Assembly: GCA_023227965.1 (NCBI GenBank)
Contig: JALOCA010000001.1
Location: forward strand, 3,490-67,489
DNA: 64,000 bases
Source: Lentimicrobiaceae bacterium
GTDB lineage: Bacteria; Bacteroidota; Bacteroidia; Bacteroidales; JALOCA01
Direction of reading: 5' to 3'
Part shown: piece by piece, positions 1 through 64,000 of the stretch
How the letters are laid out: every line of letters begins with the position of its first letter
Position numbering within the stretch: the stretch's first letter is position 1
Translations under genes and position numbers: made by a program
Notes under the pieces: generated by a model
Seen by the model: only the letters and a program-made list of their open reading frames with translations
Database searches by the model: none
Told to the model about the DNA's origin: nothing

Positions 1-2
1 CA

Positions 3-662
3 AATCCTGAAAGGGTTTGGCAACCAAAGGAATTAATTGATTTGGGTTTTTCGCATGAATTTTATTTTGAGCCGGGAACGAGTTTTCATTATTCTAATAC
101 AAACACTTTTATTATTGGTTTATTGATTGAAAAATTAACTGGTAATTCCCTGGAAACGGAAATAAACAAAAGGTTAATTCAACCTTTACATTTGGATAAT
201 ACACAATTTCTTACCCAGGGAGTAAGTTTACCCGGCAACCATGGCAGAGGATATGAAATCAGGGACACAATTCCGAATGTGGATGTTACTGAGTATTACG
301 ACATCTCATGGGGATGGGCTGCGGGATCAGCGTATTCTACCCCACGGGAATTGCAAAAATATGTGGAAACTTTAGTGGGAGGAGGGTTTCTGTCCAAAAC
401 GCTTCAGCAAAAACGCCTGACGGAAAATTTTTACAACAGCCCGGATTTGTGGTTGGGGAAAATTAGCTATGGATTAGGTCTTATGCGTTGTGGAAGGAGT
501 TTCTTTGGGCATGGTGGCGATTTATCGGGCTTTTCTTCCTCGATGTATCACAGCAACGAAAAGAATTGTACCATTGTATTGTATTTCAATACTCAGGACC
601 ATTTGCCGTCAGCCTTTCTATTGCTCCAGTATTTGAATATTCTTTATGGCGAGGACTATTAA
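3..662 (+). CDS. Serine hydrolase, beta-lactamase/DD-peptidase family (C-terminal part; 5' end outside window)
   Basis: The frame is open back to the window start (NPERVWQPKELIDLGFSHEF...). FHYSNTNTFIIGLLIE and FGHGGDLSGFSS resemble the C-terminal half of class-C beta-lactamase-like hydrolases. The catalytic SxxK motif would lie upstream of the window. Confidence 0.6.
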   Translation, partial: NPERVWQPKELIDLGFSHEFYFEPGTSFHYSNTNTFIIGLLIEKLTGNSLETEINKRLIQPLHLDNTQFLTQGVSLPGNHGRGYEIRDTIPNVDVTEYYDISWGWAAGSAYSTPRELQKYVETLVGGGFLSKTLQQKRLTENFYNSPDLWLGKISYGLGLMRCGRSFFGHGGDLSGFSSSMYHSNEKNCTIVLYFNTQDHLPSAFLLLQYLNILYGEDY

Positions 663-856
663 TGGCAAATGGTTATTAAAATATGATTGCCCCTTTTTAA
701 CTATTAGAGCTGCAACTTGGGTTAAACTACTGTTCACTAAAAGTGTTGAAATAAACACCCTGAAAAATGTCTATTACTTCAGAAATTATTAAAAAATTTT
801 CAGGGTATCCTAACGCTGAAAATAGGAAAAGAAATCCAGGCAAAAGCCTAAATACT

Positions 857-893
857 AAAAACCTCACCATATTCATGGTGAGGTTTTTATTTT
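857..893. terminator. Bidirectional rho-independent terminator between convergent genes
   Basis: A perfect 9-bp stem CCTCACCAT/ATGGTGAGG (862-870 / 875-883) with a 4-nt loop ATTC. It is flanked by an A-run upstream and TTTTT downstream, and sits between the stops of the + hydrolase and the - DUF349 gene. Confidence 0.75.
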
Positions 894-909
894 GAGATGA
901 AGGCAGTGT

Positions 910-3354
910 CTATTGGTTGTTGTTTGCCGAGCGCAAAAATTTGAGTTTTTCTTCCAGCGTTTTCACTTCTTCCTTGGCTTTATTTATTTTTTTGTCAAAT
1001 TCTTCGCGGAGAATGTTCGCATTTTTAGAATTGGCAAGAAAACCGATATTGTTTTCCCAAAGCATGATTTCTTCCTGCAACTTACTTATTTTAGTAGCTA
1101 AGAAATTGCGTTCTTTGCTGATGATTTTGCCTGCATCGGGAGAATTTTTTACTGATTCAAAGCGATTTTTATAATTAAAACTGAATGCTTCACCTCCGCT
1201 TACCTTAAGTTTATCAAAATGTTTGTTGATTACAGTACGAAATTCATTTTGTAGACGATCTTTTTCTGCTAAAGGAACATAGCCAATTTCTGTCCATTGA
1301 CGTTGAAAATTTTTGAGGCTCTCAAAGTCAACATTCCGGTTGTCGCTGGGAACAAATTCCTGTACCTGTTTAATAAGTGCTTCTTTTAATTGCAGGTTCT
1401 GCTGTTCCATTTGGGTAACATTGGAAAAAAATGTAGTTTTATTGTTGAAAAACTCATCACATGCAGCACGGAAACGTTTCCATATTTTTTCAGAATTCTT
1501 TCGCGAAACCGGACCTATTTTTTTCCATTCTTTTTGCATGTTAATGAATTCGCGTGTAGTTTTATTCCATTCTGTATTCGATTTAATGGCTTCTGCCTGC
1601 ATGCACAGGTCGAGTTTCCGATTGTAATTTTCTATTTGTTGGTCTTTCAGCTTACTGTAAAATTCTTTTTTTGCCGAGAAGAAGTTTTCAAGACTTGTAC
1701 GGAACCGCAACCAGATTTCGTTGTTTTGTTTGATGGATGCGGGACCTATTGTTTTCCATATTTTTAGCAATTCATTAACCTGGTTAGTTTTTTCCTGCCA
1801 GGATTTGATAGATTTTATTTCTTCTGAAATCAGGGCTTCTGCCTTTTCGCAAAGAAGGGTTTTTGCAACAAGGTTGTTTTGCAGCTCATCTTGCATATTG
1901 ATATAAAAATCGCGGCGCCGTTCGTTAATTTTGTCGGAAACGGTTTTGAATCTTTCCCAGATTTCGTCTTTCTTGTCCTGAGGAACGGGTCCGATTTCTT
2001 TCCACTCTTCATGAAATTTTTGCAACTGTTTGAACGACCTGGCAATTGACACCTCAAGGAGCAATTCTTCTACTTTTTCGCAAAGAGCAATTTTATTTTC
2101 AAGGTTCTTTTTCAGATCAAGGTCTTTCAGTTCTTTATTGATCTTTACTTTATCAAAAAATTTCTCAACCAGGAAATGGTAATTCTGCCATAGTCCGTTG
2201 ATTTCGTTTTTTGGAACCATCCCGATTTGTTTCCAACGATCCTGAAGCAGTCGGAATTCATCGTAGGTTTTTTTCAGGGTTTCTTCCGAGTTAACGAGTG
2301 TTTTCAGTTCTTCCAGAATCTGATTTTTGGCTTCAAGGTTCAGGAGTTTCTGTTTTTCAAACTCTTCGTTATATTTTGATTTTTTTTCTTTGTATATATT
2401 GAAAGCAGCGTTGAATTGTTCGTCGGTCATGTCATCGGCAACGAATTCTTCTTTTTTACCTCCTTCGGCTAAAAATCTTTCTAAACGCTGTTGTTTTTCT
2501 TCTTTGGATATTTTTAGAAATGCAACCTTGATAAGGGCTACCTGACTTTTTATCACATTAACATCTCCTTCCTGAACAAGTTTTTGTAAAGAATTCAGTA
2601 GCTGTTCACGATTATACTCTTCAAAATTTTCTTCTGCAATGCTGATAATTTCGGTTTCATCTAATTCTTCTTCTACAGCTATTTCAGCAATAGGCGAAAG
2701 AGAAGAAGCACTGGGGTCGAAAGTAAGGTCGGGAAGATGGATTTCAAGTTCTTTGTCTGCAAGCTCTGCTTCGACTTCTACATCTGGAACCACTTCGCTG
2801 CCAGTATTTGGCTCCGGCGAAATAGCTTCTGCTTCTTCAGTAATTTTTTCATTTATTTCGGATTCATTTTCGGCAGCATGCTTTGTGTGCATTTCTTCGC
2901 TTATGGCAATTTCAGGTGCTATTTCCTGTCCGGGAGTAGGTTCGGGGGGAATATTTTCTTGTTGAACGGTTTCTGCCAACTCGTCTTTAGTTTCGGGTTG
3001 GATTTCCTGGGCAGTTTCAGCAATAAACTCTGCAGAGGTTTCTTCGCTTATAGCAATTTCAGGTGCTATTTCCTGTTCGGGTGCAGATTCGGGTTGAATG
3101 GTTTCAAGCTGAGAAGTTTCTGCTAATTCTTCTTTAGTTTCGGATTGGATTTCCTGGGCAGTTTCAGCAACAAACTCTGCAGAGGTTTCTTCGCTTATAG
3201 CAATTTCAGGTGCTATTTCCTGTTCGGGCGCAGATTCGGGTTGAATGGTTTCAAGCTGAGAAGTTTCTGCTAATTCTTCTTTTGCTTCGGATTGGATTTC
3301 CTGGGTTGTTTCAGGTTCCTGGGGAGTGCGGGTCAGTTCGTCTTTTGTTTCCAT
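910..3354 (-). CDS. DUF349 domain-containing protein with acidic tandem-repeat N-terminus
   Basis: The C-terminal ~560 aa consist of repeated helical modules carrying the DUF349-type signature W..IG.......(I/L)W.RF......F (EIWERFKTVSDKINERRRDFY, EIWLRFRTSLENFFSAKKEFY, KIWKRFRAACDEFFNNK). The N-terminal ~200 aa are E/Q/P/T-rich repeats. Confidence 0.8.
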   Translation of the reverse strand: METKDELTRTPQEPETTQEIQSEAKEELAETSQLETIQPESAPEQEIAPEIAISEETSAEFVAETAQEIQSETKEELAETSQLETIQPESAPEQEIAPEIAISEETSAEFIAETAQEIQPETKDELAETVQQENIPPEPTPGQEIAPEIAISEEMHTKHAAENESEINEKITEEAEAISPEPNTGSEVVPDVEVEAELADKELEIHLPDLTFDPSASSLSPIAEIAVEEELDETEIISIAEENFEEYNREQLLNSLQKLVQEGDVNVIKSQVALIKVAFLKISKEEKQQRLERFLAEGGKKEEFVADDMTDEQFNAAFNIYKEKKSKYNEEFEKQKLLNLEAKNQILEELKTLVNSEETLKKTYDEFRLLQDRWKQIGMVPKNEINGLWQNYHFLVEKFFDKVKINKELKDLDLKKNLENKIALCEKVEELLLEVSIARSFKQLQKFHEEWKEIGPVPQDKKDEIWERFKTVSDKINERRRDFYINMQDELQNNLVAKTLLCEKAEALISEEIKSIKSWQEKTNQVNELLKIWKTIGPASIKQNNEIWLRFRTSLENFFSAKKEFYSKLKDQQIENYNRKLDLCMQAEAIKSNTEWNKTTREFINMQKEWKKIGPVSRKNSEKIWKRFRAACDEFFNNKTTFFSNVTQMEQQNLQLKEALIKQVQEFVPSDNRNVDFESLKNFQRQWTEIGYVPLAEKDRLQNEFRTVINKHFDKLKVSGGEAFSFNYKNRFESVKNSPDAGKIISKERNFLATKISKLQEEIMLWENNIGFLANSKNANILREEFDKKINKAKEEVKTLEEKLKFLRSANNNQ
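2890..3309 (-). repeat. 147-bp (49-codon) in-frame tandem repeat, ~3 copies, inside the DUF349 gene
   Basis: TGCTAATTCTTC... recurs at 3268 and 3121, and as the diverged TGCCAACTCGTC at 2974, an exact 147-bp spacing. The protein unit is ETSQLETIQPESAPEQEIAPEIAISEETSAEF(V/I)AETAQEIQ(S/P)ETK(E/D)ELA, present twice nearly identically plus a diverged third copy. Confidence 0.9.
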
Positions 3355-3749
3355 AACTGAATGGTTAGTATTAGTTTAACATATTTATAATCCTGCGTAG
3401 GCAGTTTTATTTGGTATTCCTAAGCCTTTCGGCTCCGGATTATTAGGGCAATGCAATTACATTAAGTACTTCCCTGATAGTACAAGGGTTAGGTTTTTAT
3501 TAACGGCTGCAAAAGTAGTAATATTTCAAGAGTAAACAAATTCTCCTTTTTTTTAAATGTATGTCTGGGTTTTTGTTGAATGTATTTACTCCGTTTTTGC
3601 ATGTGTTTTTGTTATCTAAAAGAAAATGGATAAATGCTTAAATTTAAGTTTAATAGTATTTTAGAAAAAGAATTATGTTGATTTAGGCTTTCTTGTTTTG
3701 AAAACCATTTGTTAACCCGGATTTTATAAGTACACAAAAATGATAAATT

Positions 3750-4547
3750 TTAAGCCATTTCCCAGTCTTCTTCCAGCATATTTTTCAATTGTGAGGGTTC
3801 AATTTTAGCAGTGATGCTGGCATTGGTGCAATATGCTATTTTGCCTGTTTGTTCTGAAACCACAATTGCGATAGCATCGGAACGTTCGGATATTCCCAGT
3901 GCAGAACGATGTCTAAGTCCATAATTTGAAGGTATTTCCTGATTGCTTGAAACCGGAAGTATACAACGTGCTGCCGCGATATGGTTATCAGAAATGATGA
4001 TGGCTCCATCGTGAAGCGGGGTGTTTTTGAAGAAGATGGTTTCGATTAGCTGGTCGGAAATGCTGGCATTGATACTTTCGCCGGTATCAATATATTCTTG
4101 AAGATTGTTTTTGCGGGCAATAACAATCAGGGCTCCTGTTTTTGATAATGCCATTTTATGGCAAGCCTGTACCACGGCATCCACATTCACCTGGGGACCA
4201 GGTGTATATTTCAGCTTCCAGAAAAGAAAACGTTTTTTGTGTTTTTTGATAAAACCTGGTGTTCCCAGCATCAGGAGAAATTTTCGGATTTCAGGTTGAA
4301 AAACAACAATCAATGCAATGAAACCCACACTGATAAATGCTCCTAAAATTTCTGCAAGCAATTCCATTTCGAGAATTTTTACCACCCGCCATGCTGCAAA
4401 AACGGCGATGATACCAAAAAAGATATTGATGGCAGCAGTTCCCTTTAACAGTTGGTACAACTCGAAAAGTAATATGGCTACCAAAATAATATCAATTATA
4501 TCGAGTAGCCGGACTTGCAAAAACGAATTCAACAAAATTGAAAGCAT
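3750..4547 (-). CDS. cdaA: Diadenylate cyclase (c-di-AMP synthase), membrane-anchored CdaA type
   Basis: Three hydrophobic N-terminal helices are followed by a DAC domain with the motifs TPLHDGAIII, GLRHRSALGISE and VVSEQTGKI. Confidence 0.85.
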   Translation of the reverse strand: MLSILLNSFLQVRLLDIIDIILVAILLFELYQLLKGTAAINIFFGIIAVFAAWRVVKILEMELLAEILGAFISVGFIALIVVFQPEIRKFLLMLGTPGFIKKHKKRFLFWKLKYTPGPQVNVDAVVQACHKMALSKTGALIVIARKNNLQEYIDTGESINASISDQLIETIFFKNTPLHDGAIIISDNHIAAARCILPVSSNQEIPSNYGLRHRSALGISERSDAIAIVVSEQTGKIAYCTNASITAKIEPSQLKNMLEEDWEMA

Positions 4548-4576
4548 ACAAAATTTTTTAGCACATGCAAAAATAG

Positions 4577-5392
4577 TTATTTAACCGTACAAAGCATTTC
4601 AGTCAATTTTATCGCTTCTATTGCTTCTTTAACATCGTGTACCCTGAGTAGAGAAGCCCCGTTGAGCAAAGCAATGGTATTGAGTACGGTAGTGCCATTT
4701 AAAGCTTCTGCCGGCAAAATGTTCAGCAAACGGTAAATCATAGATTTTCTTGAAAGTCCCGCAAGAACAGGATACCCTGTTTTGACAAATTCAGGTAATT
4801 GCTGCAGCAGGGTATAGTTATGTTCGATGGTTTTCCCGAAACCAAATCCCGGGTCAAGGATAATTTTATCGTACCCCAATGCATTCAGTTTTTGAATTCT
4901 CTTTTTGAAGAACTCAAGTATTTCGGCTGTAACATCAGTATAACAGGGATTCGACTGCATGTGCTGCGGAGTCCCCTGAATATGCATCAAAACATAGTAA
5001 ACATCCGATTTTGTAACCGTTTCAAACATTTTATCATCGAATGTCCCTCCGGAAATATCATTTATGATAGAAGCACCTTCTTTTATCGCCTGTATTGCTA
5101 CCTCCGAACGAAAAGTATCAACCGAAAGCAAAGTATCGGGAAAATGAGATTTAATCAGTTGTAATACAGGTATAAGCCTTTGGAGTTCTTCTGCTGTATC
5201 AGGCAAAGACGCTCCCGGACGGGTGGAAACAGCCCCTATGTCAATTATAGAAGCCCCTTCTGCAATAAGTTTTTCCACCCTTTGCAAAATAGAATCGAGA
5301 GTGCTGTATTTTCCTCCGTCGTAAAAAGAATCGGGAGTGAGGTTAACTATACCCATTACTAAAGGTTTTCCCTTTTCAAAATGTAGTTTCAT
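4577..5392 (-). CDS. folP: Dihydropteroate synthase
   Basis: A pterin-binding domain is indicated by MGIVNLTPDSFYDGG, IIDIGAVSTRPG and ILDPGFGFGKT. The 271-aa length is typical. Confidence 0.9.
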   Translation of the reverse strand: MKLHFEKGKPLVMGIVNLTPDSFYDGGKYSTLDSILQRVEKLIAEGASIIDIGAVSTRPGASLPDTAEELQRLIPVLQLIKSHFPDTLLSVDTFRSEVAIQAIKEGASIINDISGGTFDDKMFETVTKSDVYYVLMHIQGTPQHMQSNPCYTDVTAEILEFFKKRIQKLNALGYDKIILDPGFGFGKTIEHNYTLLQQLPEFVKTGYPVLAGLSRKSMIYRLLNILPAEALNGTTVLNTIALLNGASLLRVHDVKEAIEAIKLTEMLCTVK

Positions 5393-5583
5393 TTATAATT
5401 ATTTGGCTTAAATAATTTAAAAATATTTATTTACAGATAATATTGTCCGGATTTATCCCAATTCATCGGGCTACTATTTTAATAGTAAAGATAAAAAAAC
5501 TGTCTTTTTATTATTCCGGAATCCCTGACAAAAGTAACCGAAATAAAAAAAAGACAGCTATTAATTGTTAAAAAGCGCAGGTT

Positions 5584-7233
5584 TTATTGCTCAATCTGGT
5601 TACAGATATCCTGTGTAAATTGTACACCGAACAGATAATTTGTTTGGTTAACAACCATGTTGTATTCATGCCACTGTCCGTCAAGGGAAGCACCTAATTT
5701 ATATGTGTGATTAAGAATTATATTATGAATTACGGCTTTTCCATTGGTTAGGAATCCCGGCAACCAGTTTAAATTTGTAGCCATGTCTTTATACCAAAAA
5801 GCTAAAGACGGAAAAATGGTATCGAGGGGGTTGGAAGGACAGAAGCCATAAACTTTAACGGTAACACTATCAGAAGGCGGGATACCCTGGGGAACGAGGT
5901 TTATATCATAAATTCCCTGGCAAAGGTCGGATATGTCCACCGATCCCATTTCAAAACCGGATGGATCTTTAGCTTTCATCACTATAGGGACATTGCTGGG
6001 ACCACCATATATAGATACCCCGCTGGTTCCGTCATAAGTGTCAATTTGCATATAATAGCCGTATTCTCCTAATCGGCTTCCGATTAAAGCGCCACTTCCC
6101 TGCTGGTAGGCTTCCAGGTTAATATAAGAAACCTGTCCGTTTTGCAGTATACTGCTTAAAAATCTTATTTGTGCGCTACCATAACCCCACTGACATCCAT
6201 AACTTATAAACCAATCCCAGTTGTACCAGCTAAGGTGATGTAGGCTGGCAGTAATATTAAGGTTGCTGCGTGTGCCTCCAATGGCTGCCGAACCTTCTAA
6301 TGTCCATTGCCCGGTAGTGGGTTCATAACTCCATAGTTGTATAGTATCGCCGGGTTGGACGGGTGCGTTGGTAATGGGGTTAAATGTTTGGTCGGATATT
6401 TCCATGTCGAGTTGGAGGGGTGTTCCTTCAATGGTTTTAGCTACCCTGCCGGAAGCATCCTGAATGTCAATGGCAACAAAACCGGCTGAAAAAAACATTC
6501 CATCTGTATTTTCCACTCCTGTATTCACGTTTGCCATTAGTCCTCCTCCGGGAAATGATGCAAGAGAGGTAGCATCAAGATTACTAAAATATACCAGGGA
6601 AGTAGTGAGTGTTCCCTGAAGTGCTGTGCCGCTGGCGTCTTTCAGTATAGCATTTTCAGGTATAGTAAGCGCTGCGCGGGTGTTGATAGAGGGAATTGTT
6701 GGGGAAGTAACCACTGTAGTTTGGCTTACCAAGCCATTATTGACCGAAATGTCATGGTTTACCTGCGTAACCACTCCTTCGGGAGGGTTTGCCATGGCTA
6801 CCATGTTTATCGTAATATTTCCATGTGAAGTTTCTGTAATGATTACAGGGTAACTTGTGCTCAGGTAGTCACTTGTTGTACAAACAAGTGTAAATTCAAT
6901 GGGATCGCTTTGCGAGGGGGCTTTGCTTTTGGAAACACCCAGGCTAAGAAAACCGTTAGCCGATTCATAACTGGTATGTTTTACTCCCGATATGTCGGCT
7001 ACAAGGGAAGCATCGGAACCCAATATCTGTATATGAACAGCTTTATCCGTTCCGTAACCGATAGGATTTCCTGTCTGTGCATCGGTAAACATTATATTCA
7101 GCGTGGTATTAAAAGGATTGTGGTACACAACTACAGAAGTAGTGCCTGTATCCTCACATGAAGCTAATAGAATTAAAAAAAGTGATAATAGCTTCCATAT
7201 CACATTTTTACGAAGATAAGTAAATGTTTTCAT
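5584..7233 (-). CDS. Hypothetical surface/periplasmic lipoprotein (all-beta, unknown function)
   Basis: I trimmed the ORF to the internal Met giving MKTFTYLRKNVIWKLLSLFLILLASCEDT, a signal peptide with the lipobox LLASC. The rest is a long uninterrupted ORF with S/T/G/N-rich beta-type composition and no motif I recognise. Confidence 0.6.
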   Translation of the reverse strand: MKTFTYLRKNVIWKLLSLFLILLASCEDTGTTSVVVYHNPFNTTLNIMFTDAQTGNPIGYGTDKAVHIQILGSDASLVADISGVKHTSYESANGFLSLGVSKSKAPSQSDPIEFTLVCTTSDYLSTSYPVIITETSHGNITINMVAMANPPEGVVTQVNHDISVNNGLVSQTTVVTSPTIPSINTRAALTIPENAILKDASGTALQGTLTTSLVYFSNLDATSLASFPGGGLMANVNTGVENTDGMFFSAGFVAIDIQDASGRVAKTIEGTPLQLDMEISDQTFNPITNAPVQPGDTIQLWSYEPTTGQWTLEGSAAIGGTRSNLNITASLHHLSWYNWDWFISYGCQWGYGSAQIRFLSSILQNGQVSYINLEAYQQGSGALIGSRLGEYGYYMQIDTYDGTSGVSIYGGPSNVPIVMKAKDPSGFEMGSVDISDLCQGIYDINLVPQGIPPSDSVTVKVYGFCPSNPLDTIFPSLAFWYKDMATNLNWLPGFLTNGKAVIHNIILNHTYKLGASLDGQWHEYNMVVNQTNYLFGVQFTQDICNQIEQ

Positions 7234-7358
7234 AATGATGATTTTTAATGATATAAAATTATAAAAAAAAACAATTGAAATCAAGCATTGCAACGAATAG
7301 TTAATTTTTGCTTTCCCAAGCTATTTATCTACTTTTGCTTTATAAAAAAATCAGCCTG

Positions 7359-7898
7359 ATGGACACAAACTCTCAGTTCGACGATATAGTAAAAATGTGC
7401 CGTAAAGTATTCATTTCCAAAATGAATGATTACGGATGTTCGTGGAGAATCCTTCGTACACCATCTCTTACCGACCAGATTTATATTAAAGCACAACGTA
7501 TCCGCAGCATAGAAGAAAAAGGCGAAAATAGGGTTAATGAGGGTATTTTTTCCGAATTTATCGGTATTGCCAACTATTCTATCATGGCGTTGATACAATT
7601 GGAAACCGGGGTTGCCGAAGCTCCCGATTTGACTGAAAATGAAGCCTCTACTCTTTTTAATGCTTATTTTGCGAAGGCGAAATCGTTGATGGAGAATAAA
7701 AACCACGATTATGGCGAAGCTTGGCGGAATATGCGTATCAGTTCGCTTACCGATATTATTTTGGTGAAGTTGCTAAGAATAAAGCAAATAGAAGATAATA
7801 TGGGAAAAACTTTTGTTTCGGAAGGAATAGATGCCAACTATTACGATATTATCAACTATTCTGTTTTTGCCCTGATTAAATTTAAGGCGCAGGATTAA
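7359..7898 (+). CDS. DUF1599 domain-containing protein
   Basis: Two internal copies of a YG.(S/A)WR......L.D.I.(I/V)K..RI...E module (NDYGCSWRILRTPSLTDQIYIKAQRIRSIEE and HDYGEAWRNMRISSLTDIILVKLLRIKQIED) match my memory of DUF1599. The start was moved to MDTNSQ. Confidence 0.7.
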   Translation: MDTNSQFDDIVKMCRKVFISKMNDYGCSWRILRTPSLTDQIYIKAQRIRSIEEKGENRVNEGIFSEFIGIANYSIMALIQLETGVAEAPDLTENEASTLFNAYFAKAKSLMENKNHDYGEAWRNMRISSLTDIILVKLLRIKQIEDNMGKTFVSEGIDANYYDIINYSVFALIKFKAQD

Positions 7899-7955
7899 TT
7901 TAATTTATTTTATATTTTTAGAAATATTAAACTACAACAAAGGAGAATCACTGAA

Positions 7956-9065
7956 ATGAAAAAAACGATAATATTGGTTAGCAGACTGCTGGTGGGCATT
8001 GTGTTTGTTTTTTCCGGTTTTGTCAAAGGGGTTGATCCACTGGGTACAGCCTATCGTGTCGAAGATTATTTTATTGTTTTTCACCTCCCGGGACATTCTT
8101 CTCTATTTCTGCTTTTGTCAATTTTACTTTGCACTTTTGAGTTTACTTTAGGCGTTTTATTGTTGCTCAATATGCGAAGGACAATGGTTTCGTGGTTTTT
8201 ACTGCTTATAATGTCTTTTTTTACCCTTACCACGTTTTACGATGCATTGTATAACCCTGTACCTGATTGCGGTTGTTTTGGGGATGCGATAAAACTGACC
8301 AACTGGCAAACTTTTTTGAAAAACATTTTGCTTTTTATTCCGGTTATTATCCTTTTTCTACACCGAAAAAAAGCAGTACGTCCCTTTAGTAGGCTGTATG
8401 AAAGTATTATAAGTGCAGTTGTAGTTTTTGCTTTTGTTTTTTTTAGTTTATATAATTACTTAACCTTACCTTTGATTGATTTTCTTCCCTGGAAAGTAGG
8501 CAGTAAAGTAACTGTGGATAATTCTGCTCCTCCAACGGTATATCTTACCTACAAAAACTTGAAAACCGACGAGATGAAAGAGTTTTTATCTTCCGAGTTG
8601 CCATATAATGATAGTGTATGGATGAACTCATGGGAATTTGTAAAGCAAAGGGTTGTTTCCGAATTGCCCGAAGCAGGTACAATGTTGCAGATTAGCGATA
8701 CTTTGGGAAATGATGTTACAAATAGTTTTTTACAAAATTCTGATTATCAATTTTTATTGATAGCATATGATCTTAACCTTACGCGCGGTAAAGCATTTAA
8801 AAAAATTAACCAGATTTTTCAGAAAGCAGAAGGTGACGGATATTCGTTTATTGCCTTGTACAGCAACGGAAATCCTGTTGAATTTGCCCATAAAGTGAAC
8901 GCAAACTACGAATTCTATACTGCAGATGATGTAATGCTGAAAATGTTGGTTCGCTCCAATCCCGGTTTGGTATTGCTAAAAAATGGGGTTGTTATAGCCA
9001 AATGGTCATATTTTACCCTTCCCGATTACTATAAAATCAAGGCTGCTTATATTAAAAAACATTAA
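7956..9065 (+). CDS. BT_3928-family / DoxX-like integral membrane protein with soluble C-terminal domain
   Basis: The N-terminus MKKTIILVSRLLVGIVFVFSGFVKGVDPLG plus four more hydrophobic helices and a CGCFG motif look DoxX/MauE-like. A ~190-aa soluble C-terminal domain follows. Synteny with DUF1599 and tpiA is as I remember for Bacteroidota. Confidence 0.65.
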   Translation: MKKTIILVSRLLVGIVFVFSGFVKGVDPLGTAYRVEDYFIVFHLPGHSSLFLLLSILLCTFEFTLGVLLLLNMRRTMVSWFLLLIMSFFTLTTFYDALYNPVPDCGCFGDAIKLTNWQTFLKNILLFIPVIILFLHRKKAVRPFSRLYESIISAVVVFAFVFFSLYNYLTLPLIDFLPWKVGSKVTVDNSAPPTVYLTYKNLKTDEMKEFLSSELPYNDSVWMNSWEFVKQRVVSELPEAGTMLQISDTLGNDVTNSFLQNSDYQFLLIAYDLNLTRGKAFKKINQIFQKAEGDGYSFIALYSNGNPVEFAHKVNANYEFYTADDVMLKMLVRSNPGLVLLKNGVVIAKWSYFTLPDYYKIKAAYIKKH

Positions 9066-9079
9066 TAGAAGGTATTATA

Positions 9080-10162
9080 ATGGGCAGATTTATTACCAAA
9101 CGGCTAATGTACGGTTTACTTGTAGTGTTTGGTGTAATAACCCTTCTTTTTATTCTTTTTAATGTACTTCCCGGCGATCCTGCTCGGATGATGCTCGGGC
9201 AACGTGCCGATATGGCTTCTGTCGAAGCCATTCATCATGATTTAGGATTGGATAAACCACTTACTGCACAATATTTCAATTTTTTAAATGATATTTCTCC
9301 ATTATCGGTACATAATACTTCCGATACAAACAGCTATTGGTACTTAGATACTGCAAAATACCATTCATATATAAAAATTTTGCCCATAGGGAAAACGCAC
9401 ACATTAATTTTAAAAAAACCTTACCTGCGTAGATCATATCAAAGCAAACGCAATGTTTCAGAAATTTTGGCACAGGCATTTCCGGCAACCTTTCTGCTTG
9501 CTGTGGTTGCTATCGTTTTTGCCATCGTTATGGGAATAGGTATTGGAATGCTGTGTGCAATATATAAAAATACAATTTTCGACCGCCTGGCACTAGTTTT
9601 TTCGGTGTTGGGCATGTCGTTGCCTTCGTTTTTTGCGGCAATCTTATTTGCCTGGATTTTTGCTTTTTTACTTACCGATTTTACAGGACTGAATATGTTT
9701 GGAAGTATGTACACCGTTGATGATTTGGGCAATGGCGAATACCTCGACCTGAAAAATCTTATTTTACCGGCTATAACTTTGGGAATACGTCCGCTTGCCA
9801 TAGTTGTAGAATTAACCCGTAGTTCATTGCTTGAAGTTTTGTCGCAGGACTATATACGTACTGCCAAAGCCAAAGGGTTAAGTTATATGAAAATTCTCCT
9901 CGGGCATGCCCTGAAAAACGCTATGAATCCTGTAATTACAGCCATTTCGGGATGGTTTGCCTCTTTGATGGCTGGAGCCGTTTTTGTGGAATATATTTTC
10001 GACTGGAAGGGTGTGGGTGTGGTAATAGTAGATGCACTTGAAAAATATGATTTCCCGGTACTGATGGGTGCCGTGCTTTTTATTTCTATTCTCCTTATTA
10101 TTATTAATATTTTTGTTGACATCATTTATGGTTGGCTTGACCCCAGGGTGAGAATAACATAA
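9080..10162 (+). CDS. ABC transporter permease (Dpp/Opp-type BPD inner-membrane component)
   Basis: The N-terminus FITKRLMYGLLVVFGVITLLFILFNVLPGDPARMMLG is typical of DppB/OppB-type permeases, and the EAA-like loop reads DYIRTAKAKGLS. No partner ATPase or substrate-binding protein is adjacent. Confidence 0.8.
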   Translation: MGRFITKRLMYGLLVVFGVITLLFILFNVLPGDPARMMLGQRADMASVEAIHHDLGLDKPLTAQYFNFLNDISPLSVHNTSDTNSYWYLDTAKYHSYIKILPIGKTHTLILKKPYLRRSYQSKRNVSEILAQAFPATFLLAVVAIVFAIVMGIGIGMLCAIYKNTIFDRLALVFSVLGMSLPSFFAAILFAWIFAFLLTDFTGLNMFGSMYTVDDLGNGEYLDLKNLILPAITLGIRPLAIVVELTRSSLLEVLSQDYIRTAKAKGLSYMKILLGHALKNAMNPVITAISGWFASLMAGAVFVEYIFDWKGVGVVIVDALEKYDFPVLMGAVLFISILLIIINIFVDIIYGWLDPRVRIT

Positions 10163-10216
10163 TTTACATACAGCCAGTTATAAAACTATATTTTTAATAC
10201 ATATACCTGAAAAAAA

Positions 10217-10975
10217 ATGAGAAAAAAAATTGTTGCAGGCAATTGGAAAATGCATAAAACCTTCACTGAAGCCGAAGATTTAATTTTTGAAATTGATGAA
10301 GCCTTGAATAACTTGCCGGAACAAAAAGCTGAAGTAATCCTGTGTATTCCATTTCCTTACCTCGAACTGGCAGTGGATATTGCAATGGATGGGAAATTTT
10401 TTGTGGGGGCACAAAACATACATGATAAAGATTATGGGGCTTATACTGGAGAAATTTCGGCAACTATGCTGCGTTCACTTGATGTGGATTATGTTATCAT
10501 AGGACATTCTGAACGCAGAACTTATTTCCATGAAGACGATGCTTTTTTATATGCAAAGGTGTTGTCGGCTTTAAAAAATGATATTTATCCAATTTTTTGT
10601 TTTGGAGAAATACTTTCCCAGCGTGAAGCAGCCATGCATTTTGAAATAATAAAATCGCAACTCGAAAATACTGTATTTCACCTTTCTTCTGAAGAGTTTT
10701 CTAAAATAATTCTGGCTTATGAACCCGTGTGGGCGATTGGTACCGGTGTTAATGCAAGCCCCGAGCAGGCGCAGGAGATACATGCCTACGTCCGCAAACT
10801 GGTAGCTGAAAAATTTGGAGAAAAAATAGCGGAAGACACAGTCATACTGTATGGAGGCAGTTGCAACCCATCAAATGCGGCTTCTCTTTTTTCGCAAACC
10901 GATGTAGACGGAGGACTGATTGGCGGTGCATCTCTGAAAGCTGATGATTTTGTGAAAATTGTAAACAGTTTTTAA
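10217..10975 (+). CDS. tpiA: Triosephosphate isomerase
   Basis: The motifs VAGNWKMH, IIGHSERR, AYEPVWAIGTG and GGLIGGASL are present, and the length is 252 aa. Confidence 0.95.
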   Translation: MRKKIVAGNWKMHKTFTEAEDLIFEIDEALNNLPEQKAEVILCIPFPYLELAVDIAMDGKFFVGAQNIHDKDYGAYTGEISATMLRSLDVDYVIIGHSERRTYFHEDDAFLYAKVLSALKNDIYPIFCFGEILSQREAAMHFEIIKSQLENTVFHLSSEEFSKIILAYEPVWAIGTGVNASPEQAQEIHAYVRKLVAEKFGEKIAEDTVILYGGSCNPSNAASLFSQTDVDGGLIGGASLKADDFVKIVNSF

Positions 10976-11298
10976 CTATTTATCGGGTGTTGTTTCTCAC
11001 AAAAAAAATAATGTTTTTTTTAGCGTTACAAGTTCTTGCACAAAAGCAAAAATTATTCTACGTTTGCCGTCTTATTGAGAGGGATTTATGTATATATTGA
11101 AAAACTGCGGCAGTTCCCGCATTCCTGAATATGTTCAGCTAAGGGATACTAACTTTACCCTTGTAGCCTATTTTTGTCCCGAAAATACTCTGAAAGCGCT
11201 TACCGGATGCAACATGGTAGGTTGGTACGACCAAATTTCGGAAATTATTCATGATCTGCCTTATGGCAGAATTTATCAACTTGAATATTAAAAATCAT

Positions 11299-12081
11299 AT
11301 GCTTGTAAAAAAGATTGTCTTACTTTCATCCATTTTGTTCCTTTCCTTGGCACTTAGGGCTCAAATAGTACTCGAACATACCTATTTAGGTTATGCAAAC
11401 GTTGTAAACTTAGCTATATCAGGTTATAAATACTCGGTGTTTAATACCCAAAATAACACATTAAAACTGTATAATACCGATCATTCCTTGTGGAAATCTA
11501 TTGCTCTGGATATTCCTTCCGGATATACGTTCAATACGGTGCAAAATATTTCGGAAACTTTGTTTAATTTAGATAATCTTGTTGAGTTTACTTATTCATA
11601 TTACATCACTACTACAAACGTTGTGTATGAAACTAAGGTCGGGAATGAAGAAGGTAACACACTATTAACAATTCCCGGGGCTGTAATGGCTTATGCTGTT
11701 GAATGCGAGGATTTACACGCTAAGCTCCTCGCTTATATTTATGATTATTCTGTTACACCGGTAAATCAGCAAACTAAAGTTTATTCGCTTCCGGGGGAAA
11801 TATTTCCGGTAGATATTCCTTTAAATTCTGGTAAAAATGAAGTATTATTGAATGCTTGCCCTAATCCTGCGCGTAACTATACAAAAATCAGTTACCATTT
11901 TCCTGATGCTAAGCCTGAAGGCGAGCTTATACTGACTGACGGTCAGGGCAGAGTTGTTAAAACTTACCATATTGATAACAATTTCGACAATTTGATAATT
12001 GACACTTCCGGATTTTCTCCCGGAATGTATTTGTATACAATTTCAGGAACCTCTGCCTCGGGTAAATTAATAATTGAATAG
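11299..12081 (+). CDS. Hypothetical secreted protein with T9SS type-A C-terminal sorting domain
   Basis: The signal peptide is MLVKKIVLLSSILFLSLALRAQ (start trimmed). The C-terminus CPNPARNYTKISYHF...GMYLYTISGTSASGKLIIE fits the T9SS CTD pattern. Confidence 0.65.
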   Translation: MLVKKIVLLSSILFLSLALRAQIVLEHTYLGYANVVNLAISGYKYSVFNTQNNTLKLYNTDHSLWKSIALDIPSGYTFNTVQNISETLFNLDNLVEFTYSYYITTTNVVYETKVGNEEGNTLLTIPGAVMAYAVECEDLHAKLLAYIYDYSVTPVNQQTKVYSLPGEIFPVDIPLNSGKNEVLLNACPNPARNYTKISYHFPDAKPEGELILTDGQGRVVKTYHIDNNFDNLIIDTSGFSPGMYLYTISGTSASGKLIIE

Positions 12082-12086
12082 TTAAA

Positions 12087-12758
12087 ATGGAAAATATACC
12101 CATCATTCAACTCGAAAACCTGTCGGTTTATCAAAAAAATGTTATGATATTAACCGGGGTAACCTTTATTGTAAATAAAGGCGAATTCGTTTATCTTATT
12201 GGAAAAACAGGTACAGGGAAAAGCAGCCTGCTACGTACGCTTTACGCTGACTTACCGGTTGTGGATGGGCATGCTGTGGTTGCTGAGTATAATCTGAAGC
12301 TGATAACACCCAAGGAAATACCTTTTTTGCGCCGAAAGCTAGGGATAGTTTTTCAGGATTTTCAACTGCTCACCGACCGGACAGTAAATAAAAACCTTGA
12401 GTTTGTGATGAAAGCTACTGGCTGGGATGACCAAACGATGATGAAACATCGTATGAATGAAGTGCTTGAAAAGGTTGGACTCGAAAATAAAGGATTTAAA
12501 ATGCCTCACCAGTTGTCGGGAGGCGAACAGCAACGCGTTGCCATTGCAAGGGCGTTGATCAACGAACCGGAAGTTATTCTTGCCGATGAGCCTACCGGAA
12601 ATCTTGATCCTGAAACCTCGGAAGGTATTATGGATTTGCTTGTTGCCATTAGTAAAAACGGCAGGGCTGTGATGATGGCTACACATAATTATACATTGTT
12701 CGAGAAATTTCCTGCCCGTACACTCAGATGTGAGTACAGCAAGGTAATACCGCAGTAA
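12087..12758 (+). CDS. ftsE: Cell-division-associated ABC ATPase, FtsE-like
   Basis: Walker [10 protein letters not shown], signature [15 protein letters not shown] and Walker [12 protein letters not shown] are present. The ~223-aa length with no fused permease is typical of FtsE. Confidence 0.75.
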
Positions 12759-12769
12759 TCCCGGAATTT

Positions 12770-13897
12770 TTACCGGTAAACCCATCCGATGAGCCTTCCG
12801 GCATTCTTTTCGTTGGAATATTTTGCTCCAAGCAACTTTTCCCTTTTGGCTATTTCTGAATTATCAAATTCTTTGGCAAACAGTATTTCCAGCTTTTCAA
12901 GCATTTGTGCACCGGTTTCTGCAAGGTAACACAGCGAACTCAGCCCGGTTCCGGAAATCATAGCGGCGTTTACCAGCACGAACCGCCCATTGTAGAGAGT
13001 GTTCAATAGCTTAAGTTTTAAGCCTGTAGCCTGGAAAGTTATCAGGATATTTATATGAGCATCCTTTATCAATGTAAACATGGTTTCATCTGTAGGATTG
13101 GCAACCATTTGAACATTAGAATGTCTGGCTGCTAATTTTTGTAAAAATTCCGGGGGATTTAGACCAGCTACAATAAAAGGGATGGAAGTATTGGCAAAAA
13201 CATTTTTAATAAGAAAAGTAACCGCCCTATAATTTTCGGAAACGGTAAGGTTTCCATGGTACAGGACATATTTTCCTTTTCCAGGTATGTTGTTAAACTG
13301 TTCATTGGGGTGAAAACTGGGAAGATGCTCGACTTGTGAACCGGGAAATTTCTTTCGAAGGTACATCGTATCGTTTTCGGATACGGCGAGCATCAAGCAG
13401 GCATGGCGGAGTGTTTTCTGGTATAATCTTAATTTAATGCTTTCTGTAATTAAAAATAGTTTCTTGATCGCATTTTTTTCTGCCTTGAACAAATAGTAAT
13501 AGTAAATATGTTCTATGTTACTTTCCCTGTAAATTTTTTTTCTTTTTTGCAGTAAAGGATGGCTTATAAAAAAGCAGGAGTGCATTCCCTCGAAAAGTAT
13601 CGGGTGATCGTCTTTAAGTAAATTATTTAACAATGCATCTGATAATCTACTGTTTACGATATAGGGGCGATAATGGAAAGCCGTAAAAACTGAGGTGTTT
13701 CGTGGATAATAATACAACTTGTAGCACCAGTCATTCAATTCTTCGGAATGTGTACGATCATAGGAGAAACAATGCAAAATGGTTTTAACCCCAGCAGCTT
13801 TGAGGGCTTTTAGTTTGTAAAATACATCAATCACTCCTCCGTAATTAGCGGGGTAAGGTATGGTAAATGAAACAATATGTAAGTAAGTATCTTCCAC
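12770..13897 (-). CDS. Glycosyltransferase (GT1/GT4-like)
   Basis: The N-terminus IVSFTIPYPANYGGVIDVFYKLKALKAAGV is characteristic of a Bacteroidota GT-B family. The gene overlaps the upstream GT gene by 1 nt, suggesting an operon. Confidence 0.65.
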   Translation of the reverse strand: MEDTYLHIVSFTIPYPANYGGVIDVFYKLKALKAAGVKTILHCFSYDRTHSEELNDWCYKLYYYPRNTSVFTAFHYRPYIVNSRLSDALLNNLLKDDHPILFEGMHSCFFISHPLLQKRKKIYRESNIEHIYYYYLFKAEKNAIKKLFLITESIKLRLYQKTLRHACLMLAVSENDTMYLRKKFPGSQVEHLPSFHPNEQFNNIPGKGKYVLYHGNLTVSENYRAVTFLIKNVFANTSIPFIVAGLNPPEFLQKLAARHSNVQMVANPTDETMFTLIKDAHINILITFQATGLKLKLLNTLYNGRFVLVNAAMISGTGLSSLCYLAETGAQMLEKLEILFAKEFDNSEIAKREKLLGAKYSNEKNAGRLIGWVYR

Positions 13898-15012
13898 TAC
13901 TTATATTTTGCGTATATTTCCATTGCAATTTTTTCTTCCTCTTCCCAGTTTAAATTATGGGCAGCTTTGGGCAGATTATTTTTCCATCTCTGGTATTCTT
14001 CTGTATTTGTGAGCATAAAGTTAATTTTTTCGGCAATATGCGTAGGCTCATGATTTTCGATGAATGTTCCGATATGATAGTTGCTAATGATTTTTTCTAT
14101 TTCGGGAAGTCGCGATGCAAGCACTGGAACCCCGGCATGGATATAATCGAACAATTTATTGGGCAGGCTGAAACGATAGTTGATATTAGTATCCTTATCC
14201 AAAGTAAGCCCAATGTCGGCATGCAAAGTATAGTGTATCAAACTGTCAAGAGGCTGCTTGGGGATAAAAAGCACTTTATCCTGTAATTTCAGCTTCTGCA
14301 CCTGCTCTTTTAATTTTTCAATAACATCGCCACCTCCAATAATAAGAAGAATAGCATTTTCAACATATTGCATGGCTTCTACAGCTTCCTCGGCTCCCCT
14401 TTGCATGTTGATGCCGGCACCTTGCAGCAAAATAATTTTTTTATTTTCAGGAATACCCAATTCCTGTTTGCTTTTCAAAACGACAGGTTTCAATTGCGGC
14501 GGAATGTTTCGTATAACCTTTATTTTTTTTTTATATTCGTTACGGTACAGTCCGGCAATAGATTCATTTACCGTGATAATATCTGTTAAACGGGGAAAAA
14601 TCCATTTTTCTATTCTTTTCCACACCTGCTGCACCCTTTTGCGGTGAACCAGCTCCGGGGTTTGTGTATAATATTCATGGCTGTCGTACACAAGAGGAAT
14701 ACGCTTCAGTTTGCTGACAAGAAAATTAGGAAGTAAAGTATCCAAATCATTGGATACCAATAATTGTACTTTTTGTGATAGCAGATAGAAAAAGAGCCGG
14801 ATGTTATATTCAGCATAAAAGAACGGACCTTTTTCAAAAAGTAACCGAAATCTGTGGGTGCGATAGTTACGCTTTTCGAGGGTAAGACTGTCGGTTTTGC
14901 GTCTGCCTGCCAACGTAACATCAAATCCTGATTTCAGGAGGGTCTGGCAGGTTTTATCCACCCGACGGTCAGTAACTAAATCATTGGTAACCGATACGAT
15001 GACTTTTTTCAA
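13897..15012 (-). CDS. Glycosyltransferase family 4/1
   Basis: The sequence VIVSVTNDLVTDRRVDKTCQTLLKSGFDVTLAGRR and a C-terminal GT-B half with the E-x7-E-like segment FSLPNKLFDYIHAGVPVLAS support the call. Confidence 0.7.
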   Translation of the reverse strand: MKKVIVSVTNDLVTDRRVDKTCQTLLKSGFDVTLAGRRKTDSLTLEKRNYRTHRFRLLFEKGPFFYAEYNIRLFFYLLSQKVQLLVSNDLDTLLPNFLVSKLKRIPLVYDSHEYYTQTPELVHRKRVQQVWKRIEKWIFPRLTDIITVNESIAGLYRNEYKKKIKVIRNIPPQLKPVVLKSKQELGIPENKKIILLQGAGINMQRGAEEAVEAMQYVENAILLIIGGGDVIEKLKEQVQKLKLQDKVLFIPKQPLDSLIHYTLHADIGLTLDKDTNINYRFSLPNKLFDYIHAGVPVLASRLPEIEKIISNYHIGTFIENHEPTHIAEKINFMLTNTEEYQRWKNNLPKAAHNLNWEEEEKIAMEIYAKYK

Positions 15013-15103
15013 GTAAGGAATGTTTTATCAGCGAAGGTAAAAACTTTTTCAATGTATCTTTGCAAAGATAAAACGTTGCAAGGTCGGAATTAATATTTAG
15101 CAG

Positions 15104-17113
15104 ATGAAGAAACTTAACAGCCTGGTTGTATTTGTCGCCCGGAACCGGAAACTTATTTTTAAAACATTAAAAATTGGTCTGTTGGTTGTTGCCTGCTTAT
15201 TCATTTTCCTGTTTATTTTTCGGAATCCGCTGATACGTTTTGTTGCGGAACGAAAGATAAATTCCTTTAACAAACGGTATAATGCCGAACTTATGGTGGG
15301 TAAGATGGAATGGAAACTACTTTCACAGTTCGAATTGCAAAATATCAGTTTACGTCCACTTCATGGCGATACTTTATTAAAAATTAAACACCTCCAATTT
15401 CGATTAAGTGTGTGGAAGCTACTGCTTGGCAGGATAGCTTTCCATAAATTTGAAATGGAAGATACTTATCTTACCCTGATAAGGCACGATTCCATTACCA
15501 ATTATTCCTTTCTATTGGGTAAGCCTAAAAAAGCAGATACAACGAAAAAATTTATTCCCGCCAGAAATTATGACCTGCGGTTTTACCGGCTTTTTGAAGC
15601 TGCTTTTGATAAGATTCCTTCGACAATGAAAATAAAAAATTTCAATGTGTCGTCAGTTGTGGGTAATTACGAAGTGAGTTTGCAGGTTGAAAATTTTTCG
15701 ATCAACAACAGGATGTTTAAAGTTCCGGTTTGGGTAAGGGAGGAAGGCTACCAAAGCCGGTGGATTGTTGAGGGAAAGTTGGATGCAGGCGAAAGAATTG
15801 CTCATTTTAAATGGTACAGTTTGGGTGCCGGCAAGGTGGTAATACCTTATCTGCAGCATAAATGGAAAGCCGAAGTGGCTTTTGACACCCTTGAATTCAT
15901 GCTTACTGAAAAAAAGTATAGTAATCATATTTTTACTTTTGAAAATACTTCCTCAGTAAAAGGACTTGAGATTTTGAACGATCGCATTTCCACCGAAAAG
16001 GTATTTTTTCAGCATATGTCGCTTAGCGGGATAGTGAATGTGGGGAAAAATTATTTTGAACTGGACAGCGCAACCCATGTTATTTTTAACCAACTGAATT
16101 TTAATCCTTATATTAAGTTACAATTACAACCTACCCGGCAAATTACCCTTAAAATTCACAAAAAGGAGTTTCCCGCTCAGGATTTGTTTTCTTCCTTGCC
16201 CAGGGGGCTTTTTACTAACCTGGAAGGCATACGCACCTCGGGAGGTTTGTCGTATAACCTTGATTTTTTTGTTGATTTAACCCAGCCGGATTCCGTTATT
16301 TTCAATTCGGCACTCAACCGACATGATTTTCATATTGAAAGTTTTGGTAACACTAATTTTACATATATCAACTCTTCTTTTCCCTATACGGCATATGAAA
16401 GGGGAGTACCTGTAAAAACTTTTGCCGTAGGTGCTGAAAACCCCGAATTTCGTACACTGGATCAGATGCCTTCTTACCTGAAAGATGCCGTTATGCTGTC
16501 GGAAGATGGTGAATTTTATTACCACAGGGGCTTTATTCCCGATGCTATCCGCAAATCTATCGCTACCAATATCAAACAAAAACGTTTTGCCCGCGGAGGT
16601 AGCACTATTTCCATGCAATTGGTGAAAAATGTATTTCTAACCCGTAATAAAACCATTGTCCGAAAAGTTGAGGAAGCTTTAATTGTTTGGCTGATAGAAA
16701 ATAACGGATTATGTCTGAAGGACAGAATGTTTGAGGTATATCTCAATATTATTGAATGGGGTCCCCTGATTTATGGCGCACAGGAAGCCGCACAGTATTA
16801 TTTCAATAAAGACGTCGGACAACTTACGCTTTCGGAAGCCATTTACCTGGCTGCCATTATTCCGAGACCCAAATCGTTTAAATATACTTTTGATGAGTTC
16901 GGGCACCTTAAGGAATACCTGCAGGGTTATTATAAGTTGCTTTCCGGTAAAATGCTGCGAAGAGAGATGATTACACAGCAGGAGCATGACGAACTTGTTC
17001 CCGATGTTGAGCTTACCGGGCCTGCAAAATTAATACTTCTGCCGGCTGATAGTCTTGCCCCGGTTAATGACTCTCTTCGGTTCGAAATTAATTATTCAGG
17101 CGACGAATTTTAA
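15104..17113 (+). CDS. Monofunctional peptidoglycan glycosyltransferase (GT51) with long N-terminal membrane-anchored domain
   Basis: GT51 motifs in the C-terminal third: SEDGEFYYHRGF, RGGSTISMQLVKN and RKVEEALIVWLIE. There is an N-terminal TM helix and no transpeptidase domain. Confidence 0.8.
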   Translation: MKKLNSLVVFVARNRKLIFKTLKIGLLVVACLFIFLFIFRNPLIRFVAERKINSFNKRYNAELMVGKMEWKLLSQFELQNISLRPLHGDTLLKIKHLQFRLSVWKLLLGRIAFHKFEMEDTYLTLIRHDSITNYSFLLGKPKKADTTKKFIPARNYDLRFYRLFEAAFDKIPSTMKIKNFNVSSVVGNYEVSLQVENFSINNRMFKVPVWVREEGYQSRWIVEGKLDAGERIAHFKWYSLGAGKVVIPYLQHKWKAEVAFDTLEFMLTEKKYSNHIFTFENTSSVKGLEILNDRISTEKVFFQHMSLSGIVNVGKNYFELDSATHVIFNQLNFNPYIKLQLQPTRQITLKIHKKEFPAQDLFSSLPRGLFTNLEGIRTSGGLSYNLDFFVDLTQPDSVIFNSALNRHDFHIESFGNTNFTYINSSFPYTAYERGVPVKTFAVGAENPEFRTLDQMPSYLKDAVMLSEDGEFYYHRGFIPDAIRKSIATNIKQKRFARGGSTISMQLVKNVFLTRNKTIVRKVEEALIVWLIENNGLCLKDRMFEVYLNIIEWGPLIYGAQEAAQYYFNKDVGQLTLSEAIYLAAIIPRPKSFKYTFDEFGHLKEYLQGYYKLLSGKMLRREMITQQEHDELVPDVELTGPAKLILLPADSLAPVNDSLRFEINYSGDEF

Positions 17114-17196
17114 TTTTTTTTGTAGCCAGCCGAAATTTTTAATTTTTAGATGATGCCTATTCACTGCCGGCATTGTAATGTCTGAAAAATTAACAA

Positions 17197-17748
17197 TCAA
17201 AACGGCCAGAACTGATTGTCGAACCATATTTTTTCCTTCAGTTCTTCATCCAATTCGTGCAGAATTTTATGATGTCCTTTTTCCCATTCAGCTAAAAAGA
17301 GATACATTTCTTTTTCGTGAGGGTCGGTTGTTTCGGCTGCTCTTTTTGAATAGATTTCTATGGCACGGGTTTCCATGTCAATAGCTGCGGAAATAGCTGC
17401 CGCTTCAAATCCTGCCGCACTAATGTTTTTTTTGATAGCATCAGTAAGTACTTGTTCGGGCTCCTGCTCACTACCGTTAGGAACGGGCTTTTCAAATTTT
17501 CCACCTTTGGAAATAGAATTGTATTGCCGCGACAGAAATTCTACATGACTTTGCTCTTCTTCCGCCATCAATCCGAAGAATTTCTTTGTGTTTTCATCTT
17601 TGGTACCTGCAGCCACCTGTTCATAAAATGCTTTTCCCCTGCGTTCTAATAAAATTGCCGTTTTAAGAATGTCTAATGTTTTATTTGTGTTCATATTGCC
17701 GTATGTTATATTTTTAATTAACAAATGGCAAGCCTCTTTTGTTTTCAT
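17197..17748 (-). CDS. Ferritin-like / rubrerythrin-family diiron protein (no rubredoxin domain)
   Basis: Two E...ExxH-type helix pairs are present (ERRGKAFYEQVA...EEEQSHVEFL and METRAIEIY...EWEKGHHKIL). An alternative start at the internal Met (17694) is possible. Confidence 0.6.
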   Translation of the reverse strand: MKTKEACHLLIKNITYGNMNTNKTLDILKTAILLERRGKAFYEQVAAGTKDENTKKFFGLMAEEEQSHVEFLSRQYNSISKGGKFEKPVPNGSEQEPEQVLTDAIKKNISAAGFEAAAISAAIDMETRAIEIYSKRAAETTDPHEKEMYLFLAEWEKGHHKILHELDEELKEKIWFDNQFWPF

Positions 17749-17813
17749 TAAAAATGCAAAAGAATTCTGAACTAATGCAAGAGAAGATAAATATAAAAAA
17801 GCGGTGTGCTATT

Positions 17814-18551
17814 TTACAAACCTTTACTTTTTTCGTTTATTTTTGATTCAATTTCTTTGAGCTGCTCAAACTTACCCACATCAAAAAAATCGTCGCCTGT
17901 ATGGTCGTAAAGGCGGATAGAATAATCTTCGGCAAGACGTAAGTATGTATCAATAATTGAAAAAGTTCCGGTTTCGCTAATCAATGGAAAAATCGCAGGA
18001 GAAAGTACGTGGATACCGCTGAAAGCTAATTTTTTAATAACCGGACTCTTGGAAGTAATTGTTTTTATATGATGATTACGTACGTTTTCCCATCCACACA
18101 ACTCGCCGTTGGCATTTGAATGAAAATACCTTGAAGAAATGCGTTGCTGAACGGCAAGGGTGGCAATCGGGCTATGTTTTACGTGAAAATCTATGAGTTT
18201 ATCTAAGTTTATAGATGTTATTATATCAACATTGTGAAGTATGAAAGGTTCGTTGCCAGTGAAAAACCATGAGGCATTGAGTAAACCTCCGCCAGTATCA
18301 AGCAACTGGTTTCGCTCATCGGAAATGGCAATCTGCACTCCCGGAAATTTTTTGTTTTCGATAAACTCAATAACCTGTTTGCCAAAATGGTGTATGTTTA
18401 TAATAATTGCATCCACCCCATAATTTGCCAGGTTGAGAATGGCACGTTCGAGCAGGCTAATGCCTCCGATTTCTATCAGGGCTTTGGGTTTGGTAAGGGT
18501 AAGCGGTTGCAGGCGTGTACCCAGACCGGCAGCAAGGAGCATGGCTTTCAT
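17814..18551 (-). CDS. Sugar-1-phosphate nucleotidyltransferase, MurU-like
   Basis: The N-terminus MKAMLLAAGLGTRLQPLTLTKPKALIEIGG is the NTP-transferase G-rich loop. Length is 245 aa, and the gene is co-oriented two genes downstream of an AmgK-like kinase. Confidence 0.7.
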   Translation of the reverse strand: MKAMLLAAGLGTRLQPLTLTKPKALIEIGGISLLERAILNLANYGVDAIIINIHHFGKQVIEFIENKKFPGVQIAISDERNQLLDTGGGLLNASWFFTGNEPFILHNVDIITSINLDKLIDFHVKHSPIATLAVQQRISSRYFHSNANGELCGWENVRNHHIKTITSKSPVIKKLAFSGIHVLSPAIFPLISETGTFSIIDTYLRLAEDYSIRLYDHTGDDFFDVGKFEQLKEIESKINEKSKGL

Positions 18552-18574
18552 GAGGTTGCTAATTATTAATCAGG

Positions 18575-18937
18575 TTATTGCTTGTTTGAATTTTGCTGGC
18601 TGAAATACATACGGGTTACAACTTTTTGCATTTCACGACGGATGATAAGTTCAGCCATTATTTCGTGTTTTTGGAAATCCGGAAAGTTTTTTTCTGCTTC
18701 TGAAAATGCGTTTTCATCCACATCAATCTGGTAAAGCAGTGACATCACCCTTCCGAAATCGCAGGCGACCAAATTGGCAAGTTGCATGCAAAGCTGTTGG
18801 TAAAGCTCGGAGTATGCAAAATATGTTTCGCCTGCAAAATGTATTTCAAGATCATATTTTCCAAAATCTTTCTGAATCTGCAGGGCAGTATCCCACATAA
18901 TTTTTTGGTTTATCCGGTAAGGTTCAATATCAAACAT
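18575..18937 (-). CDS. Hypothetical protein (120 aa) between the kinase and the nucleotidyltransferase
   Basis: A clean ORF fills the gap in the same-strand operon (23-nt and 45-nt spacers). I recognise no motif. Confidence 0.45.
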   Translation of the reverse strand: MFDIEPYRINQKIMWDTALQIQKDFGKYDLEIHFAGETYFAYSELYQQLCMQLANLVACDFGRVMSLLYQIDVDENAFSEAEKNFPDFQKHEIMAELIIRREMQKVVTRMYFSQQNSNKQ

Positions 18938-18982
18938 GGTATTTAATTCATCTTTTTAACGGGCATTTTTTTGTGCAGGGTT

Positions 18983-20374
18983 TTACTCATGGTGTAAAAT
19001 TACGGTAATAGCGTATTTTTGCAAAAGGTGTATTTCGAGTTGCTTGGCACAATAAACGGAGCGATGCTGCCCGCCAGTGCAGCCAAAATTTACCATCAGA
19101 TTTTCAAACCTTCTGTGCATGTAGGCATCAATGCTTTGATCTACAATGGTAAATACATTCTGGAGAAAGTCAGTTACTTCTGGCAGCTTTTCAAGAAAGT
19201 TTATCACTGGCTGGTCGTTTCCCGTCAGGGCTTTATATTCGTCGTATCTTCCGGGGTTGGGCAATGCCCTGCAATCGAAAACGAAACCACCTCCATTACC
19301 GGTAGCATCGGCTGGAATGCCTTTTTTGTAGGAAAAACTGTTGATGTGCACTTTCAGGCTTTTGGAACCTGCTTTTTCAATATGTACGTCGCTGCTGATT
19401 TTTTCAATTATCTGACGCAAATAGGGCAGGAACAAAGGAAATTTGTCATCGCTAAGCAATTGCTGCAGGTTACGTTTGGCATAGGGCACGCTTTGCAGGA
19501 AAAGGGTTTTGCGTTCAAAAAAGCCACGAAATCCGTAACTTCCCATAGCCTGCATGATGCGGATGAGGACAAAAGCATAAAATCTCTGTTCAAACTTGTT
19601 TTCGGATATAGCCAGATGCTTGGTAAGGTGCTCAATATAAAATGCTAAAAGTTCTTTTCGCAGTCCGTCGGACAAATCGGCTTTGGCATCGTACAGTAGT
19701 GAAGCAAGGTCGTAAGGCAGTGCTCCTTTACGTCCTCCCTGATAATCAATAAAAAATAATTTATCATTTTGCACCATAATATTTCGTGATTGAAAATCGC
19801 GGTACAGGAAAAATTCTCCCGGGATTGTAAGCAGATAATTGCACAGTTTGCAAAAGTCTTCTTCAAGTAATTGTTCGTCAAAAGGGATGCCGGAGGGTTT
19901 CAGGTAATAGTATTTGAAATAATTGAGATCCCACATCATACTTTGTCTGTCGAAGGCATGACGGGGATAACACAGTGAGAAATCAAAACCACAGGCTCCT
20001 TTTATTTGAAAACCGATAAGGGCTTCGATGACTTTTTTATAGATGTCTTGTAACGTCTGCGGGTTTTTCTTCAATGTGGGAAGCAGAGAAAATAATGTTG
20101 TATCGCCCAGGTCCTGGATGAGATAAATATTTTCTTCCCGGTTATCGGCATACAGTTCCGGGACAGGCAGATTTAATTTCCGGAAATGATTTGTAAATGC
20201 TGTAAATGCAATATTTTCCTTATTGTCAGGATTGTATGCTCCGATAGCCAAAACGGTTCCTGCCGTAATACGATAATATTTCCTGTTGGAGCCTGAGGCT
20301 GGGAGCAGGGTGATGGTTTCGGCATATTGTCCGCTCCATGTATGGAATAGTTGTTGTAACTGTATTTCTTTCAC
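18983..20374 (-). CDS. Fusion protein: AmgK-like (APH-fold) amino-sugar kinase + RapZ/YvcJ C-terminal domain
   Basis: The N-terminal ~330 aa carry the catalytic loop YRDFQSRNIMV and IDYQGGRKGALPYDLASLLYD, as in anomeric MurNAc/GlcNAc kinases. The C-terminal ~125 aa (SFSYKKGIP...FVFDCRALPNPGRY...LTGNDQPVINFL...FGCTGGQHRSVYCAKQL) match the RapZ C-terminal signature (FG(F/Y)K.G.P...(V/F)D.R.LPNP...TG.D..V..(F/Y)L...IGCTGG.HRSV). Confidence 0.75.
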   Translation of the reverse strand: MKEIQLQQLFHTWSGQYAETITLLPASGSNRKYYRITAGTVLAIGAYNPDNKENIAFTAFTNHFRKLNLPVPELYADNREENIYLIQDLGDTTLFSLLPTLKKNPQTLQDIYKKVIEALIGFQIKGACGFDFSLCYPRHAFDRQSMMWDLNYFKYYYLKPSGIPFDEQLLEEDFCKLCNYLLTIPGEFFLYRDFQSRNIMVQNDKLFFIDYQGGRKGALPYDLASLLYDAKADLSDGLRKELLAFYIEHLTKHLAISENKFEQRFYAFVLIRIMQAMGSYGFRGFFERKTLFLQSVPYAKRNLQQLLSDDKFPLFLPYLRQIIEKISSDVHIEKAGSKSLKVHINSFSYKKGIPADATGNGGGFVFDCRALPNPGRYDEYKALTGNDQPVINFLEKLPEVTDFLQNVFTIVDQSIDAYMHRRFENLMVNFGCTGGQHRSVYCAKQLEIHLLQKYAITVILHHE

Positions 20375-20389
20375 CTTAAAAATGATGTT

Positions 20390-20968
20390 TTATTCCCGTA
20401 TTATGTTGTAGTTTCCATTGGAATACAAACGGATAATTTTAGATGGTTTTGTCCTGTTAATGTTGCTCTGCTGGAGGTTAACTATGTAATTCACTCCTTT
20501 TTTTATAGAATCGGAAACCTGGCTGAACAGGGCAGGAGGTGGTTCGGTGCTAAGGTTGGCAGAGGTGGAAACAATGGGTTTCCCGAAACGACGGATAAGC
20601 GACTGGCAAAATTCGTGTTTTATGATGCGGATTGCGATGGTTCCGTCTGCTGCAATAACGTTGGAGGCTAAGTTTTTTGCTCCGTCATAGACAATGGTTA
20701 AGGGCTCGTCCACCTGGTTGGTAAGATCGTAAGTAATAGAGGGCACGTGGGTGATGTAGTTTGCAAGTTTATCAAAATGGTCGAGAAGGATAATAAGGCT
20801 TTTGCTTTCGCTTCTTCTTTTAAGGCGGAAAATTCTTTCAACGGCTATGGGGTTGGTAGCATCACAGCCAATTCCCCATATGGTATCGCAAGGATAAAGC
20901 AATGTTCCACCGGTTTCAAGCACCTGAAGTGAATTGCTTACTTCGAGGTTTATTTCTTTGGTGTGCAT
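20390..20968 (-). CDS. tsaC: L-threonylcarbamoyladenylate synthase (YrdC/TsaC type)
   Basis: The YrdC domain is indicated by GGTLLYPCDTIWGIGCDA, KRRSESKSLIIL and STSANLS. The 192-aa length means there is no Sua5 C-terminal extension. Confidence 0.85.
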   Translation of the reverse strand: MHTKEINLEVSNSLQVLETGGTLLYPCDTIWGIGCDATNPIAVERIFRLKRRSESKSLIILLDHFDKLANYITHVPSITYDLTNQVDEPLTIVYDGAKNLASNVIAADGTIAIRIIKHEFCQSLIRRFGKPIVSTSANLSTEPPPALFSQVSDSIKKGVNYIVNLQQSNINRTKPSKIIRLYSNGNYNIIRE

Positions 20969-21960
20969 GGCAATTGTTGTAATAGTTGTTCAATTTCGAT
21001 AGTTTCAGCACAGTTGAAATGACCTTCGGGACATTGTTTTTTACCGTGTAATCCACAAGGGCGACAAGGTAATTTTTGTTGTGTCTCAATAACTACGGAA
21101 TTCTGCGAAAGTGGACCGAAGCCAAATCCAGGTATAGTAGAACAAAAAATAGCTGCGACATTGGCGTTAACGGCAGAAGCCAGGTGCAGGGGCGCTGAAT
21201 CGTTAACATAATTCATAACTGCATTTTGCATTAATGCCGCCGATTGCAAAAAACTCAGTTTGCCGGCAAGGTTTACGATTTTGCTATCCGGATTGTCAGT
21301 AATGATTGATTCGCACAAAGTGTAATCGCTTTTTGACCCGAGTAGATATATCATGTAGGTATTATTCAGGCTGCGGACAAACTGTATCCATTTCCCGGCG
21401 GGAAATTGCTTGGTGAACCAGAGCGACGCTGGAGCAATACAGATATAAGGTGTCTGCCGATATGTTTTTACGTTTTCAACATCTTGCGGAGTAGGGTATA
21501 AACGTATAGAGAATTGTGTTTTACCAGTGAAACTTTCAACCAAAAGCAGATTCCTTTCGGTTTCGTGCAGGGTATTTCCCCCTTCCAAAATGTTGTGTTT
21601 TACTTTTATGGAAAAAAATTCTGAAAAAGGATTTTTATCAAAACCTACTGATACCCGGCTTCTGGAAAATGCGGTAAGAAAACCCGATGCTGCAAAACGC
21701 TGAATATTAACGATGAGGGTATATTTGTTTTTCCGTATCTTCCGGAACACTGAATACAGATTACGGTATTTTTTTTTAGATTTATCCCAGATAATTACTT
21801 CGTGTAAAAAAGGATGTCCCCTAAAAACGTTTTCAATTCCTTTTTTCAGTAAAAAGTCAATCCCGGCTTCCGGAAAACGTGAATGAAGGGCTTCCAGCAC
21901 AGGTGTTGCAAGGATAACGTCGCCTATAGAGGCAGTTTGTATGATGAGTATTTTTTGCAA
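20950..21960 (-). CDS. Glycosyltransferase family 9 (heptosyltransferase-like)
   Basis: The N-terminus KILIIQTASIGDVILATPVLEAL is the GT9 hallmark, and the C-terminal half contains NDSAPLHLASAV. Confidence 0.8.
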   Translation of the reverse strand: MQKILIIQTASIGDVILATPVLEALHSRFPEAGIDFLLKKGIENVFRGHPFLHEVIIWDKSKKKYRNLYSVFRKIRKNKYTLIVNIQRFAASGFLTAFSRSRVSVGFDKNPFSEFFSIKVKHNILEGGNTLHETERNLLLVESFTGKTQFSIRLYPTPQDVENVKTYRQTPYICIAPASLWFTKQFPAGKWIQFVRSLNNTYMIYLLGSKSDYTLCESIITDNPDSKIVNLAGKLSFLQSAALMQNAVMNYVNDSAPLHLASAVNANVAAIFCSTIPGFGFGPLSQNSVVIETQQKLPCRPCGLHGKKQCPEGHFNCAETIEIEQLLQQLPCTPKK

Positions 21961-21971
21961 TATTACAGGTT

Positions 21972-22787
21972 TTACACGGCTACACTGAACTCGCGAAGGG
22001 CATTATTGAGAGATGTTTTCAGATCGGTGGAAGGTTTTCGCTGTCCGATGATGAGAGCGGCAGGTACCTGAAACTCGCCGGCAGGATACTTTTTGGTGAA
22101 CGAACCGGGAATGACAACCGAACGTGAGGGTACAATATTTTTGTATTCCACAGGGGTGTTACCGGTAACGTCAATAATTTTTGTGGAGGAGGTTATCACC
22201 ACATTGGCTCCAAGAACAGCTTCTTTTTCTATGTGCACACCTTCTACTATGATGCAACGCGAGCCAATAAAACAGTCGTCTTCAATAATGACGGGAGTAG
22301 CCTGAATTGGTTCCAGTACACCACCAATACCTACTCCGCCGCTCAGGTGTACGTTTTTACCGATTTGCGCACAGGAGCCCACCGTTGCCCAGGTATCTAT
22401 CATTGTCCCTTTGTCAACGTAAGCGCCGATGTTTACGTACGAAGGCATCATCACCACGCCAGGGGCAATGTAAGCTCCGTAACGGGCTATGGCATGCGGA
22501 ACCACACGAACACCTAAATCTGCATAACCAGTTTTCAATGGTATTTTATCGTGAAACTCGAGCAAACCGGAATTTGAGGTTTCCATTTTCCGGGTGGGAA
22601 AGTACAGGATTATCGCTTTTTTTATCCATTCGTTTACCTTCCAGCCTCCGTTTACAGGCTCTGCCACCCGTAACAATCCTTTGTCAAGTTGCTCGATGAC
22701 AGAAGATATAGCCGAAAGTATTTCTTTATTTTTCAATAATTTACTGTCGTTCCAGGCGGCTTCTATCAGTGGAGTGAGGTTTTCCAT
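21972..22787 (-). CDS. dapD: 2,3,4,5-tetrahydropyridine-2,6-dicarboxylate N-succinyltransferase
   Basis: Left-handed beta-helix hexapeptide repeats (GAYVDKGTMIDTWATVGSCAQIGKNVHLSGGVGIGGVLEP) are present. I trimmed the start to MENLTPLIEAAW, giving 271 aa, typical of short-form DapD. Confidence 0.85.
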   Translation of the reverse strand: MENLTPLIEAAWNDSKLLKNKEILSAISSVIEQLDKGLLRVAEPVNGGWKVNEWIKKAIILYFPTRKMETSNSGLLEFHDKIPLKTGYADLGVRVVPHAIARYGAYIAPGVVMMPSYVNIGAYVDKGTMIDTWATVGSCAQIGKNVHLSGGVGIGGVLEPIQATPVIIEDDCFIGSRCIIVEGVHIEKEAVLGANVVITSSTKIIDVTGNTPVEYKNIVPSRSVVIPGSFTKKYPAGEFQVPAALIIGQRKPSTDLKTSLNNALREFSVAV

Positions 22788-22884
22788 GCTTGTGTTACTT
22801 ATCCTGTCCAAAATTAAAAAGAAATTGCCACCTGACCTATTTTCGATGGTTATTTTATACTTTTGCGCCACTAAAACCATAATT

Positions 22885-23310
22885 TTGGCACGAATACTTG
22901 CTATTGACTACGGACAAAAACGTTGCGGCATAGCCGTAACTGACGAAATGCAATTGGTTGCTAATGCTCTTGATACCATTGCAACTGCCGGATTGATGGA
23001 TTTTTTGAAAAATTACTGTATGATGGAAAAGGTAGAACTTTTTGTAGTGGGAATGCCTAAACAAATGAACAATAAGCCTTCCGAATCGGTTAAATACATC
23101 ATTCCATTTGTTAAACAGTTGCATAAAAATTTTCCTGAAATAGCAATTGCTGAAATGGACGAACGATTTACATCGAAAATGGCATTTCAAACCATGATTG
23201 ATGCCGGGCTGAAAAAAAAAGACCGGCAGAATAAGGCTTTGGTTGACAGGATAAGCGCTACCATATTGTTGCAGTCGTACATGGAAATACATGAAAAATT
23301 TAATAAATAA
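22885..23310 (+). CDS. ruvX: Holliday-junction resolvase-like nuclease RuvX/YqgF
   Basis: (L)ARILAIDYGQKRCGIAVTD is the YqgF N-terminal motif. The 238-aa track ORF is an artefactual extension antisense to dapD. The likely start is TTG at 22885, or ATG at 22846. Confidence 0.8.
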   Translation: MARILAIDYGQKRCGIAVTDEMQLVANALDTIATAGLMDFLKNYCMMEKVELFVVGMPKQMNNKPSESVKYIIPFVKQLHKNFPEIAIAEMDERFTSKMAFQTMIDAGLKKKDRQNKALVDRISATILLQSYMEIHEKFNK

Positions 23311-23327
23311 AAAATAAAGTATAAAAT

Positions 23328-23900
23328 ATGATATTACCCATTGTAGCCTTCGGACACCCGATATTACGAAAGAAAGCGCTGGACATTACTCCCGACTACC
23401 CGGAACTTGAACAGCTTATTGCTAATATGTTCGACACTATGCATCTTTCTGACGGAGTAGGACTGGCTGCACCCCAGGTTAACCTTTCTATTCGTTTGAT
23501 TGTGCTTGATGCTTCGCCGTACAGCGAAAAATATCCCCATCTGAAAGACTTTCGCAAAGTGCTTATCAATCCCTCTATTATAGAGGAATGGGGAGAAGAA
23601 TTATCAATGAACGAAGGTTGCCTGAGCATACCCGATATCCATGAAAATATACTACGCAAGCCTAATTTGCGACTCCGGTACCAGGATGAAAAATTTCAAT
23701 CCCATGAAGAAGAATTTGATGGTAATGTTGCACGGATCATACAGCATGAATATGACCATCTGGAAGGCATTTTGTTTGTTGATAAACTGCCTTCTATTAA
23801 AAAAATGATATTGCAACGCAAGCTCAGCGACATCTCAAAGGGGCTGATAAAAGTTTCGTACCGGATGATATTTCCTTTACAAAAGAAAAAATACAGATAA
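23328..23900 (+). CDS. def: Peptide deformylase
   Basis: All three PDF motifs are present: GVGLAAPQ, EGCLS and QHEYDHLEG. Confidence 0.95.
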   Translation: MILPIVAFGHPILRKKALDITPDYPELEQLIANMFDTMHLSDGVGLAAPQVNLSIRLIVLDASPYSEKYPHLKDFRKVLINPSIIEEWGEELSMNEGCLSIPDIHENILRKPNLRLRYQDEKFQSHEEEFDGNVARIIQHEYDHLEGILFVDKLPSIKKMILQRKLSDISKGLIKVSYRMIFPLQKKKYR

Positions 23901-23910
23901 AAAAATTACT

Positions 23911-24435
23911 ATGTATAAAAAAAATTTCCAGTGGGTTTTGATTATTGCCGCAATGGCTTTTATAATAGCAGCCTGTAGCTCACAGAAAGATAAAATGAAC
24001 AACGAAATAGCCGACCTGGAAAAAGTGTTACGAAACGACAGTAGCGGACAACTGATTGTTTCGAAAGGAAATGAACTTTCGGAGAAATATATCGCTTTTT
24101 CGCGCGCCAATGCGCACGACAGCCTTGCACCCGAATACCTTCTTCGTGCCGCAAAGGTTTATATGAACATCCACCGTGCCGAAGATGCGGTCAACCTGCT
24201 CGATACCCTGATGCAAAAATATCCTTCTTTTAAAAATTTGTCCGAATGTTTGTTTTTGCAGGCTTTTATCTGTGAAAACTCATTGGGTCAGTTAGGAAGG
24301 GCTAAAGATAAGTATTTTGAATTTCTGCAAAAATATCCTGAAAGTGAATTTGCCGACGATGCAAAGGCTGCTATTGAACTGTTGGGAAAATCGCCCGAAG
24401 AGATAGTGAAGGGCTTTGAAACAAAGAAAAAGTAG
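23911..24435 (+). CDS. TPR-repeat lipoprotein
   Basis: The signal and lipobox are VLIIAAMAFIIAACSS. The remainder is helical with TPR-like A/L/Y spacing (YLLRAAKVYMNIHRAEDAVNLLDTLMQKYP...). Confidence 0.65.
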   Translation: MYKKNFQWVLIIAAMAFIIAACSSQKDKMNNEIADLEKVLRNDSSGQLIVSKGNELSEKYIAFSRANAHDSLAPEYLLRAAKVYMNIHRAEDAVNLLDTLMQKYPSFKNLSECLFLQAFICENSLGQLGRAKDKYFEFLQKYPESEFADDAKAAIELLGKSPEEIVKGFETKKK

Positions 24436-24480
24436 AGGCAGTTTGGGCGTTTTTTTTATTTATTGTGCCTTTGATGTTTC

Positions 24481-24956
24481 TTTAAATCCATTTTACATCA
24501 TCTTGGATATATTTAGCCTTATCTTGAATGGATTTTGGCTCATCTTGAATTCATTTTGAAACATTTTGAATAGGTTTTGGATGTTTATAAAGACATAGTG
24601 GCAGATTTCAAATAGGTTTTGGAATAAGTGAATAGATATTAAAACATTTCAAATTGATTTTAAAACTGTTCAAATAGGTTTTAAAATTTGTCAATTGATT
24701 TTAGAACTGTTCAAATTGATTTTGGAATTTGTCAATAGTATTTAGAACATTTTGAATAGATTTAAGATGATTTTGAATCAATTTTAGAACATCTGAATAG
24801 GTTTTGGATGTTCACAAAGACATAGTGGCAGATTTGAAATAGATTTTAGAACATTTTGAATGGATTTAGCTTTATCTTAAATGGATTTGTGCCCATTTTA
24901 AATGGATTTTGCCATTTTCTGAATAGAAATTATTTTTTTCTGAATCCGATATGGGA
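24481..24956. repeat. Degenerate tandem array, ~23 units of 19-21 bp (mean ~20.7 bp), consensus ~TTTTGAATAGATTTTAGAACA
   Basis: Hand-parsed unit starts are 24481, 24501, 24522, 24543, 24564, 24585, 24606, 24627, 24647, 24668, 24689, 24709, 24730, 24750, 24771, 24792, 24812, 24833, 24854, 24875, 24896, 24915 and 24936. Each unit has two T3-4 tracts about 10 bp apart. The track lists no ORF of 60 aa or more on either strand between 24436 and 25320. Confidence 0.85.
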
Positions 24957-25130
24957 TAGCCTTGTTGGGGATTGAAACCCTGAGAGGGATATTTTCATCA
25001 TTTTAAATCTGTTGCATGACATTTCAGTTGAAACTCATCATTCGTTTAAAAAAATCTATGTGTTGTAAAGAAAAAAAGAGACATTTTTAATCAAAAGAAT
25101 TCCTCGGGGCTTGCCCCAGGGTCATTCATT

Positions 25131-25328
25131 CTTACACAAAACTTAAACGTAAAGCTTTCGGTTTATAACATCAACGGACAATTAACAAATGTTTTGCTGG
25201 ATAAAATGATGGAAAAAGGAAATCATCGAATAAACTGGAATGCTACAGAAAAACTAATGCCAGGTGTCTATCTGTTAAAATTAGAAACCGGGAACACCGT
25301 AGAGACTACTAAAGTGATAGTTAAGTAA
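25131..25328 (+). pseudogene. Orphan 3' fragment of a T9SS cargo gene (C-terminal sorting domain only)
   Basis: It translates in frame to LTQNLNVKLSVYNINGQLTNVLLDKMMEKGNHRINWNATEKLMPGVYLLKLETGNTVETTKVIVK*, a near-copy of the last 65 aa of the 736-aa protein ending at 30671. It lacks the PNP strand, any upstream homology and a usable start codon. Confidence 0.75.
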
Positions 25329-25360
25329 ACCACTTCAAAAAAGAAAATAAAGTTGTAATT

Positions 25361-25422
25361 ATCCCAGATTTGTCATTTAAACTCTGATAATTTGATGTAC
25401 TTTCTAATGACGGATTTGGGAT
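25361..25422 (+). other. Long hairpin element (17-bp stem, 28-nt conserved loop), copy A; putative 3'-UTR structure or terminator
   Basis: ATCCCAGATTTGTCATT (25361-25377) pairs with AATGACGGATTTGGGAT (25406-25422). All 17 positions pair only if G-U wobbles are allowed, which means only in the + sense RNA. Confidence 0.5.
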
Positions 25423-26239
25423 TATTTGATTGAAAAGGAACCTCCACCGTGAGACCTTTTTTTTCAGTGGTAGAAAATACGTTTTTAGCAACTTAACAGA
25501 ATTGGTAGAAATGCCCTGAAACATAGATAGCGGAAGCTGAAAAACTGGGACAATAACTTAAACCCGGATCCGTATTTAAACTTTGATAATTTGAAGTATC
25601 GTATCCTTATGGTGTAATAATTGGAAGATATTGCCAATATGATGGCACAGAAAGTTCTTCAGGCGGCACTGCTTTTTCCCAATGTAGTAAAGATGGCCTC
25701 TAAACAAGGTGTTCTGAGAGCCAAGGAAGTGTACGACAATCTCAAGCATCGTTTCTCAGATAGTAAACTTTCAGAAATTATTACCAACAATACGGAAACC
25801 AAGTAGTTGAGAAGGATAGTTTTTTAATGGGTCAATTAATGGTAATGAGGCAGTGGGCTTGGCTCTTTACTTTTTACAATATAACCATCTTATTTTTATA
25901 ACTATCCTGTCTCATTTTATATCTTATAAAGTCTATGCCTGTAGGACAAAGTTTTTTCACTATGCCTGCTTTGCATCTTTAATACAAAACATTTGCCCTA
26001 ACAGGATAAATTCATCCGCCAGGCAAGTTAAAAACCTTCAGGGTAGGTATTGTTGGCCTGATTTACCTGTATTCATAATAACATGAAAAATTATTCACAA
26101 AATTTCATGCAATACACAACTGGTCTTAATACATATTAAATTTTAACTTTGTACTTGGATTTTTCTACCCTAGAAGATTAGAATAACTGCCATAATTTAT
26201 TACTATACACTGGTTAATAAAAACTTATAACTTTATTAT

Positions 26240-28069
26240 ATGATTAAAAAATATACATTTATATTCTTGATTATAATAATAGTAATCTCATTAACAGTTT
26301 ATTTTTTAATAGAATTAAATATATCAGGGGATAATAACAAAAATTCAGTAAAAAGTAACTATAGCTATACTGTTGAAAATAAGATAATAATACTTGATAA
26401 AAATAATGAGTCATATGTATCCGGTAAAAAAGAACCATATAACAAAAAATACTATGATTCATGTTTCAGATTGTCTGTTAACTATTTTCATAAAAACCTT
26501 GATTCAGCAGAAATTATTCTTAATCGTATGTTACTACAGTCCAGGTCTGAAAATAGTAAATATGGTATGACTCTAGCATATGCCGAATTAACAATTAATA
26601 ATGCAGAAAAAGGAGAAATAAATAATGCTTATAACTGCCTTGAAAAAGGCTACCTTGCTTATGACGGACTTTGTGTACCCAAGTTATATGCTTTTTTAAA
26701 TCTATCAGAAGGTTTTTTAAACTATAAGGCAGATAATTATTATGAAGCTTGCCAAGCTATTTTCCGGGCCTATAAGATATATGAAACATTAAAAGATGAA
26801 CATTGGATGTCAAAATGTAATTCATTGTTAAGTCTGCAGTTTTATCAACTTGCAGATTATGATAACGCAATAAAATATCTCAGAAAAGTCATCAAATATG
26901 AAGAAAAAACCAAGAGTTATAGAAGTCTATGTGCAGATTATCAGAACATGGGAATGTTTATGGTGTATAATAGCTCTTACGATTCTGCTAATATATATCT
27001 TAACCGTTCTATTGCTTTACTAAAGAAAGTACCTAGTTTAATGGTTTTAGCCGCAATTTATGAAATAAAAGGAGAAATGTTTTCAAACCAAAAAAAGTTT
27101 GATTCAGCAATATATTATCTGAATAAAGCCAAAGAAATTGCATTCCAAGCCAAAGATAATTTTAGGTTTGTATCTGCATCTTATGATCTTGGAAATATAG
27201 CCCAACAAAAATCTGATTTAAATTTAGCCGGTCTTTATTACTTACAAGGTGTGGATTTTGCAAAAAAGTATGGTTTAAAAGATTTGACACTTGAAGGATA
27301 TAAGGAACTGTCTACCATTGCCTATAGATATGGAAATCTACAAAAGGCCTATGATTACAATAACAAATATCTGGAATTACGGGAAAAAGACGCAAAGGAT
27401 AAAAATGAATCTATTGCAAAGAGCCTGGAAATTCAGGAAATATATGAAAAATATCGCAAGAAAATACTGGTAGAACAACAAATTCAGCAATCACAGCTTA
27501 AAATATCCCGGAGATTTGTACTTATTCTTTGCATATTACTTATTGTTTTGATATTGTTTATTATCTATTTTGTCAAATGGGCAAAACTTCGTCATAAGCA
27601 AATAATTATGGAAAAACAGAATTTGAATGCTCAAATAGGAGTAAAGAAAAAAGAACTTTCCGTTATTCTTATGGAACAAACCAAAGATTCTGAACAAATT
27701 AATTCATTTTTAAAAGAGCTAAACGAAAAACTTGCTTCATTGCCGGAAGATAATCAAAAGAATATTTATAAATTAATTAATCAGCTTAAAAATCAGCAAG
27801 ATAAAAAAATATGGGAAGAGTTTGAAATCCGTTTTAAAAATGAAAATGAAATTTATTTTAATGCATTAAAAAATGTTTGCCCGGTCCTTACTCCTGCAGA
27901 AATAAAAATATGCCTCTTATTACGACTTAATATGTCAACAAAAGACATTGCTACCATACTTTTTAAATCAGAATCTTCTGTTGAGGTTGATCGTGCAAGA
28001 ATCAGAAAAAAATTAGGTATAACTAACCAAAATATTAGCTTAACAGATCATTTGTTAACTATAGGCTGA
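26240..28069 (+). CDS. Membrane-spanning TPR-domain transcriptional regulator with C-terminal LuxR-type HTH
   Basis: An N-terminal TM (FIFLIIIIVISLTVYFLI) is followed by ~390 aa of TPR-like repeats, a second TM (FVLILCILLIVLILFIIYFV), a coiled region and the LuxR/GerE HTH LTPAEIKICLLLRLNMSTKDIATILFKSESSVEVDRARIRKKLGI. Confidence 0.75.
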   Translation: MIKKYTFIFLIIIIVISLTVYFLIELNISGDNNKNSVKSNYSYTVENKIIILDKNNESYVSGKKEPYNKKYYDSCFRLSVNYFHKNLDSAEIILNRMLLQSRSENSKYGMTLAYAELTINNAEKGEINNAYNCLEKGYLAYDGLCVPKLYAFLNLSEGFLNYKADNYYEACQAIFRAYKIYETLKDEHWMSKCNSLLSLQFYQLADYDNAIKYLRKVIKYEEKTKSYRSLCADYQNMGMFMVYNSSYDSANIYLNRSIALLKKVPSLMVLAAIYEIKGEMFSNQKKFDSAIYYLNKAKEIAFQAKDNFRFVSASYDLGNIAQQKSDLNLAGLYYLQGVDFAKKYGLKDLTLEGYKELSTIAYRYGNLQKAYDYNNKYLELREKDAKDKNESIAKSLEIQEIYEKYRKKILVEQQIQQSQLKISRRFVLILCILLIVLILFIIYFVKWAKLRHKQIIMEKQNLNAQIGVKKKELSVILMEQTKDSEQINSFLKELNEKLASLPEDNQKNIYKLINQLKNQQDKKIWEEFEIRFKNENEIYFNALKNVCPVLTPAEIKICLLLRLNMSTKDIATILFKSESSVEVDRARIRKKLGITNQNISLTDHLLTIG

Positions 28070-28460
28070 TTCGTAGATCTTCCTACTGAAATTACACTAA
28101 TAAGCTATTTATTGTTGTATGTCTGCCCATTGCTATGGCACTCAATCAATAATAAATACTTAGTTATATGGTATTTATAAAATCAAAAAATTTTATTTGC
28201 TAAGGTGCTTATATATGTGTTTTGCTATGTATGTGCTAAGTTCAAATAATTCCATATTTAAATAATTCCAAATATTTTTGGTTTTCGATTTAAATTCTGA
28301 AATGAATCATTTTAATAATGATGAATTTTATTAAAAATATTAATAGATTATGAAATATTACCGATATTCGTTACAAAACTTTATCTGCATAAGAGGCCCA
28401 TGCCATTATATAATTTTTAATCATAACAAGTTTTATTAATTATTTAAATAACATATACAT

Positions 28461-30671
28461 ATGAAATATTTTTTTTATCTTGGTATTAATATTATAATAT
28501 TTTTTTTATTATGCTTATATGGGCCAGCATTAAAAGCCCAAACATATACAGAAACTAATGATTTAACCGGAAATACTACTTTATTTCTAAAAAAATCAAA
28601 TGGTAAAGTCGCCCAGGCTAACTTTTTTAACAACCATAGTGTTTCAAATATATCTGTTGATGGCTATAAAAAATGTAATGATAATTCTTATAAACTAAAT
28701 AGTGTAAAAAGCAGTAAAGAATCATATATAGTTAAATTAAGCTGTGATTTCTTTCCTAAAAGTAACGCATTAACAAGTAGTGAAGGTACATACTATTTTG
28801 ACAGATGGAATTTTGACACATTATTTTTTTCGGAAACCGTATTACCGGAAGGTATTTATGATATTGTTTTACAATCTTCCAGTCCTGTATTTGCAAACAT
28901 TATTTTACATAATTTTATAATTGACAGAAACATTGATACAATTTTATACTTCAACAACTATGCTACTGATACAATTTTTTTTGAAGGACGAGATGAAAAC
29001 AATCAACCATTGATATCACTTGATAATAATGATTTTATTTTTATCCTTGAGTTTCCTCAAAATTTAAATCAAGAATGGTTAGCCATGTCTTATAATGATT
29101 ATCCGTTAAATTATATACTTGCATCTGAAACAGATTCGCAATATAACTTAAAATGTGGCCAAGTAATAATAAACGACGAAAAAGTTTATCTTATGTCTTT
29201 CCCAAAACTACAGGGAATTTCAGCAGATACTATTTTAATAAACGATCCTGATTCTTATAATATTGCTAATTATGTTCTCAGACCTTCCCCCGCTGCCAGT
29301 GATATGTATATTAATACTATGACTGGATGGCTTTTTAAAGAAGAAGATGGAAGTCCTGCTTCCATTGGACTTCGTGATGATACCCAGACCGGATTTGTTT
29401 ATAATGGTTCAGATACAATAAAAATGTATTTAAATAATAACATCAATGAAGAAGACCGTTGCTCGATGGGAGGCGGTTTTACGTTTTGGGAAGATATTGA
29501 TGATTATGATCATTGGATGATGGTAACGCCTCAGCATAATTATGTTTACGAGGGAAATTCGGTTGCATTGAGTAATTTTTATCCTCCATTTCCGGCTGAT
29601 TATGTATCTCAGAATAATGATTTAAGGAAATTAGGCTTTAATGCCCCTTTTATCTCTGTAAGCGGATTGAATAACCTCTCTGGAAATTATATGATACTTC
29701 CTGATATTGAGTTTAAAGGACAGTATGGAGAACAACGAAAAACGGACATCTACAGGAGTACTTATTCTTTATTACATAACGACCAAATAATTATCAATGA
29801 TACTGCCTTTAAATTTGAGCCATATTTCCCTTCAGAAGGAGGAATTTATACCTTAAACATTGAAAACACAAATTATGTTCTTGACAAAATGGCTGGTAAT
29901 ATATCACTTCGAATGGATTTTAATCTAGATATGCCGGATGCAAATTCTCCGAAATTTACCTCTTTTAAAATATTGACAGAAGATCATAAAATTAGTGAAT
30001 TACTGACATCTGGAAAATATGCCACAATGGAATTTACGATTTCTGACTTTCCTTTACCATCTGGAGGAGGTGATGCTAAAAAAGCAACAAATAAAAATTT
30101 AAATAATGATTCAAAATTACGGATTAAAGAGGGAATAAATTCAGTTCATTCTTATTATAAATCGTATAATTCCATAGAATGGATAGAGCTACCTTTAATT
30201 GAACAACATTCTTTATTCGATTCATTAGTTTATGGTAATTATTTTGTAAGCAATCTTAGCCAAGCCATCGCAAACGTTACAGACTCTGTTTTTTTCGATA
30301 TAAAGATTGAAGCAATAGATTCTTCTGGCAATGCCTCTGCTCAGATCTGGCACCCTGCATTTTTAGTAAAACCAGATGGTGTAGGGATCAATGAAAATAA
30401 AATCCATAACGGAGAAACGACATTACAAATTTATCCTAACCCTGTGAACGATAACAGCATTATATCTTTTAATCTTACACAAAACTTAAACGTAAAGCTT
30501 TCGGTTTATAACATCAACGGACAATTAACAGATGTTTTGCTGGAAAAAACGATGGAAAAAGGAAATCATCAGATAAACTGGAATGCTACAGAAAAACTAA
30601 CGCCAGGTGTTTACCTGTTGAAATTAGAAACCGGGAGCACCGTAGAGACTACTAAAGTGATAGTTAGGTAA
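28461..30671 (+). CDS. Hypothetical secreted protein with T9SS type-A C-terminal sorting domain (736 aa)
   Basis: The signal peptide ends ...LCLYGPALKAQ. The C-terminus YPNPVNDNSIISFNL...GVYLLKLETGSTVETTKVIVR is a T9SS CTD. The body is N/D/Y/I-rich with no motif I recognise. Confidence 0.75.
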   Translation: MKYFFYLGINIIIFFLLCLYGPALKAQTYTETNDLTGNTTLFLKKSNGKVAQANFFNNHSVSNISVDGYKKCNDNSYKLNSVKSSKESYIVKLSCDFFPKSNALTSSEGTYYFDRWNFDTLFFSETVLPEGIYDIVLQSSSPVFANIILHNFIIDRNIDTILYFNNYATDTIFFEGRDENNQPLISLDNNDFIFILEFPQNLNQEWLAMSYNDYPLNYILASETDSQYNLKCGQVIINDEKVYLMSFPKLQGISADTILINDPDSYNIANYVLRPSPAASDMYINTMTGWLFKEEDGSPASIGLRDDTQTGFVYNGSDTIKMYLNNNINEEDRCSMGGGFTFWEDIDDYDHWMMVTPQHNYVYEGNSVALSNFYPPFPADYVSQNNDLRKLGFNAPFISVSGLNNLSGNYMILPDIEFKGQYGEQRKTDIYRSTYSLLHNDQIIINDTAFKFEPYFPSEGGIYTLNIENTNYVLDKMAGNISLRMDFNLDMPDANSPKFTSFKILTEDHKISELLTSGKYATMEFTISDFPLPSGGGDAKKATNKNLNNDSKLRIKEGINSVHSYYKSYNSIEWIELPLIEQHSLFDSLVYGNYFVSNLSQAIANVTDSVFFDIKIEAIDSSGNASAQIWHPAFLVKPDGVGINENKIHNGETTLQIYPNPVNDNSIISFNLTQNLNVKLSVYNINGQLTDVLLEKTMEKGNHQINWNATEKLTPGVYLLKLETGSTVETTKVIVR

Positions 30672-30768
30672 ACCACTTCAAAAAAGAAAATAAAGTTGTA
30701 ATTATCCCAGATTCGTCATTTAAACTCTGATAATTTGATGTACTTTCTAATGACGGATTTGGGATTAT
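30474..30768 (+). repeat. 295-bp direct repeat, copy B (partner at 25131-25425)
   Basis: Same alignment as copy A. This copy forms the intact 3' end and 3' flank of the 28461-30671 gene. Confidence 0.9.
30704..30765 (+). other. Long hairpin element, copy B, 33 nt downstream of the T9SS cargo gene stop
   Basis: ATCCCAGATTCGTCATT (30704-30720) pairs with AATGACGGATTTGGGAT (30749-30765). The one stem difference from copy A (C versus T) changes a C-G pair to a U-G pair, so pairing is retained. Confidence 0.5.
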
Positions 30769-31108
30769 CTTTCTTACAAACATAAAAACAAAGGTAAAAC
30801 GTAAAATTAACACCCAAAATCATGTTCTTATTTATCGTAATGACATTGATCTTATAGTATTTACAGATGAGTTTCTTGAGCTTTTTTAAAATGTACGGAA
30901 GTCAGGAAAAACTCGAAGAGGAGTTTTTGCGTTTTATTTTCCGCTTGCTTTTTCCGCAGCGTTTATTCTATTTTCCTACTTGAAAATCAATTTTTTAAGG
31001 AACGGCTAAGTAATTTGTTATACTTCCTAAAAAGAAATTTTTGAAAAAATTTTTAATTTCCAGAAACTTCCAAGTACCCTATTATATTGCAGTTACTTAA
31101 AAAATAAG

Positions 31109-34100
31109 TTATTTTTCAATTGCCTGCATTTTTCTGAGAAATTGTATTCTCTTTTCGGGTGTAGAGATGATATAAAGATAAGGCTCTTCAGCATTTTTTG
31201 ATTTCAGCGTCCGTTTTACTTCTTTAATGCCGGAAATGATTTCATTAAAATCGTTGTTCGACGACAGCGCCTGCATCACTGAGTTAGAATAACTAAAGAA
31301 ATACCAAATCGAAGGGCTGATTTCAAGATAAATTGTAAAAACATCCCCTGTACGACGTCTTCCGAGTTCGATATACCCGTTTACGTATTTGTTTACTGAT
31401 ACTTTGCCTATATTCATGATGCCTATGGAACCTGCGGATACAAAGGAACGTATTGCCGGATTCCAGGTAAAATGAAGATCAGTAAGTAACAAAGTATGAT
31501 TAAGTCCCTGCGGCATTTTTTTAATACTGCCAAAAAGGGAGATGTCGTTAAGAACCTTTTGCGCTTCCTCTTTTCCTATGAACGTAGCAATTCCTTTTGC
31601 AGTAAGGCTAGCTGTAAGATTCAAACCGTTAAGATTTGCCGATTCGAGGTCATTTTGCATTTTTTTTAAGGCATTATCGGCAAAGAAGAAGTCGAGCGAC
31701 ATCATACTTTCCACAGCCGTTGAATCGGCTATGGTAAAATTGCGGATTCTTCCGAAATTCCTGATTTTTACCTGTGCCAGATCGGATAAAAGCTGTTGGG
31801 GCCCTTCGCCATACAAAATACATCTTTCGCGATTAAAACTCATATAATTTCCACCGGCAGCAGGATTTTCGAGCCGTTCGGGTGCCGCAAGGCGATATTC
31901 ATTGAATGATTTATCAAAAGTAAGCGTACCTGATGTAGTAAAAAGAACGGAGTCAGGATAAGCCCCGGCGAATGCAAAAAACCGGGGATAAATCGTGCCT
32001 TCGGTCTCCGAAAACATCACCGAAGTATTCAATCTTTCCCCTTTTAAATTGGTTAGTGGGTATTGTAAAGGAATCTGGATATTTTTAGGGTTAATTTTCG
32101 CAATGAATTTTACCCATTGCTGTCCTGATGACGAGCAATCGTGTTTGATACGGAAGCCTCCATCGAAAGTAAATGTTTCGCTTGCCGCATTAAGATGTAT
32201 TTTCCCGGCAAAGTCGAAATCGTTGCTGAGCGTAAAATGTGCAGAATCGCTGACATTTGCAATACCTACGGTTTGTTTTGTAATGCTATCGTAAAATATT
32301 TCGGTAAATAAAACGGGCTGTGCCTGCTGGTTTTCGTCAACATAATCGGAATAGCCCTTGGCTTTATAACGCATACGGGAATAAACGGATACATCGGCAT
32401 TGTAAATGGTATGGTATTTTGTAGTGCGGTTTGCAAGAACAAGGGCATCTTTTAGTTCCTTCATTTTTGCTTTTTTGAGAATGGTTACCTGTCCGCGGGC
32501 GGGGAAAATAGCAACATCGGCAACCCTGATCAGTTTCACATCTTCTGCAAAAATAATATTATCCTTTAAGTTGTAACGAGCTCTGAAACAATAAAATGAC
32601 AAAGAATCCTGATTAGGATGTGTGGAAATGAATTCAGAGCCCTTCAGGTTAGCATCTGCCAGTTGAGCGGGCGACATATTGTCAATTCCCTGTATCCTTT
32701 CGCTAAAGTTGTTGATAAGTTCCACTTCGCTTTTATCCATCAGCCAATCGAGTTGGTCCATAAAACAAATATACTGATTTACCGGGAATTCCACTTTTGA
32801 GCCTGTTCCGGTATTTCTAAATTCTCCCCTGCGTTTTTCAAAATCAATATGAGCTTTGTAAATATGGGTTGTAAAAGCCAATTCGTTCAGGTCAATTGTT
32901 TTCAACCGGAAATCAGTAGTATCAGAATCGAATGTATGGTGCTTAAAAACAAATCGTTTCGATTCCATTTCCGCATCGTTAAAACTGAGTGTTCCTTTTC
33001 CGCTTAATCCGGTTGATGACAAATGAATGCTTCCGTTCAGAAGAGTACTGTCGTTATAAACAACTATAGGCTTAGCTTTTATTGAAGTAATGGTCATTCT
33101 ATCGGAATAGGGTTGCCAATGGAAGAAAGCATTGGTAGCTCTCGCCAGGGGATATTCCACTTCTGAAGGATGCGGGTCGAGGTTAAATTTTTTAATCTGT
33201 GCATTAGTCGAATCGGGGAAAAAGATATATGGAGTTGCTTCACTTACCGAACCTAAAAATTTCAAAGTTCCGTTTCCCTTCAACCCTTCATTGCTCAGAG
33301 TTATTTTTGAGTAAAATATACCTTTGCCATCATAAACCGGAAGCCCTTCTGGAGGTGTTTCTTTAAAAAATCCCAACGAAAAATCTTTCTGTACTTTTAA
33401 AGGTTCTACGATGTCGGGGAAAATATCCGCCGACACAAGGAACCCGTTAAATTCAAGTCCATCGGTAGTAAAATTGGCAAGGCTATCAATAGTAAACGGG
33501 TTTACATGGTAATAAAATTTGTCCTTATTATATACGCCATTTTGAATATTTTTTCGGTTATAATATGCGTAAGATTCGGTTTTACTGTTAAATACAGGGT
33601 AAATAGGATAAGATTTTACGCTGGATTTGTTATTGGGATTATCAATGAGCAAGTCTCCGCTCAGGTCAGCAATTACCGTTTTTACTTTGACAAGGGGATA
33701 TTCACCTTCTTTATTTTTTACGGTATCATGTACGGTAAAACTAAGAGAGTCAATCGTGGGCAAATTAAGTTTGAATTTATCGTATTCGAAAGAGCATTCA
33801 TGGGCAAAAAAATCAAAATACCCGGCATGTACACGTCCGGTAAAAATAAAATCCCTGTTTTTTTTAAGGGTAATCTGCTCGTTCACAGGATAAATAAATA
33901 CCCGTTGCGAATCACTGAGTTGTACTTCGGGCACACCACGAATAATCAGATCGAAATTATCCATTGAAAGCGTAGCATTGGGCTGGTTATTTACAACCGA
34001 ATAAAACCGTATTACATCATAATCCGTTTTTTTAGTTTTCGCTTTCAGGTAATTAAACATACGGGGCTTTAAGCTCACCCTATCCGATTCACTGTTATAA

Positions 34101-35596
34101 ATAAGGAACCCTTTCCCCGTTAGCTGAATAAGCATACCCTGCACCTGTACATGAGGTTTTTTCAGGTAGTCGCTAAGTTCGTATCCATAAAACTCGGTAG
34201 TTCCAGTTGCTTCCGAAAATTTATACAAAGAATAAAGTGGATTTACTTCGTCAATGCCCTGTAATTTGTCGAAACGGGGCTCAGAAAAATAGTTTGAAGA
34301 TTCAAAGGCGGCTTCACCGGTTTTTTTTATGCCTTTAATCATTTCAAAGTCAATTTTATTTTCATCCATTTTCCAATTCATGGATTCGAAATACATATCC
34401 ATTTTATGAAACGAATCGAAAAAAGGACTGATGGCAAGCCCGTCTTCGTTTCGGGTAAAGGAAAGATGCTTTTGCATATCGTTGTAGCGCATCACCAAAC
34501 CCGGATGATGGATGGAATCGTTTTCAAAATATAACGAAATGGAGGCATGATCGGCTAAAATTTTGTCGCTTCGGATAATAAACCTTTCTGACCCGGCTCT
34601 GGCAAAAGGCTTGCCATTCCTGGTAAAAGTGATTACTGCAGGTTCTTCGTAGGTGCCGCTTCCAACAATCCGCGCACCTTCCATGGTAAAGCCGCCGGTA
34701 TAATCAATACCTTTAAAAATTCCGGAAATACTTATCGTTTTTTTGTACGAAACAAAGCGGGGAAATGTAGCTTTTTCTTCGGTATTTCCGGATAACATTT
34801 TTTCGGTCAGGCTCCCTATAAGGGGCTTAGAAAAAAATTTCGGATAATTAAAAAGAACTGTATCCGCAGTGAAACTTGCAAGTTTGAGGTTTAGTTTGTA
34901 AACATCCAGTTCAGCATACACGTCTTTCAAACCGGCTCTGCTCCAATTAATCATACCGCCCTTGCCTACCCATAAATCCTTGCCTGGATAAAAAACACCG
35001 CTTGTTTTATAAATAACTGAGCTATCATTATTTGTAATACAGACAAGATCGAGAGAAGGAAAGTAAACACGGGTCAGGCTGTCGAAAGAATAAAAGTAAG
35101 CATTGGTACGACAAATCCATTGCATATTTCCTGCATTGTATATTTTTTTATTTTTCGACAGCAAGCGGGTACTCTCAAGGTAATTCATAAAAGCCGTGTA
35201 GCTTTTGCTGTTTATGGTACTTTCAAGCCCGCGGTTCCATGCGTCCATACTGCTATCGGGCTGACCGCTCATAACCAGAGCCGTATAGGATGATATATAT
35301 TCTGTAAACTGCGGGTACGCTTTCATCCTATTTTTCAACATGAGGTTGGAGGTGTTGTACACGCGGGTACGCTGGTTTTCTGTTATCTTTCCGCCATTCC
35401 AGGCTTCGGTAAATTTTCTAAGCGATTTTTTGGCTTCAGGTTTAAAATTCGGATTCACCTGGTCGAAAAAGGCATTCAGTTCATGGATAAATTTCACCGA
35501 ATCGGGGGTAAAAGTAGCGGGAAGCTGGGCGTTTGCAATACCAATTCCGGCTAAAAATGCAACTAATAACAAAAAACGGGCGATTATTTTTGGCAT
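31109..35596 (-). CDS. Giant secreted protein of unknown function (1495 aa)
   Basis: An uninterrupted 4.5-kb ORF with the signal peptide MPKIIARFLLLVAFLAGIGIANAQ. It ends 4 nt after the prmA stop on the same strand. I recognise no catalytic or sorting motif. Confidence 0.7.
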   Translation of the reverse strand: MPKIIARFLLLVAFLAGIGIANAQLPATFTPDSVKFIHELNAFFDQVNPNFKPEAKKSLRKFTEAWNGGKITENQRTRVYNTSNLMLKNRMKAYPQFTEYISSYTALVMSGQPDSSMDAWNRGLESTINSKSYTAFMNYLESTRLLSKNKKIYNAGNMQWICRTNAYFYSFDSLTRVYFPSLDLVCITNNDSSVIYKTSGVFYPGKDLWVGKGGMINWSRAGLKDVYAELDVYKLNLKLASFTADTVLFNYPKFFSKPLIGSLTEKMLSGNTEEKATFPRFVSYKKTISISGIFKGIDYTGGFTMEGARIVGSGTYEEPAVITFTRNGKPFARAGSERFIIRSDKILADHASISLYFENDSIHHPGLVMRYNDMQKHLSFTRNEDGLAISPFFDSFHKMDMYFESMNWKMDENKIDFEMIKGIKKTGEAAFESSNYFSEPRFDKLQGIDEVNPLYSLYKFSEATGTTEFYGYELSDYLKKPHVQVQGMLIQLTGKGFLIYNSESDRVSLKPRMFNYLKAKTKKTDYDVIRFYSVVNNQPNATLSMDNFDLIIRGVPEVQLSDSQRVFIYPVNEQITLKKNRDFIFTGRVHAGYFDFFAHECSFEYDKFKLNLPTIDSLSFTVHDTVKNKEGEYPLVKVKTVIADLSGDLLIDNPNNKSSVKSYPIYPVFNSKTESYAYYNRKNIQNGVYNKDKFYYHVNPFTIDSLANFTTDGLEFNGFLVSADIFPDIVEPLKVQKDFSLGFFKETPPEGLPVYDGKGIFYSKITLSNEGLKGNGTLKFLGSVSEATPYIFFPDSTNAQIKKFNLDPHPSEVEYPLARATNAFFHWQPYSDRMTITSIKAKPIVVYNDSTLLNGSIHLSSTGLSGKGTLSFNDAEMESKRFVFKHHTFDSDTTDFRLKTIDLNELAFTTHIYKAHIDFEKRRGEFRNTGTGSKVEFPVNQYICFMDQLDWLMDKSEVELINNFSERIQGIDNMSPAQLADANLKGSEFISTHPNQDSLSFYCFRARYNLKDNIIFAEDVKLIRVADVAIFPARGQVTILKKAKMKELKDALVLANRTTKYHTIYNADVSVYSRMRYKAKGYSDYVDENQQAQPVLFTEIFYDSITKQTVGIANVSDSAHFTLSNDFDFAGKIHLNAASETFTFDGGFRIKHDCSSSGQQWVKFIAKINPKNIQIPLQYPLTNLKGERLNTSVMFSETEGTIYPRFFAFAGAYPDSVLFTTSGTLTFDKSFNEYRLAAPERLENPAAGGNYMSFNRERCILYGEGPQQLLSDLAQVKIRNFGRIRNFTIADSTAVESMMSLDFFFADNALKKMQNDLESANLNGLNLTASLTAKGIATFIGKEEAQKVLNDISLFGSIKKMPQGLNHTLLLTDLHFTWNPAIRSFVSAGSIGIMNIGKVSVNKYVNGYIELGRRRTGDVFTIYLEISPSIWYFFSYSNSVMQALSSNNDFNEIISGIKEVKRTLKSKNAEEPYLYIISTPEKRIQFLRKMQAIEK

Positions 35597-35599
35597 AGA

Positions 35600-36418
35600 T
35601 TATCGGTTTAATGTACAATGAACGGCAGCCCAATCGTTTTTTGTATGATAAAAATCAATTTTCAAATTATTTTTTGTGGCTTCTGCTTCAATTGCGGCTA
35701 TGTCGTTCTGATAAAAACCACTCATCAGTAAAATGCCTCCGTTTTTAAGACTGCCAGCATATTTTGCCATGTCGTTTAGTAAAATATTGCGGTTAATATT
35801 TGCAAAAACGACATCATAAACATTTTTTGTAAGCAGATTTGCATCGCCTAATGTTGCTTTTATTTTGCTCCGATGGTTGTTGTTTATATTCTCCAAGGTA
35901 TTGTTATAAGCCCATTCATCGTTGTCAATAGCATCCACCGAATGGGCTTGCCTTTTTTCGGCAAGAATGGCAAGTATGCCTGTTCCACAGCCCATATCTA
36001 ATATATCTTTATCTTTCAGCTGCATAGAAAGTATTATCTCTATCATCAGGGAAGTGGTTTCATGGTGAGCCGTACCAAACGACATTTTGGGTTCAATAAT
36101 AATTTCCAATCCGGCTTCCGGCTTTGAAGGATGAAAAGGCGCCCTGACATAGCATTGACCTGCAATAGTTACCGGTTCGTAATTACTTTCCCAAACCTGG
36201 TTCCAGTTAATGTCTTCAAGTTGCTTCCACGAAAAACGACATTGTACATTATTGGTAAATAATGTTTTCCGTATGGTATTTTCATCAAACAGGCGTGAGG
36301 GAATATACGCCATAAAACCGGAATCGCTTTCGGCAAAACTATCGAAGCCTATTTCCGCCAGATAAGCCATGGCTATTTCCGGTTCGGAGCAGATAAACTG
36401 TACTTCTGTATATTCCAT
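35600..36418 (-). CDS. prmA: Ribosomal protein L11 methyltransferase
   Basis: The SAM-binding motif I is ILDMGCGTGILAI, the PrmA-type N-terminal domain begins MEYTEVQF..., and FGTAHHETT is present. Confidence 0.9.
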   Translation of the reverse strand: MEYTEVQFICSEPEIAMAYLAEIGFDSFAESDSGFMAYIPSRLFDENTIRKTLFTNNVQCRFSWKQLEDINWNQVWESNYEPVTIAGQCYVRAPFHPSKPEAGLEIIIEPKMSFGTAHHETTSLMIEIILSMQLKDKDILDMGCGTGILAILAEKRQAHSVDAIDNDEWAYNNTLENINNNHRSKIKATLGDANLLTKNVYDVVFANINRNILLNDMAKYAGSLKNGGILLMSGFYQNDIAAIEAEATKNNLKIDFYHTKNDWAAVHCTLNR

Positions 36419-36422
36419 TGAC

Positions 36423-38528
36423 CTATTTCAGCCATTTATCGAGCCATCCGAAAAAGGTTCGTTGCCACAACACCCCATTCTGTGGGTGAAGAACCCAATG
36501 ATTTTCATTGGGAAAATAAAGCATCTGCGCAGGCACACCTTTGAGAATAGCTGCATTAAATGCACTCATTCCCTGCGTTGAAGATATACGGTAATCTTTT
36601 TCTCCGTGAATTATTAGGATAGGAGTATCCCAATTTTGCACAAAACGATGGGGAGAGCTGGCATAACTGCGTTGTGCCGTTGCATTGGTTTTATCCCAAA
36701 ACGGACCACCAAGGTCCCAGTTTACAAACCACATTTCCTCTGTTTCAAGATACTGGCTTTCGAGGTTAAACATACCATCGTGTGCAATGAATGCTTTAAA
36801 CCGTTTGTTGTGGTTACCCGCAAGCCAATAAACCGAAAAACCACCATAACTTGCACCTACGGCTCCCAATTTATCGCCATTTACAAAAGGTTCTTTTATC
36901 ATGGTATCAATTGCCGAAAGGTAATCTTGCATATTTTGTCCGCCATAGTCTCCACTGATTTGCTCAAGCCATTCTTTGCCAAAGCCGGGTAGCCCGCGAC
37001 GGTTGGGCGCAACAATGATATACCCGTTTGCAGCCATTATCTGGAAGTTCCAGCGATACGACCAAAACTGGCTTACAGTACTTTGTGGTCCGCCTTCGCA
37101 ATACAATAAAGTCGGATATTTTTTCTGGGGATTAAACTGGGGAGGGTAAATTACCCAGGTCAGCATATCTTTATTATCAGTAGTTTTTATCCAGCGTTTT
37201 TCCACTCTTCCCATACTAAGTTGTGAAAGAAGCTCTTTATTGGTAAAAGTGAGCTGGGTTTCTTTGCCATCAGCAGAATTAACCGCGAAGATTTCTGTAG
37301 GCATACTCATGCTTTGTTGCATTCCGATAAGGGTACTTCCTGCAACAGAAACATTCAGATAGTTATGGACTCCGTCGGTGAGTTTTTTAATTTTACCCGA
37401 TTTCAGTTCGAGACGATAAATTTCGTCGGTAGCCTGCCAATCGCTGATAAAATAGATTTGTTTGTTATCATCGCTCCATGCAAGATTATTCGCATTTTGG
37501 TCAAAATTTTTGGAGTAATCCGTCATAGTTTTGGAAGCAAAATCATACACCATTAATCGTTGTTTATCCGACTCATATCCATCACGTTCCATACTTTCCC
37601 ATGCTATTTTTTTCCCATCAGGCGAAAAAACAGGGTTCAGGTCGTAACCATTCATGCCTTCAGTAAGATTTATTGTAGTTTCCGTAGCTAAATTATAGAT
37701 ATAAATATCTGAATTTGTGGAAAGAGCGTATTCCTTTCCCTGTTTTTTCCTGCAGGAATAGGCAATACTTTTTCCATCGGGACTCCAGCAAATCTGCTCC
37801 ATGCCTCCGAAAGGTTTTAAAGGTGATTCCCATGGTTCAAATTTCATAATATCAATACCATCGGTTATCATATTGCCATCTCTTTTAGCATAAAAAATAT
37901 GGGTATAGGTTTCTACCCATTCATCCCAATGTCTGTACATCAAATTATTAATAACTTTCCCGGTGGCTTTATGCAGATCGGGATACAAATCCTGTGTGGA
38001 GAGGCTTGCTTTTACCTCTTTGGTGTAAACAATATTTTTTCCATCCGGAGAATATTTAAAACCTGAAATTCCTCCGTTAATAAAAGTAACTTGTTTAACT
38101 ATACTTCCGTTAGCAAACATTTCATACATCTGCATTTCACCACTTTCGGCGCTCATAAATCCTATTTTTTTCCCATCGGGTGTCCATTGCGGATTGTATT
38201 CGCTTGAAAGAGTAAAGGTAAGTTGATTTTGTATTTTTCCATCAACCGAAACGGTGTATAGGTCGCAGTTGCCTTTGTCCAGAGGGACATCATACCAAGT
38301 AACTCCATACAGTACAGTTGATTTATCGGGAGATACGGTAGCTTCATTCACTCTACCCAACGACCAGAGCACTTCCGGAGTCATCAAATTACTTTTAAGC
38401 CGTAATTGCTTTTTGGTGATAATTTTTTGGGAAACAGGATTATTATTTCCTGAATTTGCCTGGCTAAAACCATATACAGGAATAAGCAGACTAATGGTAA
38501 ACAATGCTATAATTCGTTTCATTCTCAT
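36423..38528 (-). CDS. S9 family serine peptidase (prolyl oligopeptidase/DPP-like) with N-terminal beta-propeller
   Basis: The nucleophile elbow is GASYGGF, the Asp region is IIHGEKDYRI and the His region is FPNENHWV. The N-terminal half has repeated (S/W)PDGK propeller blades, and a signal peptide is present. Confidence 0.85.
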   Translation of the reverse strand: MRMKRIIALFTISLLIPVYGFSQANSGNNNPVSQKIITKKQLRLKSNLMTPEVLWSLGRVNEATVSPDKSTVLYGVTWYDVPLDKGNCDLYTVSVDGKIQNQLTFTLSSEYNPQWTPDGKKIGFMSAESGEMQMYEMFANGSIVKQVTFINGGISGFKYSPDGKNIVYTKEVKASLSTQDLYPDLHKATGKVINNLMYRHWDEWVETYTHIFYAKRDGNMITDGIDIMKFEPWESPLKPFGGMEQICWSPDGKSIAYSCRKKQGKEYALSTNSDIYIYNLATETTINLTEGMNGYDLNPVFSPDGKKIAWESMERDGYESDKQRLMVYDFASKTMTDYSKNFDQNANNLAWSDDNKQIYFISDWQATDEIYRLELKSGKIKKLTDGVHNYLNVSVAGSTLIGMQQSMSMPTEIFAVNSADGKETQLTFTNKELLSQLSMGRVEKRWIKTTDNKDMLTWVIYPPQFNPQKKYPTLLYCEGGPQSTVSQFWSYRWNFQIMAANGYIIVAPNRRGLPGFGKEWLEQISGDYGGQNMQDYLSAIDTMIKEPFVNGDKLGAVGASYGGFSVYWLAGNHNKRFKAFIAHDGMFNLESQYLETEEMWFVNWDLGGPFWDKTNATAQRSYASSPHRFVQNWDTPILIIHGEKDYRISSTQGMSAFNAAILKGVPAQMLYFPNENHWVLHPQNGVLWQRTFFGWLDKWLK

Positions 38529-38882
38529 GTTATTATTTCGGATATTATTAATTTACAAAAGATTAAGAAATGCTAAAAAAGTGGCTAAAAATAACAATTA
38601 TTTTTATGTCTCAAAGGTAAAGACAGAAAAGAAAAGCTCCTGTCCGAATAGGGGACTTTATTTTCCCAAACAAAGAGAATGCTTTTAATTTATAAAATGT
38701 AACATTCACATTTTAAATAAAATATATAATGGCATGTCTATTGCTAAGAAAGAGTAGCCTAATATTATACATTCTTACCAAAAAGGCTTCGGGTATAAAA
38801 AGCAAAAGCACTAAAGAGCATTTATAATTTACAAAGTTTTATAAATAGTTTATTATGAGTAAAAACAGATTACTACAGGAAG

Positions 38883-40544
38883 ATGACAAAAGAAAAAATA
38901 ATTGAGTTAGAGCAGGAAAATGCTCTGTTGAAGGAAAAATTAAAAGAATGCGCTAAAACAGTAGATGCAGTACTGCAATCAAAGCGGGAAGCTGAAAAAG
39001 CCAACCATATCAAGTCAGATTTTCTTGCCATGATGAGCCATGAGATACGAACACCCATGAACGGGGTAATCGGAATGACAAGCCTTCTGCTTGATACCAA
39101 CTTGACTTCCGAACAACGTGATTTTGTGGAAACTATACGCCTAAGCGGTGAAAGCCTGATAACAATTATTAATGAAATTCTCGACTTTTCAAAAATTGAA
39201 TCCGGAAAAATTACTTTTGAAGAAGCACCTTTCGATCTGCGCAGTTGTATTGAAGACTCTCTTGATATTTTTACTCACAACGCCATCGAAAAAAGTCTTG
39301 ACTTGTTGTATCTTATTCAACCAGAAGTTGCACATGCTTTTATAGGCGACAGAACCCGTTTACAGCAGGTGCTGGTTAACCTTATAAGTAATGCTATAAA
39401 ATTTACCGAAAAAGGTGAAGTATTCATTAAGGTAGAAAAACGTAGTGAAAAGGGTGATACACAGGAAATTCTTATTTCGGTCAAAGATACCGGTATCGGG
39501 ATACCACAGGACAAAATAGGCATTCTTTTCGATGCGTTTACACAAGCAGATGTTTCCACCACAAGAAGATACGAAGGTACAGGTTTAGGACTTGCTATTT
39601 CAAAACGCCTTATTAATCTCATGGGAGGAGATATTTGGGTTGAAAGCATTGAAAACGTAGGATCCACCTTTTTTTGTACCTTGCAATTAAAAACTACAGA
39701 ACAAAACAAGCCTCGGCTGTACGTGAAAGGAAAACATCCGGAATTGCAAAATGCAAAGGTGCTGGTTGTTGATGACAATCAAACCAACCTATTGATAATC
39801 AACATTCAACTTGAATCATGGGGAATAATTCCCACCCTTGCAGCCTCTGCCAAAGAAGCACTTTGTATCTTATCAGAAGACGAAACCTTCGATCTTGCTA
39901 TTCTCGATATGCAAATGCCGGAAATGGATGGCGTTGAACTTGCAAAATTGATGAAAAGTCAGATTCAGACACAATCTTTACCGCTCATATTGCTTACCTC
40001 GATGGGTAACCTCGACAGTATACCTAACGGAATTTTCGATGCCAAACTATCGAAACCGATACGTATGTCCACTTTATTTGATTATGTATTAAAAACTATA
40101 TCCAATTCAAAAAACAAAAAAAACAACCCACATTCATTTGAATTTAATAAATGTCTTGCTGCTATGTTACCTATAAAAATTCTCATCGCCGAAGATAATC
40201 TCATTAATCAAAAACTAGTTATTTCCTTACTTGGGAAAATGGGTTACAGGGTTGACGCCGTTTCTAATGGTAAAGAAGCCGTTGAATCGCTGAGGCGACA
40301 ACATTATGATATTGTATTCATGGATATTCAAATGCCTGAAATGAACGGTATTGACGCCACTAAAGCCATACTTGATAATTCAAACGGAAATAATCCAAAT
40401 ATAATAGCCATGACTGCAAACGTAATGCAAGGCGATAAAGAAAAATGCATCGAAGCGGGAATGGTGGATTACTTGAGTAAACCCATACGATTTAATGAAG
40501 TAGAACAAACTCTGATAAAATGGGGAAAAAAGGCAATTAATTAA
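38883..40544 (+). CDS. Hybrid sensor histidine kinase with two receiver domains and no obvious sensor domain
   Basis: The H-box is [11 protein letters not shown], the N box LISNAIKFT and the G boxes DTGIGI and [11 protein letters not shown]1 reads [10 protein letters not shown]...[14 protein letters not shown] and REC2 reads [11 protein letters not shown]...[14 protein letters not shown]...SKP. Only a ~35-aa coiled-coil precedes the H-box, and there is no TM helix. Confidence 0.85.
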
Positions 40545-40968
40545 TTAATATGTATTTTATTAATTTTAGAATATTTTTTAAATCATTATTGATTAATTTT
40601 TATTTAAAAAATAATTTTTTCAGGTATTAAGCATTTTTTTATTAATTTTATTCCATCTGAATGAAAAAATATTTTGATGGTATCTATTATAAAAAATGAA
40701 ATACAAAATCATATAATTTCTTTTTCAACAAAGCTTTACAAAGTTAAATTTTCCATTCTGTATGCTGACATATGGAATACTGATTTTGTGGAAAAAACTT
40801 TAGGGTATCTTTCATCCCCATTGCCGAAATCACCGGATTTTGGCAAAAAACATCAACCATTTATACAACAAAGAAAGGGTAAATGCAGCCATTACAATAA
40901 ACGAAAAATTATAACACAAACTGGAGAAAAATTGGTTATATTTTACCCTACCTTATAAAACTGCTATA

Positions 40969-41382
40969 ATGGAACAAGCCGACATTGCTACCCATTCTTC
41001 AGGGACTGGCTCAAACGATGCATCCCTGGTACTTATTGTAGAAGACGATCCTGTAAACAGTTTGTTTTTGCAGTTGGCTCTTAGAAATTCTCATTTAAAA
41101 CTGATTATTGCCAGCACAGGGACCCAGGCAATTGAATTATTTGATAAAAATCCGGGAATCAAACTTATTTTGCTCGATATTAAATTACCGGATATTCCAG
41201 GGTATGATCTATCAAAATATTTTAAAGAAAAACGAAAATATGTTGCTATTATCGCCCAAACAGCTTATGCTTTACCTGGAGATAGAGAAAAAGTATTAGA
41301 CTCAGGATGCGATGACTACATATCAAAACCTATTAAAAAAGAATATCTATTACAATTAGTTGATAGATATATAAATTCCTGA
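40969..41382 (+). CDS. Stand-alone response regulator receiver (CheY-like)
   Basis: The REC fold is indicated by LIVEDDPVNSLF, LILLDIKLPDIPG, AQTAYA and SKP. There is no output domain (137 aa). Confidence 0.8.
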   Translation: MEQADIATHSSGTGSNDASLVLIVEDDPVNSLFLQLALRNSHLKLIIASTGTQAIELFDKNPGIKLILLDIKLPDIPGYDLSKYFKEKRKYVAIIAQTAYALPGDREKVLDSGCDDYISKPIKKEYLLQLVDRYINS

Positions 41383-41388
41383 TTTTTT

Positions 41389-42609
41389 TTATTTTCTTAG
41401 ACTTTTTTCCTGAACAAACAAAAAATTCCTGATCATGTCCAATTCGCTTACAGGAGAAATAGCAAAAGAAAAATTTTTACTGAAATTCAGGTTATGGGGC
41501 GAAAAACACTCGGACATAAAAGCAATCAAGTGTTTCTCATCACATTCCCTACTTTCCATCTGGCGAGCTTTCAGAAACTGCAAAATCCGCAAAGCATCCA
41601 CCTTGTGGCGGCAGGCTTTTACAAACATCTCCTGTGATTTGAAATTTTTACGTAGTGCCTTCCAGATGTCTTCTTCACCAAAAACCTGTTGCAGAAATGG
41701 TGTCATAGGTGTTTCAATATCACCAGTATACAGTAGGGGAAAAGCGTCGTAGGTTTGCTTTACCAGATTAAAAAGCCGGTAATCGTAAACAGGATAACTA
41801 CTCCAATCTCCCCGGCTGCCTTTAATTAAGGCGGGACCTGTTCCGAAAAAAACCCTGTCGGAAAACCGTGCTGCCGGATATACAACATCTTCATTTGCAG
41901 TCAGTATTGTACCATATTTGCAAAGTTTTTGTAGAAAATAAAAATCTTCTCCACTCTTATGCGGAGTAATCCCCATGATGACTCTGTAAGCCCTGACAGT
42001 GCAAGCCATGGCAGAACCCAGCGCCGTAAAAGCATAAGGATTGTTTATTCTTATCAGGTTCAGCAGGTAACAGCGCATATAAATTTCATACCTTAAGATT
42101 GCCCTGTTTATCAATTCATTTTCTGTAAGATGGTGATAATAGGGAACAGCCATGGCTACTGCCGAAGGGTTACGCCGGAAACTATCACCGATACTTTGCA
42201 AGTAGCTGTTTCCAAAAAGCGTATCGCCGTCCATACTCACGATGATGTCTTTTTCACCGGCTAAAGCGGAAGCTGCATCCATTACCACTTTTCTCGCCTG
42301 CCCTACCCCGTAAGCTTTTTCAGTCCAAGCTTTTCCTGGCGAAGAGGCATCAATGAGCCGCACCGGAAATTTGCATTCTTTGTTGACAATGATTTTGTTA
42401 ATTTTTTCAATGGTTTGCTGGTTGTTTTCGCAAATTTGCAACTTGTTTGCATCATTCCACCACCGTTCGGGCTGGTTAACAACAATAATAACAGTAGTTG
42501 CATAGGTTACTTCCTGCTGATTCAGACAGTTGAATAATGCTTCTGTATTTTCCAATTCATCCATCAGAGGGATGGTTACAAAAATTCCGGGTAAGGAAGT
42601 TGAATCCAT
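41389..42609 (-). CDS. Probable GT-A fold glycosyltransferase (GT2-like)
   Basis: The N-terminus IFVTIPLMDELEN and a DxD-like SMDGDTLF resemble GT2 enzymes. The assignment is tentative and the C-terminal ~150 aa are unassigned. Confidence 0.45.
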   Translation of the reverse strand: MDSTSLPGIFVTIPLMDELENTEALFNCLNQQEVTYATTVIIVVNQPERWWNDANKLQICENNQQTIEKINKIIVNKECKFPVRLIDASSPGKAWTEKAYGVGQARKVVMDAASALAGEKDIIVSMDGDTLFGNSYLQSIGDSFRRNPSAVAMAVPYYHHLTENELINRAILRYEIYMRCYLLNLIRINNPYAFTALGSAMACTVRAYRVIMGITPHKSGEDFYFLQKLCKYGTILTANEDVVYPAARFSDRVFFGTGPALIKGSRGDWSSYPVYDYRLFNLVKQTYDAFPLLYTGDIETPMTPFLQQVFGEEDIWKALRKNFKSQEMFVKACRHKVDALRILQFLKARQMESRECDEKHLIAFMSECFSPHNLNFSKNFSFAISPVSELDMIRNFLFVQEKSLRK

Positions 42610-42661
42610 AGCTAACCGTTTTTTTCTTATTTTCGTTGCAAAATTATCAAAATTGAAACGT

Positions 42662-44449
42662 ATGTATTTTCAGGATGTACATTCTTTTTCCCGACCCGAT
42701 CAGGCGGTAATCCGCCACGCATACCTCGAACTGGAAATAAATTTTTCCAAAAAAATAATTGAAGGGAAAGTTATCCATACCATAGAGCAATTTGGCAATA
42801 GTAGATGTATCACTTTTGATACTATGGGAATTCAAATAAAAAAAATATTACTGAACGGGATGGAGCCGGCGTTTTTTTCTTTTGGAGAAGCCAAAGAACA
42901 TTTGGGGACTCCGTTAACCATACAGCTACAACCGGATACCCGTGCAATCACGATAGAATATGCAACGGTTCCTTCGGCAGAAGCGTTACAGTGGCTCGAA
43001 CCAGCACAGACTGAAGGGAAAAATATGCCTTTCCTTTTCACACAATCACAGGCTACTTTAGCTCGTACATGGGTTCCTTGCCAGGATACTCCCGGAGTAC
43101 GTTTTACTTACGAGGCAAGAGTGAAAGTACCTGCCGGGATGCTCGCGCTGATGAGTGCCCGTAACCCCAGACAAATAAACCAGGAAGGCATTTATAATTT
43201 TACAATGGAACATCCTATTCCTTCCTACCTACTTGCACTTGCCTGCGGAGATATTGCCTACAAAACCTTTAGCGAACGCACCGGGGTGTATTGCGAACCA
43301 AATCTTCTCGAAAAAGCAACCTATGAATTTGCCGGGATGGAAGAGATGGTACAGGCAGCAGAAGCACTATATGGTAATTATCGTTGGGAACAGTTTGACG
43401 TTTTAGTGTTACCTCCGAGTTTTCCGTTTGGGGGAATGGAAAATCCACGTCTGACTTTTGCCACTCCTACTTTACTTGCGGGCGACAGGTCGCTGGTAAA
43501 CGTTATTGCCCATGAGCTGGCACATTCATGGTCGGGAAATTTGGTTACCAATGCCACATGGAACGACTTCTGGCTCAACGAAGGGTTTACCGTGTATTTT
43601 GAACGAAGAATCATAGAACATATTGAAGGAAAAGCATATGCAGAAATGCTGGCAAACATTGGCTACCATGAACTACAAAAAACGCTTCTGGAGTTGGGAG
43701 ATAACAGCATTGACACCTGTTTGAAACTGGATTTGCAAGGCAGGAATGCCGACGAAGGTTGTACCCTGATTGCGTATGAAAAAGGATATTTTATGCTTTG
43801 CACCATCGAAAAAGTTATTGGCAGAGATGCTTTCGACAAATTTCTCAACAACTATTTTGCGGAATTTGGCTTTCAATCCATTACTACGGAAGAATTTATT
43901 ACCTATTTTAATACACAAATTATCAAAGATAACTCCACGTTGAAAAGTCGCCTGCAGCTTAAAAAATGGATATACCAGCCGGGTTTACCAGCCGGGTTTA
44001 TACCTCCTGTATCTGCCCGTTTTGGGAAAGTGGAATCGGAACTTCGGCATTGGCTAAACGGGCAAAGCGCATCCTCTCTTGTTACAGCAGGTTGGTCGAG
44101 CCATGAATGGCTACATTTGTTACAATGTATGCCCGAAAGACTGTCGAAAAAACAATTAGATGAGCTTGACCATACTTTTTGTTTTTCTGATTCGGGCAAT
44201 GCGGAAATTCTTGTGTGCTGGCTCGAGTTATGTCTGAAAAATAATTACCTGAAAGTACTAAAGGTTACTGAGGACTTTCTCATGAATGTGGGAAGAAGAA
44301 AGTTTTTACTTCCGCTGTACAAAGCTTTGCTGCAAAACAATGCGACAAGAGAACATGCGGTTTGCATTTATACCAAAGCCCGTGAAAGATACCATTTTGT
44401 TGCTACCAACACTCTTGATAAATTATTGGCTTATAAAGTAAAAGATTAA
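42662..44449 (+). CDS. M1 family metallopeptidase, leukotriene-A4-hydrolase-like aminopeptidase
   Basis: GGMENP, the zinc site VIAHELAHSWSGN and WLNEGFTVYFE are present, with a helical LTA4H-type C-terminal domain. I trimmed the start to MYFQDVHSF, because the track ORF's N-terminal 44 aa overlap the divergent gene. Confidence 0.85.
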   Translation: MYFQDVHSFSRPDQAVIRHAYLELEINFSKKIIEGKVIHTIEQFGNSRCITFDTMGIQIKKILLNGMEPAFFSFGEAKEHLGTPLTIQLQPDTRAITIEYATVPSAEALQWLEPAQTEGKNMPFLFTQSQATLARTWVPCQDTPGVRFTYEARVKVPAGMLALMSARNPRQINQEGIYNFTMEHPIPSYLLALACGDIAYKTFSERTGVYCEPNLLEKATYEFAGMEEMVQAAEALYGNYRWEQFDVLVLPPSFPFGGMENPRLTFATPTLLAGDRSLVNVIAHELAHSWSGNLVTNATWNDFWLNEGFTVYFERRIIEHIEGKAYAEMLANIGYHELQKTLLELGDNSIDTCLKLDLQGRNADEGCTLIAYEKGYFMLCTIEKVIGRDAFDKFLNNYFAEFGFQSITTEEFITYFNTQIIKDNSTLKSRLQLKKWIYQPGLPAGFIPPVSARFGKVESELRHWLNGQSASSLVTAGWSSHEWLHLLQCMPERLSKKQLDELDHTFCFSDSGNAEILVCWLELCLKNNYLKVLKVTEDFLMNVGRRKFLLPLYKALLQNNATREHAVCIYTKARERYHFVATNTLDKLLAYKVKD

Positions 44450-44865
44450 ACTTGTTTTCCGCTTATTTCACCCAGAGTAGTGTTGTTAAACATCTCGTAG
44501 GTATTATCTCTGATTTTCCGGAACATTTTTTTGATTCCACAGACAGTTTCGTCCTTACAGTGCTCGCAGGGTTGGTAATATTTTTCTGACACACATGGTA
44601 ATAAAGCAATGGGCCCTTCAAAATCACGCATTATTTCCGACATTCTAATGTCAAAGGGATTTCTGAGCAAAAAATAGCCTCCTTTTTTCCCCAGTTTACT
44701 TCCCACATATCCCAATTTTTTTAAATCGAGCAAAATCAGTTCCAGAAACCGCTGGGGTATATGCTCACTTCGGGCTATATCGCCAATTAAAATAGGTCCC
44801 CTTCCAAAATCAATAGCTAATTTACTTAATGCCAGTATGGTATATCTTGTTCGTTTTGATAGCAT
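44446..44865 (-). CDS. Rrf2 family transcriptional regulator with Cys-rich putative cluster-binding segment
   Basis: The Rrf2 wHTH is MLSKRTRYTILALSKLA...IARSEHIPQRFLELILLDLKKLGYV. It is followed by PCVSEKYYQPCEHCKDETVC, four Cys with spacing C-x8-C-x2-C-x5-C. Confidence 0.8.
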   Translation of the reverse strand: MLSKRTRYTILALSKLAIDFGRGPILIGDIARSEHIPQRFLELILLDLKKLGYVGSKLGKKGGYFLLRNPFDIRMSEIMRDFEGPIALLPCVSEKYYQPCEHCKDETVCGIKKMFRKIRDNTYEMFNNTTLGEISGKQV

Positions 44866-45067
44866 TATTTTCCTCTTTTTGACATTCAAAATTAAAAATT
44901 ATTTTATTTTTGGGAAAAAAAGATAATCACCTTCTGCAATTTATTAATTTGCTAACCTATTGCAGTAAATTGGTGTTTTTTATAAAAATAGCATTCCTAT
45001 GTCAGGAGATTTTGCGGATGAAGATTGTCAAAATGTGTGTTATCTAATTTTTTAAAAATTATTACGG

Positions 45068-48000
45068 ATGAAAAAAAAATCCCTTTTCTTGCTCACAATT
45101 TTTTTTAGTAGTTCTATACTTTTTGCACAACCAGAAACATTTCCTCCTCTTACGCCAATATCCGCTGCTGATTTGGCAAGATTAAAAAGCATTCCGGAAC
45201 TCCCGGTTACGGATTTTGCTTCCCGTTCAATCCTGTTGCCTGCCATGGTTGATAATTCTACTCAGCCTTATTTTCGTCCTTTGTTTCAGCAGGTAGGTCT
45301 CGAATGTGGGCAGGCTTCAAGTATTGGACTTGGTTTTACTTATGAAATAGATAATGCAAGAAACGTTGCTGCAAATACCACCGCTAACCAATATCCCACA
45401 CATTTTGCCTATAATTTCATCAATAATGGCACCGACAACGGAGTTAGTTACTTCGAAACATTCGAAATTCTGAAACGATGCGGAACTCCTAATGTAGCGG
45501 ATTACGGTGGAATGTCGTACGGGGGTCCTTCGAGATGGATAAGTGGTTATGCAAAGTATTACAATGGTATGCAAAACCGCATTACTGATGTTTATTCGAT
45601 AAAAGTAAATACTTACGAAGGGCTTGAAACGCTAAAAAGCTGGATTTATAACCATCTTGGCAATTCAACAGTTGGCGGAGTGGCAAATTTTTATACTCAA
45701 TATATGAATCCAACGCTTCAATTGCCCGCAGGAACCCCGGAATCCGGAAAATATGTCATTACATCATGGGGTGGAAGCCCTAATCATGGATTGACTATTG
45801 TTGGCTATAACGATTCCATACGTTGGGACTATAATAACGACGGCTTATACACAAACAATATTGATATCAATGGCGATGGTATTGTCAACCTGAAAGACTG
45901 CGAAATTGGCGGAGTAAAAATTGCAAATACCTACGGAGGAATCAATAACTGGGGAAACACCGGTTTCTGCTATATGATGTATAAAACTTTTGCCGAAAAC
46001 CTAGGTAACGGTGGTATCTGGAATAATATTGTTACCATAATTTACGCAAAACCTGTATGTACCCCAAAACTCACCTATAAAATTACGTTGAAGCATACTT
46101 CACGCACAAAGATTAAAGTATCAGCCGGAGTATCTACAGATATTTCAGTAACAGAACCCGATGCAATACTTAACCTTCCCATTTTCGACTTTCAGGGAGG
46201 AGATAAATACATGCAGGGAGGTACTACTGAAGCTGACAAAACCTTAGAGTTTGGCCTTGATGCCACACCCCTCCTGAGTGAAATTGCCTCCGGACAACCG
46301 GCTAAATTTTTCCTTATGGTGCAGGAAGCCGACCCTGATAACTTAGCTACCGGTCAGATTATTGATTGGCAAATTATAGATTATAATAATGGAGGCAATG
46401 CAATAGCCTGTAATTCTATCCCGGCTTTTGTTGAGAATGGAGTAACTACTGCAACAATAAACACAACTCTTAATTTTAATCTTCCGGTAATTACAAATAC
46501 ATCCCTCCCTGTTGCAAACATCAATGAGCCTTATAGTGTTCAAATGTATGTTAGCGGCGGAACAGCCCCTTACAAGTGGAAAAATGCCCATACATATTCC
46601 GAAGATTATTCTACTGTTACATTTCCAATGGTTTCGGATGCTCATTTAACACCGACCAATACTTCTTATGGTTATGCTGCCAAAGAAATTCCATTTTCAT
46701 TTCCTTTTTATGGGAAAAACTATAACAAAGTGTATATGCACGTGGATGGTTACCTGATGTTCGAAGAAAATGATTTCCCATGGACTTTCATAATTTACGA
46801 AAAAACTTTCTTTAAAAATACACGGCATATTGCTCCATACATGTGCAAACCTATCATGACTTCAAATTCGGGTGCTGAAGGATTTTGGTATTCGGGTTGT
46901 GCTGACAGTGTAACTTTTAGATGGAAAGAATATCTGTACAATGCCCAGGGAAGTACAAACCTGAATTATGCTGTATCTCTGTTTCCTTCCGGCAAAATTG
47001 TGTTTTATTACGGAACTGTGCAGGGGCAAAGCTGGGTGAAATGGAACGCAGGAATATCAAATGGGGATGGGGTGAATTTCCATTTTGCCGCCATCACCGA
47101 TTCACTTTCACAACCCACAGAAAATACTAAAATTGAATTTGAACCTTCGCCATTTCCCATTGAAATGAATATAAGTGAAAATGGCATTTTCAGTGGAACG
47201 CCTGTAAATGGTTACCAAAACTATCCTGTAAAGTTTTATGTAAACGATAATAACTTCCTATACGATATTAAAGAGCTTAATTTTGCAACCAAAGGGGTTA
47301 AAATTAATTATATTGTTCATGCTGGAAATGACAGCATCATTGATTTTGGTGAAAGCGTAACTCTTGACGCCGTTTTGCAGAACATAGGAACTGATGCGAT
47401 AAATAATTTATCTCTTAGCGTAAGCAATACCGGTAGTTTTATAAATCTAACAGACAGTACGCAGAATATTGGTAACATGACCTCGGGGCAGATTATCACT
47501 ATTCCGAATGCTATTGCCTTTAATGTTTCGCAGGAAATACCCGATTCCTATGTGGTCAGGCTTCACAATAAGCTAACCTGCACCGGCGATTTATTTGAAA
47601 ACAACTCTTCATTTATTGCGCATGCTCCTGTTCTCGAAGTTGCCGGCTTTACAGTTTACGATGGGAATAACGGAATACTTCAGCCTGGAGAAACTGCAAC
47701 TGTTGGTGTTTTGATTAAAAATAGTGGAGGCAGCAGGGCTAATTACGTGGAAGGTATTCTTTTATCATACGATCCTTTTTTCCAGGTTACACAACCTGCG
47801 GCATCTACAGGGTTTATTCTTCCTGATTCTAGTGTGTTATTTTATTTCGGAATTCATGTTTTGCCATCATGCCCTGTTACGCATCTTGCATTCTGCAATC
47901 TAAATCTTTTTGCCGATCAGAATTACAGCAATGCTGACAGTGTTTTCTTCAATGTAGGAGGAATTATTGAAGACTACGAAACCGGGAATTTTCAGAAATA

Positions 48001-49951
48001 TCCCTGGCGGTTTTTTGGGGAAACTGCATGGACAATTAATCAGGCATCTCCGTTCGAGGGAGATTATTGTGCAAAATCGGGTACGGTTACCCATAACCAG
48101 CAATCGGCAATGTACCTGCAAAAGGAAGTGCTTTCAGCTTCCCTTATCAGTTTTTACTGCAAAGTTTCCTCTGAACCCAACTACGATTTCCTGATTTTTT
48201 ATATTGATGGGCAGGAACAGGGACGGTGGGCTGGTGAAATGGATTGGACACTAAAATCATACCCTGTTAAAGCCGGATTACATACATTTTTATGGACTTA
48301 TAAAAAAGATGTTTCTCAAAATGTCGGACAGGATTGTGCATGGCTTGATTACATTAACTTTCCGGTTCTTTCAGACTATTTACTGGTAGTGAATGCCGGA
48401 AACGATATTACCCGCTGCAGTAATGATCCTGTTGAATTAAATGGTATGGTGATGGGAACAAGCGATTTCCTTTGGACTACCACAGGCGATGGAACTTTCA
48501 GTAATGCCCAGATTCTAAATACTATTTATACGCCCGGCAGTCAGGACATGCAAAACGGGGGAGCATCCCTTGTGCTTGTAGGAAATAAACCACTTTGTCC
48601 CACGACTTCCGATACGCTGACATTGAGTGCCCACTATGCTCCGGGAGTGTTTGCAGGTACTAACGACGCCATCTGTGCAAGCGAAGTGTTTATTAACAAT
48701 TCTTCTACTGCGTCCGCTTACGAATCTCTGATGTGGACTACTTCCGGTGACGGGCATTTTGATAATCCGCAGCAGTTGCATCCTATTTACGTTCCGGGAA
48801 CCGGAGATATTTCTTTAGGGCAGGTTACACTTAGTGTTGCCGCTTCGGGTTATGGAAACTGCCCAGATACTACCGATGCTTTACTGCTTTATATTTACCC
48901 CAATATTGCAGTAGTGGCAGGAGAAGATCAAACTATTTCGTATGGATCAAGTACGCTTTTAACAAGCATCGTTTCAGGTGGAAGTGGTAATTTTACCTAT
49001 AATTGGCAACCTGCGGATCAGCTTGTTGATAATACTGTAGCCCAGCCTGTAACTATCAATCTTACTTCTTCGATTCAATTTACGGTTAATGTTACAGATA
49101 TTTTTTCAGGCTGTATTTCTTCGGATGCCGTAATTGTATATGTTTCCGGTGGTCCTTTGTCGGTTAATACCAACGCACAACCCGACACAGTTTGTTTGGG
49201 TAGCAGCAGTCAACTTAACGCACTTGCCGGTGGAGGCACAGGCAATTATTCCTGCATATGGACTTCTGTACCGCAGGGATTTACTTCAACACTTTTTAAC
49301 CCTGTAGTTACTCCCCTGCAAACAACCATTTACACCGCCGAAATTAACGACGGTAGTACCACGCTTACCTCTTCGGTAACTGTTACTGTTTCTGAAGCTC
49401 CAGGAATACCTTATATCCCGGCAGGTCCCATACAAGTGGATATATATTATACTCCCACAAGTATATACACAACATATTCTGTAGCAAATGCTGAAAACTA
49501 TGTTTGGCAGCTTTCACCCGAACAGGCAGGGATACTCATGGTACGGGATACTCTTTGCGAAGTTACATGGGATAATTATTTTACCGGTCAAGCTATGCTT
49601 AAAGTTAGTACTGCAAACCAATGTGGTAACAGCAATTGGTCTGAAGTATTACTTATTAATACAGAAAATTCAGTAGGGATTTTTCCCCATGTTGTTTCTG
49701 ATGAGTGGTTGGTATTTCCTAACCCTACGCAGGGACAGATATTTATTAGTACCACCTCTGCTTCAGTCGGCAGCGTTTTGTATCGTCTTACAGATTTGCG
49801 GGGTATCACTCTACAACACGGGTACTTTACTTCTCCCAAAAAAGGGGATATATTTACCCTTGATGCAACAGATTTACCCGGCGGTTTGTACCTGCTATAC
49901 CTTCGGGACAATAAAACGGAAAGGCATTTCTCTATATTGATTTCCCAATAA
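45068..49951 (+). CDS. Giant T9SS-secreted protein (1627 aa) with N-terminal papain-like (C1-type) peptidase-like domain
   Basis: The signal peptide is MKKKSLFLLTIFFSSSILFAQ. A candidate Cys/His/Asn triad context is QQVGLECGQASS, SPNHGLTIVGYND and IANTYGGINNWGNTGFCYM (compare QGxCGSCWAF, HAVxxVGY, NSWGxxWG). Long beta-rich repeats follow, and the C-terminus FPNPTQGQIFIS...GGLYLLYLRD... is a T9SS CTD. Confidence 0.65.
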   Translation: MKKKSLFLLTIFFSSSILFAQPETFPPLTPISAADLARLKSIPELPVTDFASRSILLPAMVDNSTQPYFRPLFQQVGLECGQASSIGLGFTYEIDNARNVAANTTANQYPTHFAYNFINNGTDNGVSYFETFEILKRCGTPNVADYGGMSYGGPSRWISGYAKYYNGMQNRITDVYSIKVNTYEGLETLKSWIYNHLGNSTVGGVANFYTQYMNPTLQLPAGTPESGKYVITSWGGSPNHGLTIVGYNDSIRWDYNNDGLYTNNIDINGDGIVNLKDCEIGGVKIANTYGGINNWGNTGFCYMMYKTFAENLGNGGIWNNIVTIIYAKPVCTPKLTYKITLKHTSRTKIKVSAGVSTDISVTEPDAILNLPIFDFQGGDKYMQGGTTEADKTLEFGLDATPLLSEIASGQPAKFFLMVQEADPDNLATGQIIDWQIIDYNNGGNAIACNSIPAFVENGVTTATINTTLNFNLPVITNTSLPVANINEPYSVQMYVSGGTAPYKWKNAHTYSEDYSTVTFPMVSDAHLTPTNTSYGYAAKEIPFSFPFYGKNYNKVYMHVDGYLMFEENDFPWTFIIYEKTFFKNTRHIAPYMCKPIMTSNSGAEGFWYSGCADSVTFRWKEYLYNAQGSTNLNYAVSLFPSGKIVFYYGTVQGQSWVKWNAGISNGDGVNFHFAAITDSLSQPTENTKIEFEPSPFPIEMNISENGIFSGTPVNGYQNYPVKFYVNDNNFLYDIKELNFATKGVKINYIVHAGNDSIIDFGESVTLDAVLQNIGTDAINNLSLSVSNTGSFINLTDSTQNIGNMTSGQIITIPNAIAFNVSQEIPDSYVVRLHNKLTCTGDLFENNSSFIAHAPVLEVAGFTVYDGNNGILQPGETATVGVLIKNSGGSRANYVEGILLSYDPFFQVTQPAASTGFILPDSSVLFYFGIHVLPSCPVTHLAFCNLNLFADQNYSNADSVFFNVGGIIEDYETGNFQKYPWRFFGETAWTINQASPFEGDYCAKSGTVTHNQQSAMYLQKEVLSASLISFYCKVSSEPNYDFLIFYIDGQEQGRWAGEMDWTLKSYPVKAGLHTFLWTYKKDVSQNVGQDCAWLDYINFPVLSDYLLVVNAGNDITRCSNDPVELNGMVMGTSDFLWTTTGDGTFSNAQILNTIYTPGSQDMQNGGASLVLVGNKPLCPTTSDTLTLSAHYAPGVFAGTNDAICASEVFINNSSTASAYESLMWTTSGDGHFDNPQQLHPIYVPGTGDISLGQVTLSVAASGYGNCPDTTDALLLYIYPNIAVVAGEDQTISYGSSTLLTSIVSGGSGNFTYNWQPADQLVDNTVAQPVTINLTSSIQFTVNVTDIFSGCISSDAVIVYVSGGPLSVNTNAQPDTVCLGSSSQLNALAGGGTGNYSCIWTSVPQGFTSTLFNPVVTPLQTTIYTAEINDGSTTLTSSVTVTVSEAPGIPYIPAGPIQVDIYYTPTSIYTTYSVANAENYVWQLSPEQAGILMVRDTLCEVTWDNYFTGQAMLKVSTANQCGNSNWSEVLLINTENSVGIFPHVVSDEWLVFPNPTQGQIFISTTSASVGSVLYRLTDLRGITLQHGYFTSPKKGDIFTLDATDLPGGLYLLYLRDNKTERHFSILISQ

Positions 49952-49962
49952 CCGTTCGGGAG

Positions 49963-50883
49963 ATGAAACATTGTATTGCCTTTGTTTTTTGTATTATGCT
50001 TATGCAGCCCTCATTTGCACAAAGTAACAAAAGCCTGAAATTAAACGATACAGTTTCCCTGAACAAGAACCGTTTGCGCGGAGTATTGATTACAGAAGGT
50101 GTTTTGTATGTTACGAGTATGACTGCCTTATATTCTATGTGGTATTCCGATTATCCGCAAACTCATTTCCATTGGATAAATGATAATGGCGAATGGATGC
50201 AACTGGATAAAGTCGGGCATGGTTTGTCGTGTTATAACCTGAGTAAGTTCGGGTACGAAACCATGCGTTGGGCTGGGGTTAATGAAAATAAAGCACTCTG
50301 GTACGGAGGAATTACCGGCTTCACTTATCAAACCGTTATTGAAATCCTTGATGGCTTTTCTGTCGGGTGGGGCGCTTCGCCCGGCGATTTGATTGCCAAT
50401 ACAACCGGTTCATTACTATTTGTCGGGCAGCAATTAGCCTGGCACGAGCAACGGTTTGCTTTAAAATATTCTTTCTATCCTACTTCATTTGCAGATTATC
50501 GTCCGGATTTACTCGGGGAGAATTTTTTGGAAGAAACCCAGAAAGATTATAACGGAATGACCCTTTGGCTGTCAGCAAACATCGCCTCTTTTCTTCCCCA
50601 TGACAAACAATTTCCTGCATGGCTTAATATTGCCGCAGGGTATGGCGCTACCGGCATGACCGGAGCCGAAAACAATGTTGCGGAATACAATGGAAAACCC
50701 GTTCCGCATTTCAATCGGATAAGACAATTCTATCTTTCACCGGATATTGATTTTTCAAAGATTAAAACAAAATCCAAAACACTTAAAGTTGCATTTTATG
50801 TGCTGAATGTGCTGAAATTTCCGGCTCCGGCTATTGAACTTAACAGCAAAGGAAAGGTGTTTTTCCATCCTGTTTTTTATTAA
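49963..50883 (+). CDS. DUF2279-like (YfiM-like) membrane-associated protein
   Basis: The signal is MKHCIAFVFCIMLMQPSFAQ. The segment HFHWINDNGEWMQLDKVGH and Gly-rich amphipathic segments match my memory of DUF2279. This call is tentative. Confidence 0.5.
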   Translation: MKHCIAFVFCIMLMQPSFAQSNKSLKLNDTVSLNKNRLRGVLITEGVLYVTSMTALYSMWYSDYPQTHFHWINDNGEWMQLDKVGHGLSCYNLSKFGYETMRWAGVNENKALWYGGITGFTYQTVIEILDGFSVGWGASPGDLIANTTGSLLFVGQQLAWHEQRFALKYSFYPTSFADYRPDLLGENFLEETQKDYNGMTLWLSANIASFLPHDKQFPAWLNIAAGYGATGMTGAENNVAEYNGKPVPHFNRIRQFYLSPDIDFSKIKTKSKTLKVAFYVLNVLKFPAPAIELNSKGKVFFHPVFY

Positions 50884-51138
50884 TGATACCTGTTGGTACC
50901 TTCTGATTTTGCCACGACCACTATTCTTGGTTGACCATGCGTATGCATGGCAAAAGACGATTAATTTTTTCAGAAGCAAACAATATAGGGTAAAAAACCC
51001 GTAAGAAAATAAGCTGAGATAGTTTTATATTTTCATACCGGATAAAATTACTTTTATCAATAAAAAGCCTGAGTTTTCAGATTGCTATATAAATTTTTGG
51101 TATGTATTTTTACTTTTTCGAAGAAATCTTTTTATATA

Positions 51139-51257
51139 ATAATCTCCGGCTTCACTAAGATAATTTCCATCATTTCGGAAATGATTTCCGTTATTTCGGA
51201 GGTAGTTTCCGGCTTTTCGGAAATAGCTTCCGCCACTTCGGAGATAATTTCCGCCAT
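51139..51257. repeat. Exactly phased 21-bp tandem array (5.5 units) of alternating TTCCG / CGGAA half-sites
   Basis: The units start at 51139, 51160, 51181, 51202, 51223 and 51244: ATAATCTCCGGCTTCACTAAG / ATAATTTCCATCATTTCGGAA / ATGATTTCCGTTATTTCGGAG / GTAGTTTCCGGCTTTTCGGAA / ATAGCTTCCGCCACTTCGGAG / ATAATTTCCGCCAT. This includes the perfect 15-bp palindrome CGGAAATGATTTCCG at 51175-51189. Confidence 0.9.
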
Positions 51258-51476
51258 AAAAATATTAAACATAAAAGATGGATAAATTCAAAAATATGAT
51301 TTTTGCTTATTCAAAAATAATCTTTTTGCCCATTTGTATAAACCAGGACTTTTGTAAAAAATGCCTGAAACTATATTTCTTGTTTACTTTTTTAAATTAA
51401 TTCTTGTTTATTCAAAATAAATTTTTTATACCTTTGTTTTAGAATTATTTTAGTAACCTTTAAACACAAAAAAACT

Positions 51477-52199
51477 ATGGAAAAGCCAGATGAAATTACA
51501 CCTGATTTTAACATTCCGGCAGATGAAATGCTGCTCGAATCACAAACGATGATTGATTTTTTTATAGAAGATCAGAAATTGTTTACTGATAAAGTACCCG
51601 ACCTTCAATCTCCTTTCGAAACAGATTGGCAAAATGCAATTAATGATGCAAGACAGGCAATAAAAGATGATGACTATCTTGACGTTCAGCAGGGAATGAC
51701 CAATGAAATTGAAACACTAATGGCAGAAGCCTGTAACAGATTGCAGACACTCTATTTTTATGTTGACCGTGCATTTCCGGGAAATAAGGTCGTAAATGAG
51801 ATATTCGGACACGACCGTTATGAAAAAGCCCGCAAATCACCGCTATCAATGTTCGATTTACTTATAAAAGCATACAATGCAGCAAACGACTCTAAATACA
51901 AGAGCAAGCTCATAGAAAAAGGATTGAAGCCAGATGGTATAGAAACGTTAAAAACTACTTCCGATACATTATATTCCAAATATCAGAAACGCGATAAATA
52001 CATAAGCGACCGTGGAAGTATTACACAGAACCGTACAATTTTGCTTAATAAAGTATGGGCTTTCAATGCAAGCGTAAGCGATGCATCAAAACTTGTTTTC
52101 CAGGAAAACTATGCAAAGATGCAGCAATACCTGTTGTATGGCGGCAAAAAACAATCAGGCGAAGAAACCAAAAATACTATTCCGGAACAAAATCAATAA
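51477..52199 (+). CDS. Hypothetical protein (240 aa, predicted helical, no signal peptide)
   Basis: A clean ORF with coding-like composition, about 220 bp downstream of the 21-bp array. I recognise no motif. Confidence 0.55.
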   Translation: MEKPDEITPDFNIPADEMLLESQTMIDFFIEDQKLFTDKVPDLQSPFETDWQNAINDARQAIKDDDYLDVQQGMTNEIETLMAEACNRLQTLYFYVDRAFPGNKVVNEIFGHDRYEKARKSPLSMFDLLIKAYNAANDSKYKSKLIEKGLKPDGIETLKTTSDTLYSKYQKRDKYISDRGSITQNRTILLNKVWAFNASVSDASKLVFQENYAKMQQYLLYGGKKQSGEETKNTIPEQNQ

Positions 52200-52506
52200 A
52201 CATAAGCCACCTGCTATTTGTTTTGCCTCCATCCTGATCGTCGTTCATATATTTTTTGGACTTACAAAACGACGGAGAAGAGAGGCTTACATTTGTTTCA
52301 AACCCTGATAAGCAACCCCGACAGGGCTTCAAACTTAGTCAGGAATAACTTATACCAGACTTACAATACGTAAAAGCAGAATAATTGAAAAAACCTATTC
52401 AACTGAGTTCAGGATAAAACATGTTCCCCATCTGCCTGATAATAATCTGTCAGGGTTTTAATATCTGCAGAAATGATTTTTTATTTCTATGGATTCAGGT
52501 TAATAA

Positions 52507-53967
52507 CTAAAAGCAATAACCCAAAGTAATGTTCAAGCCCTTGTTTTTCATTTTGCCGTCAATAGTATGTTTGTAAAGGTTAGTAAGACCAAGTGATTCA
52601 AACATGTTAAACTGGAAATGACTTATTTGAAGACCGAGTCCATAGTTAATTCCCCATTCTTCGTGGTTGTATGTTTTATTGAAGTTTATAGTTTTATTGT
52701 CTATGGCGCCCGAAAAGATATAGCTGTAATATCCACCCATTAAGAGGTATGCCATTCCGCTTTCAGTGTTGATTTTTGGAGAGATAAGTAAATTCATTGG
52801 TATTGTGAGCGACTGGGTGCGAAAAATTCCTTCTTCGTGCCTGCTTCCCTTCGTTTCGTAACATGCTCCGGGTTGGAGGACAAAATAGTTGCTTAACTGT
52901 AATTGTGCAAACAAGCCGGCACCTGCCGAAAACTCGGATTTTGCCTTATAAAACTCTTCTTCATATTCATGATGATTGTTGCCCACAAGCAAACACGTAC
53001 CGAACTTAATATTGAACTTGTATATGCTATCATTTTTCACATCAATTTTACTGGCAGGTATAATCGCTTCTTTGTTTGATAAAACAACTGTTAAATTTTG
53101 CATCAGGTTGCATATTTTTGACATTCCGTCGTAATCGAGCAGGTTTGCATCATCTTCCGGTTGATGGTAATGCGACTTTGAACCCGTGAAAACATGTACC
53201 GAAGGAATACCAGCTTTATAGAATTTGTAAGAGTCGGTTCCCATGCTGATTGTATTGTTGGTTTTACGTAGTTTAATATTTTCCTTTTTTGCATTTTCCT
53301 TTACAACATACTCAGCATCGTTTATCGAGGCAATACCTATTAAATCAACTCCTTCTATCTGGTCGTAGGTACCTACCATGTCGAGGCTGAACATGCACCT
53401 AATATCACTTAAATTAGAGTATCGTTTCACAAATTCATCTGAACCAATCAAACCGCTTTCTTCACCGTCAAAAGTTACAAGAATAACGCTTCGTTTTAGC
53501 AAATCATGGTGTGCAATCAGCCATTTCCCGATTTCGATAATAGAAGCCACTCCCGAGGCATTGTCGTTTGCGCCGTTGTAAACTATTTTTTCGCCATTTT
53601 TCATTTTCCAGCCCATATGGTCGTAATGGGCTCCCAGTACGATGTACTCGTTTTTTAATACGGAGTCGTTGCCTTCCACAACACCTATGATGTTCCTTCC
53701 TTCGATGCGTATGTTTTGCTGTCGGTAACTGAAATCCTGGATATAATTGCTATTTAAAGGTTTAATTCCAGCATCTTTGAAAGCATTAATGATATAATCT
53801 ACCGATTTATTAAGGCTTTTTGAGCCAAATCCTCTACCTTCGAGGGAATCGGATGCAAGTATGCCAACATGATGCTGCAATGCATCCGCAACTGGGTTTA
53901 CCTGGGCAAACAGTTGCAAGGAAATGCTGAAAAGAAGGTTAATGAAAACAATTTTTTTTGAAGGCAT
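52507..53967 (-). CDS. M28 family metallopeptidase fused to a C-terminal outer-membrane beta-barrel domain
   Basis: The M28 zinc-ligand contexts are GAHYDHMG, GANDNASGVASIIE and FDGEESGLIGS. The C-terminal ~170 aa have alternating hydrophobic beta-strand patterning and end ...GLNITLGYCF, with the terminal aromatic residue typical of OM barrels. I trimmed the start to MPSKKIVFINLLFSISLQLFAQ. Confidence 0.75.
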   Translation of the reverse strand: MPSKKIVFINLLFSISLQLFAQVNPVADALQHHVGILASDSLEGRGFGSKSLNKSVDYIINAFKDAGIKPLNSNYIQDFSYRQQNIRIEGRNIIGVVEGNDSVLKNEYIVLGAHYDHMGWKMKNGEKIVYNGANDNASGVASIIEIGKWLIAHHDLLKRSVILVTFDGEESGLIGSDEFVKRYSNLSDIRCMFSLDMVGTYDQIEGVDLIGIASINDAEYVVKENAKKENIKLRKTNNTISMGTDSYKFYKAGIPSVHVFTGSKSHYHQPEDDANLLDYDGMSKICNLMQNLTVVLSNKEAIIPASKIDVKNDSIYKFNIKFGTCLLVGNNHHEYEEEFYKAKSEFSAGAGLFAQLQLSNYFVLQPGACYETKGSRHEEGIFRTQSLTIPMNLLISPKINTESGMAYLLMGGYYSYIFSGAIDNKTINFNKTYNHEEWGINYGLGLQISHFQFNMFESLGLTNLYKHTIDGKMKNKGLNITLGYCF

Positions 53968-54052
53968 AAAACAATTTTTTAATGATGAGTGGTCAGTAAG
54001 CAGATGCTTCTGCATCTCACATGGATATTTTTGTTAATAAATAAAACTGTAA

Positions 54053-55228
54053 TCATGCAATTTTTATTTTTATTATGGCAAAATATACTACCGTAACGGC
54101 TACCCCTATTCCGGAAACGGTAAACATCACTTGTGGTCCGAAACTAAACCAGAGCCAGCCGGCAACACTGCTTGCAATAAGGGTACAGATGCTTGCAAAG
54201 CTATTGTAAAACCCAATAGCGGTAGCCACCTCTTTTTTATCGGCAATGTTGCTGATAAGTGCCTTTGATACTCCTTCGGTGGAAGCGGCATATACTGCAT
54301 AAAAAAAGAACAATATGCCAAATACAGGCAACGAAGCGGCAAATCCAAAGCAAAAATATACCAAAGCAAAAATCGATAACCCTATCATCAGCGTCCGCTT
54401 CAGCCCTATTTTGTCGGCAAGCATTCCTATAGGGAACGAAAGCAGTGCATACACAAGATTATAAAAGATATAAACGCCTATCATTTGAGTGTCGCCTAGT
54501 CCATGATTTTTTATGGCAAGTAAAAGAAAAACATCCGAACTGTTGAAAAGAGTGAATGCAAGCAAACCTGCCACCAGGCGTTTATAATTTACGGATGCGG
54601 TTTTCCAGTAACCAAAATAGCTGAAAAAGCCGACCTTACCGACAGAAACATTGCCGGCAGTTTTCTTTTTCTCTTTGATAAAAAAAGTAAGTCCGATGGC
54701 AAACACACCCGGTAAAAAAGCAATGAGAAACAGCCAGCGGTATTGTCCGGGATAAAAATAAAGATAAACCAATGCCACTACCGGACCTATGGCAGCACCT
54801 ACGGTATCGAGGGCACGATGAAAGCCAAACACCATTCCCTTATGCTCTGCAGTAGTTTCGTCGCTGAGGATGGCATCGCGTGCGCTGGTACGTATGCCTT
54901 TCCCCAGCCTTTCGGTAGTACGGGCAAAAAATATCCAGAGCGGGTGTATCAGGATTGCCATCATGGGCTTGGCGATAGCACTCAGAGCATAACCCCATTG
55001 CACAAAAGGCAGGCGTCTGCCCATTTTATCTGATAAATTACCAAAATATCCCTTGCTTAACCCGGCGGTAGCCTCGGCAACCCCTTCCAGTATCCCGATA
55101 AGCATCACCGAAAAACCGATGCTTCGCAGGTAAACCGGCATGATGGGGTAAAGCATTTCGCTGGCAATGTCGGTAAACAGGCTTACCAGTGAAACTATCC
55201 AGATGGCGCGGGTGAGTATTTTATTCAT
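54053..55228 (-). CDS. MFS transporter
   Basis: About 12 hydrophobic helices are present, and the loop 2-3 motif is GNLSDKMGRRLP (the D-x-x-G-R-R signature). Confidence 0.85.
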   Translation of the reverse strand: MNKILTRAIWIVSLVSLFTDIASEMLYPIMPVYLRSIGFSVMLIGILEGVAEATAGLSKGYFGNLSDKMGRRLPFVQWGYALSAIAKPMMAILIHPLWIFFARTTERLGKGIRTSARDAILSDETTAEHKGMVFGFHRALDTVGAAIGPVVALVYLYFYPGQYRWLFLIAFLPGVFAIGLTFFIKEKKKTAGNVSVGKVGFFSYFGYWKTASVNYKRLVAGLLAFTLFNSSDVFLLLAIKNHGLGDTQMIGVYIFYNLVYALLSFPIGMLADKIGLKRTLMIGLSIFALVYFCFGFAASLPVFGILFFFYAVYAASTEGVSKALISNIADKKEVATAIGFYNSFASICTLIASSVAGWLWFSFGPQVMFTVSGIGVAVTVVYFAIIKIKIA

Positions 55229-55248
55229 TCATCAGTTTTTAAAACAAG

Positions 55249-56451
55249 CTATATTCCAAATTCTAATTGTAATTGGAAGACAAAATTCTTTGTTTGGTTA
55301 TATGACATTTCCCACCACGGTTCATTACTCGGAACATCTTTGCTTATCAGGGAAAAATTAGCCTGAATCTTTGTGGCGTGTCTTTTAAAATATTTAGCAC
55401 ATCCCAAAGTATATGCATCGGAATTTGGAAAAGACATTTTTACATTTTTTTCCTGGCGAACAAAAGCATAGCGGGTATTGATTTCCCACATGGAAAGGAA
55501 AGTGTAGCTTAACTGGTTTGCAAAACCATAGCCGATTAATAATGGATTTGTCCCAAACTCATCCCTATCTGAATAAGGGGCTATACGTTGCATATATTCC
55601 GAATAAAATGCAATACCCCAATATTTAAATAACAGATCAGCAAATACAGAAGATAGGTCTTTTTTACTATGTAAAGTAGTACCTGTTTGTCCTTTTGTAC
55701 GTTTTGCCCATTTGTTAAAGCTATAACCGCCTGCAACCGATAGCTTGGGTGTTTTTTCATGTTCCAGATCGCCTTCCGAGAAGTCGCCATTATTGGTAAA
55801 ATTTCCGAAAGGAAGAACTTCTACTCTTCCGGTATAGCAAAGACCTGCATCCGAAGTGTAAGTGTTGCGCCCTTCGCCGGTAGTAATTGCTCCTTTCAGG
55901 TTAACTTTTGCCTGTCCCAGCTTCCTCGAATAGTAGCCAAACAAACCATAGTCCCGGTCAAGGGAATAATATGCGTTTACGATGGAACGGTCAATAAACT
56001 GTTGTTGCCCTGATGAGATGATTTCCTGGCGGTTACTTGGCAATTTCGATTGTCCGAAACCAACATAAAAATCAGGAGTAAAGTTGTAGTAAACGATGGC
56101 ATCACGAACAATGTTGGAAGAGCCATCCAAAGTGCCTTCCATATCATATTTTGAAAAACCTAACTGCAATACATAAGTCAACTTTTGATTGAGCAGGTAA
56201 CCATCCAAACGCAAACGAAGGCGGGAAGTACGCGCATCAACGGTTTCTATACTCAAATCTTTCTCAGATTCCGTATTTAGTGCTACCCGGTTTTGGATAC
56301 GGAAACGAAGGTTTAGACCAAAACAACTGTCGGGGGAGTGAAACCCCAGCCCCTTATCAAACGAAATTAGTGCCCGTTCGTCCAACAGGGTTTGTGAAAA
56401 TAAAAAGTTAGAAATCAGCAAAAGGGAAAAAATAGTGTACAGTTTTCGCAT
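55249..56451 (-). CDS. Outer-membrane porin (phosphate-selective porin O/P-like)
   Basis: The signal is MRKLYTIFSLLLISNFLFSQ (start trimmed; the longer ORF would run through the upstream terminator). Beta-barrel patterning with RFRIQNR and RLRLRLDGY strands and a C-terminal ...FQLQLEFGI support the call. Confidence 0.6.
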   Translation of the reverse strand: MRKLYTIFSLLLISNFLFSQTLLDERALISFDKGLGFHSPDSCFGLNLRFRIQNRVALNTESEKDLSIETVDARTSRLRLRLDGYLLNQKLTYVLQLGFSKYDMEGTLDGSSNIVRDAIVYYNFTPDFYVGFGQSKLPSNRQEIISSGQQQFIDRSIVNAYYSLDRDYGLFGYYSRKLGQAKVNLKGAITTGEGRNTYTSDAGLCYTGRVEVLPFGNFTNNGDFSEGDLEHEKTPKLSVAGGYSFNKWAKRTKGQTGTTLHSKKDLSSVFADLLFKYWGIAFYSEYMQRIAPYSDRDEFGTNPLLIGYGFANQLSYTFLSMWEINTRYAFVRQEKNVKMSFPNSDAYTLGCAKYFKRHATKIQANFSLISKDVPSNEPWWEMSYNQTKNFVFQLQLEFGI

Positions 56452-56485
56452 AAAAAGAATGGTCCAGGTTTTTATGGCTGCAAAA

Positions 56486-56516
56486 TAAAAAAAATCCCCG
56501 GGCAACGCCGGGGATT
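56486..56516 (-). terminator. Rho-independent terminator after the M49 peptidase gene
   Basis: On the minus strand, ATCCCCGG-cgttgc-CCGGGGAT forms an 8-bp GC-rich stem (56494-56501 / 56508-56515). It is followed by a run of 7 U after the stem (rc of the A-run 56487-56493), and starts 22 nt downstream of the stop at 56538. Confidence 0.8.
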
Positions 56517-56537
56517 TTCATAATTTTTCACTTCCCA

Positions 56538-58577
56538 TTAGTTATAGGTCGGTAAATAGGAATAATGTTTACCATATTCTATCATTTGAATGGAAAAATT
56601 ATCAGGGTAAGATATTTTTACATCCATAATCTTGCCATCTTTAGTAACCGGAGTGAAAACCGGGTTGATAAATCCGCCGTAAGGAGCAATGTTCAGTTTT
56701 TTGAAACGTTCCAGTACTTCTGCATGCAGTTTCTGATCCACCTTTACGCCATAGTTTTCCGCCAGGGTTTTGCCCGCTTCGTAATCACCTTCTGATTTTA
56801 TCCGCTGAATTTCGGCTAATAACTTCCCAAACAAGGTTTTTAATTTAGCATAATCATTGATTACAAAATAGGTTTCCCCATCTTTGGTTTTTCTTTCGAT
56901 AACATTTTCTGCTTTGCCTTTTTCATACGCCCAACCTGCAATCAACTGGCGGTTACGCATATGAGATTCTTCAATATTTTTTCCCGGCTGAATGCGGGTA
57001 AGCTGAGTCATCAGTCCATTGCGGATATACGAATTGTATTCGGCTTTGGCTACATCCAAAGATGGAATTAACCCGAGTTCAACCAATTTATTATCCATCA
57101 GATAATACAAAGCAAACAGATCGGCACGTGCTTCTTCGAGCGTACTTTGATAGTTTTTTAGTGCTTCGCTGCTGGTACCGGGAAGTAGCTGCCCGGAACC
57201 ATGTCCGAGGCATTCGTGCAAATCGGTATGCAGATTACTTGCCAGCGAACCATATTTGCGTGCAAGGGCAATTTCATCTTTGGAATAAGCGAATTCTTCG
57301 AGGAAGCCATTTCCAAGCGCAGCCTGGTCGTAAGCATAGGTAATGTTATCCATGGTAACTGATTTTGAGCCAAAATCCTTACGGATCCAGTCGGCATTCG
57401 GAAGGTTAATTCCGATAGGAGTAGAAGGAGAACAATCGCCTCCAAGCTGGGCAACAGTGATTACTTTTGCAGTAACACCTTTTACCTCTTTTTTCCTGAA
57501 GCGGGGATCAACAGGTGAATGATCTTCGAACCATTGTGCATTGGAACTGATAGTTTCGGTACGTTTGGTTGCTTCTACATCTTTAAAATCAACCACCGAT
57601 TCCCAGGTAGCTTTCATACTAAGGGGGTCTTCGTAATTTTCAACGAAACCATTTACAACGTCCACGTTGCTTTGCAGGTCTTTTACCCAAAGAATATTAT
57701 ATTCGTCCCAGGTTTTCAAATTTCCGGTACGGTAATATTCTATCAGCTTTTGCAAAACGGCTTTCTGCTGATCGTTTTCGGCAACGGTAACGGCTTTTTC
57801 GAGCCAGTAAACTATTTTTTCGATAGCCTGGGTATATAAACCTCCTACTTTGTAGGTTTCTTCCATTATTTTACCATCCTTTTTCACCAGTTTGGAATTT
57901 AATCCGTAAGAAATGGGGGTAGTATCGTCGGCTTTTTTCATTTTGGCATAAAAAGCTTCTGCTTCTTTTTCGTTAACTCCATCGTAAAAGTTAACTGCCG
58001 AATTCAGTACAAGGTCTTTATCTGCATCTAAAGTTACTTTTTTAGGAGCAATATTCGGATCAAAAATTATCGGGGTAATCTCTTTAGTGAACTCGTCCAA
58101 AGTTTGTCCTTTACGCAGGGGAAATTTAGCTCCTTTGGAATTTTTTACCAAAGTAACAAAGTATTTCTGAGGGAAATCAGGAACAAACTTATCAGAAGAA
58201 TAATGATGATGGATGCCATTGGAGAACCATACTCTTTTGGTATAAACCATAAATTTTTTGAAATCTTCTGTTTCGCGGGTACCGGTATAGTGCATAACAA
58301 TCTGTTCCAGCGTACGACGGATAGCTAAATTGTATTTATAATTCTGATCGTAGAAAATATCCCGGCCACAAAGGGCAGCCTGGCTCAGGTAATAAATCAT
58401 TTCTTTCTGGTTCAGACTAAGCTTTTCGAAGCCCGGAACCTGGTAGCGCATGATTTTTAAATCAGCAAATTGTTCTGCCAGAAATTTGAAATCGTCTTTC
58501 GGGGTTTCTTTTTGGGGTTGTGCACATGCACCTGCAAGAAATAAAATCGTCATTGCTGTAGTGATTATTCGTTTCAT
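56538..58577 (-). CDS. Dipeptidyl-peptidase III (M49 family), lipoprotein form
   Basis: The M49 zinc motifs are HECLGHGSG (HExxGH) and EEARADL (EExxAD). The signal and lipobox are MKRIITTAMTILFLAGAC (start trimmed to this Met). Confidence 0.85.
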   Translation of the reverse strand: MKRIITTAMTILFLAGACAQPQKETPKDDFKFLAEQFADLKIMRYQVPGFEKLSLNQKEMIYYLSQAALCGRDIFYDQNYKYNLAIRRTLEQIVMHYTGTRETEDFKKFMVYTKRVWFSNGIHHHYSSDKFVPDFPQKYFVTLVKNSKGAKFPLRKGQTLDEFTKEITPIIFDPNIAPKKVTLDADKDLVLNSAVNFYDGVNEKEAEAFYAKMKKADDTTPISYGLNSKLVKKDGKIMEETYKVGGLYTQAIEKIVYWLEKAVTVAENDQQKAVLQKLIEYYRTGNLKTWDEYNILWVKDLQSNVDVVNGFVENYEDPLSMKATWESVVDFKDVEATKRTETISSNAQWFEDHSPVDPRFRKKEVKGVTAKVITVAQLGGDCSPSTPIGINLPNADWIRKDFGSKSVTMDNITYAYDQAALGNGFLEEFAYSKDEIALARKYGSLASNLHTDLHECLGHGSGQLLPGTSSEALKNYQSTLEEARADLFALYYLMDNKLVELGLIPSLDVAKAEYNSYIRNGLMTQLTRIQPGKNIEESHMRNRQLIAGWAYEKGKAENVIERKTKDGETYFVINDYAKLKTLFGKLLAEIQRIKSEGDYEAGKTLAENYGVKVDQKLHAEVLERFKKLNIAPYGGFINPVFTPVTKDGKIMDVKISYPDNFSIQMIEYGKHYSYLPTYN

Positions 58578-58668
58578 AAAAATAAAGTTAAATAGTAATG
58601 GATTATAAGTCATATTTTTTTTGTCTTTTCCGGATATTATCCTGGCATTAATGTGATAACATAAGTCT

Positions 58669-59970
58669 TTATTTCAGCTCGGCTACCAGTTGTTTCAATT
58701 TAGTTTCGGCAATTTTCAGTGAATATTCAAAATTAATACGGCGGGTTTGCGACTGTACAAAATACTCTTGTGCCTGATGCACTTCAAGCGAAGTGGTTTG
58801 CCCTTGCCGGAGACGTGCCAGGCAGATGTCGAGATTTTCGCGTGCAAGCTTTTCGTTGTCTTTTTCAATCTGAAGCATTGATTGCTGATGCTCAAAATCG
58901 CTCAGCGCATTCAGCAGTTGTGTATTCACCTGCAATTTTTGGTTTTCCAGAGCATCCTGCGCCGATTGTAACTGTGTTTTGGCAACGGAAATTTGTCGCA
59001 TCCTGTTTCCCGACTCGAAAACCGGGAAAGAGATACTTCCCATAAGCTGAGGTCCCAGGTTATGATTTTTTATTACCGAGCCAGCCGAATAATCGTTTTG
59101 CGAAAAATAATATCCCGCATCCATGTTCAGCGAAGGAAGACGAAGCCGGTTGTATTCCTTCAGGCTAAGCCGGGATATATCCACCTGCTTCTGGTACCAG
59201 AGAACGCCGGTATTTGCAGAAAATATTTTAGCATTCAGTTCCTTCACATCCGGCTGATAATTCAGAGGGATGCTGTCGGATACTTCGAGGTTGGCATCGG
59301 CTTTTAATCCCAATAACTGGTACAGGCTGCGTTTGGCTGTTCCGATGGCTATTTGCTGAAGAATCGCATTTTCATGGTAAACATTCAGGTCAATTTTTGC
59401 CTGGAGCAATTCTGTTTTCGGAATAAGCCCGGCATTGAATGATGTAGCCGAGATGTTCACCCTCTCTTCATTGAATCGAATGGCTTCGTTGATGGAGACA
59501 AGCTGTTGTTTTTGCCGAATAACTTCGTAATACGAAGCCACAACGTCGTAAACTGTCTGCAAAACATTGTCGCGAAACAAAATTTCTCCCTGTGCTTCTA
59601 TTTCTTCCAGTTTGTTTTTGGTTACAAACATTTTTCCTCCGTCAAACAATGTCCACGAAAGTGTAGCACCTGCATTGATAGCATTCGACGAAAAAGAATG
59701 GTTTTTAGCATCGCTTCCATCCTCGAATTTCTGATAATTATCATTTAAAGCATATTTATCAGAGCCTGTAAGCCCTATTTCGGGTAGCATACCGGCATTT
59801 CCTGCGGTATTATTCAGTTTATTGATTTCTGCTTCACTTCTTGCAATGCGGATGTCGTAATTATTTTTTAAAGCCATGTCAATTGCTTCGTCCACAGATA
59901 TTATTTTTTGGGCAGAAAGTAGCTGGCTGAAAAATATAAATGTAAAGAAGAATATTGTCAGTTTTTTCAT
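58669..59970 (-). CDS. TolC-family outer-membrane efflux protein
   Basis: A signal peptide is followed by two repeated coiled-coil/beta halves typical of OEP proteins (433 aa). Its start overlaps the upstream RND gene's stop by 4 nt. Confidence 0.85.
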   Translation of the reverse strand: MKKLTIFFFTFIFFSQLLSAQKIISVDEAIDMALKNNYDIRIARSEAEINKLNNTAGNAGMLPEIGLTGSDKYALNDNYQKFEDGSDAKNHSFSSNAINAGATLSWTLFDGGKMFVTKNKLEEIEAQGEILFRDNVLQTVYDVVASYYEVIRQKQQLVSINEAIRFNEERVNISATSFNAGLIPKTELLQAKIDLNVYHENAILQQIAIGTAKRSLYQLLGLKADANLEVSDSIPLNYQPDVKELNAKIFSANTGVLWYQKQVDISRLSLKEYNRLRLPSLNMDAGYYFSQNDYSAGSVIKNHNLGPQLMGSISFPVFESGNRMRQISVAKTQLQSAQDALENQKLQVNTQLLNALSDFEHQQSMLQIEKDNEKLARENLDICLARLRQGQTTSLEVHQAQEYFVQSQTRRINFEYSLKIAETKLKQLVAELK

Positions 59971-62900
59971 TTTTTTATCTCCTCATTATATGGTGTGGAA
60001 GGCTCAAATTTTGTCTCATCATGTTTTTTGCCAGACATCAGGGCATACATGTTCGGGATAACAAACAGGGTTAGCAATAGCGAAAACAGCAATCCAAACA
60101 CTATCACTATTCCGAGAGACACACGGCTTTCGGCACCAGTTCCAAGGTTAAGGGCAATGGGTAATGCACCAAAAGTAGTGGCAAGGGTAGTCATTAAGAT
60201 AGGGCGCAAACGGGCAGAAGCGGCTTCAAAGGCGGCTTCTGTTTTATTCAGCCCGGCTTTGCGTTTCTGGTTGGCAAATTCCACAATCAGAATACCGTTT
60301 TTGGTTACCATCCCAATGAGTAATAACATTCCGATTTCGGAGAAAATATTGAGTGTTTGCCCGAATATCCAAAGCGAAAGCATGGCACCCGAAACAGCAA
60401 AAGGCACTGTAAGCATGATGATAAACGGATCGCGGAAGCTTTCAAACTGCGCTGCCAAAATAAGATAGATGAGCAACAGTGCAAGAATAAGGGCAAAGGA
60501 AATGTTGGAATTGCTTTCGGCAAAATCACGCGAAGAGCCAGAAAGTGCCGTATTAAAGGAATTGTCGAGCAGCTTGGATGCAATTTTTTGCATTTCTTCT
60601 ATTCCCTCACCGAGCGTTTTTTTGTCGGCAAGGTTTGCTGAGATGGTTGCCGATTTGTAACGGTTGTAATGATAAAGGGTTGGAGGGTTGCTGTTTTCTT
60701 CAATGTTCACCAGATTATCCAATTGAATCATAGCTCCTGTGTTGTTACGAACGTAGAGTGAACTGATGTCGGCTGGCTTGTTACGGTCTTCGCGGTCAAC
60801 CTGGCCTATGACGTAGTACTGTTTGTTGTTTCGCAAAAAATATCCGGTACGATTTCCGCTTAAAGCCCAGTTCAAGGCATCAGATACGTCTTTTTCGTTT
60901 ACTCCCAGGCTGGTGGCTTTCAGACGGTCAACGGTAATGTTCAATTCGGGTTTATTGAATTTCAAATCCACATCCACATTGCTAAAGACATGGCTTTTTT
61001 GAGCTTCTTCAAGAAATTTAGGCAACACCTGTTTAATTTTGTTGAAATCAAGGTTCTGAATTACAAACTGAACCGGCAATCCTCTTGACCCGGAAGTGCT
61101 AATGGTAGCTTCCTGGCTTGCAATGATGCGGGCTTCCGGCATTTTTTTGTATGCTTTTGATAATTTCTCGTAGATTTTTTGTTGTGATATTTTACGTTCT
61201 TCAGGTTGTGACAATACAGTCATTACAAATCCGGTATTTACCCCCGACGACATGCCTCCACCATACCTTGCCATCACATATTGGGCTTCGGATATGGAAT
61301 CCATCTGCAGTTTTACTATTTCATCAATGATTTTTTGGGTTGTACTGAATTCAGTTCCTTCTGGTGCTGTAATTGATGTTCTTACAAAGCTGTGGTCTTC
61401 CAAAGGAGCAAGTTCTGATTTTAATATTCTGGAAAGACTAATGATTAAAATAACACATAACCCAATGATAGCAAAAGAAGTCCATTTATGTCCGATAAAG
61501 AAACGAAGCATCCGCCGGTATCCATTTTCGAGCCCGACAAAAAATGGTTCGGTAGCCTTGTAAAAACGTGAATGATGGCTGGCAGAACCCCCCAGTTTTA
61601 CATTTAACACCGGGGTAAGAGTAAGCGATACAAACGCAGAAATGAGTACTGCACTGGCTACTACAATTCCAAATTCGCGGAACAATCTTCCGGTAAATCC
61701 CTGCAGAAAAATCACCGGAATAAATACGATGGCAAGGGTAAACGAAGTGGAAATAACGGCAAAAAATATTTCGCGTGAACCTTCAAATGCCGCCTGCCAT
61801 TTATTCATACCCTTTTCTATACGTTTGTAAATATTTTCGGTAACCACAATTCCATCGTCAACTACCAGTCCTGTCGCCAGCACTATCCCAAGCAAGGTTA
61901 AAACATTGATGGAAAAGCCGAAAATATACATCACAAACAGTGTCCCGATCAATGAAATTGGAATATCAATCAATGGTCGTAAAGCGATGATCCAGCTTCT
62001 GAAGAACAAAAAGATGATGGTTACTACCAATGCAATAGCGATAATCAAAGTAAGAATAACATCTTCCACCGATTGACGTACGAAGATGGATTTATCACGC
62101 ATTACGCTTAATTGTATTCCGGAAGGAAGGTTTTCCTGAACCTGGTTAAGCCGTTTATAAAATTCGTCGGCAATCTGGATATCATTAGCCCCTGGCATAG
62201 GGATAAGCACCAGGGTAAGTGCCTGGGCACCGTTGCAACTGCCATTCGACTCTTCATTTTGAGGTCCCAACACAGCTTCACCCACATCGCTGAAACGTAT
62301 TATCTGATTGTCTTTTTGTTTTATTATAAGATTGTTAAAATCATCTTCCGTTACCAGCCTTCCATAAGTTTTAATGGTAAGTTCGGTAGCATCGCCACGG
62401 ATTTTTCCGGCAGGAAGCTCTACATTTTCTTTGGTGAGGGCTGTGTTTACATCTTCGGGCGTAAGTCCGTATGCAGCCATTTTTTCCGGATTCAGCCACA
62501 AGCGCATTGCCGGTTTTTGTTGCCCGTAAATTCCTACCGAGCTTACACCGGGTATGGTCTGAAATTTTTGCTGAAGGATATTTTCAGCATAATCACTCAG
62601 ATCGAGAGCATTCATCGAAGTGCTTTGTACGGTAAGCATGATGATAGGGTCGCCGTTGGCGTCCGATTTGGTAACTGTGGGTTGTGCATCAATGTCTTGT
62701 GGAAGTCTTCGCATGGCTTGCGATACTTTATCGCGTACATCATTGGCTGCCTTTTCCATGTCGGAACCCAGGTTGAATTCTACCGAAATAATACTGGTTC
62801 CGATGGCGGAAGTGGAAGTAATGGTTTTTACGCCTTCAATTCCATTGATAGATTTTTCGAGATTTTCGGTAATCTGCGATTCGATGATTTCGGCATTGGC

Positions 62901-63059
62901 ACCGGTGTAATTAGTCTGAACGGTGATAATGGGCGGGTCAATAGCAGGGAAAAGCCGTATTCCTAAGAAAGAAAATCCAACCAGACCCATCAACACGATT
63001 GCGAGGCTCATCACCGTAGCCCCAATCGGACGTTTCAGTGCATAGTCTGATAATATCAT
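59967..63059 (-). CDS. RND efflux transporter permease (AcrB/HAE1-like)
   Basis: The protein is 1030 aa with 12-TM architecture and two large periplasmic loops. The N-terminus is ALKRPIGATVMSLAIVLMGLVGF, and the TM4 region VLATGLVVDDGIVVTENI is conserved. Confidence 0.95.
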   Translation of the reverse strand: MILSDYALKRPIGATVMSLAIVLMGLVGFSFLGIRLFPAIDPPIITVQTNYTGANAEIIESQITENLEKSINGIEGVKTITSTSAIGTSIISVEFNLGSDMEKAANDVRDKVSQAMRRLPQDIDAQPTVTKSDANGDPIIMLTVQSTSMNALDLSDYAENILQQKFQTIPGVSSVGIYGQQKPAMRLWLNPEKMAAYGLTPEDVNTALTKENVELPAGKIRGDATELTIKTYGRLVTEDDFNNLIIKQKDNQIIRFSDVGEAVLGPQNEESNGSCNGAQALTLVLIPMPGANDIQIADEFYKRLNQVQENLPSGIQLSVMRDKSIFVRQSVEDVILTLIIAIALVVTIIFLFFRSWIIALRPLIDIPISLIGTLFVMYIFGFSINVLTLLGIVLATGLVVDDGIVVTENIYKRIEKGMNKWQAAFEGSREIFFAVISTSFTLAIVFIPVIFLQGFTGRLFREFGIVVASAVLISAFVSLTLTPVLNVKLGGSASHHSRFYKATEPFFVGLENGYRRMLRFFIGHKWTSFAIIGLCVILIISLSRILKSELAPLEDHSFVRTSITAPEGTEFSTTQKIIDEIVKLQMDSISEAQYVMARYGGGMSSGVNTGFVMTVLSQPEERKISQQKIYEKLSKAYKKMPEARIIASQEATISTSGSRGLPVQFVIQNLDFNKIKQVLPKFLEEAQKSHVFSNVDVDLKFNKPELNITVDRLKATSLGVNEKDVSDALNWALSGNRTGYFLRNNKQYYVIGQVDREDRNKPADISSLYVRNNTGAMIQLDNLVNIEENSNPPTLYHYNRYKSATISANLADKKTLGEGIEEMQKIASKLLDNSFNTALSGSSRDFAESNSNISFALILALLLIYLILAAQFESFRDPFIIMLTVPFAVSGAMLSLWIFGQTLNIFSEIGMLLLIGMVTKNGILIVEFANQKRKAGLNKTEAAFEAASARLRPILMTTLATTFGALPIALNLGTGAESRVSLGIVIVFGLLFSLLLTLFVIPNMYALMSGKKHDETKFEPSTPYNEEIKK

Positions 63060-64000
63060 AAGGAGCCGTTTTTAACGCTGGAAAATTTTAGGTTCATTCC
63101 GTCCTTAATGAAAAGAATACCGGTAGTAACTATCGTATCACCGCTTTGGATGCCATCGGTAATTTCAATAGACGATTCTCTGCGGACACCGGTTTTCACT
63201 TTTACGAAAGTTGCCTTCCCATTTTTAGATACAATGACACTTTTATCGCGTTCGGAAGGGATGATTGCCTGTGTTGGTATCATCAGTGCCTGATTATTTT
63301 TTCCAAGAATGAGTTCTACGGTGGCAAAAGCTCCGGGTGTAAGCTCATCAGATTTGCTGTTAACCAAAGCGCGTATTTTTAAATTTCGGGTATCCTGCTC
63401 AATTTCGCGTTCAGTAGCCATCACTGTGGCATCATAGTGTTTGTCTGCGCCTCTTACGGTAAACTGAATTTTTATTCCCGGTTTTAACTCACTGCTGTAT
63501 TGTTCGGGAACACTAAAGTCGAGTTTTAGTTTTTCTACAGTTCGAATGGTTGCAAGAGAAGTTGAGGCGTTTACTATTGCCCCGACACTGATGCTCCGTA
63601 GCCCGATAACTCCGTCGAAAGGTGCACGGATTTCCGTTTTGCGGATTTGTGTCTGCAAAACTTCGATATCGGCTTTGGTGGATTGTATCTGGAGAACTGT
63701 TTGGTCGTAATCCTGTTGGCTGAGCCCGCTCACTTTCATCAGTTCGCTTTGCCGTTTGTTGGTTTGTTCAAATATGGCAAGTTGTGCTTTTAGCTTGTTA
63801 AGGTTAGCCTGAAGGTCACCATCGAAGAGTTTTACCAGTAAACTTCCTTCTTTTACGAATTTACCTTCCGGTAAATTAATTTTTACAACCCTACCTGAAA
63901 TTTCGGGCATAAGCACCGTTTCTTCAAAAGGTTTCAGCGTTCCAGAAACGGTGATGGTTTTATCCAACTGGGTAGACTTTACCACATAAGCGGTTAAAAA
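63056..64000 (-). CDS. RND efflux periplasmic adaptor (membrane-fusion protein), N-terminus outside window
   Basis: The frame is open to the window end. Lipoyl, hairpin, beta-barrel and MP domains follow the expected order (PEISGRVVKINLPEG..., coiled QANLNKLKAQLAIFEQ..., IRAPFDGVIG). It overlaps the RND gene start by 4 nt. Confidence 0.85.
   Translation of the reverse strand, partial: FLTAYVVKSTQLDKTITVSGTLKPFEETVLMPEISGRVVKINLPEGKFVKEGSLLVKLFDGDLQANLNKLKAQLAIFEQTNKRQSELMKVSGLSQQDYDQTVLQIQSTKADIEVLQTQIRKTEIRAPFDGVIGLRSISVGAIVNASTSLATIRTVEKLKLDFSVPEQYSSELKPGIKIQFTVRGADKHYDATVMATEREIEQDTRNLKIRALVNSKSDELTPGAFATVELILGKNNQALMIPTQAIIPSERDKSVIVSKNGKATFVKVKTGVRRESSIEITDGIQSGDTIVTTGILFIKDGMNLKFSSVKNGSL

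Follow-up and report, generated by a model that had tools for sequence, protein, structure and literature searches.

A gene fusion in the genome of a Lentimicrobiaceae bacterium joins an AmgK-like sugar kinase to RapZ's C-terminal domain, and this design is genuine, occurs widely among Bacteroidota and related groups, is often given wrong names in databases, and has apparently gone unstudied. The locus very probably encodes an AmgK/MurU-type salvage route for MurNAc, and probably also for GlcNAc. The fuller proposal, in which the RapZ C-domain serves this route as a metabolite-sensing third module, is our best statement of what the locus does, and we advance it tentatively, at slightly under even confidence. 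The domain architecture of the protein, its conservation, the synteny of its gene, and the co-occurrence of that gene with MurNAc recycling genes are established observations, and they are presented here before the readings built on them.

The fusion is located in a window of 64,000 nt, which is the whole stretch of DNA that was analyzed, and the features given below with coordinates lie on its minus strand. The open reading frame (18983..20374) begins with a GTG start codon and encodes 463 amino acids, which Pfam and NCBIfam divide into an AmgK-like kinase, a linker, and a RapZ C-terminal domain. A preliminary description of this DNA had placed the fusion and two downstream ORFs on the same strand, and translation confirms all three as well as the motifs that were quoted for the fusion, which read YRDFQSRN, FIDYQG, FVFDCRALPNPGR, LTGNDQPV, and GCTGGQHRS. 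The proposed architecture was also borne out in Pfam, where the APH family covers residues 21-249 with an E-value of 3.7e-11, and PF22740, the family of the RapZ C-terminal domain, covers residues 340-461.

The kinase domain (residues 1-333; 19376..20374) has an APH/protein-kinase-like fold, as indicated by Pfam, NCBIfam, and fold matches. Two AmgK models (NF045759 and NF045698) are the only NCBIfam kinase families that match the N-terminal part (E 1.2e-15 and 2e-9), which supports the earlier view that this kinase resembles AmgK rather than aminoglycoside or choline kinases. The corresponding scores of 57.4 bits versus a cut-off of 550 and 37.2 bits versus 500 miss these equivalog cut-offs by far. 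In the PDB, 3csv is the top match in sequence and fold comparisons alike, and the other fold matches found by Foldseek are small-molecule kinases. The translation includes a catalytic loop, YRDFQSRN (D193 and N198; 19781..19804), and a FIDYQG segment carrying the Mg-binding residue D210 (19736-19753). These three residues are invariant across 69 homologues.

The RapZ C-terminal domain (residues 338-463; 18986..19363) was recognized independently by Pfam, by NCBIfam, and by an AF2 model compared with known structures. The preliminary description had expected a RapZ-type domain at about residues 335-463, and the PF22740 match there has an E-value of 1.2e-33 and a score of 116 bits versus a cut-off of 27. 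Of the 278 positions in the NCBIfam RapZ model, only 143-272 are matched (E 1.3e-31), and the full-length score of 110.2 bits falls below the cut-off of 244. An AF2 model of residues 338-463 (pLDDT 95.4) superposes on structures of the E. coli RapZ C-terminal domain (5o5s, 5o5q, and 8b0i) with TM scores of 0.84-0.89, rmsd values of 1.4-1.9 A, and 35% identity. For the modeled domain, this likeness is far beyond chance.

The domain contains a predicted phosphate-binding loop, GCTGGQHRS (C432-x5-R438-S439; 19058..19084), equivalent to residues C247, T248, G249, H252, and R253 of E. coli RapZ. Residue mapping shows that the C, T, G, G, H, and S columns are 100% conserved and that the R column is conserved in 55 of 56 sequences. 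In the AF2 model, the loop sits between a strand (425-432) and a helix (438-453). This strand-loop-helix arrangement contains the C-x5-R-(S/T) signature of Cys-based phosphatases (PTP, DUSP, and LMW-PTP), and D367, R369, N373, and P374 are invariant in the family as well. A phosphatase fold for the domain was considered and rejected: the DUSP matches from Foldseek have E-values of 1.9-5.9 and TM scores of 0.20-0.28, a PFK match is also non-significant, and only RapZ matches significantly. We therefore claim only a local motif resemblance to phosphatases. A Gly-rich insertion, ATGNGGG (residues 357-363; 19286..19306), aligns pairwise with a five-residue gap in E. coli RapZ and is specific to the kinase-associated subfamily, in which G359, G361, G362, and G363 are invariant.

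The full-length fusion was modeled by AF2 with a pLDDT of 91.3 and a pTM of 0.70, and because of this pTM value the model does not settle the interface between kinase and C-domain. The two domains are joined by a flexible linker, KAGS (residues 334-337; 19364..19375), the sole segment with pLDDT below 50. In relatives that encode the two parts as separate genes (G101, G027, and G075), the natural split falls at this linker position.

Despite carrying this domain, the fusion protein is not RapZ. The P-loop NTPase domain of RapZ (PF03668) was not found in the protein, in its genome, or in 201 sampled genomes of the phylum, which agrees with the original observation that a different kinase fold has replaced the P-loop domain. 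Many database entries for fusion-type and related proteins bear the name “RNase adapter RapZ,” others “ATP-binding protein” or “UPF0042 nucleotide-binding protein,” and these names are wrong for such proteins because the NTPase domain is absent. A literature search found no study of an AmgK-RapZ_C fusion, no paper naming both AmgK and RapZ, and no paper in which RapZ and CX5R appear together.

The fusion had been viewed at the outset as a possible feature of this lineage. Instead, several phyla of the FCB group have it as their standard form, and a survey of its distribution counted no fewer than 8000 protein clusters and 598 species genomes with the architecture. The domain also exists alone. 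At E <= 0.001, a search for stand-alone RapZ_C proteins yielded 1723 clusters with lengths of 76-243 aa, and the best 120 of these 1723 are all 133-146 aa long. Chryseobacterium encodes the RapZ-type domain separately, in a gene located between those for the kinase and MurU. Such Chryseobacterium and Kaistella proteins, variously called “RNase adapter RapZ,” “ATP-binding protein,” or “UPF0042,” differ from the fusion domain in being encoded as their own gene, and they resemble it in subfamily, in the GNGGG loop, in the GCTGGQHRS motif, and in their position between kinase and MurU. One relative (G029) and one whole family have the kinase and MurU with no RapZ-type domain.

Downstream of the fusion lies the gene for a 245-aa MurU-like sugar-1-phosphate nucleotidyltransferase (17814..18551). 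Among NCBIfam families, MurU models rank first, although at 120.9 bits versus a cut-off of 250 and 95.9 versus 370 the equivalog cut-offs are again missed; other nucleotidyltransferase models reach at most 75 bits. The best PDB matches are the MurU structures 8hhd (E 9e-23) and 4y7t (E 1.2e-21), and the protein has the minimal fold of the Pfam NTP_transferase family (E 4.6e-18) with an N-terminal G-x-G-T-R loop. Thus, the MurU-like partner proposed earlier is real, and it is also conserved. Of 80 related loci, 50 have it directly downstream from the fusion; in the window it is two genes downstream. Within these 80 loci, the order of kinase followed by MurU spans Bacteroidota, Ignavibacteria, Calditrichota, Marinimicrobia, and Elusimicrobia.

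The gene that intervenes in the window encodes a 120-aa protein (18575..18937), separated from the fusion by 45 nt and from the MurU-like gene by 23 nt. It had been offered as a partner, but this ORF occurs in only 6 of the 80 loci; it is not a conserved partner and is restricted to a small clade. Two homologues were found by a word-based search, and an alignment of seven sequences contains 18 invariant residues; no Pfam, NCBIfam, or PDB relation of the protein was detected, even with the seven-sequence profile. Upstream, after a gap of 15 nt, is a gene for a TsaC/Sua5-type threonylcarbamoyl-AMP synthase (20390..20968; Pfam and NCBIfam), which is probably co-transcribed with the fusion and is absent from all 80 related loci. 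Glycosyltransferases of the GT9 and GT4 families are also among the neighbors in the window and are not conserved across the 80 loci. Genes for YdcF/DUF218, YebC, rubrerythrin, and AddAB-like proteins recur in sub-clades only, and no conserved neighbor other than MurU was found in these loci. In a scan for promoters and terminators, whose coverage does not extend to Bacteroidota promoters, the counts were close to the shuffled expectation.

Additional clues come from the complement of recycling genes. AnmK makes MurNAc-6P. The source genome carries AnmK and MurA, and MurQ was not found in it. A motif-based and non-exhaustive screen of this genome found no MupP/Gph-type HAD phosphatase above cut-off, and returned a beta-phosphoglucomutase, a YjjG nucleotidase, a HAD-IIA protein, and a Cof-type sugar phosphatase. 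Among the 201 sampled genomes, the fusion is present in 10 of the 11 that have AnmK and lack MurQ (Fisher p 1e-8, uncorrected for phylogeny), and 129 of the 132 genomes without such a kinase have MurQ. AnmK is absent from all 39 genomes whose kinase has no C-domain, a correlation that is phylogenetically weak because these genomes represent essentially two lineages. Five fusion genomes in the sample lack AnmK, as does the B. thetaiotaomicron control, which has the RapZ-type domain.

From these observations we infer a MurNAc substrate, the binding of a ligand, and a direction of regulation. The N-terminal domain would phosphorylate free MurNAc, and probably also GlcNAc, at C1, an activity assigned by homology. 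The MurU-like enzyme would then convert the sugar-1-phosphate to a UDP-sugar for peptidoglycan synthesis. The RapZ-type domain would be an integral third module with no role as an RNase adaptor, and its Cys-x5-Arg-Ser pocket may bind the phosphate of a phosphorylated amino sugar, for which GlcN6P, MurNAc-6P, and related precursors are candidates. The most likely role of the domain would be that of an allosteric sensor or feedback module, perhaps dimeric, through which the kinase responds to how much of that metabolite is present. The E. coli RapZ C-terminal domain alone binds GlcN6P with a KD of ~10 nM, and its pocket holds sulfate or malonate (PMC7073468; PMC5737377). The preliminary description had likewise proposed an amino-sugar-phosphate-binding module that can be combined with kinases. 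Its separability and its association with amino sugars stand, and the idea of a separable module is strengthened because relatives naturally split the domain into its own gene; the regulatory role that was suggested for it is now one of at least two readings.

The alternative to regulation that we regard as a live reading is catalysis at the invariant Cys-x5-Arg-Ser loop. According to this reading, the domain is a sugar-6-phosphate phosphatase or phosphotransferase that depends on its Cys and, as a non-HAD replacement for MupP, supplies the attached anomeric kinase by turning MurNAc-6P made by AnmK into free MurNAc, or hands the phosphate on. The loop, its strand-loop-helix setting, and the four invariant residues D367, R369, N373, and P374 would suit an enzyme, and the E. 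coli loop holds sulfate or malonate through backbone amides and Arg (PMC5737377; PMC9841335). Simple binding does not call for an invariant Cys, and the role of this residue in the RapZ pocket is an acknowledged puzzle; the E. coli C247S variant is inactive, and its authors suspect catalysis, having seen “chemically transformed” GlcN6P in the pocket (PMC9841335). The combination of AnmK with neither MurQ nor a MupP-type phosphatase in the screen, and the co-occurrence of the fusion with AnmK, would also be explained. In Chryseobacterium and others the domain has a gene to itself, placed between those for kinase and MurU, an arrangement more often expected for enzymes or subunits than for allosteric domains. 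Yet Foldseek recovers no phosphatase fold, B. thetaiotaomicron and the five fusion genomes manage without AnmK, and the kinase-only genomes amount to essentially two lineages. The HAD screen could have missed a phosphatase, and a Cof-type sugar phosphatase is present. Moreover, in bacteria that import MurNAc and also possess MurK, dephosphorylating MurNAc-6P would set up a futile cycle, and the nanomolar affinity of the E. coli domain for GlcN6P looks sensor-like. We therefore lean, at just short of even confidence, toward a sensor rather than an enzyme, and consider the enzymatic reading unlikely but deserving of serious attention. A broader and rather improbable version holds that the RapZ C-domain is at root a salvage enzyme or obligate catalytic subunit, a Cys-x5-Arg phosphatase or phosphotransferase that replaces MupP in the FCB group, and that enterobacterial RapZ came only late to re-use its active site in adapting RNA and sensing GlcN6P.

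Three further readings fare less well. The domain might be mainly structural, dimerizing or scaffolding to join kinase and MurU, for example to channel MurNAc-1-P, with no specific role for a small molecule. The E. coli domain does dimerize by itself, with D182 at the interface (PMC7073468) corresponding to the invariant D367 here, and in fused and split forms alike the domain always lies between the kinase and MurU. This quite unlikely reading leaves the absolute conservation of the Cys, Thr, Gly, His, Arg, and Ser pocket and of the Gly-rich loop unexplained, and G029 and one whole family use the kinase and MurU without the domain. Alternatively, the pair may activate another sugar, such as a different N-acetylhexosamine for LPS or capsule, with the AmgK/MurU likeness existing at the family level. 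The identity of the sugar could indeed differ because both proteins score far below the NCBI equivalog cut-offs, and the GT9 and GT4 neighbors and the fusion genomes without AnmK are compatible with such a role. The margin by which MurU models outscore other nucleotidyltransferase models (121 bits versus at most 75), the strong association with AnmK+/MurQ- genomes, and the lack of conservation of the glycosyltransferases point instead to MurNAc, and make another sugar very unlikely. Finally, as many database names say, the protein could be a true RapZ-like RNA adaptor, with an sRNA or mRNA from amino-sugar metabolism under its control. It shares the fold of the RNA-binding RapZ domain and keeps the equivalents of K170 and R184, but 4 of 7 basic RNA-contact residues are lost, with K194, R211, R238, and K251 replaced by E, a variable residue, F, and Q in the residue mapping. 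The RNA-binding tail of E. coli RapZ comprises 19 residues rich in positive charges (PMC7073468). In the protein studied here, only 15 residues follow the segment whose alignment reaches RapZ residue 263, with a single Lys among them, so a counterpart of that tail is unlikely on a comparison of length and charge rather than alignment. Considering also the absent P-loop domain, the low full-length RapZ score, the enterobacterial nature of the GlmY/GlmZ-RNase E circuit, and the lack of any Rfam RNA in the 64,000-nt window, this reading is exceedingly improbable and close to refuted.

RapZ/YvcJ is conserved in many bacteria, and we know of no resolution of its biochemical activity beyond the enterobacterial GlmY/GlmZ circuit. 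A large family in which the domain sits beside an amino-sugar kinase and MurU, and carries no RNA-adaptor features, provides a clean system for defining its ligand or catalysis, and cultured hosts include Chryseobacterium, Phnomibacter, Chloroherpeton, and Bacteroides. An answer would complete the peptidoglycan-recycling map of Bacteroidota, where AnmK+/MurQ- genomes lack an assigned MurNAc-6P phosphatase. AmgK and MurU from T. forsythia are tools for metabolic cell-wall labeling, and AmgK/MurU are discussed as targets for fosfomycin potentiation.

The closest known system is the AmgK-MurU bypass of Pseudomonas putida and P. aeruginosa, which has also been studied in Caulobacter and Legionella, and for which T. 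forsythia enzymes have been used. As in that bypass, an APH-fold kinase is paired with an adjacent minimal sugar-1-phosphate uridylyltransferase, AmgK and MurU are the best matches, and the fusion is found together with AnmK and takes the place of MurQ. Unlike Pseudomonas AmgK, the kinase here carries, or precedes, a RapZ-type domain of ~125 aa, and the equivalog scores lie far below the cut-offs. Orthologues of AmgK and MurU from T. forsythia, compared here by name because the papers give no gene identifiers, direct MurNAc probes into peptidoglycan when placed in E. coli (PMC10941766; PMC13691567). The Pseudomonas-type route runs through AnmK, MupP, AmgK, and MurU (PMC13691567), and the position filled there by MupP, which converts MurNAc-6P to MurNAc, is unfilled in the source genome as far as the motif-based screen shows. 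MupP is a HAD phosphatase with an Asp nucleophile, whereas the C-domain has an unrelated fold and a Cys-x5-Arg loop, and any equivalence of the two is purely hypothetical.

The comparison with E. coli RapZ, an RNase E adaptor for GlmZ and a sensor of GlcN6P, reveals a common domain placed in a different setting. Beyond the shared fold, the loop residues Cys247, Thr248, Gly249, His252, Arg253, and Ser254 (5o5s, 5o5o, and 8b0i) and residues D182, R184, N188, and P189 are identical in the fusion. In contrast, pocket residue H190 is an invariant Gly in the fusion family, with the other pocket residues kept, and the family has the extra GNGGG loop, no P-loop N-terminal domain, and few of the basic features that contact RNA. 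The genomic contexts also differ: RapZ genes reside in rpoN/PTS-Ntr or glmR/whiA operons, and the fusion resides in a context of sugar salvage.

Three closely spaced open reading frames (ORFs) on the minus strand, separated by 45 and 23 nt, were called on the window: the fusion (18983-20374; 463 aa, GTG start), a 120-aa ORF (18575-18937) and a MurU-like ORF of 245 aa (17814-18551). The group is bordered upstream by the end of a TsaC gene 15 nt away and downstream by the start of a rubrerythrin-like gene 65 nt away. The preliminary description had proposed that the largest protein joins an AmgK-like sugar kinase to RapZ's C-terminal domain, and all of the sequence motifs it quoted were found in the translated ORFs. 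Pfam places an APH domain at residues 21-249 (E 3.7e-11) and, toward the C-terminus as anticipated, the RapZ C-terminal domain (RapZ_C, PF22740) at residues 340-461 (E 1.2e-33); this part covers positions 143-272 of the 278 in the NCBIfam RapZ model. The N-terminal part was also rightly described as AmgK-like, in that its sole NCBIfam kinase matches are two AmgK models (E 1.2e-15 and 2e-9), although these fall far under the equivalog cut-off (57 versus 550 bits). For the 245-aa protein, MurU provides the top NCBIfam models (120.9 bits; next family 74.7) and the top PDB matches, 8hhd (E 9e-23) and 4y7t (E 1e-21).

An AlphaFold2 model of the full-length fusion, made from a 69-sequence alignment, has a pLDDT of 91.3 and a pTM of 0.70, with disorder limited to residues 334-337. 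Its fold matches are APH-family small-molecule kinases, the first being 3csv, which is the top PDB sequence match as well. Modeled by itself, the C-domain reaches a pLDDT of 95.4 and, as expected from the motif resemblance reported initially, superposes on structures of the E. coli RapZ C-terminal domain (RapZ-CTD; 5o5s, 5o5q, 8b0i/j) at a TM of 0.84-0.89 and an rmsd of 1.4-1.9 A, the sequences being 35% identical. A fold search with this domain returned nothing significant besides RapZ, and matches to PFK and dual-specificity phosphatases had E >1.

The P-loop domain of RapZ (RapZ_N, PF03668) was not found in the genome under study or in any of 201 genomes in a stratified sample of the phylum, and was detected in seven control genomes. 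The sole RapZ_C copy in the genome is that of the fusion, where an APH fold stands in place of the P-loop domain, just as had been claimed. Another control, B. thetaiotaomicron, has RapZ_C without RapZ_N. The fusion is not RapZ.

Within its own family, the protein is an ordinary member. A word-based search yielded at least 8000 homologous clusters, and both PF22740 and PF01636 (APH) are present in all 120 of the clusters listed. Fusion loci occur in at least 598 species genomes, from Bacteroidota, Ignavibacteria, Calditrichota, Marinimicrobia, Elusimicrobia and others, and, among named organisms, Phnomibacter species and Chloroherpeton thalassium are examples that have it fused. In the phylum sample, RapZ_C is found in 30 of 201 genomes, every one of which has a close kinase orthologue alongside. 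The two are fused in 27 genomes (open frames of 476-530 aa) and split in three, with the break exactly at the linker: the kinase ORF of G101 stops at TAA with an ATG 4 nt on, that of G027 is followed by a 60-nt spacer and a C-domain with its own ATG, and the two frames of G075 overlap. One further genome, G029, has the kinase and MurU and no C-domain. As a rule, Chryseobacterium and Kaistella carry kinase and C-domain as separate genes. A search seeded with the G027 domain gave 1723 clusters (76-243 aa, E <= 0.001), the best 120 of which are all stand-alone proteins of 133-146 aa carrying PF22740 alone.

A MurU-like gene lies directly downstream in 50 of the 80 fusion loci compared, and no other broadly conserved neighbor was found among related loci. 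The 120-aa ORF, initially put forward as a partner whose distribution should be surveyed, does not qualify as a general one, being present in only 6 of the 80. It has two detectable homologues in a large protein collection, and no family or structure relation was found for it. With 18 invariant residues and an LLYQID motif, it is a genuine conserved small protein of a narrow clade that has the rubrerythrin gene in common, and it lies outside the general system.

Several other features were observed. In eight Prolixibacteraceae and Draconibacterium-type loci (L046, L053, L067, L074, L081 and others) a YebC/PmpR-family regulator follows the fusion instead of MurU, and 10 loci have an envelope gene of the YdcF/DUF218 (ElyC-like) kind upstream in divergent orientation. 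Near the salvage genes, a gene divergent to a GT4 glycosyltransferase gene (15104-17113, plus strand) encodes a 669-aa protein with a peptidoglycan transglycosylase domain at residues 437-594 only, its N-terminal ~430 aa having no Pfam match. A 375-aa ORF adjoining the GT4 gene (12770-13897, minus strand) matches no Pfam family at E <= 1e-5. A marked low-GC island (26000-30000; GC 0.28 versus ~0.39 elsewhere) encodes two proteins of note: one of 609 aa with TPR and LuxR/GerE domains, the other of 736 aa bearing a C-terminal sorting domain of the T9SS type.

The genome, which is 98% complete, encodes MurA and AnmK, the latter converting anhMurNAc to MurNAc-6P. The AnmK gene (contig C45, 40680-41765) directly follows a murF-like gene (39398-40690) whose end it overlaps, which suggests that recycling and precursor synthesis are coupled. 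MurQ was not found in this genome, nor did a motif screen of it find a Gph/MupP-type HAD phosphatase. Among the 30 fusion genomes, 25 have AnmK, 16 have MurQ and 10 have AnmK without MurQ; the corresponding counts are all zero for 39 genomes with the kinase lacking the C-domain (38 from one family, plus G029) and are 112, 129 and 1 for 132 genomes without such a kinase. Because the fusion is carried by 10 of the 11 genomes with AnmK and no MurQ (Fisher p ~1e-8 over 201 genomes, uncorrected for phylogeny), the data support a Pseudomonas-type anabolic MurNAc route here, in which AnmK is followed by a 6-phosphatase, an anomeric kinase and MurU (PMC13691567). The MurQ matches in G063 (C1:412917-413735) and G055 (C1:34952-35758) may be pseudogenes, since both contain an in-frame TAA; as G063 carries the fusion, working MurQ genes in fusion genomes may number fewer than 16. 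AmgK and MurU of T. forsythia have been employed as functional enzymes in E. coli (PMC10941766, PMC13691567). That the kinase/MurU-like pair acts on a different sugar is improbable.

Our leading, still tentative reading is that the C-domain may be a sensor. E. coli RapZ-CTD by itself binds GlcN6P at nM affinity, letting go of RNA in response (PMC7073468), and an amino-sugar-phosphate-binding C-domain would tune the salvage kinase to precursor supply. It is less likely that the domain is an enzyme, an idea prompted by the C-x5-R-S signature that GCTGGQHRS forms within a strand-loop-helix and by the inactivity of E. coli RapZ C247S, for which a catalytic thiol was proposed and chemically transformed GlcN6P was seen in the pocket (PMC9841335). 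Also in favor of an enzyme, the C-domain is sometimes its own gene in the operon, and the MurNAc-6P phosphatase step has no assigned enzyme in this genome. However, the C-domain model lacks a phosphatase fold, AnmK is missing from five fusion genomes and from B. thetaiotaomicron, and the co-occurrence signal is drawn from few independent lineages. The GCTGGQHRS cysteine is present in every sequence examined; C368 is not universal, because the fused homologue of a Phnomibacter sp. (L092, G039:C1) has Met in its place in the FDCR motif (FVFDMRG). A mainly structural role for the domain is unlikely.

An RNA adaptor function is the most improbable reading of all. Residues K194, R211, R238 and K251, which contact RNA in E. 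coli RapZ, are not conserved in the fusion family, and no Rfam RNA family was found in the window. The E. coli protein has a 19-residue RNA-binding tail rich in positive charges (PMC7073468); the fusion ends 15 residues past the stretch aligned to RapZ residue 263, with a single Lys among them, and from this length and composition it probably lacks a counterpart. Fused and stand-alone forms appear under public names that include 'RNase adapter RapZ', 'ATP-binding protein', 'UPF0042 nucleotide-binding protein' and 'RNase adaptor protein for sRNA GlmZ degradation' (e.g., C. thalassium WP_012499432 and the Chryseobacterium proteins of 133-146 aa). Because these proteins are missing the NTPase domain, such names represent systematic over-annotation, and those such as 'RNase adapter RapZ' are misleading on the evidence above. 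Databases already carry the architecture as 'RapZ C-terminal domain-containing protein'. Among the papers searched, none names AmgK together with RapZ, or RapZ together with CX5R, and the fusion family appears to be experimentally unstudied.

The E. coli RapZ-CTD pocket accommodates sulfate, malonate or the phosphate of RNA, and presumably also takes up GlcN6P (PMC5737377, PMC7073468, PMC9841335). Its residues C247, T248, G249, H252 and S254 are kept in all 56 family members compared and R253 in 55 of them, and the equivalents of D182, R184, N188 and P189 are invariant. H190 is replaced by an invariant Gly, and the kinase-associated subfamily has a Gly-rich insertion of its own, GNGGG, which E. 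coli RapZ lacks. As a system, the kinase with its RapZ-type domain and MurU is a new form of the AmgK/MurU pathway.

Follow-up and report, generated by a model that had tools for sequence, protein, structure and literature searches.

The window, a stretch of 64,000 nucleotides of contig JALOCA010000001.1 from a Lentimicrobiaceae bacterium, contains a tandem array set in a chromosomal housekeeping context, with ruvX, def, a TPR lipoprotein gene, and a TPR-LuxR gene as neighbors. The array occupied 24480-24958 of the + strand and was resolved by a register scan into 23 head-to-tail units of 20-21 bp, 4 of the 23 being 20 bp long (window consensus TTTTGAATAGATTTTAGAACA; family core TCYTGAAT-NN-ATTT-NNNNNN-A). 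Tandem Repeats Finder (TRF) returned arrays of period 21, 41, and 62 across 24485-24910. The lag-21 autocorrelation of the array was 0.583, compared with a maximum over all lags of 0.404 in 1000 shuffles, and no other 479-bp stretch of the 64-kb window approached this signal. The Fourier power of AA/TT peaked at 10.35 bp (3.7 vs. a background maximum of 1.5) and was the strongest in the 64 kb. A preliminary description of this DNA had proposed approximately 23 head-to-tail units of ~21 bp with T-tracts recurring every ~10.35 bp; TRF, register scan, and autocorrelation agreed on the units, and the TRF and autocorrelation check that it had suggested, together with the Fourier peak, gave both periods, 21 bp and 10.35 bp.

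A single array copy was detected within the 64-kb window (n = 1). A motif-scan match at 40553-40648 was AT-rich sequence only and held no array. An assembly artefact was rejected as the origin of the repeats: units as diverged as these would not collapse, and independent assemblies, including a long-read metagenome-assembled genome (MAG), contain homologous arrays. A Logan contig of the same organism (SRR8542065; L002), from an independent short-read assembly, ended 64 nt past the TPR gene, inside the first unit (window position ~24499). Such a break could arise because the array disrupts assembly, or because it differs between samples.

The array showed internal order. Units at 24606-24749 (+ strand) formed a central sub-family carrying TTCAAAT or TGTCAAT and were arranged as 41-bp dimers (TRF and register scan); according to TRF, the 41-bp dimer was repeated approximately three times at 24631-24763, which matches the repeated ~42-bp dimer noted previously. 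The same central units had been read as carrying the reverse complement of the outer ones. They were indeed distinct, but they represent a variant sub-family with a G-to-C change at unit position 5 and no true inversion. A block previously reported as duplicated at an offset of ~228 bp was recovered as a 74-nt segmental duplication on the + strand (copy A, 24551-24624; copy B, 24778-24851; 84% identity, offset 227 bp). The odd-unit core AAGACATAGTGGCAGA, which is kept across the whole family described below, was present in two + strand copies, at 24590-24605 and 24817-24832.

The array runs on into a conserved, hairpin-bearing tail at 24917-25098, which the preliminary description had overlooked. 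This + strand segment, comprising the terminal units and tail A, was delimited by alignment to relatives and is shorter than their tail of ~390 nt. A tail profile built from seven loci matched window positions 24918-25094 (nhmmer, E = 2e-25). Tail homology ended at ~25098, and tail B, when sought in the window, was absent. The tail hairpin lies at 24961-24989 (+ strand; arms CCTTGTTGGGG and CCCTGAGAGGG, loop ATTGAAA) and includes three G.U pairs, which can form on the + strand only; most relatives have a perfect stem of 16-19 bp.

The opposite end was less distinct. A leader or a set of degenerate first units at 24465-24479 (+ strand) was common to the window and to the C-type relatives L039 and L169, with 86% identity between window 24470-24505 and L039 5585-5620. 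The sharing is weak, and the leader could be made up of degenerate units: it matched the unit consensus at 11 of 21 positions. A weak candidate left terminal inverted repeat, GATGTTTCTTT, at 24473-24483 paired in the + strand fold with an equally weak right candidate, AAAGAGACAT, at 25076-25085 (+ strand; alignment and fold). The leader of L039 reads ATGTCTCTTT, and the tail of the relatives reads AAAGAGACAT. No target-site duplication or IS-type terminal inverted repeat was established, this 10-nt inverted repeat being the sole candidate.

The 1.8-kb stretch containing the array (24436-26239) had been described as free of genes. Neither a called gene nor an ORF longer than 77 aa was found within it, and the gene caller of the source assembly left the interval between the TPR and TPR-LuxR genes blank. 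The stretch does, however, hold the 3′ fragment of a type IX secretion system (T9SS) cargo gene at 25104-25328 (+ strand), limited to the C-terminal sorting domain (Pfam Por_Secre_tail, 31.7 bits with a cut-off of 27, E = 1.9e-7, profile positions 19-75 of 75). This fragment abuts the cut tail and is probably a deletion scar lying outside the element. A scan of the window region for sigma-70 promoters and terminators gave nothing above shuffle expectation. Farther downstream, a 25-nt direct repeat (ATTTAAACTYTGATAATTTGAWGTA) occurred at 25375-25399 and 25574-25598 (92% identity, 199 bp apart), its second copy lying ~40 nt upstream of a 55-aa ORF (25639-25806) without a Pfam match; it may be a duplicated promoter-like segment.

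The window copy is old and decaying. Its units are more diverged than those of the relatives (per-position information), four of them have 20 bp, an 11-unit block is duplicated, and the tail is cut at ~25098 and fused to the gene fragment.

The search of related genomes and metagenomes that the preliminary description had suggested recovered homologous arrays together with their tails. A first scan of GTDB genomes, with three units of TGAATNNNTTT, was too permissive and returned many unrelated 20/21-bp tandem repeats; among the matches listed, BLAST of the array against the fetched loci assigned only L039 and L072 to the family, both in the long-read Bacteroidales MAG 880eb77f. A specific two-unit pattern retrieved 11 contigs from JGI metagenomes, of which 10 belong to the family; the other (L168) was rejected as an unrelated repeat. 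In total, at least 13 loci with the array architecture were found, in one Bacteroidales MAG and in JGI metagenomes. The two-unit pattern had 0 matches among viral contigs, and blastn against plasmids and phages gave no match.

The family has strict 21-bp units (TCYTGAAT-NN-ATTT-NNNNNN-A) in a single fixed polarity, with 7-19 units per array. Per-position information defined an invariant 15-nt core (unit positions 1-8, 11-14, and 21) and variable positions 9-10 and 15-20, the variable hexamer taking 49 different forms among 125 units. The arrays contain one or two odd units (...GATGTTCCCGAAGACATAGTGGCAGA), a motif present twice in the window; the core AAGACATAGTGGCAGA occurred once or twice in tandem in L167 and L169-L176. 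The terminal units are fixed (TCCTGAATGGATTTTGCCCTT, TCCTGAATAGAAATTATTTTT, TTCTGAATTCC...) and are followed by a hairpin of 17-19 bp and then by the conserved tail. The window features that recurred in independent assemblies were the unit core, AAGACATAGTGGCAGA, the terminal units (TCCTGAATAGAAATTATTTTT/TTCTGAAT..), the hairpin, and ~180 nt of tail.

The relatives occupied three non-homologous types of intergenic locus, to which the window locus (after def/TPR) adds another; the flanking genes differ. Seven loci lay between the divergent genes rarD and metF/metH (L072, L166, L167, and L172-L175), three directly followed the stop codon of a T9SS cargo gene (L170, L171, and L176), and two adjoined a TonB-dependent receptor gene (L039 and L169). 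Two locus types coexisted in MAG 880eb77f (L039 and L072) and in each of the samples Ga0183100, Ga0268360, and Ga0160425. A LuxR-type gene as the partner of the array was rejected, given that the neighborhood varies and the relatives adjoin rarD, T9SS cargo, or TonB-receptor genes.

At the rarD/metF locus, arrays of 12, 16, 17, or 19 units were bounded by flanks 91-97% identical, with the first and last units kept. With flanks this similar and arrays ranging from 12 to 19 units, whole units are gained and lost quickly between near-identical strains. No empty site was recovered: contigs with RarD homologues (~65% identity) have other neighbors and have lost synteny, and synteny by way of relatives of the TPR protein gave no comparable site, the homologues being only ~40% identical. 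In L175, an IS256-like transposase gene stands immediately left of the array leader (L173/L175, oriented, ~1028-2254), and a matching IS end (..AAACTGTGTCAAAG..) cuts the right side of the array in L039 (5870-5915). The arrays lie in insertion-prone DNA.

Another reading is that the array is the remnant of a minus-strand gene for a heptad-repeat protein (xxK[S/C]IQD), intact in relatives and decayed in the window. In most arrays (12-19 units), one minus-strand frame indeed had only 0-1 stops and stayed open for 100-169 codons, and the variable unit positions coincided with whole codons in that frame. In most loci, however, the frame has no ATG, GTG, or TTG for its first 36-106 codons, and it is interrupted in L170, L171, and L176. 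The invariant codons show no synonymous variation, which indicates conservation at the DNA level; no flanking non-repeat coding domain was kept between loci; and the sole start-bearing ORF had no homologue among 5.8 billion proteins searched. In the window, each of the six frames of the array contained 7-17 stops. The earlier statement that the array is non-coding therefore stands, with all six window frames broken and no conserved start codon in any frame. Protein coding was rejected after six-frame tests, in-register frame tests, and the protein search were all negative, and a decayed protein gene is highly improbable.

The phasing of the T-tracts, taken as a recipe for intrinsically curved DNA in the preliminary description, raised the idea that the array was selected for its curvature, for example as an upstream activating or nucleoid-organizing bend. 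The 10.35-bp periodicity of AA/TT was the strongest in the window, and the modelled curvature of the array ranked in the top ~4% of windows of the same size (18 of 418 were higher). In a dinucleotide wedge model with parameters after Bolshoy et al. 1991, whose absolute values are approximate, the bend was nevertheless 9.3° per turn, compared with 7.7° for the background and 25° for a phased A6 control. Homologous arrays gave 6.5-9.3° per turn, the lowest of them falling below the window background, and the relatives have TCTTG rather than TTTTG, which leaves one short T-tract per unit only. Of the curved-DNA claim, the helical phasing at 10.35 bp was retained; the modelled curvature is only moderate, and strong curvature is neither predicted by this model nor conserved among the relatives. 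Selection for a bend has very little probability.

The same geometry could suit a protein-binding platform. The 21-bp unit would correspond to two helical turns with two half-sites of ~10.5 bp. A DNA-binding protein, for which a response regulator, a nucleoid protein, and a transposase or recombinase of the element itself are candidates, would line the helix on one face and thereby silence or insulate the locus or bring it into synapsis. The strict 21-bp period, with its 15-nt invariant core and free hexamer, agrees with this proposal, as do the AA/TT phasing at 10.35 bp, the partial dyad symmetry of the unit, and the odd unit kept across species. Against it, no regulator gene is conserved nearby, the neighbors differing at every locus, and there were neither rep or par genes nor a plasmid match. 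In the window copy, the loss of the strict period (four 20-bp units) and the low core information speak against current selection there. We consider such a platform unlikely.

An RNA was also considered, namely a + strand repeat transcript that would end at the tail hairpin and would function either through its structure or by sponging an RNA-binding factor. The + strand of 24465-25100 folded better than shuffles (z = -2.7), compared with z = 0.0 for the - strand, although this value is modest, comes from 20 shuffles only, and is what one would expect of a G+T-rich strand. The hairpins of the window, L170, and L176 vary by G.U pairs that only the + strand can form, but compensatory double changes were absent, the variants of L171 favor the other strand, and no U-tract directly follows the stem. 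In the window and at B-type loci, the genes upstream point into the array, and the repeats of BrickBuilt, a Porphyromonas element compared below, are transcribed (PMC4596501); nevertheless, Rfam gave no credible match on the window region or on L174. The evidence for an RNA is suggestive only, and a functional transcript seems very unlikely.

We favor, with moderate confidence, the interpretation that the window array is a decayed copy of a BrickBuilt-like dispersed non-coding minisatellite element. The element is composed of apparently degenerate leader units, an array of 21-bp units, and a conserved tail that includes a long hairpin, and it occupies several unrelated intergenic sites in Lentimicrobiaceae-like Bacteroidales. 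Like BrickBuilt, for which this has been proposed, it may spread as a mobile or recombining unit that is not autonomous; as no pair of filled and empty sites was found, we infer mobility from the dispersed distribution only. The arrays presumably evolve by slippage or unequal exchange, and concerted evolution or a binding factor would preserve the 15-nt core, leaving the hexamer free to drift. Arguments against this interpretation are the single copy in the 64 kb, the suspicious lack of stops in one minus-strand frame across arrays, and the strict 21-bp unit and invariant 15-nt core of the relatives, for which selection for a bound protein or an RNA motif would be an equally good explanation. 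Any present effect of the window copy is most likely incidental: downstream of the def/TPR operon, it amounts to a mildly curved, AT-rich spacer that includes a hairpin.

In the relatives, the tail leads into a variable gene site. Their ~390-nt tail ends with a perfect Bacteroidetes -7 box (TATATTTG) and a TTTG 16 nt upstream, which constitute a predicted promoter in tail B, and with a 9-bp hairpin (ATAACCGCC-ATAAT-GGTGGTTAT) at which homology between strains stops exactly. At the rarD/metF locus, this tail hairpin (GGTTAYA) is followed by a junction of the GTTAGC, GTTAAC, or GTTAAG type. The strain-specific genes past the junction comprised three small ORFs; a 204-aa protein; a 292-aa protein; a type IIG restriction-modification enzyme with a partner; and a PDC-S31 (DUF2971) defence candidate, two of the variable genes matching defence models. 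The variable blocks at this locus were located, in oriented coordinates, at 10860-12000 in L174, 7090-7940 in L172, 5680-6900 in L166, and 640-3790 in L173. Several of them are bracketed by their own complementary arms of 13-15 nt (at most 1 of 300 shuffles was as good in L174 and L172), and on their right side lies a conserved module (..TAATCGAG-CAGAC-GC-rich hairpin-AGAGCCTCTCACACC). No integrase or recombinase ORF was found within the 5-10 kb of relatives' flanks examined.

This organization resembles an integron in that a promoter-bearing platform precedes strain-variable, promoter-less-looking genes, some of them defence cassettes, and in that the junctions resemble GTTRRRY. Unlike integron attC sites, the complementary arms are separated by the gene and do not lie side by side at its 3′ end, and each site holds one cassette block. 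It is conceivable, but quite unlikely, that array and tail form the fixed 5′ platform of an undescribed Bacteroidales gene-cassette exchange site, in which a recombinase would use the 21-bp units as accessory binding sites and the window copy would be a dead platform. The window is without any part of the cassette site of the relatives. If the link to strain-variable defence cassettes is true, these elements would mark or drive a hotspot of gene exchange. Between tail A and tail B, L170 (3199-3876), L171 (1210-1893), and L176 (1274-1957; all oriented) encode a conserved helical protein of 225-227 aa, which had no Pfam or PADLOC match and is a possible element-encoded partner.

Other repeats were seen in the same material. 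An unrelated 21-bp array of ~6 units (TARTTTCCG-NNNN-TTCGGARA, each a small palindrome) lies at window 51139-51260, in the intergenic gap 50884-51476, and is overlapped by a 67-aa ORF with a TTG start and no Pfam match. With this second array, the source genome has more than one 21-bp minisatellite family. A 147-bp tandem repeat at window 2892-3314 (2.9 copies, 90% identity) is inside an 814-aa minus-strand ORF (910-3354) and is presumably a coding domain repeat. Two further 21-bp arrays, with units AAAATCTCCTGCTAACTCGTA and CCATTCACGGGTATCCGAAAT, were located at L072 5129-5394 (equivalent to L166 ~1201-1524 and L174 ~1387-1656) and L032 1-136; the L032 array is distinct and falls outside the family. 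The Bacteroidales MAG or lineage that carries L072 and L032 seems to favor strict 21-bp minisatellites. In the Chitinophagaceae MAG Flavipsychrobacter sp. SMAG_U15410, at least nine loci (L021, L051, L053, L054, L068, L088, L106, L112, and L117) hold strict 21-bp arrays of 11-19 units (CTGAATTCCTTTT-NNNNNN-AA). They have a core-plus-variable-hexamer design and no obvious common leader or tail, and the TGAAT..TTT that they share was forced by the search pattern and is no evidence of homology.

To our knowledge, minisatellite-bearing dispersed elements have barely been studied in bacteria. Such arrays also have practical consequences, as they break short-read assemblies and attract spurious ORF calls.

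Several known systems share parts of this layout. A CRISPR array was rejected, because the units abut and their sole variable part is 6 nt, with no unique spacers of ~25-40 nt. Plasmid iterons and the type Ib, II, and III partition centromeres (such as R1 parC, pSK41 parC, and F sopC) likewise consist of short, phased direct repeats, each with a conserved core next to freer positions; unlike these, the family described here has a chromosomal housekeeping context, no adjacent rep or par genes, several copies per genome, and no plasmid match. MITEPgRS/MITE464 of Porphyromonas gingivalis and other MITEs with internal repeats are likewise non-autonomous dispersed elements enclosing a tandem array (41-nt units in PgRS). 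PgRS, compared by description only, differs in unit length and sequence and in having repetitive flanks (PMC4596501).

The closest counterpart was BrickBuilt, a 23-nt minisatellite/MITE of P. gingivalis with a leader, a tail, and 19 intergenic copies (Klein et al. 2015, Mob DNA 6:18; PMC4596501). Its description includes conserved and variable unit positions, gain and loss of units between strains, truncation of the distal flanks, frequent proximity to PorSS-CTD genes, and promoter activity (PMC4596501). The preliminary description had known of no element class with such a structure in Bacteroidota, a statement that BrickBuilt contradicts (PMC4596501). BrickBuilt has been reported as restricted to Porphyromonas; both it and the family described here belong to the order Bacteroidales. 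Both consist of short head-to-tail units without spacers (23 nt and 21 nt, respectively), each with a conserved and a variable part, and both have distinct non-repetitive flanks with a tail kept between copies. Many intergenic copies at unrelated loci, whole-unit gain and loss between strains, flanks cut from their distal ends, predicted stem-loops, and the lack of an Rfam match are also common to the two, as are the frequent nearness of T9SS-CTD genes and a promoter-like sequence in the tail.

The unit sequences are nevertheless unrelated (AGACCATAGTATCCTCTCATATG in BrickBuilt vs. TCYTGAATNNATTTNNNNNNA here), AGAC(C)ATAGT being shared with the odd unit only. The odd unit (window 24590-24605 and 24817-24832) contains AGACATAGT, and the BrickBuilt unit starts with AGACCATAGT; this likeness may be due to chance (rough post hoc odds of ~1 in 100) or may go back to a common ancestor. 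The IS5-type 12-nt terminal repeats of BrickBuilt (GAGACCTTTGCA) are absent from the family described here, which differs also in its perfect tail hairpin of 17-19 bp and, in the relatives, in leading into a strain-variable gene cassette. With unit sequence and IS5-type ends both failing to match, the family is a BrickBuilt-like variant and not a member of BrickBuilt. A second, sequence-unrelated family with the BrickBuilt architecture suggests that this architecture is a recurrent solution in Bacteroidales rather than a curiosity, and the core-plus-variable-hexamer arrays of the Flavipsychrobacter MAG point in the same direction.

Follow-up and report, generated by a model that had tools for sequence, protein, structure and literature searches.

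A non-coding array of exact 21-bp units and its apparent pairing with an uncharacterised gene family in Bacteroidota

Introduction

Where proteins polymerise on DNA, as they do at iterons, centromeres and operator arrays, the telltale mark is a tandem array whose units span whole helical turns. An array of this kind, built of 21-bp units, lies in an intergenic gap of a Lentimicrobiaceae genome (GenBank assembly GCA_023227965.1), upstream of a gene for a 240-aa protein whose family, though it counts thousands of members, is unannotated, matches no known fold and has no function assigned to it. The locus raises the question of what such an array does beside such a gene, and whether it is coding sequence, a product of repeat generation, an RNA, or a DNA element at which a protein acts on the neighbouring gene. 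The analysis covers the window, that is, the whole stretch of 64,000 nucleotides in which the array was noticed, together with related loci in the same genome and across several lineages of Bacteroidota.

Results

Structure of the array and its surroundings

The array runs without indels through 5.5 units of exactly 21 bp, which read, in register from 51139, ATAATCTCCGGCTTCACTAAG / ATAATTTCCATCATTTCGGAA / ATGATTTCCGTTATTTCGGAG / GTAGTTTCCGGCTTTTCGGAA / ATAGCTTCCGCCACTTCGGAG / ATAATTTCCGCCAT..., and along which the half-sites TTCCG and (T)TCGGA alternate every 10-11 bp. An earlier note on this DNA, made from the letters alone, had described this arrangement, and it is borne out by the sequence and by TRF, which reports period 21 with 4.7 copies and 0% indels over 51160-51257 and also calls a period of 42. 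The note had given every unit the form with TTCGGA; four units do have it, as TTCCG-N4-TTCGGA, but the first (51139-51159) is degenerate, with TCCGG present and TTCGGA absent, and the last is truncated. The perfect 7-1-7 palindrome that it placed at 51175-51189 exists but lies at 51176-51190 (Table 1). With up to one mismatch, TTCCG-N4-TTCGGA occurs four times in phase within the array and six times in the whole window, against 0.97 expected, and none of 100 shuffles reaches six. The exact motif is found three times in phase at the array and elsewhere in the 3.33-Mb genome only as scattered single copies. The 501 bp upstream of the 240-aa gene, array included, are identical in three independent metagenome assemblies from other samples, which indicates that this copy is not hypervariable; no copy-number instability was seen among them. 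The window holds a second 21-bp array, at 24485-24910, which is unrelated to that at 51139-51257.

The intergenic gap (50884-51476, 593 bp) follows a DUF2279 gene and includes an AT-rich spacer, and 220 bp separate the end of the array from the ATG at 51477, in agreement with the first estimates of ~220 bp and ~590 bp. The 240-aa gene is probably transcribed from the box TACCTTTG, which stands 172 bp beyond the array on the gene side and is predicted from its match to the Bacteroidota -7 pattern TAnnTTTG. In the alignment of close paralogs the box TATACCTTTG is invariant, and in seven loci a strict TAnnTTTG box is found between array and gene, 42-50 nt from the ATG; the distance from array to box varies among loci (172, 156, 137, 117, 88 and 71 bp). 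On the minus strand, the two 23-bp direct repeats between array and promoter carry two TATTTTTG -7-like boxes (51319 and 51296) that are directed into the array. No counterparts of these repeats were seen in the paralogs, and among the loci checked only the window and one other (L004) have minus-strand -7-like boxes pointing into the array.

Table 1. Features of the array, its intergenic gap and the adjacent gene (positions in the window)
Feature	Position	Strand	Basis or remark
Tandem array, 5.5 units of exactly 21 bp	51139..51257	n/a	Sequence and TRF
Perfect 7-1-7 palindrome CGGAAAT-G-ATTTCCG, spanning a unit junction	51176..51190	n/a	Single occurrence genome-wide
Central dyad TTCCGGCTTTTCGGA, about which the whole array folds quasi-palindromically	51207..51221	n/a	Folding and sequence
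ATG micro-ORF through the array, 46 aa (41 aa from the second ATG, 51257)	51132..51272	-	ORF list; judged not a gene
TTG-initiated ORF through the array, 67 aa	51082..51285	+	ORF list; judged an artefact
Two 23-bp direct repeats, each with the palindrome CAAAAAT-N3-ATTTTTG	51286..51331	n/a	Repeat search
Bacteroidota-type -7 promoter box TACCTTTG (TAnnTTTG), predicted	51429..51436	+	Between array and gene; TTG ~25 nt upstream of the box
Gene for a 240-aa all-helical protein of a large uncharacterised family	51477..52199	+	Profile search and structure model

The adjacent gene and its protein family

The 240-aa protein, with a pI of 5.0, is acidic; it lacks a signal peptide and is encoded by a monocistronic gene. 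Among 1.84 billion proteins, a profile built from nine members recovers 2627 cluster representatives (E <= 1e-3), with lengths that cluster near 230, 310 and 400 aa; the longer members bear CarboxypepD_reg or Fn3-like C-terminal domains, and the recorded names of family members are all "hypothetical protein". Searches of the family against Pfam, NCBIfam, PHROGs, PADLOC and PDB sequences returned no matches. The predicted structure of a family protein (pLDDT 89.3) is helical throughout, and a Foldseek search of this model against PDB and BFVD gave E 0.06 at best. No recognisable DNA-binding domain was found in the window protein by domain and fold searches, nor any Rep, ParA or ParB domain in the family. 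The genes sit singly between ordinary chromosomal genes, eight of them in the window's own genome, and no neighbour genes conserved around the family loci were found. When the window protein is compared by eye with a 70%-identical paralog, the differences are evenly spread and form no obvious specificity patch.

Arrays of close paralogs and orphan copies

Close paralogs were taken from the window's own genome and from G001, a Bacteroidales MAG and the one further genome of this family. When the window array is used as a DNA query, a match is found upstream of the closest paralog, the 70%-identical one on contig C59, where 5.5 units of GCTTCCGCCRTTACGATAATR are present; the G001 ortholog of this paralog has 6.5 units of the same sequence, a difference of one unit between genera, and in a 43%-identical G001 paralog the unit is GCTTTCCGSCATTTAGTGTAA. 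In all three the units are exactly 21 bp and the array stands 190-230 bp before the ATG. These arrays end on the gene side in the palindrome TTTCCG-N4-CGGAAA and align in phase with the window array, with TTCCG invariant and its CGGAA partner not. The closest paralogous arrays thus retain just the TTCCGCC half and one terminal palindrome, and this loss of the partner marks the alternating dyads as special to the window copy.

Four TTCCGCC-type arrays occur in the window's genome, two of them adjoining family genes and two of them orphans, one in a convergent gap (C22) and the other 230 bp before cutC (C42). A further orphan, in G001 (G001:C3), follows directly on the C-terminal end of an IS5-like transposase. 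The orphan arrays C22 and C42 and the gene-linked array on C59 have a tail of ~70 nt in common, with no evident terminal inverted repeats (TIRs). Synteny with G001, compared for cassette boundaries, is not conserved.

Linkage of arrays and genes across the family

The survey covered ~40 loci of thousands, from several Bacteroidota lineages and including a phylum-wide sample, and its statistics ignore kinship among loci. In the 700 nt upstream of the gene, a lag-21 self-match of at least 50/84 is reached by 25 of 36 distinct family members, or by 22 of 32 when loci ascertained through the DNA pattern are left aside, and 21 is the best self-similarity lag in 29 of the 36. The same threshold is reached by two of 34 downstream flanks, whose best lags are scattered, and, for windows of 700 nt placed at random in the genome, by 0.67%. 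Of four further members from metagenomes, three have an array, and each of the eight family genes in the window's own genome is preceded, within ~1 kb, by a 20/21-bp array. A protein-blind scan for TTCCGSCRTT in 21-bp phase over 185,579 species' genomes gave at least 80 loci; most of the matches listed are Gly-rich coding repeats in other phyla, and in at least four loci among the matches listed the array adjoins a homolog of the 240-aa protein (in Sphingobacteriales, Ignavibacteriae, Kapaibacterium and a Bacteroidetes MAG).

The arrays sit 50-600 bp upstream of a gene for a ~230-aa all-helical protein, in an orientation that varies between loci, and the linkage spans paralogs down to ~25% identity and extends across classes or phyla. 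Paralogs that lack the TTCCG core have 21-bp arrays of GTGGTACGGTGTTTCGACGAT (~14 copies), GGCTATAGATGATGCCGATCA (~11), GGCAACAACCACCTTCGAAAC (~11) and GTTTTATAGTACTCTGTAGTC (~11), and a further family unit of exactly 21 bp reads CCTCAAAAGCTTTACGGACTC. The period is conserved and the unit sequence diverges between paralogs; the half-site palindrome is a local peculiarity and the period the general feature. Many arrays are mirrored, with two arms of 21-bp units that converge on a central palindrome (L072, L136, L131, L005), and the window array is a compact version of this theme. Family genes in Bacteroidota are apparently almost always paired with an exact 21-bp upstream array of their own, a rule that appears to be undescribed, and on this ground array and gene probably work together. 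The earlier proposal that the array is helically phased and tied to the downstream gene is thereby upheld, in that paralogs and distant homologs carry upstream 21-bp arrays. The accompanying proposal, that the alternating TTCCG/CGGAA dyads are sites of a dimeric regulator, fared less well: the dyads are not conserved and distant arrays have unrelated units, and the dyads therefore say little for such a regulator. No link between the array and the local Rrf2, LuxR or REC genes came to light.

A universal binding core of the TTCCG/CGGAA or TTCCGCC type was considered and rejected; it is present in only 6-8 of the 25 protein-ascertained arrays, and most of these come from a single clade. Among the minisatellites of the genome, period 21 predominates by a wide margin, with 16 arrays of at least 3.5 copies and others at 42/43, 63 and 84 bp, and the many other 21-bp minisatellites imply that a general repeat-generating process contributes.

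Coding capacity of the arrays

Twenty-one base pairs equal seven codons, and the array could on that account be the gene of a small heptad-repeat protein, either an acidic minus-strand peptide of 46 or 41 aa (MAEIISEV...) or a Gly/Tyr/Arg/Asn-rich peptide in the N-G-G frame, which runs across TTCCGCC. All frames were translated in the window array and in C59, C22, C42, L002, L004, L014, L062, L072 and L082. Both reading frames reported by the earlier note exist, the minus-strand ORF with ATG (41 aa from 51257, 46 aa from 51272) and the 67-aa ORF with TTG, and the former has a -7-like box ~20 nt upstream. In the N-G-G frame, ORFs with ATG are present at C59 (85 aa), C22 (44 aa, MMMVSVGGRHHRNGG...) and C42 (57 aa), and C59 and C22 are separated by one in-frame indel of 18 nt. 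Against these points, the N-G-G frame contains a stop and lacks a start codon in the window, has no start in L002 or the G001 ortholog, and is closed in every unit of L062 (Ignavibacteriae) and in alternate units of L082 (Kapaibacterium). The minus-strand micro-ORF does not hold up as a gene, being unconserved, with a TAA that closes its frame in L004 and L014, two related arrays; the 67-aa frame is likewise closed in related arrays and has no family match, as befits the artefact it had been taken for.

Five arrays are closed in all six frames, with at least five stops per frame in L131 and L136 and at least one per frame in L069, L145 and L150, and a longer conserved coding gene that would enclose the array was looked for in relatives and not found. 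The variable positions inside the window units are contiguous (11-14) and do not fall on every third base, which speaks against coding, and the array peptides have no family matches (TIGR04260, E 0.94). Heptad coding, including the N-G-G frame and its GGSYYRN-type His/Tyr/Arg-rich peptides, was rejected, as no frame is consistently open with a start, and a repeat protein of this kind is very improbable. The array is non-coding, and its period reflects two helical turns and not seven codons, since several arrays have stops in six frames.

Curvature and folding of the arrays

Curvature was estimated with a wedge model, whose results are approximate. In this model the twist per unit is 705-729 degrees, near 720; repeating any 21-mer yields a mean coherent bend of ~15-20 degrees per unit, and repeating the window unit one of ~23 degrees. 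Selection for intrinsic curvature was rejected, as within this approximate wedge model the arrays are no more bent than shuffled-unit repeats (mean percentile 0.53; 13 of 27 above the median).

For the window array taken as RNA, the fold of the plus strand comes to -39 kcal/mol (z -4.4) and that of the minus strand to z -2.0; taken as single-stranded DNA, the array has z -2.5. The other arrays give z between -2 and -5 on both strands. Strand-specific RNA structure was also rejected: the plus strand is favoured in the window only, the other arrays are unbiased, and there is no Rfam family, the best match, to the miRNA model MIR7526, scoring 21.4 bits against a gathering score of 110.

Discussion

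Proposed role of the array

The two-turn period, the private and homogenised units, the palindromic ends, the independence of orientation and distance and the deep linkage all point to an element at the DNA level that is read in helical turns. Our tentative preference is that the array serves as a helically phased docking platform for protein that would control its gene, possibly with the gene's own product bound to it. On this reading a non-coding element would accompany the genes of one family on their upstream side, with the window array as its local copy, and would consist of head-to-tail 21-bp units that often end in, or are mirrored around, a short palindrome from the unit core. A candidate protein would bind once per unit, or once per half-unit in the window copy, on one face of the helix, and could spread cooperatively along the array to set the activity of the downstream promoter. 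In the window copy the second half of the unit may have become an inverted copy of the core, so that dimers could bind head-to-head every 10.5 bp. Because unit sequences are private to each paralog, the candidate reader that calls for the fewest assumptions is the protein encoded next to the array, which would then be an autoregulator. The arrays that precede DUF6261 genes, described below, offer an independent parallel. Binding by any protein, the identity of the binder and the direction of the regulatory effect are what we infer from these comparisons.

Several observations sit poorly with a docking platform. The acidic character of the protein and the absence of a DNA-binding domain or fold match weaken the version in which it binds its own array, and the differences from the 70%-identical paralog are evenly spread, with no obvious specificity patch. 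The variable distance and orientation of the array relative to the promoter box do not suit a precisely positioned activator. Some arrays of this type have no family gene beside them (C22, C42, G001:C3), and the genome has many other 21-bp minisatellites. A wider version of the proposal, doubtful but conceivable, is that the 240-aa family constitutes a new class of array-reading proteins, all-helical and without HTH, in which each paralog would assemble on its own array with one protomer per two helical turns. The family would then be the 21-bp counterpart of the DUF6261 modules with their 42-bp arrays, and the two would jointly form a widespread and undescribed "private-code" protein-DNA system of Bacteroidota and Ignavibacteriota. 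Such a system might serve autoregulated contingency genes, or a nucleoid or segregation function.

Alternative explanations

The arrays could instead be selfish or neutral minisatellites of the BrickBuilt kind, with no dedicated role for the gene and with a linkage that arises from co-duplication of the gene and its flank. In this view Bacteroidales produce tandem repeats of 21-23 / 41-43 bp and disperse them through intergenic DNA. The dominance of period 21 in the genome, the second, unrelated 21-bp array in the window, the orphan TTCCGCC-type arrays and the ~70-nt tail common to orphan and gene-linked copies all agree with this explanation, and BrickBuilt, with its 23-nt bricks, is a published precedent (PMC4596501). 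It is nevertheless unlikely: the linkage persists to ~25% identity, where the units have been fully replaced and the period kept and where neutral drift should have erased the arrays; there is no BrickBuilt-type TIR near the array, and the copy number is unchanged among three assemblies. Rather less credit is due to a sequence-independent architectural DNA, in which coherent bends every 21.0 bp would engage a general nucleoid protein and act as an upstream insulator or silencer. Such a role would suit a strictly kept period with private sequences, a relation to the gene that is independent of orientation and distance, a modelled twist close to two full turns, and a coherent bend that any repeated 21-mer provides. 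It leaves the linkage to one family, the terminal palindromes and the mirrored arms unexplained, however, and the arrays do not exceed shuffled-unit repeats in bending.

An element that acts as RNA, through small hairpins, as a sponge or as a repeat-derived antitoxin like type III ToxI, CptI or TenpI, is improbable. The plus-strand fold of the window array, the two minus-strand boxes that point into it and the resemblance of tandem repeats directly before a single gene to type III toxin-antitoxin loci would favour it, but the conserved promoter box lies downstream of the array, no promoter into the arrays is general among loci, and the array may face either way with respect to the gene, depending on the locus. 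The other arrays fold without strand bias, as expected of DNA palindromes, no Rfam match reaches the gathering score, and the family matches no PADLOC model. Hardly credible at all is the idea that the arrays belong to an integrated or relic replicon, as its replication iterons or its partition centromere, and that the 240-aa protein is their Rep- or ParB/KfrA-like binder. The layout is of the right kind, with direct repeats of about two turns, a gene-proximal inverted core repeat, an AT-rich stretch and then the gene, yet there are eight copies per genome, as single genes amid ordinary chromosomal genes without conserved neighbours, and neither Rep, ParA or ParB domains, nor DnaA boxes in 50884-51476, nor PHROGs matches were found.

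Should the link between array and gene be functional, it would offer an approach to the 240-aa family and also to the puzzle of why 21/42-bp minisatellites are in excess in Bacteroidales genomes, and it would provide a second independent case, beside DUF6261, of one gene with one private array. If the arrays are merely selfish, their retention beside one gene family over deep divergence still needs explaining.

Comparison with known systems

The type III toxin-antitoxin loci (toxIN, cptIN, tenpIN) have repeats of 34-45 nt; a promoter upstream of the repeats drives both them and the toxin gene, and a terminator separates the two. They share with the present loci the tandem direct repeats immediately before a single protein gene, and they differ in that here the promoter box stands between array and gene, the orientation flips and PADLOC gives no match. 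Plasmid iterons, such as the seven contiguous 22-bp repeats of the R6K gamma ori, and repeat centromeres and operators, such as sopC of F, parC of pSK41 and the KfrA operators, adjoin the gene of the protein that reads them. The likeness lies in direct repeats of about two turns that adjoin a gene, an inverted core near the promoter and a repeat that is private to the replicon or, here, to the paralog. In contrast to these plasmid systems, the family loci are chromosomal, consist of a single gene, occur many times per genome and have no Rep/ParB/KfrA homology or DnaA boxes.

A literature search on 21-bp arrays in Bacteroidetes found nothing relevant beyond BrickBuilt, and the only published relative found for the array is this minisatellite/MITE of Porphyromonas gingivalis, described with MITEPgRS/464 by Klein et al. 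2015 (PMC4596501), which has no linkage to a gene family. BrickBuilt elements consist of 23-nt bricks (41 nt for PgRS), are always intergenic at 49-591 nt from genes, are multi-copy and have reported promoter activity; they have a leader and a tail with IS5-like TIRs of the GAGACCTTTGCA type, are confined to P. gingivalis and P. gulae, and stand beside unrelated genes (PMC4596501). Both kinds of array belong to Bacteroidales and are spacerless tandem repeats of about two turns, intergenic and multi-copy, with imperfect units of which one half is more variable and with a flanking non-repeat tail; the window array, with its spacerless 21-bp units in a 593-bp gap, has the spacerless and intergenic character of BrickBuilt. 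TIRs of the GAGACCTTTGCA type, allowing up to two mismatches, are absent within 25 kb of the array, and their window-wide counts are at chance. As to dispersal, the genome has its four TTCCGCC-type arrays, two gene-linked and two orphan, and the units across the family are unrelated in sequence. BrickBuilt is one sequence family, whereas the 21-bp arrays have locus-private units, an exact period and a tie to one protein family.

A counterpart in design is DUF6261 (PF19775), for which all eight genes checked in four genomes, one of them in the window's genome, have a 41/42-bp upstream array. As in the 240-aa family, a protein of ~240 aa that is all-helical, with a Pro/Glu/Thr-rich tail, has its own phased array that differs between paralogs. 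The DUF6261 arrays have a period of 41/42 bp and those of the 240-aa family one of 21 bp, to which TRF adds a super-period of 42 bp. None of nine members of the 240-aa family matches PF19775 at E up to 10, and hhalign gives a probability of 0.2%; as a control, the true DUF6261 gene of the window's genome scores E 1.2e-41 against the same model. Since there is neither a PF19775 match nor a higher profile-profile probability, the 240-aa family is apparently an independent, second protein family with the design of an array plus a gene, at half the DUF6261 period and, as far as sequence comparison indicates, not detectably related to it.

Tandem arrays in the window and its genome

Across the whole genome of the assembly, the commonest minisatellite period in the TRF results is by far 21, represented by 16 arrays that each contain 3.5 or more copies. 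Whole-number multiples of this length are also found, at 42/43 (five arrays) and at 63 and 84 (four arrays), and a further group of nine arrays has periods of 68-70 bp. The features discussed here are collected in the table.

Features in the window and on other contigs (C-numbers) of the same genome
Feature	Location	Strand	Details
147-bp tandem repeat	window 2892-3314		2.9 copies, 90% identity, TRF score 671
Second 21-bp array region	window 24485-24910		units AATAGATTTTAAAACTGTTCA and variants; super-periods 41/62 bp
T9SS papain-like giant, 1627 aa	window 45068-49951		just upstream of the locus of the array and 240-aa gene
Two 23-bp direct repeats	window 51286-51331		palindrome CAAAAAT-N3-ATTTTTG in each
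Paralog of the giant, 1506 aa	C6:409-4929		36% identity over 526 aa
Orphan TTCCGCC-type array	C22:3806-3940	-	
True DUF6261 gene	C25:5395-6159	-	PF19775, E 1.2e-41
42-bp array of this gene	C25:6260-6388		~110 bp upstream of gene
42-bp array	C33:141938-142159		5.3 copies; 195 bp before start of 305-aa protein gene
305-aa protein gene	C33:142354-143274		C-terminal domain CarboxypepD_reg
Orphan TTCCGCC-type array	C42:~25590-25730	-	

A 41/42-bp array lies upstream of all eight DUF6261 genes checked (genomes G000, G001, G002 and G011). The 305-aa protein on C33 has no Pfam match in its N-terminal part and no detectable kinship with DUF6261 or with the uncharacterised 240-aa family, and this locus may represent a third type of array-plus-gene pair. 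Within the window, the second 21-bp region is unrelated to the array at 51139-51257 and is not adjoined by a member of the 240-aa family, and the 147-bp repeat probably lies within a coding region.

Surroundings of the window array

Between the array and the 240-aa gene, the two direct repeats look like a pair of dimer operator sites. They can also be read on the minus strand as TATTTTTG -7-like boxes directed towards the array, and the pair is absent at the paralogous loci. On C6, the distance between the paralog of the giant protein and a further gene of the 240-aa family is ~7 kb. Two of the eight family loci in this genome show such a co-location, which may be due to chance.

Arrays without a family gene

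The 21-bp arrays of loci L049 (Hymenobacter MAG), L126 (Bacteroidia MAG) and L118 (Streptomyces venezuelae) share the TTCCGCC core and terminate in a palindrome, after which the unit recurs in inverted copies, with no homolog of the 240-aa family within these 8-kb loci. Because one of them is from Streptomyces, the sequences suggest that the mirrored design extends beyond Bacteroidota. Minus-strand translation of the orphan arrays on C22 and C42 yields ATG-initiated heptad peptides rich in His, Arg, Asn, Gly and Tyr (MMMVSVGGRHHRNGGSHHRNGG...; MIIISAGGKPHRNGRKLYRNGG...). These open reading frames are probably not genes; their peptides show weak similarity (E 0.94) to TIGR04260, the model of the GrrA/OscA cyclophane RiPP precursor.
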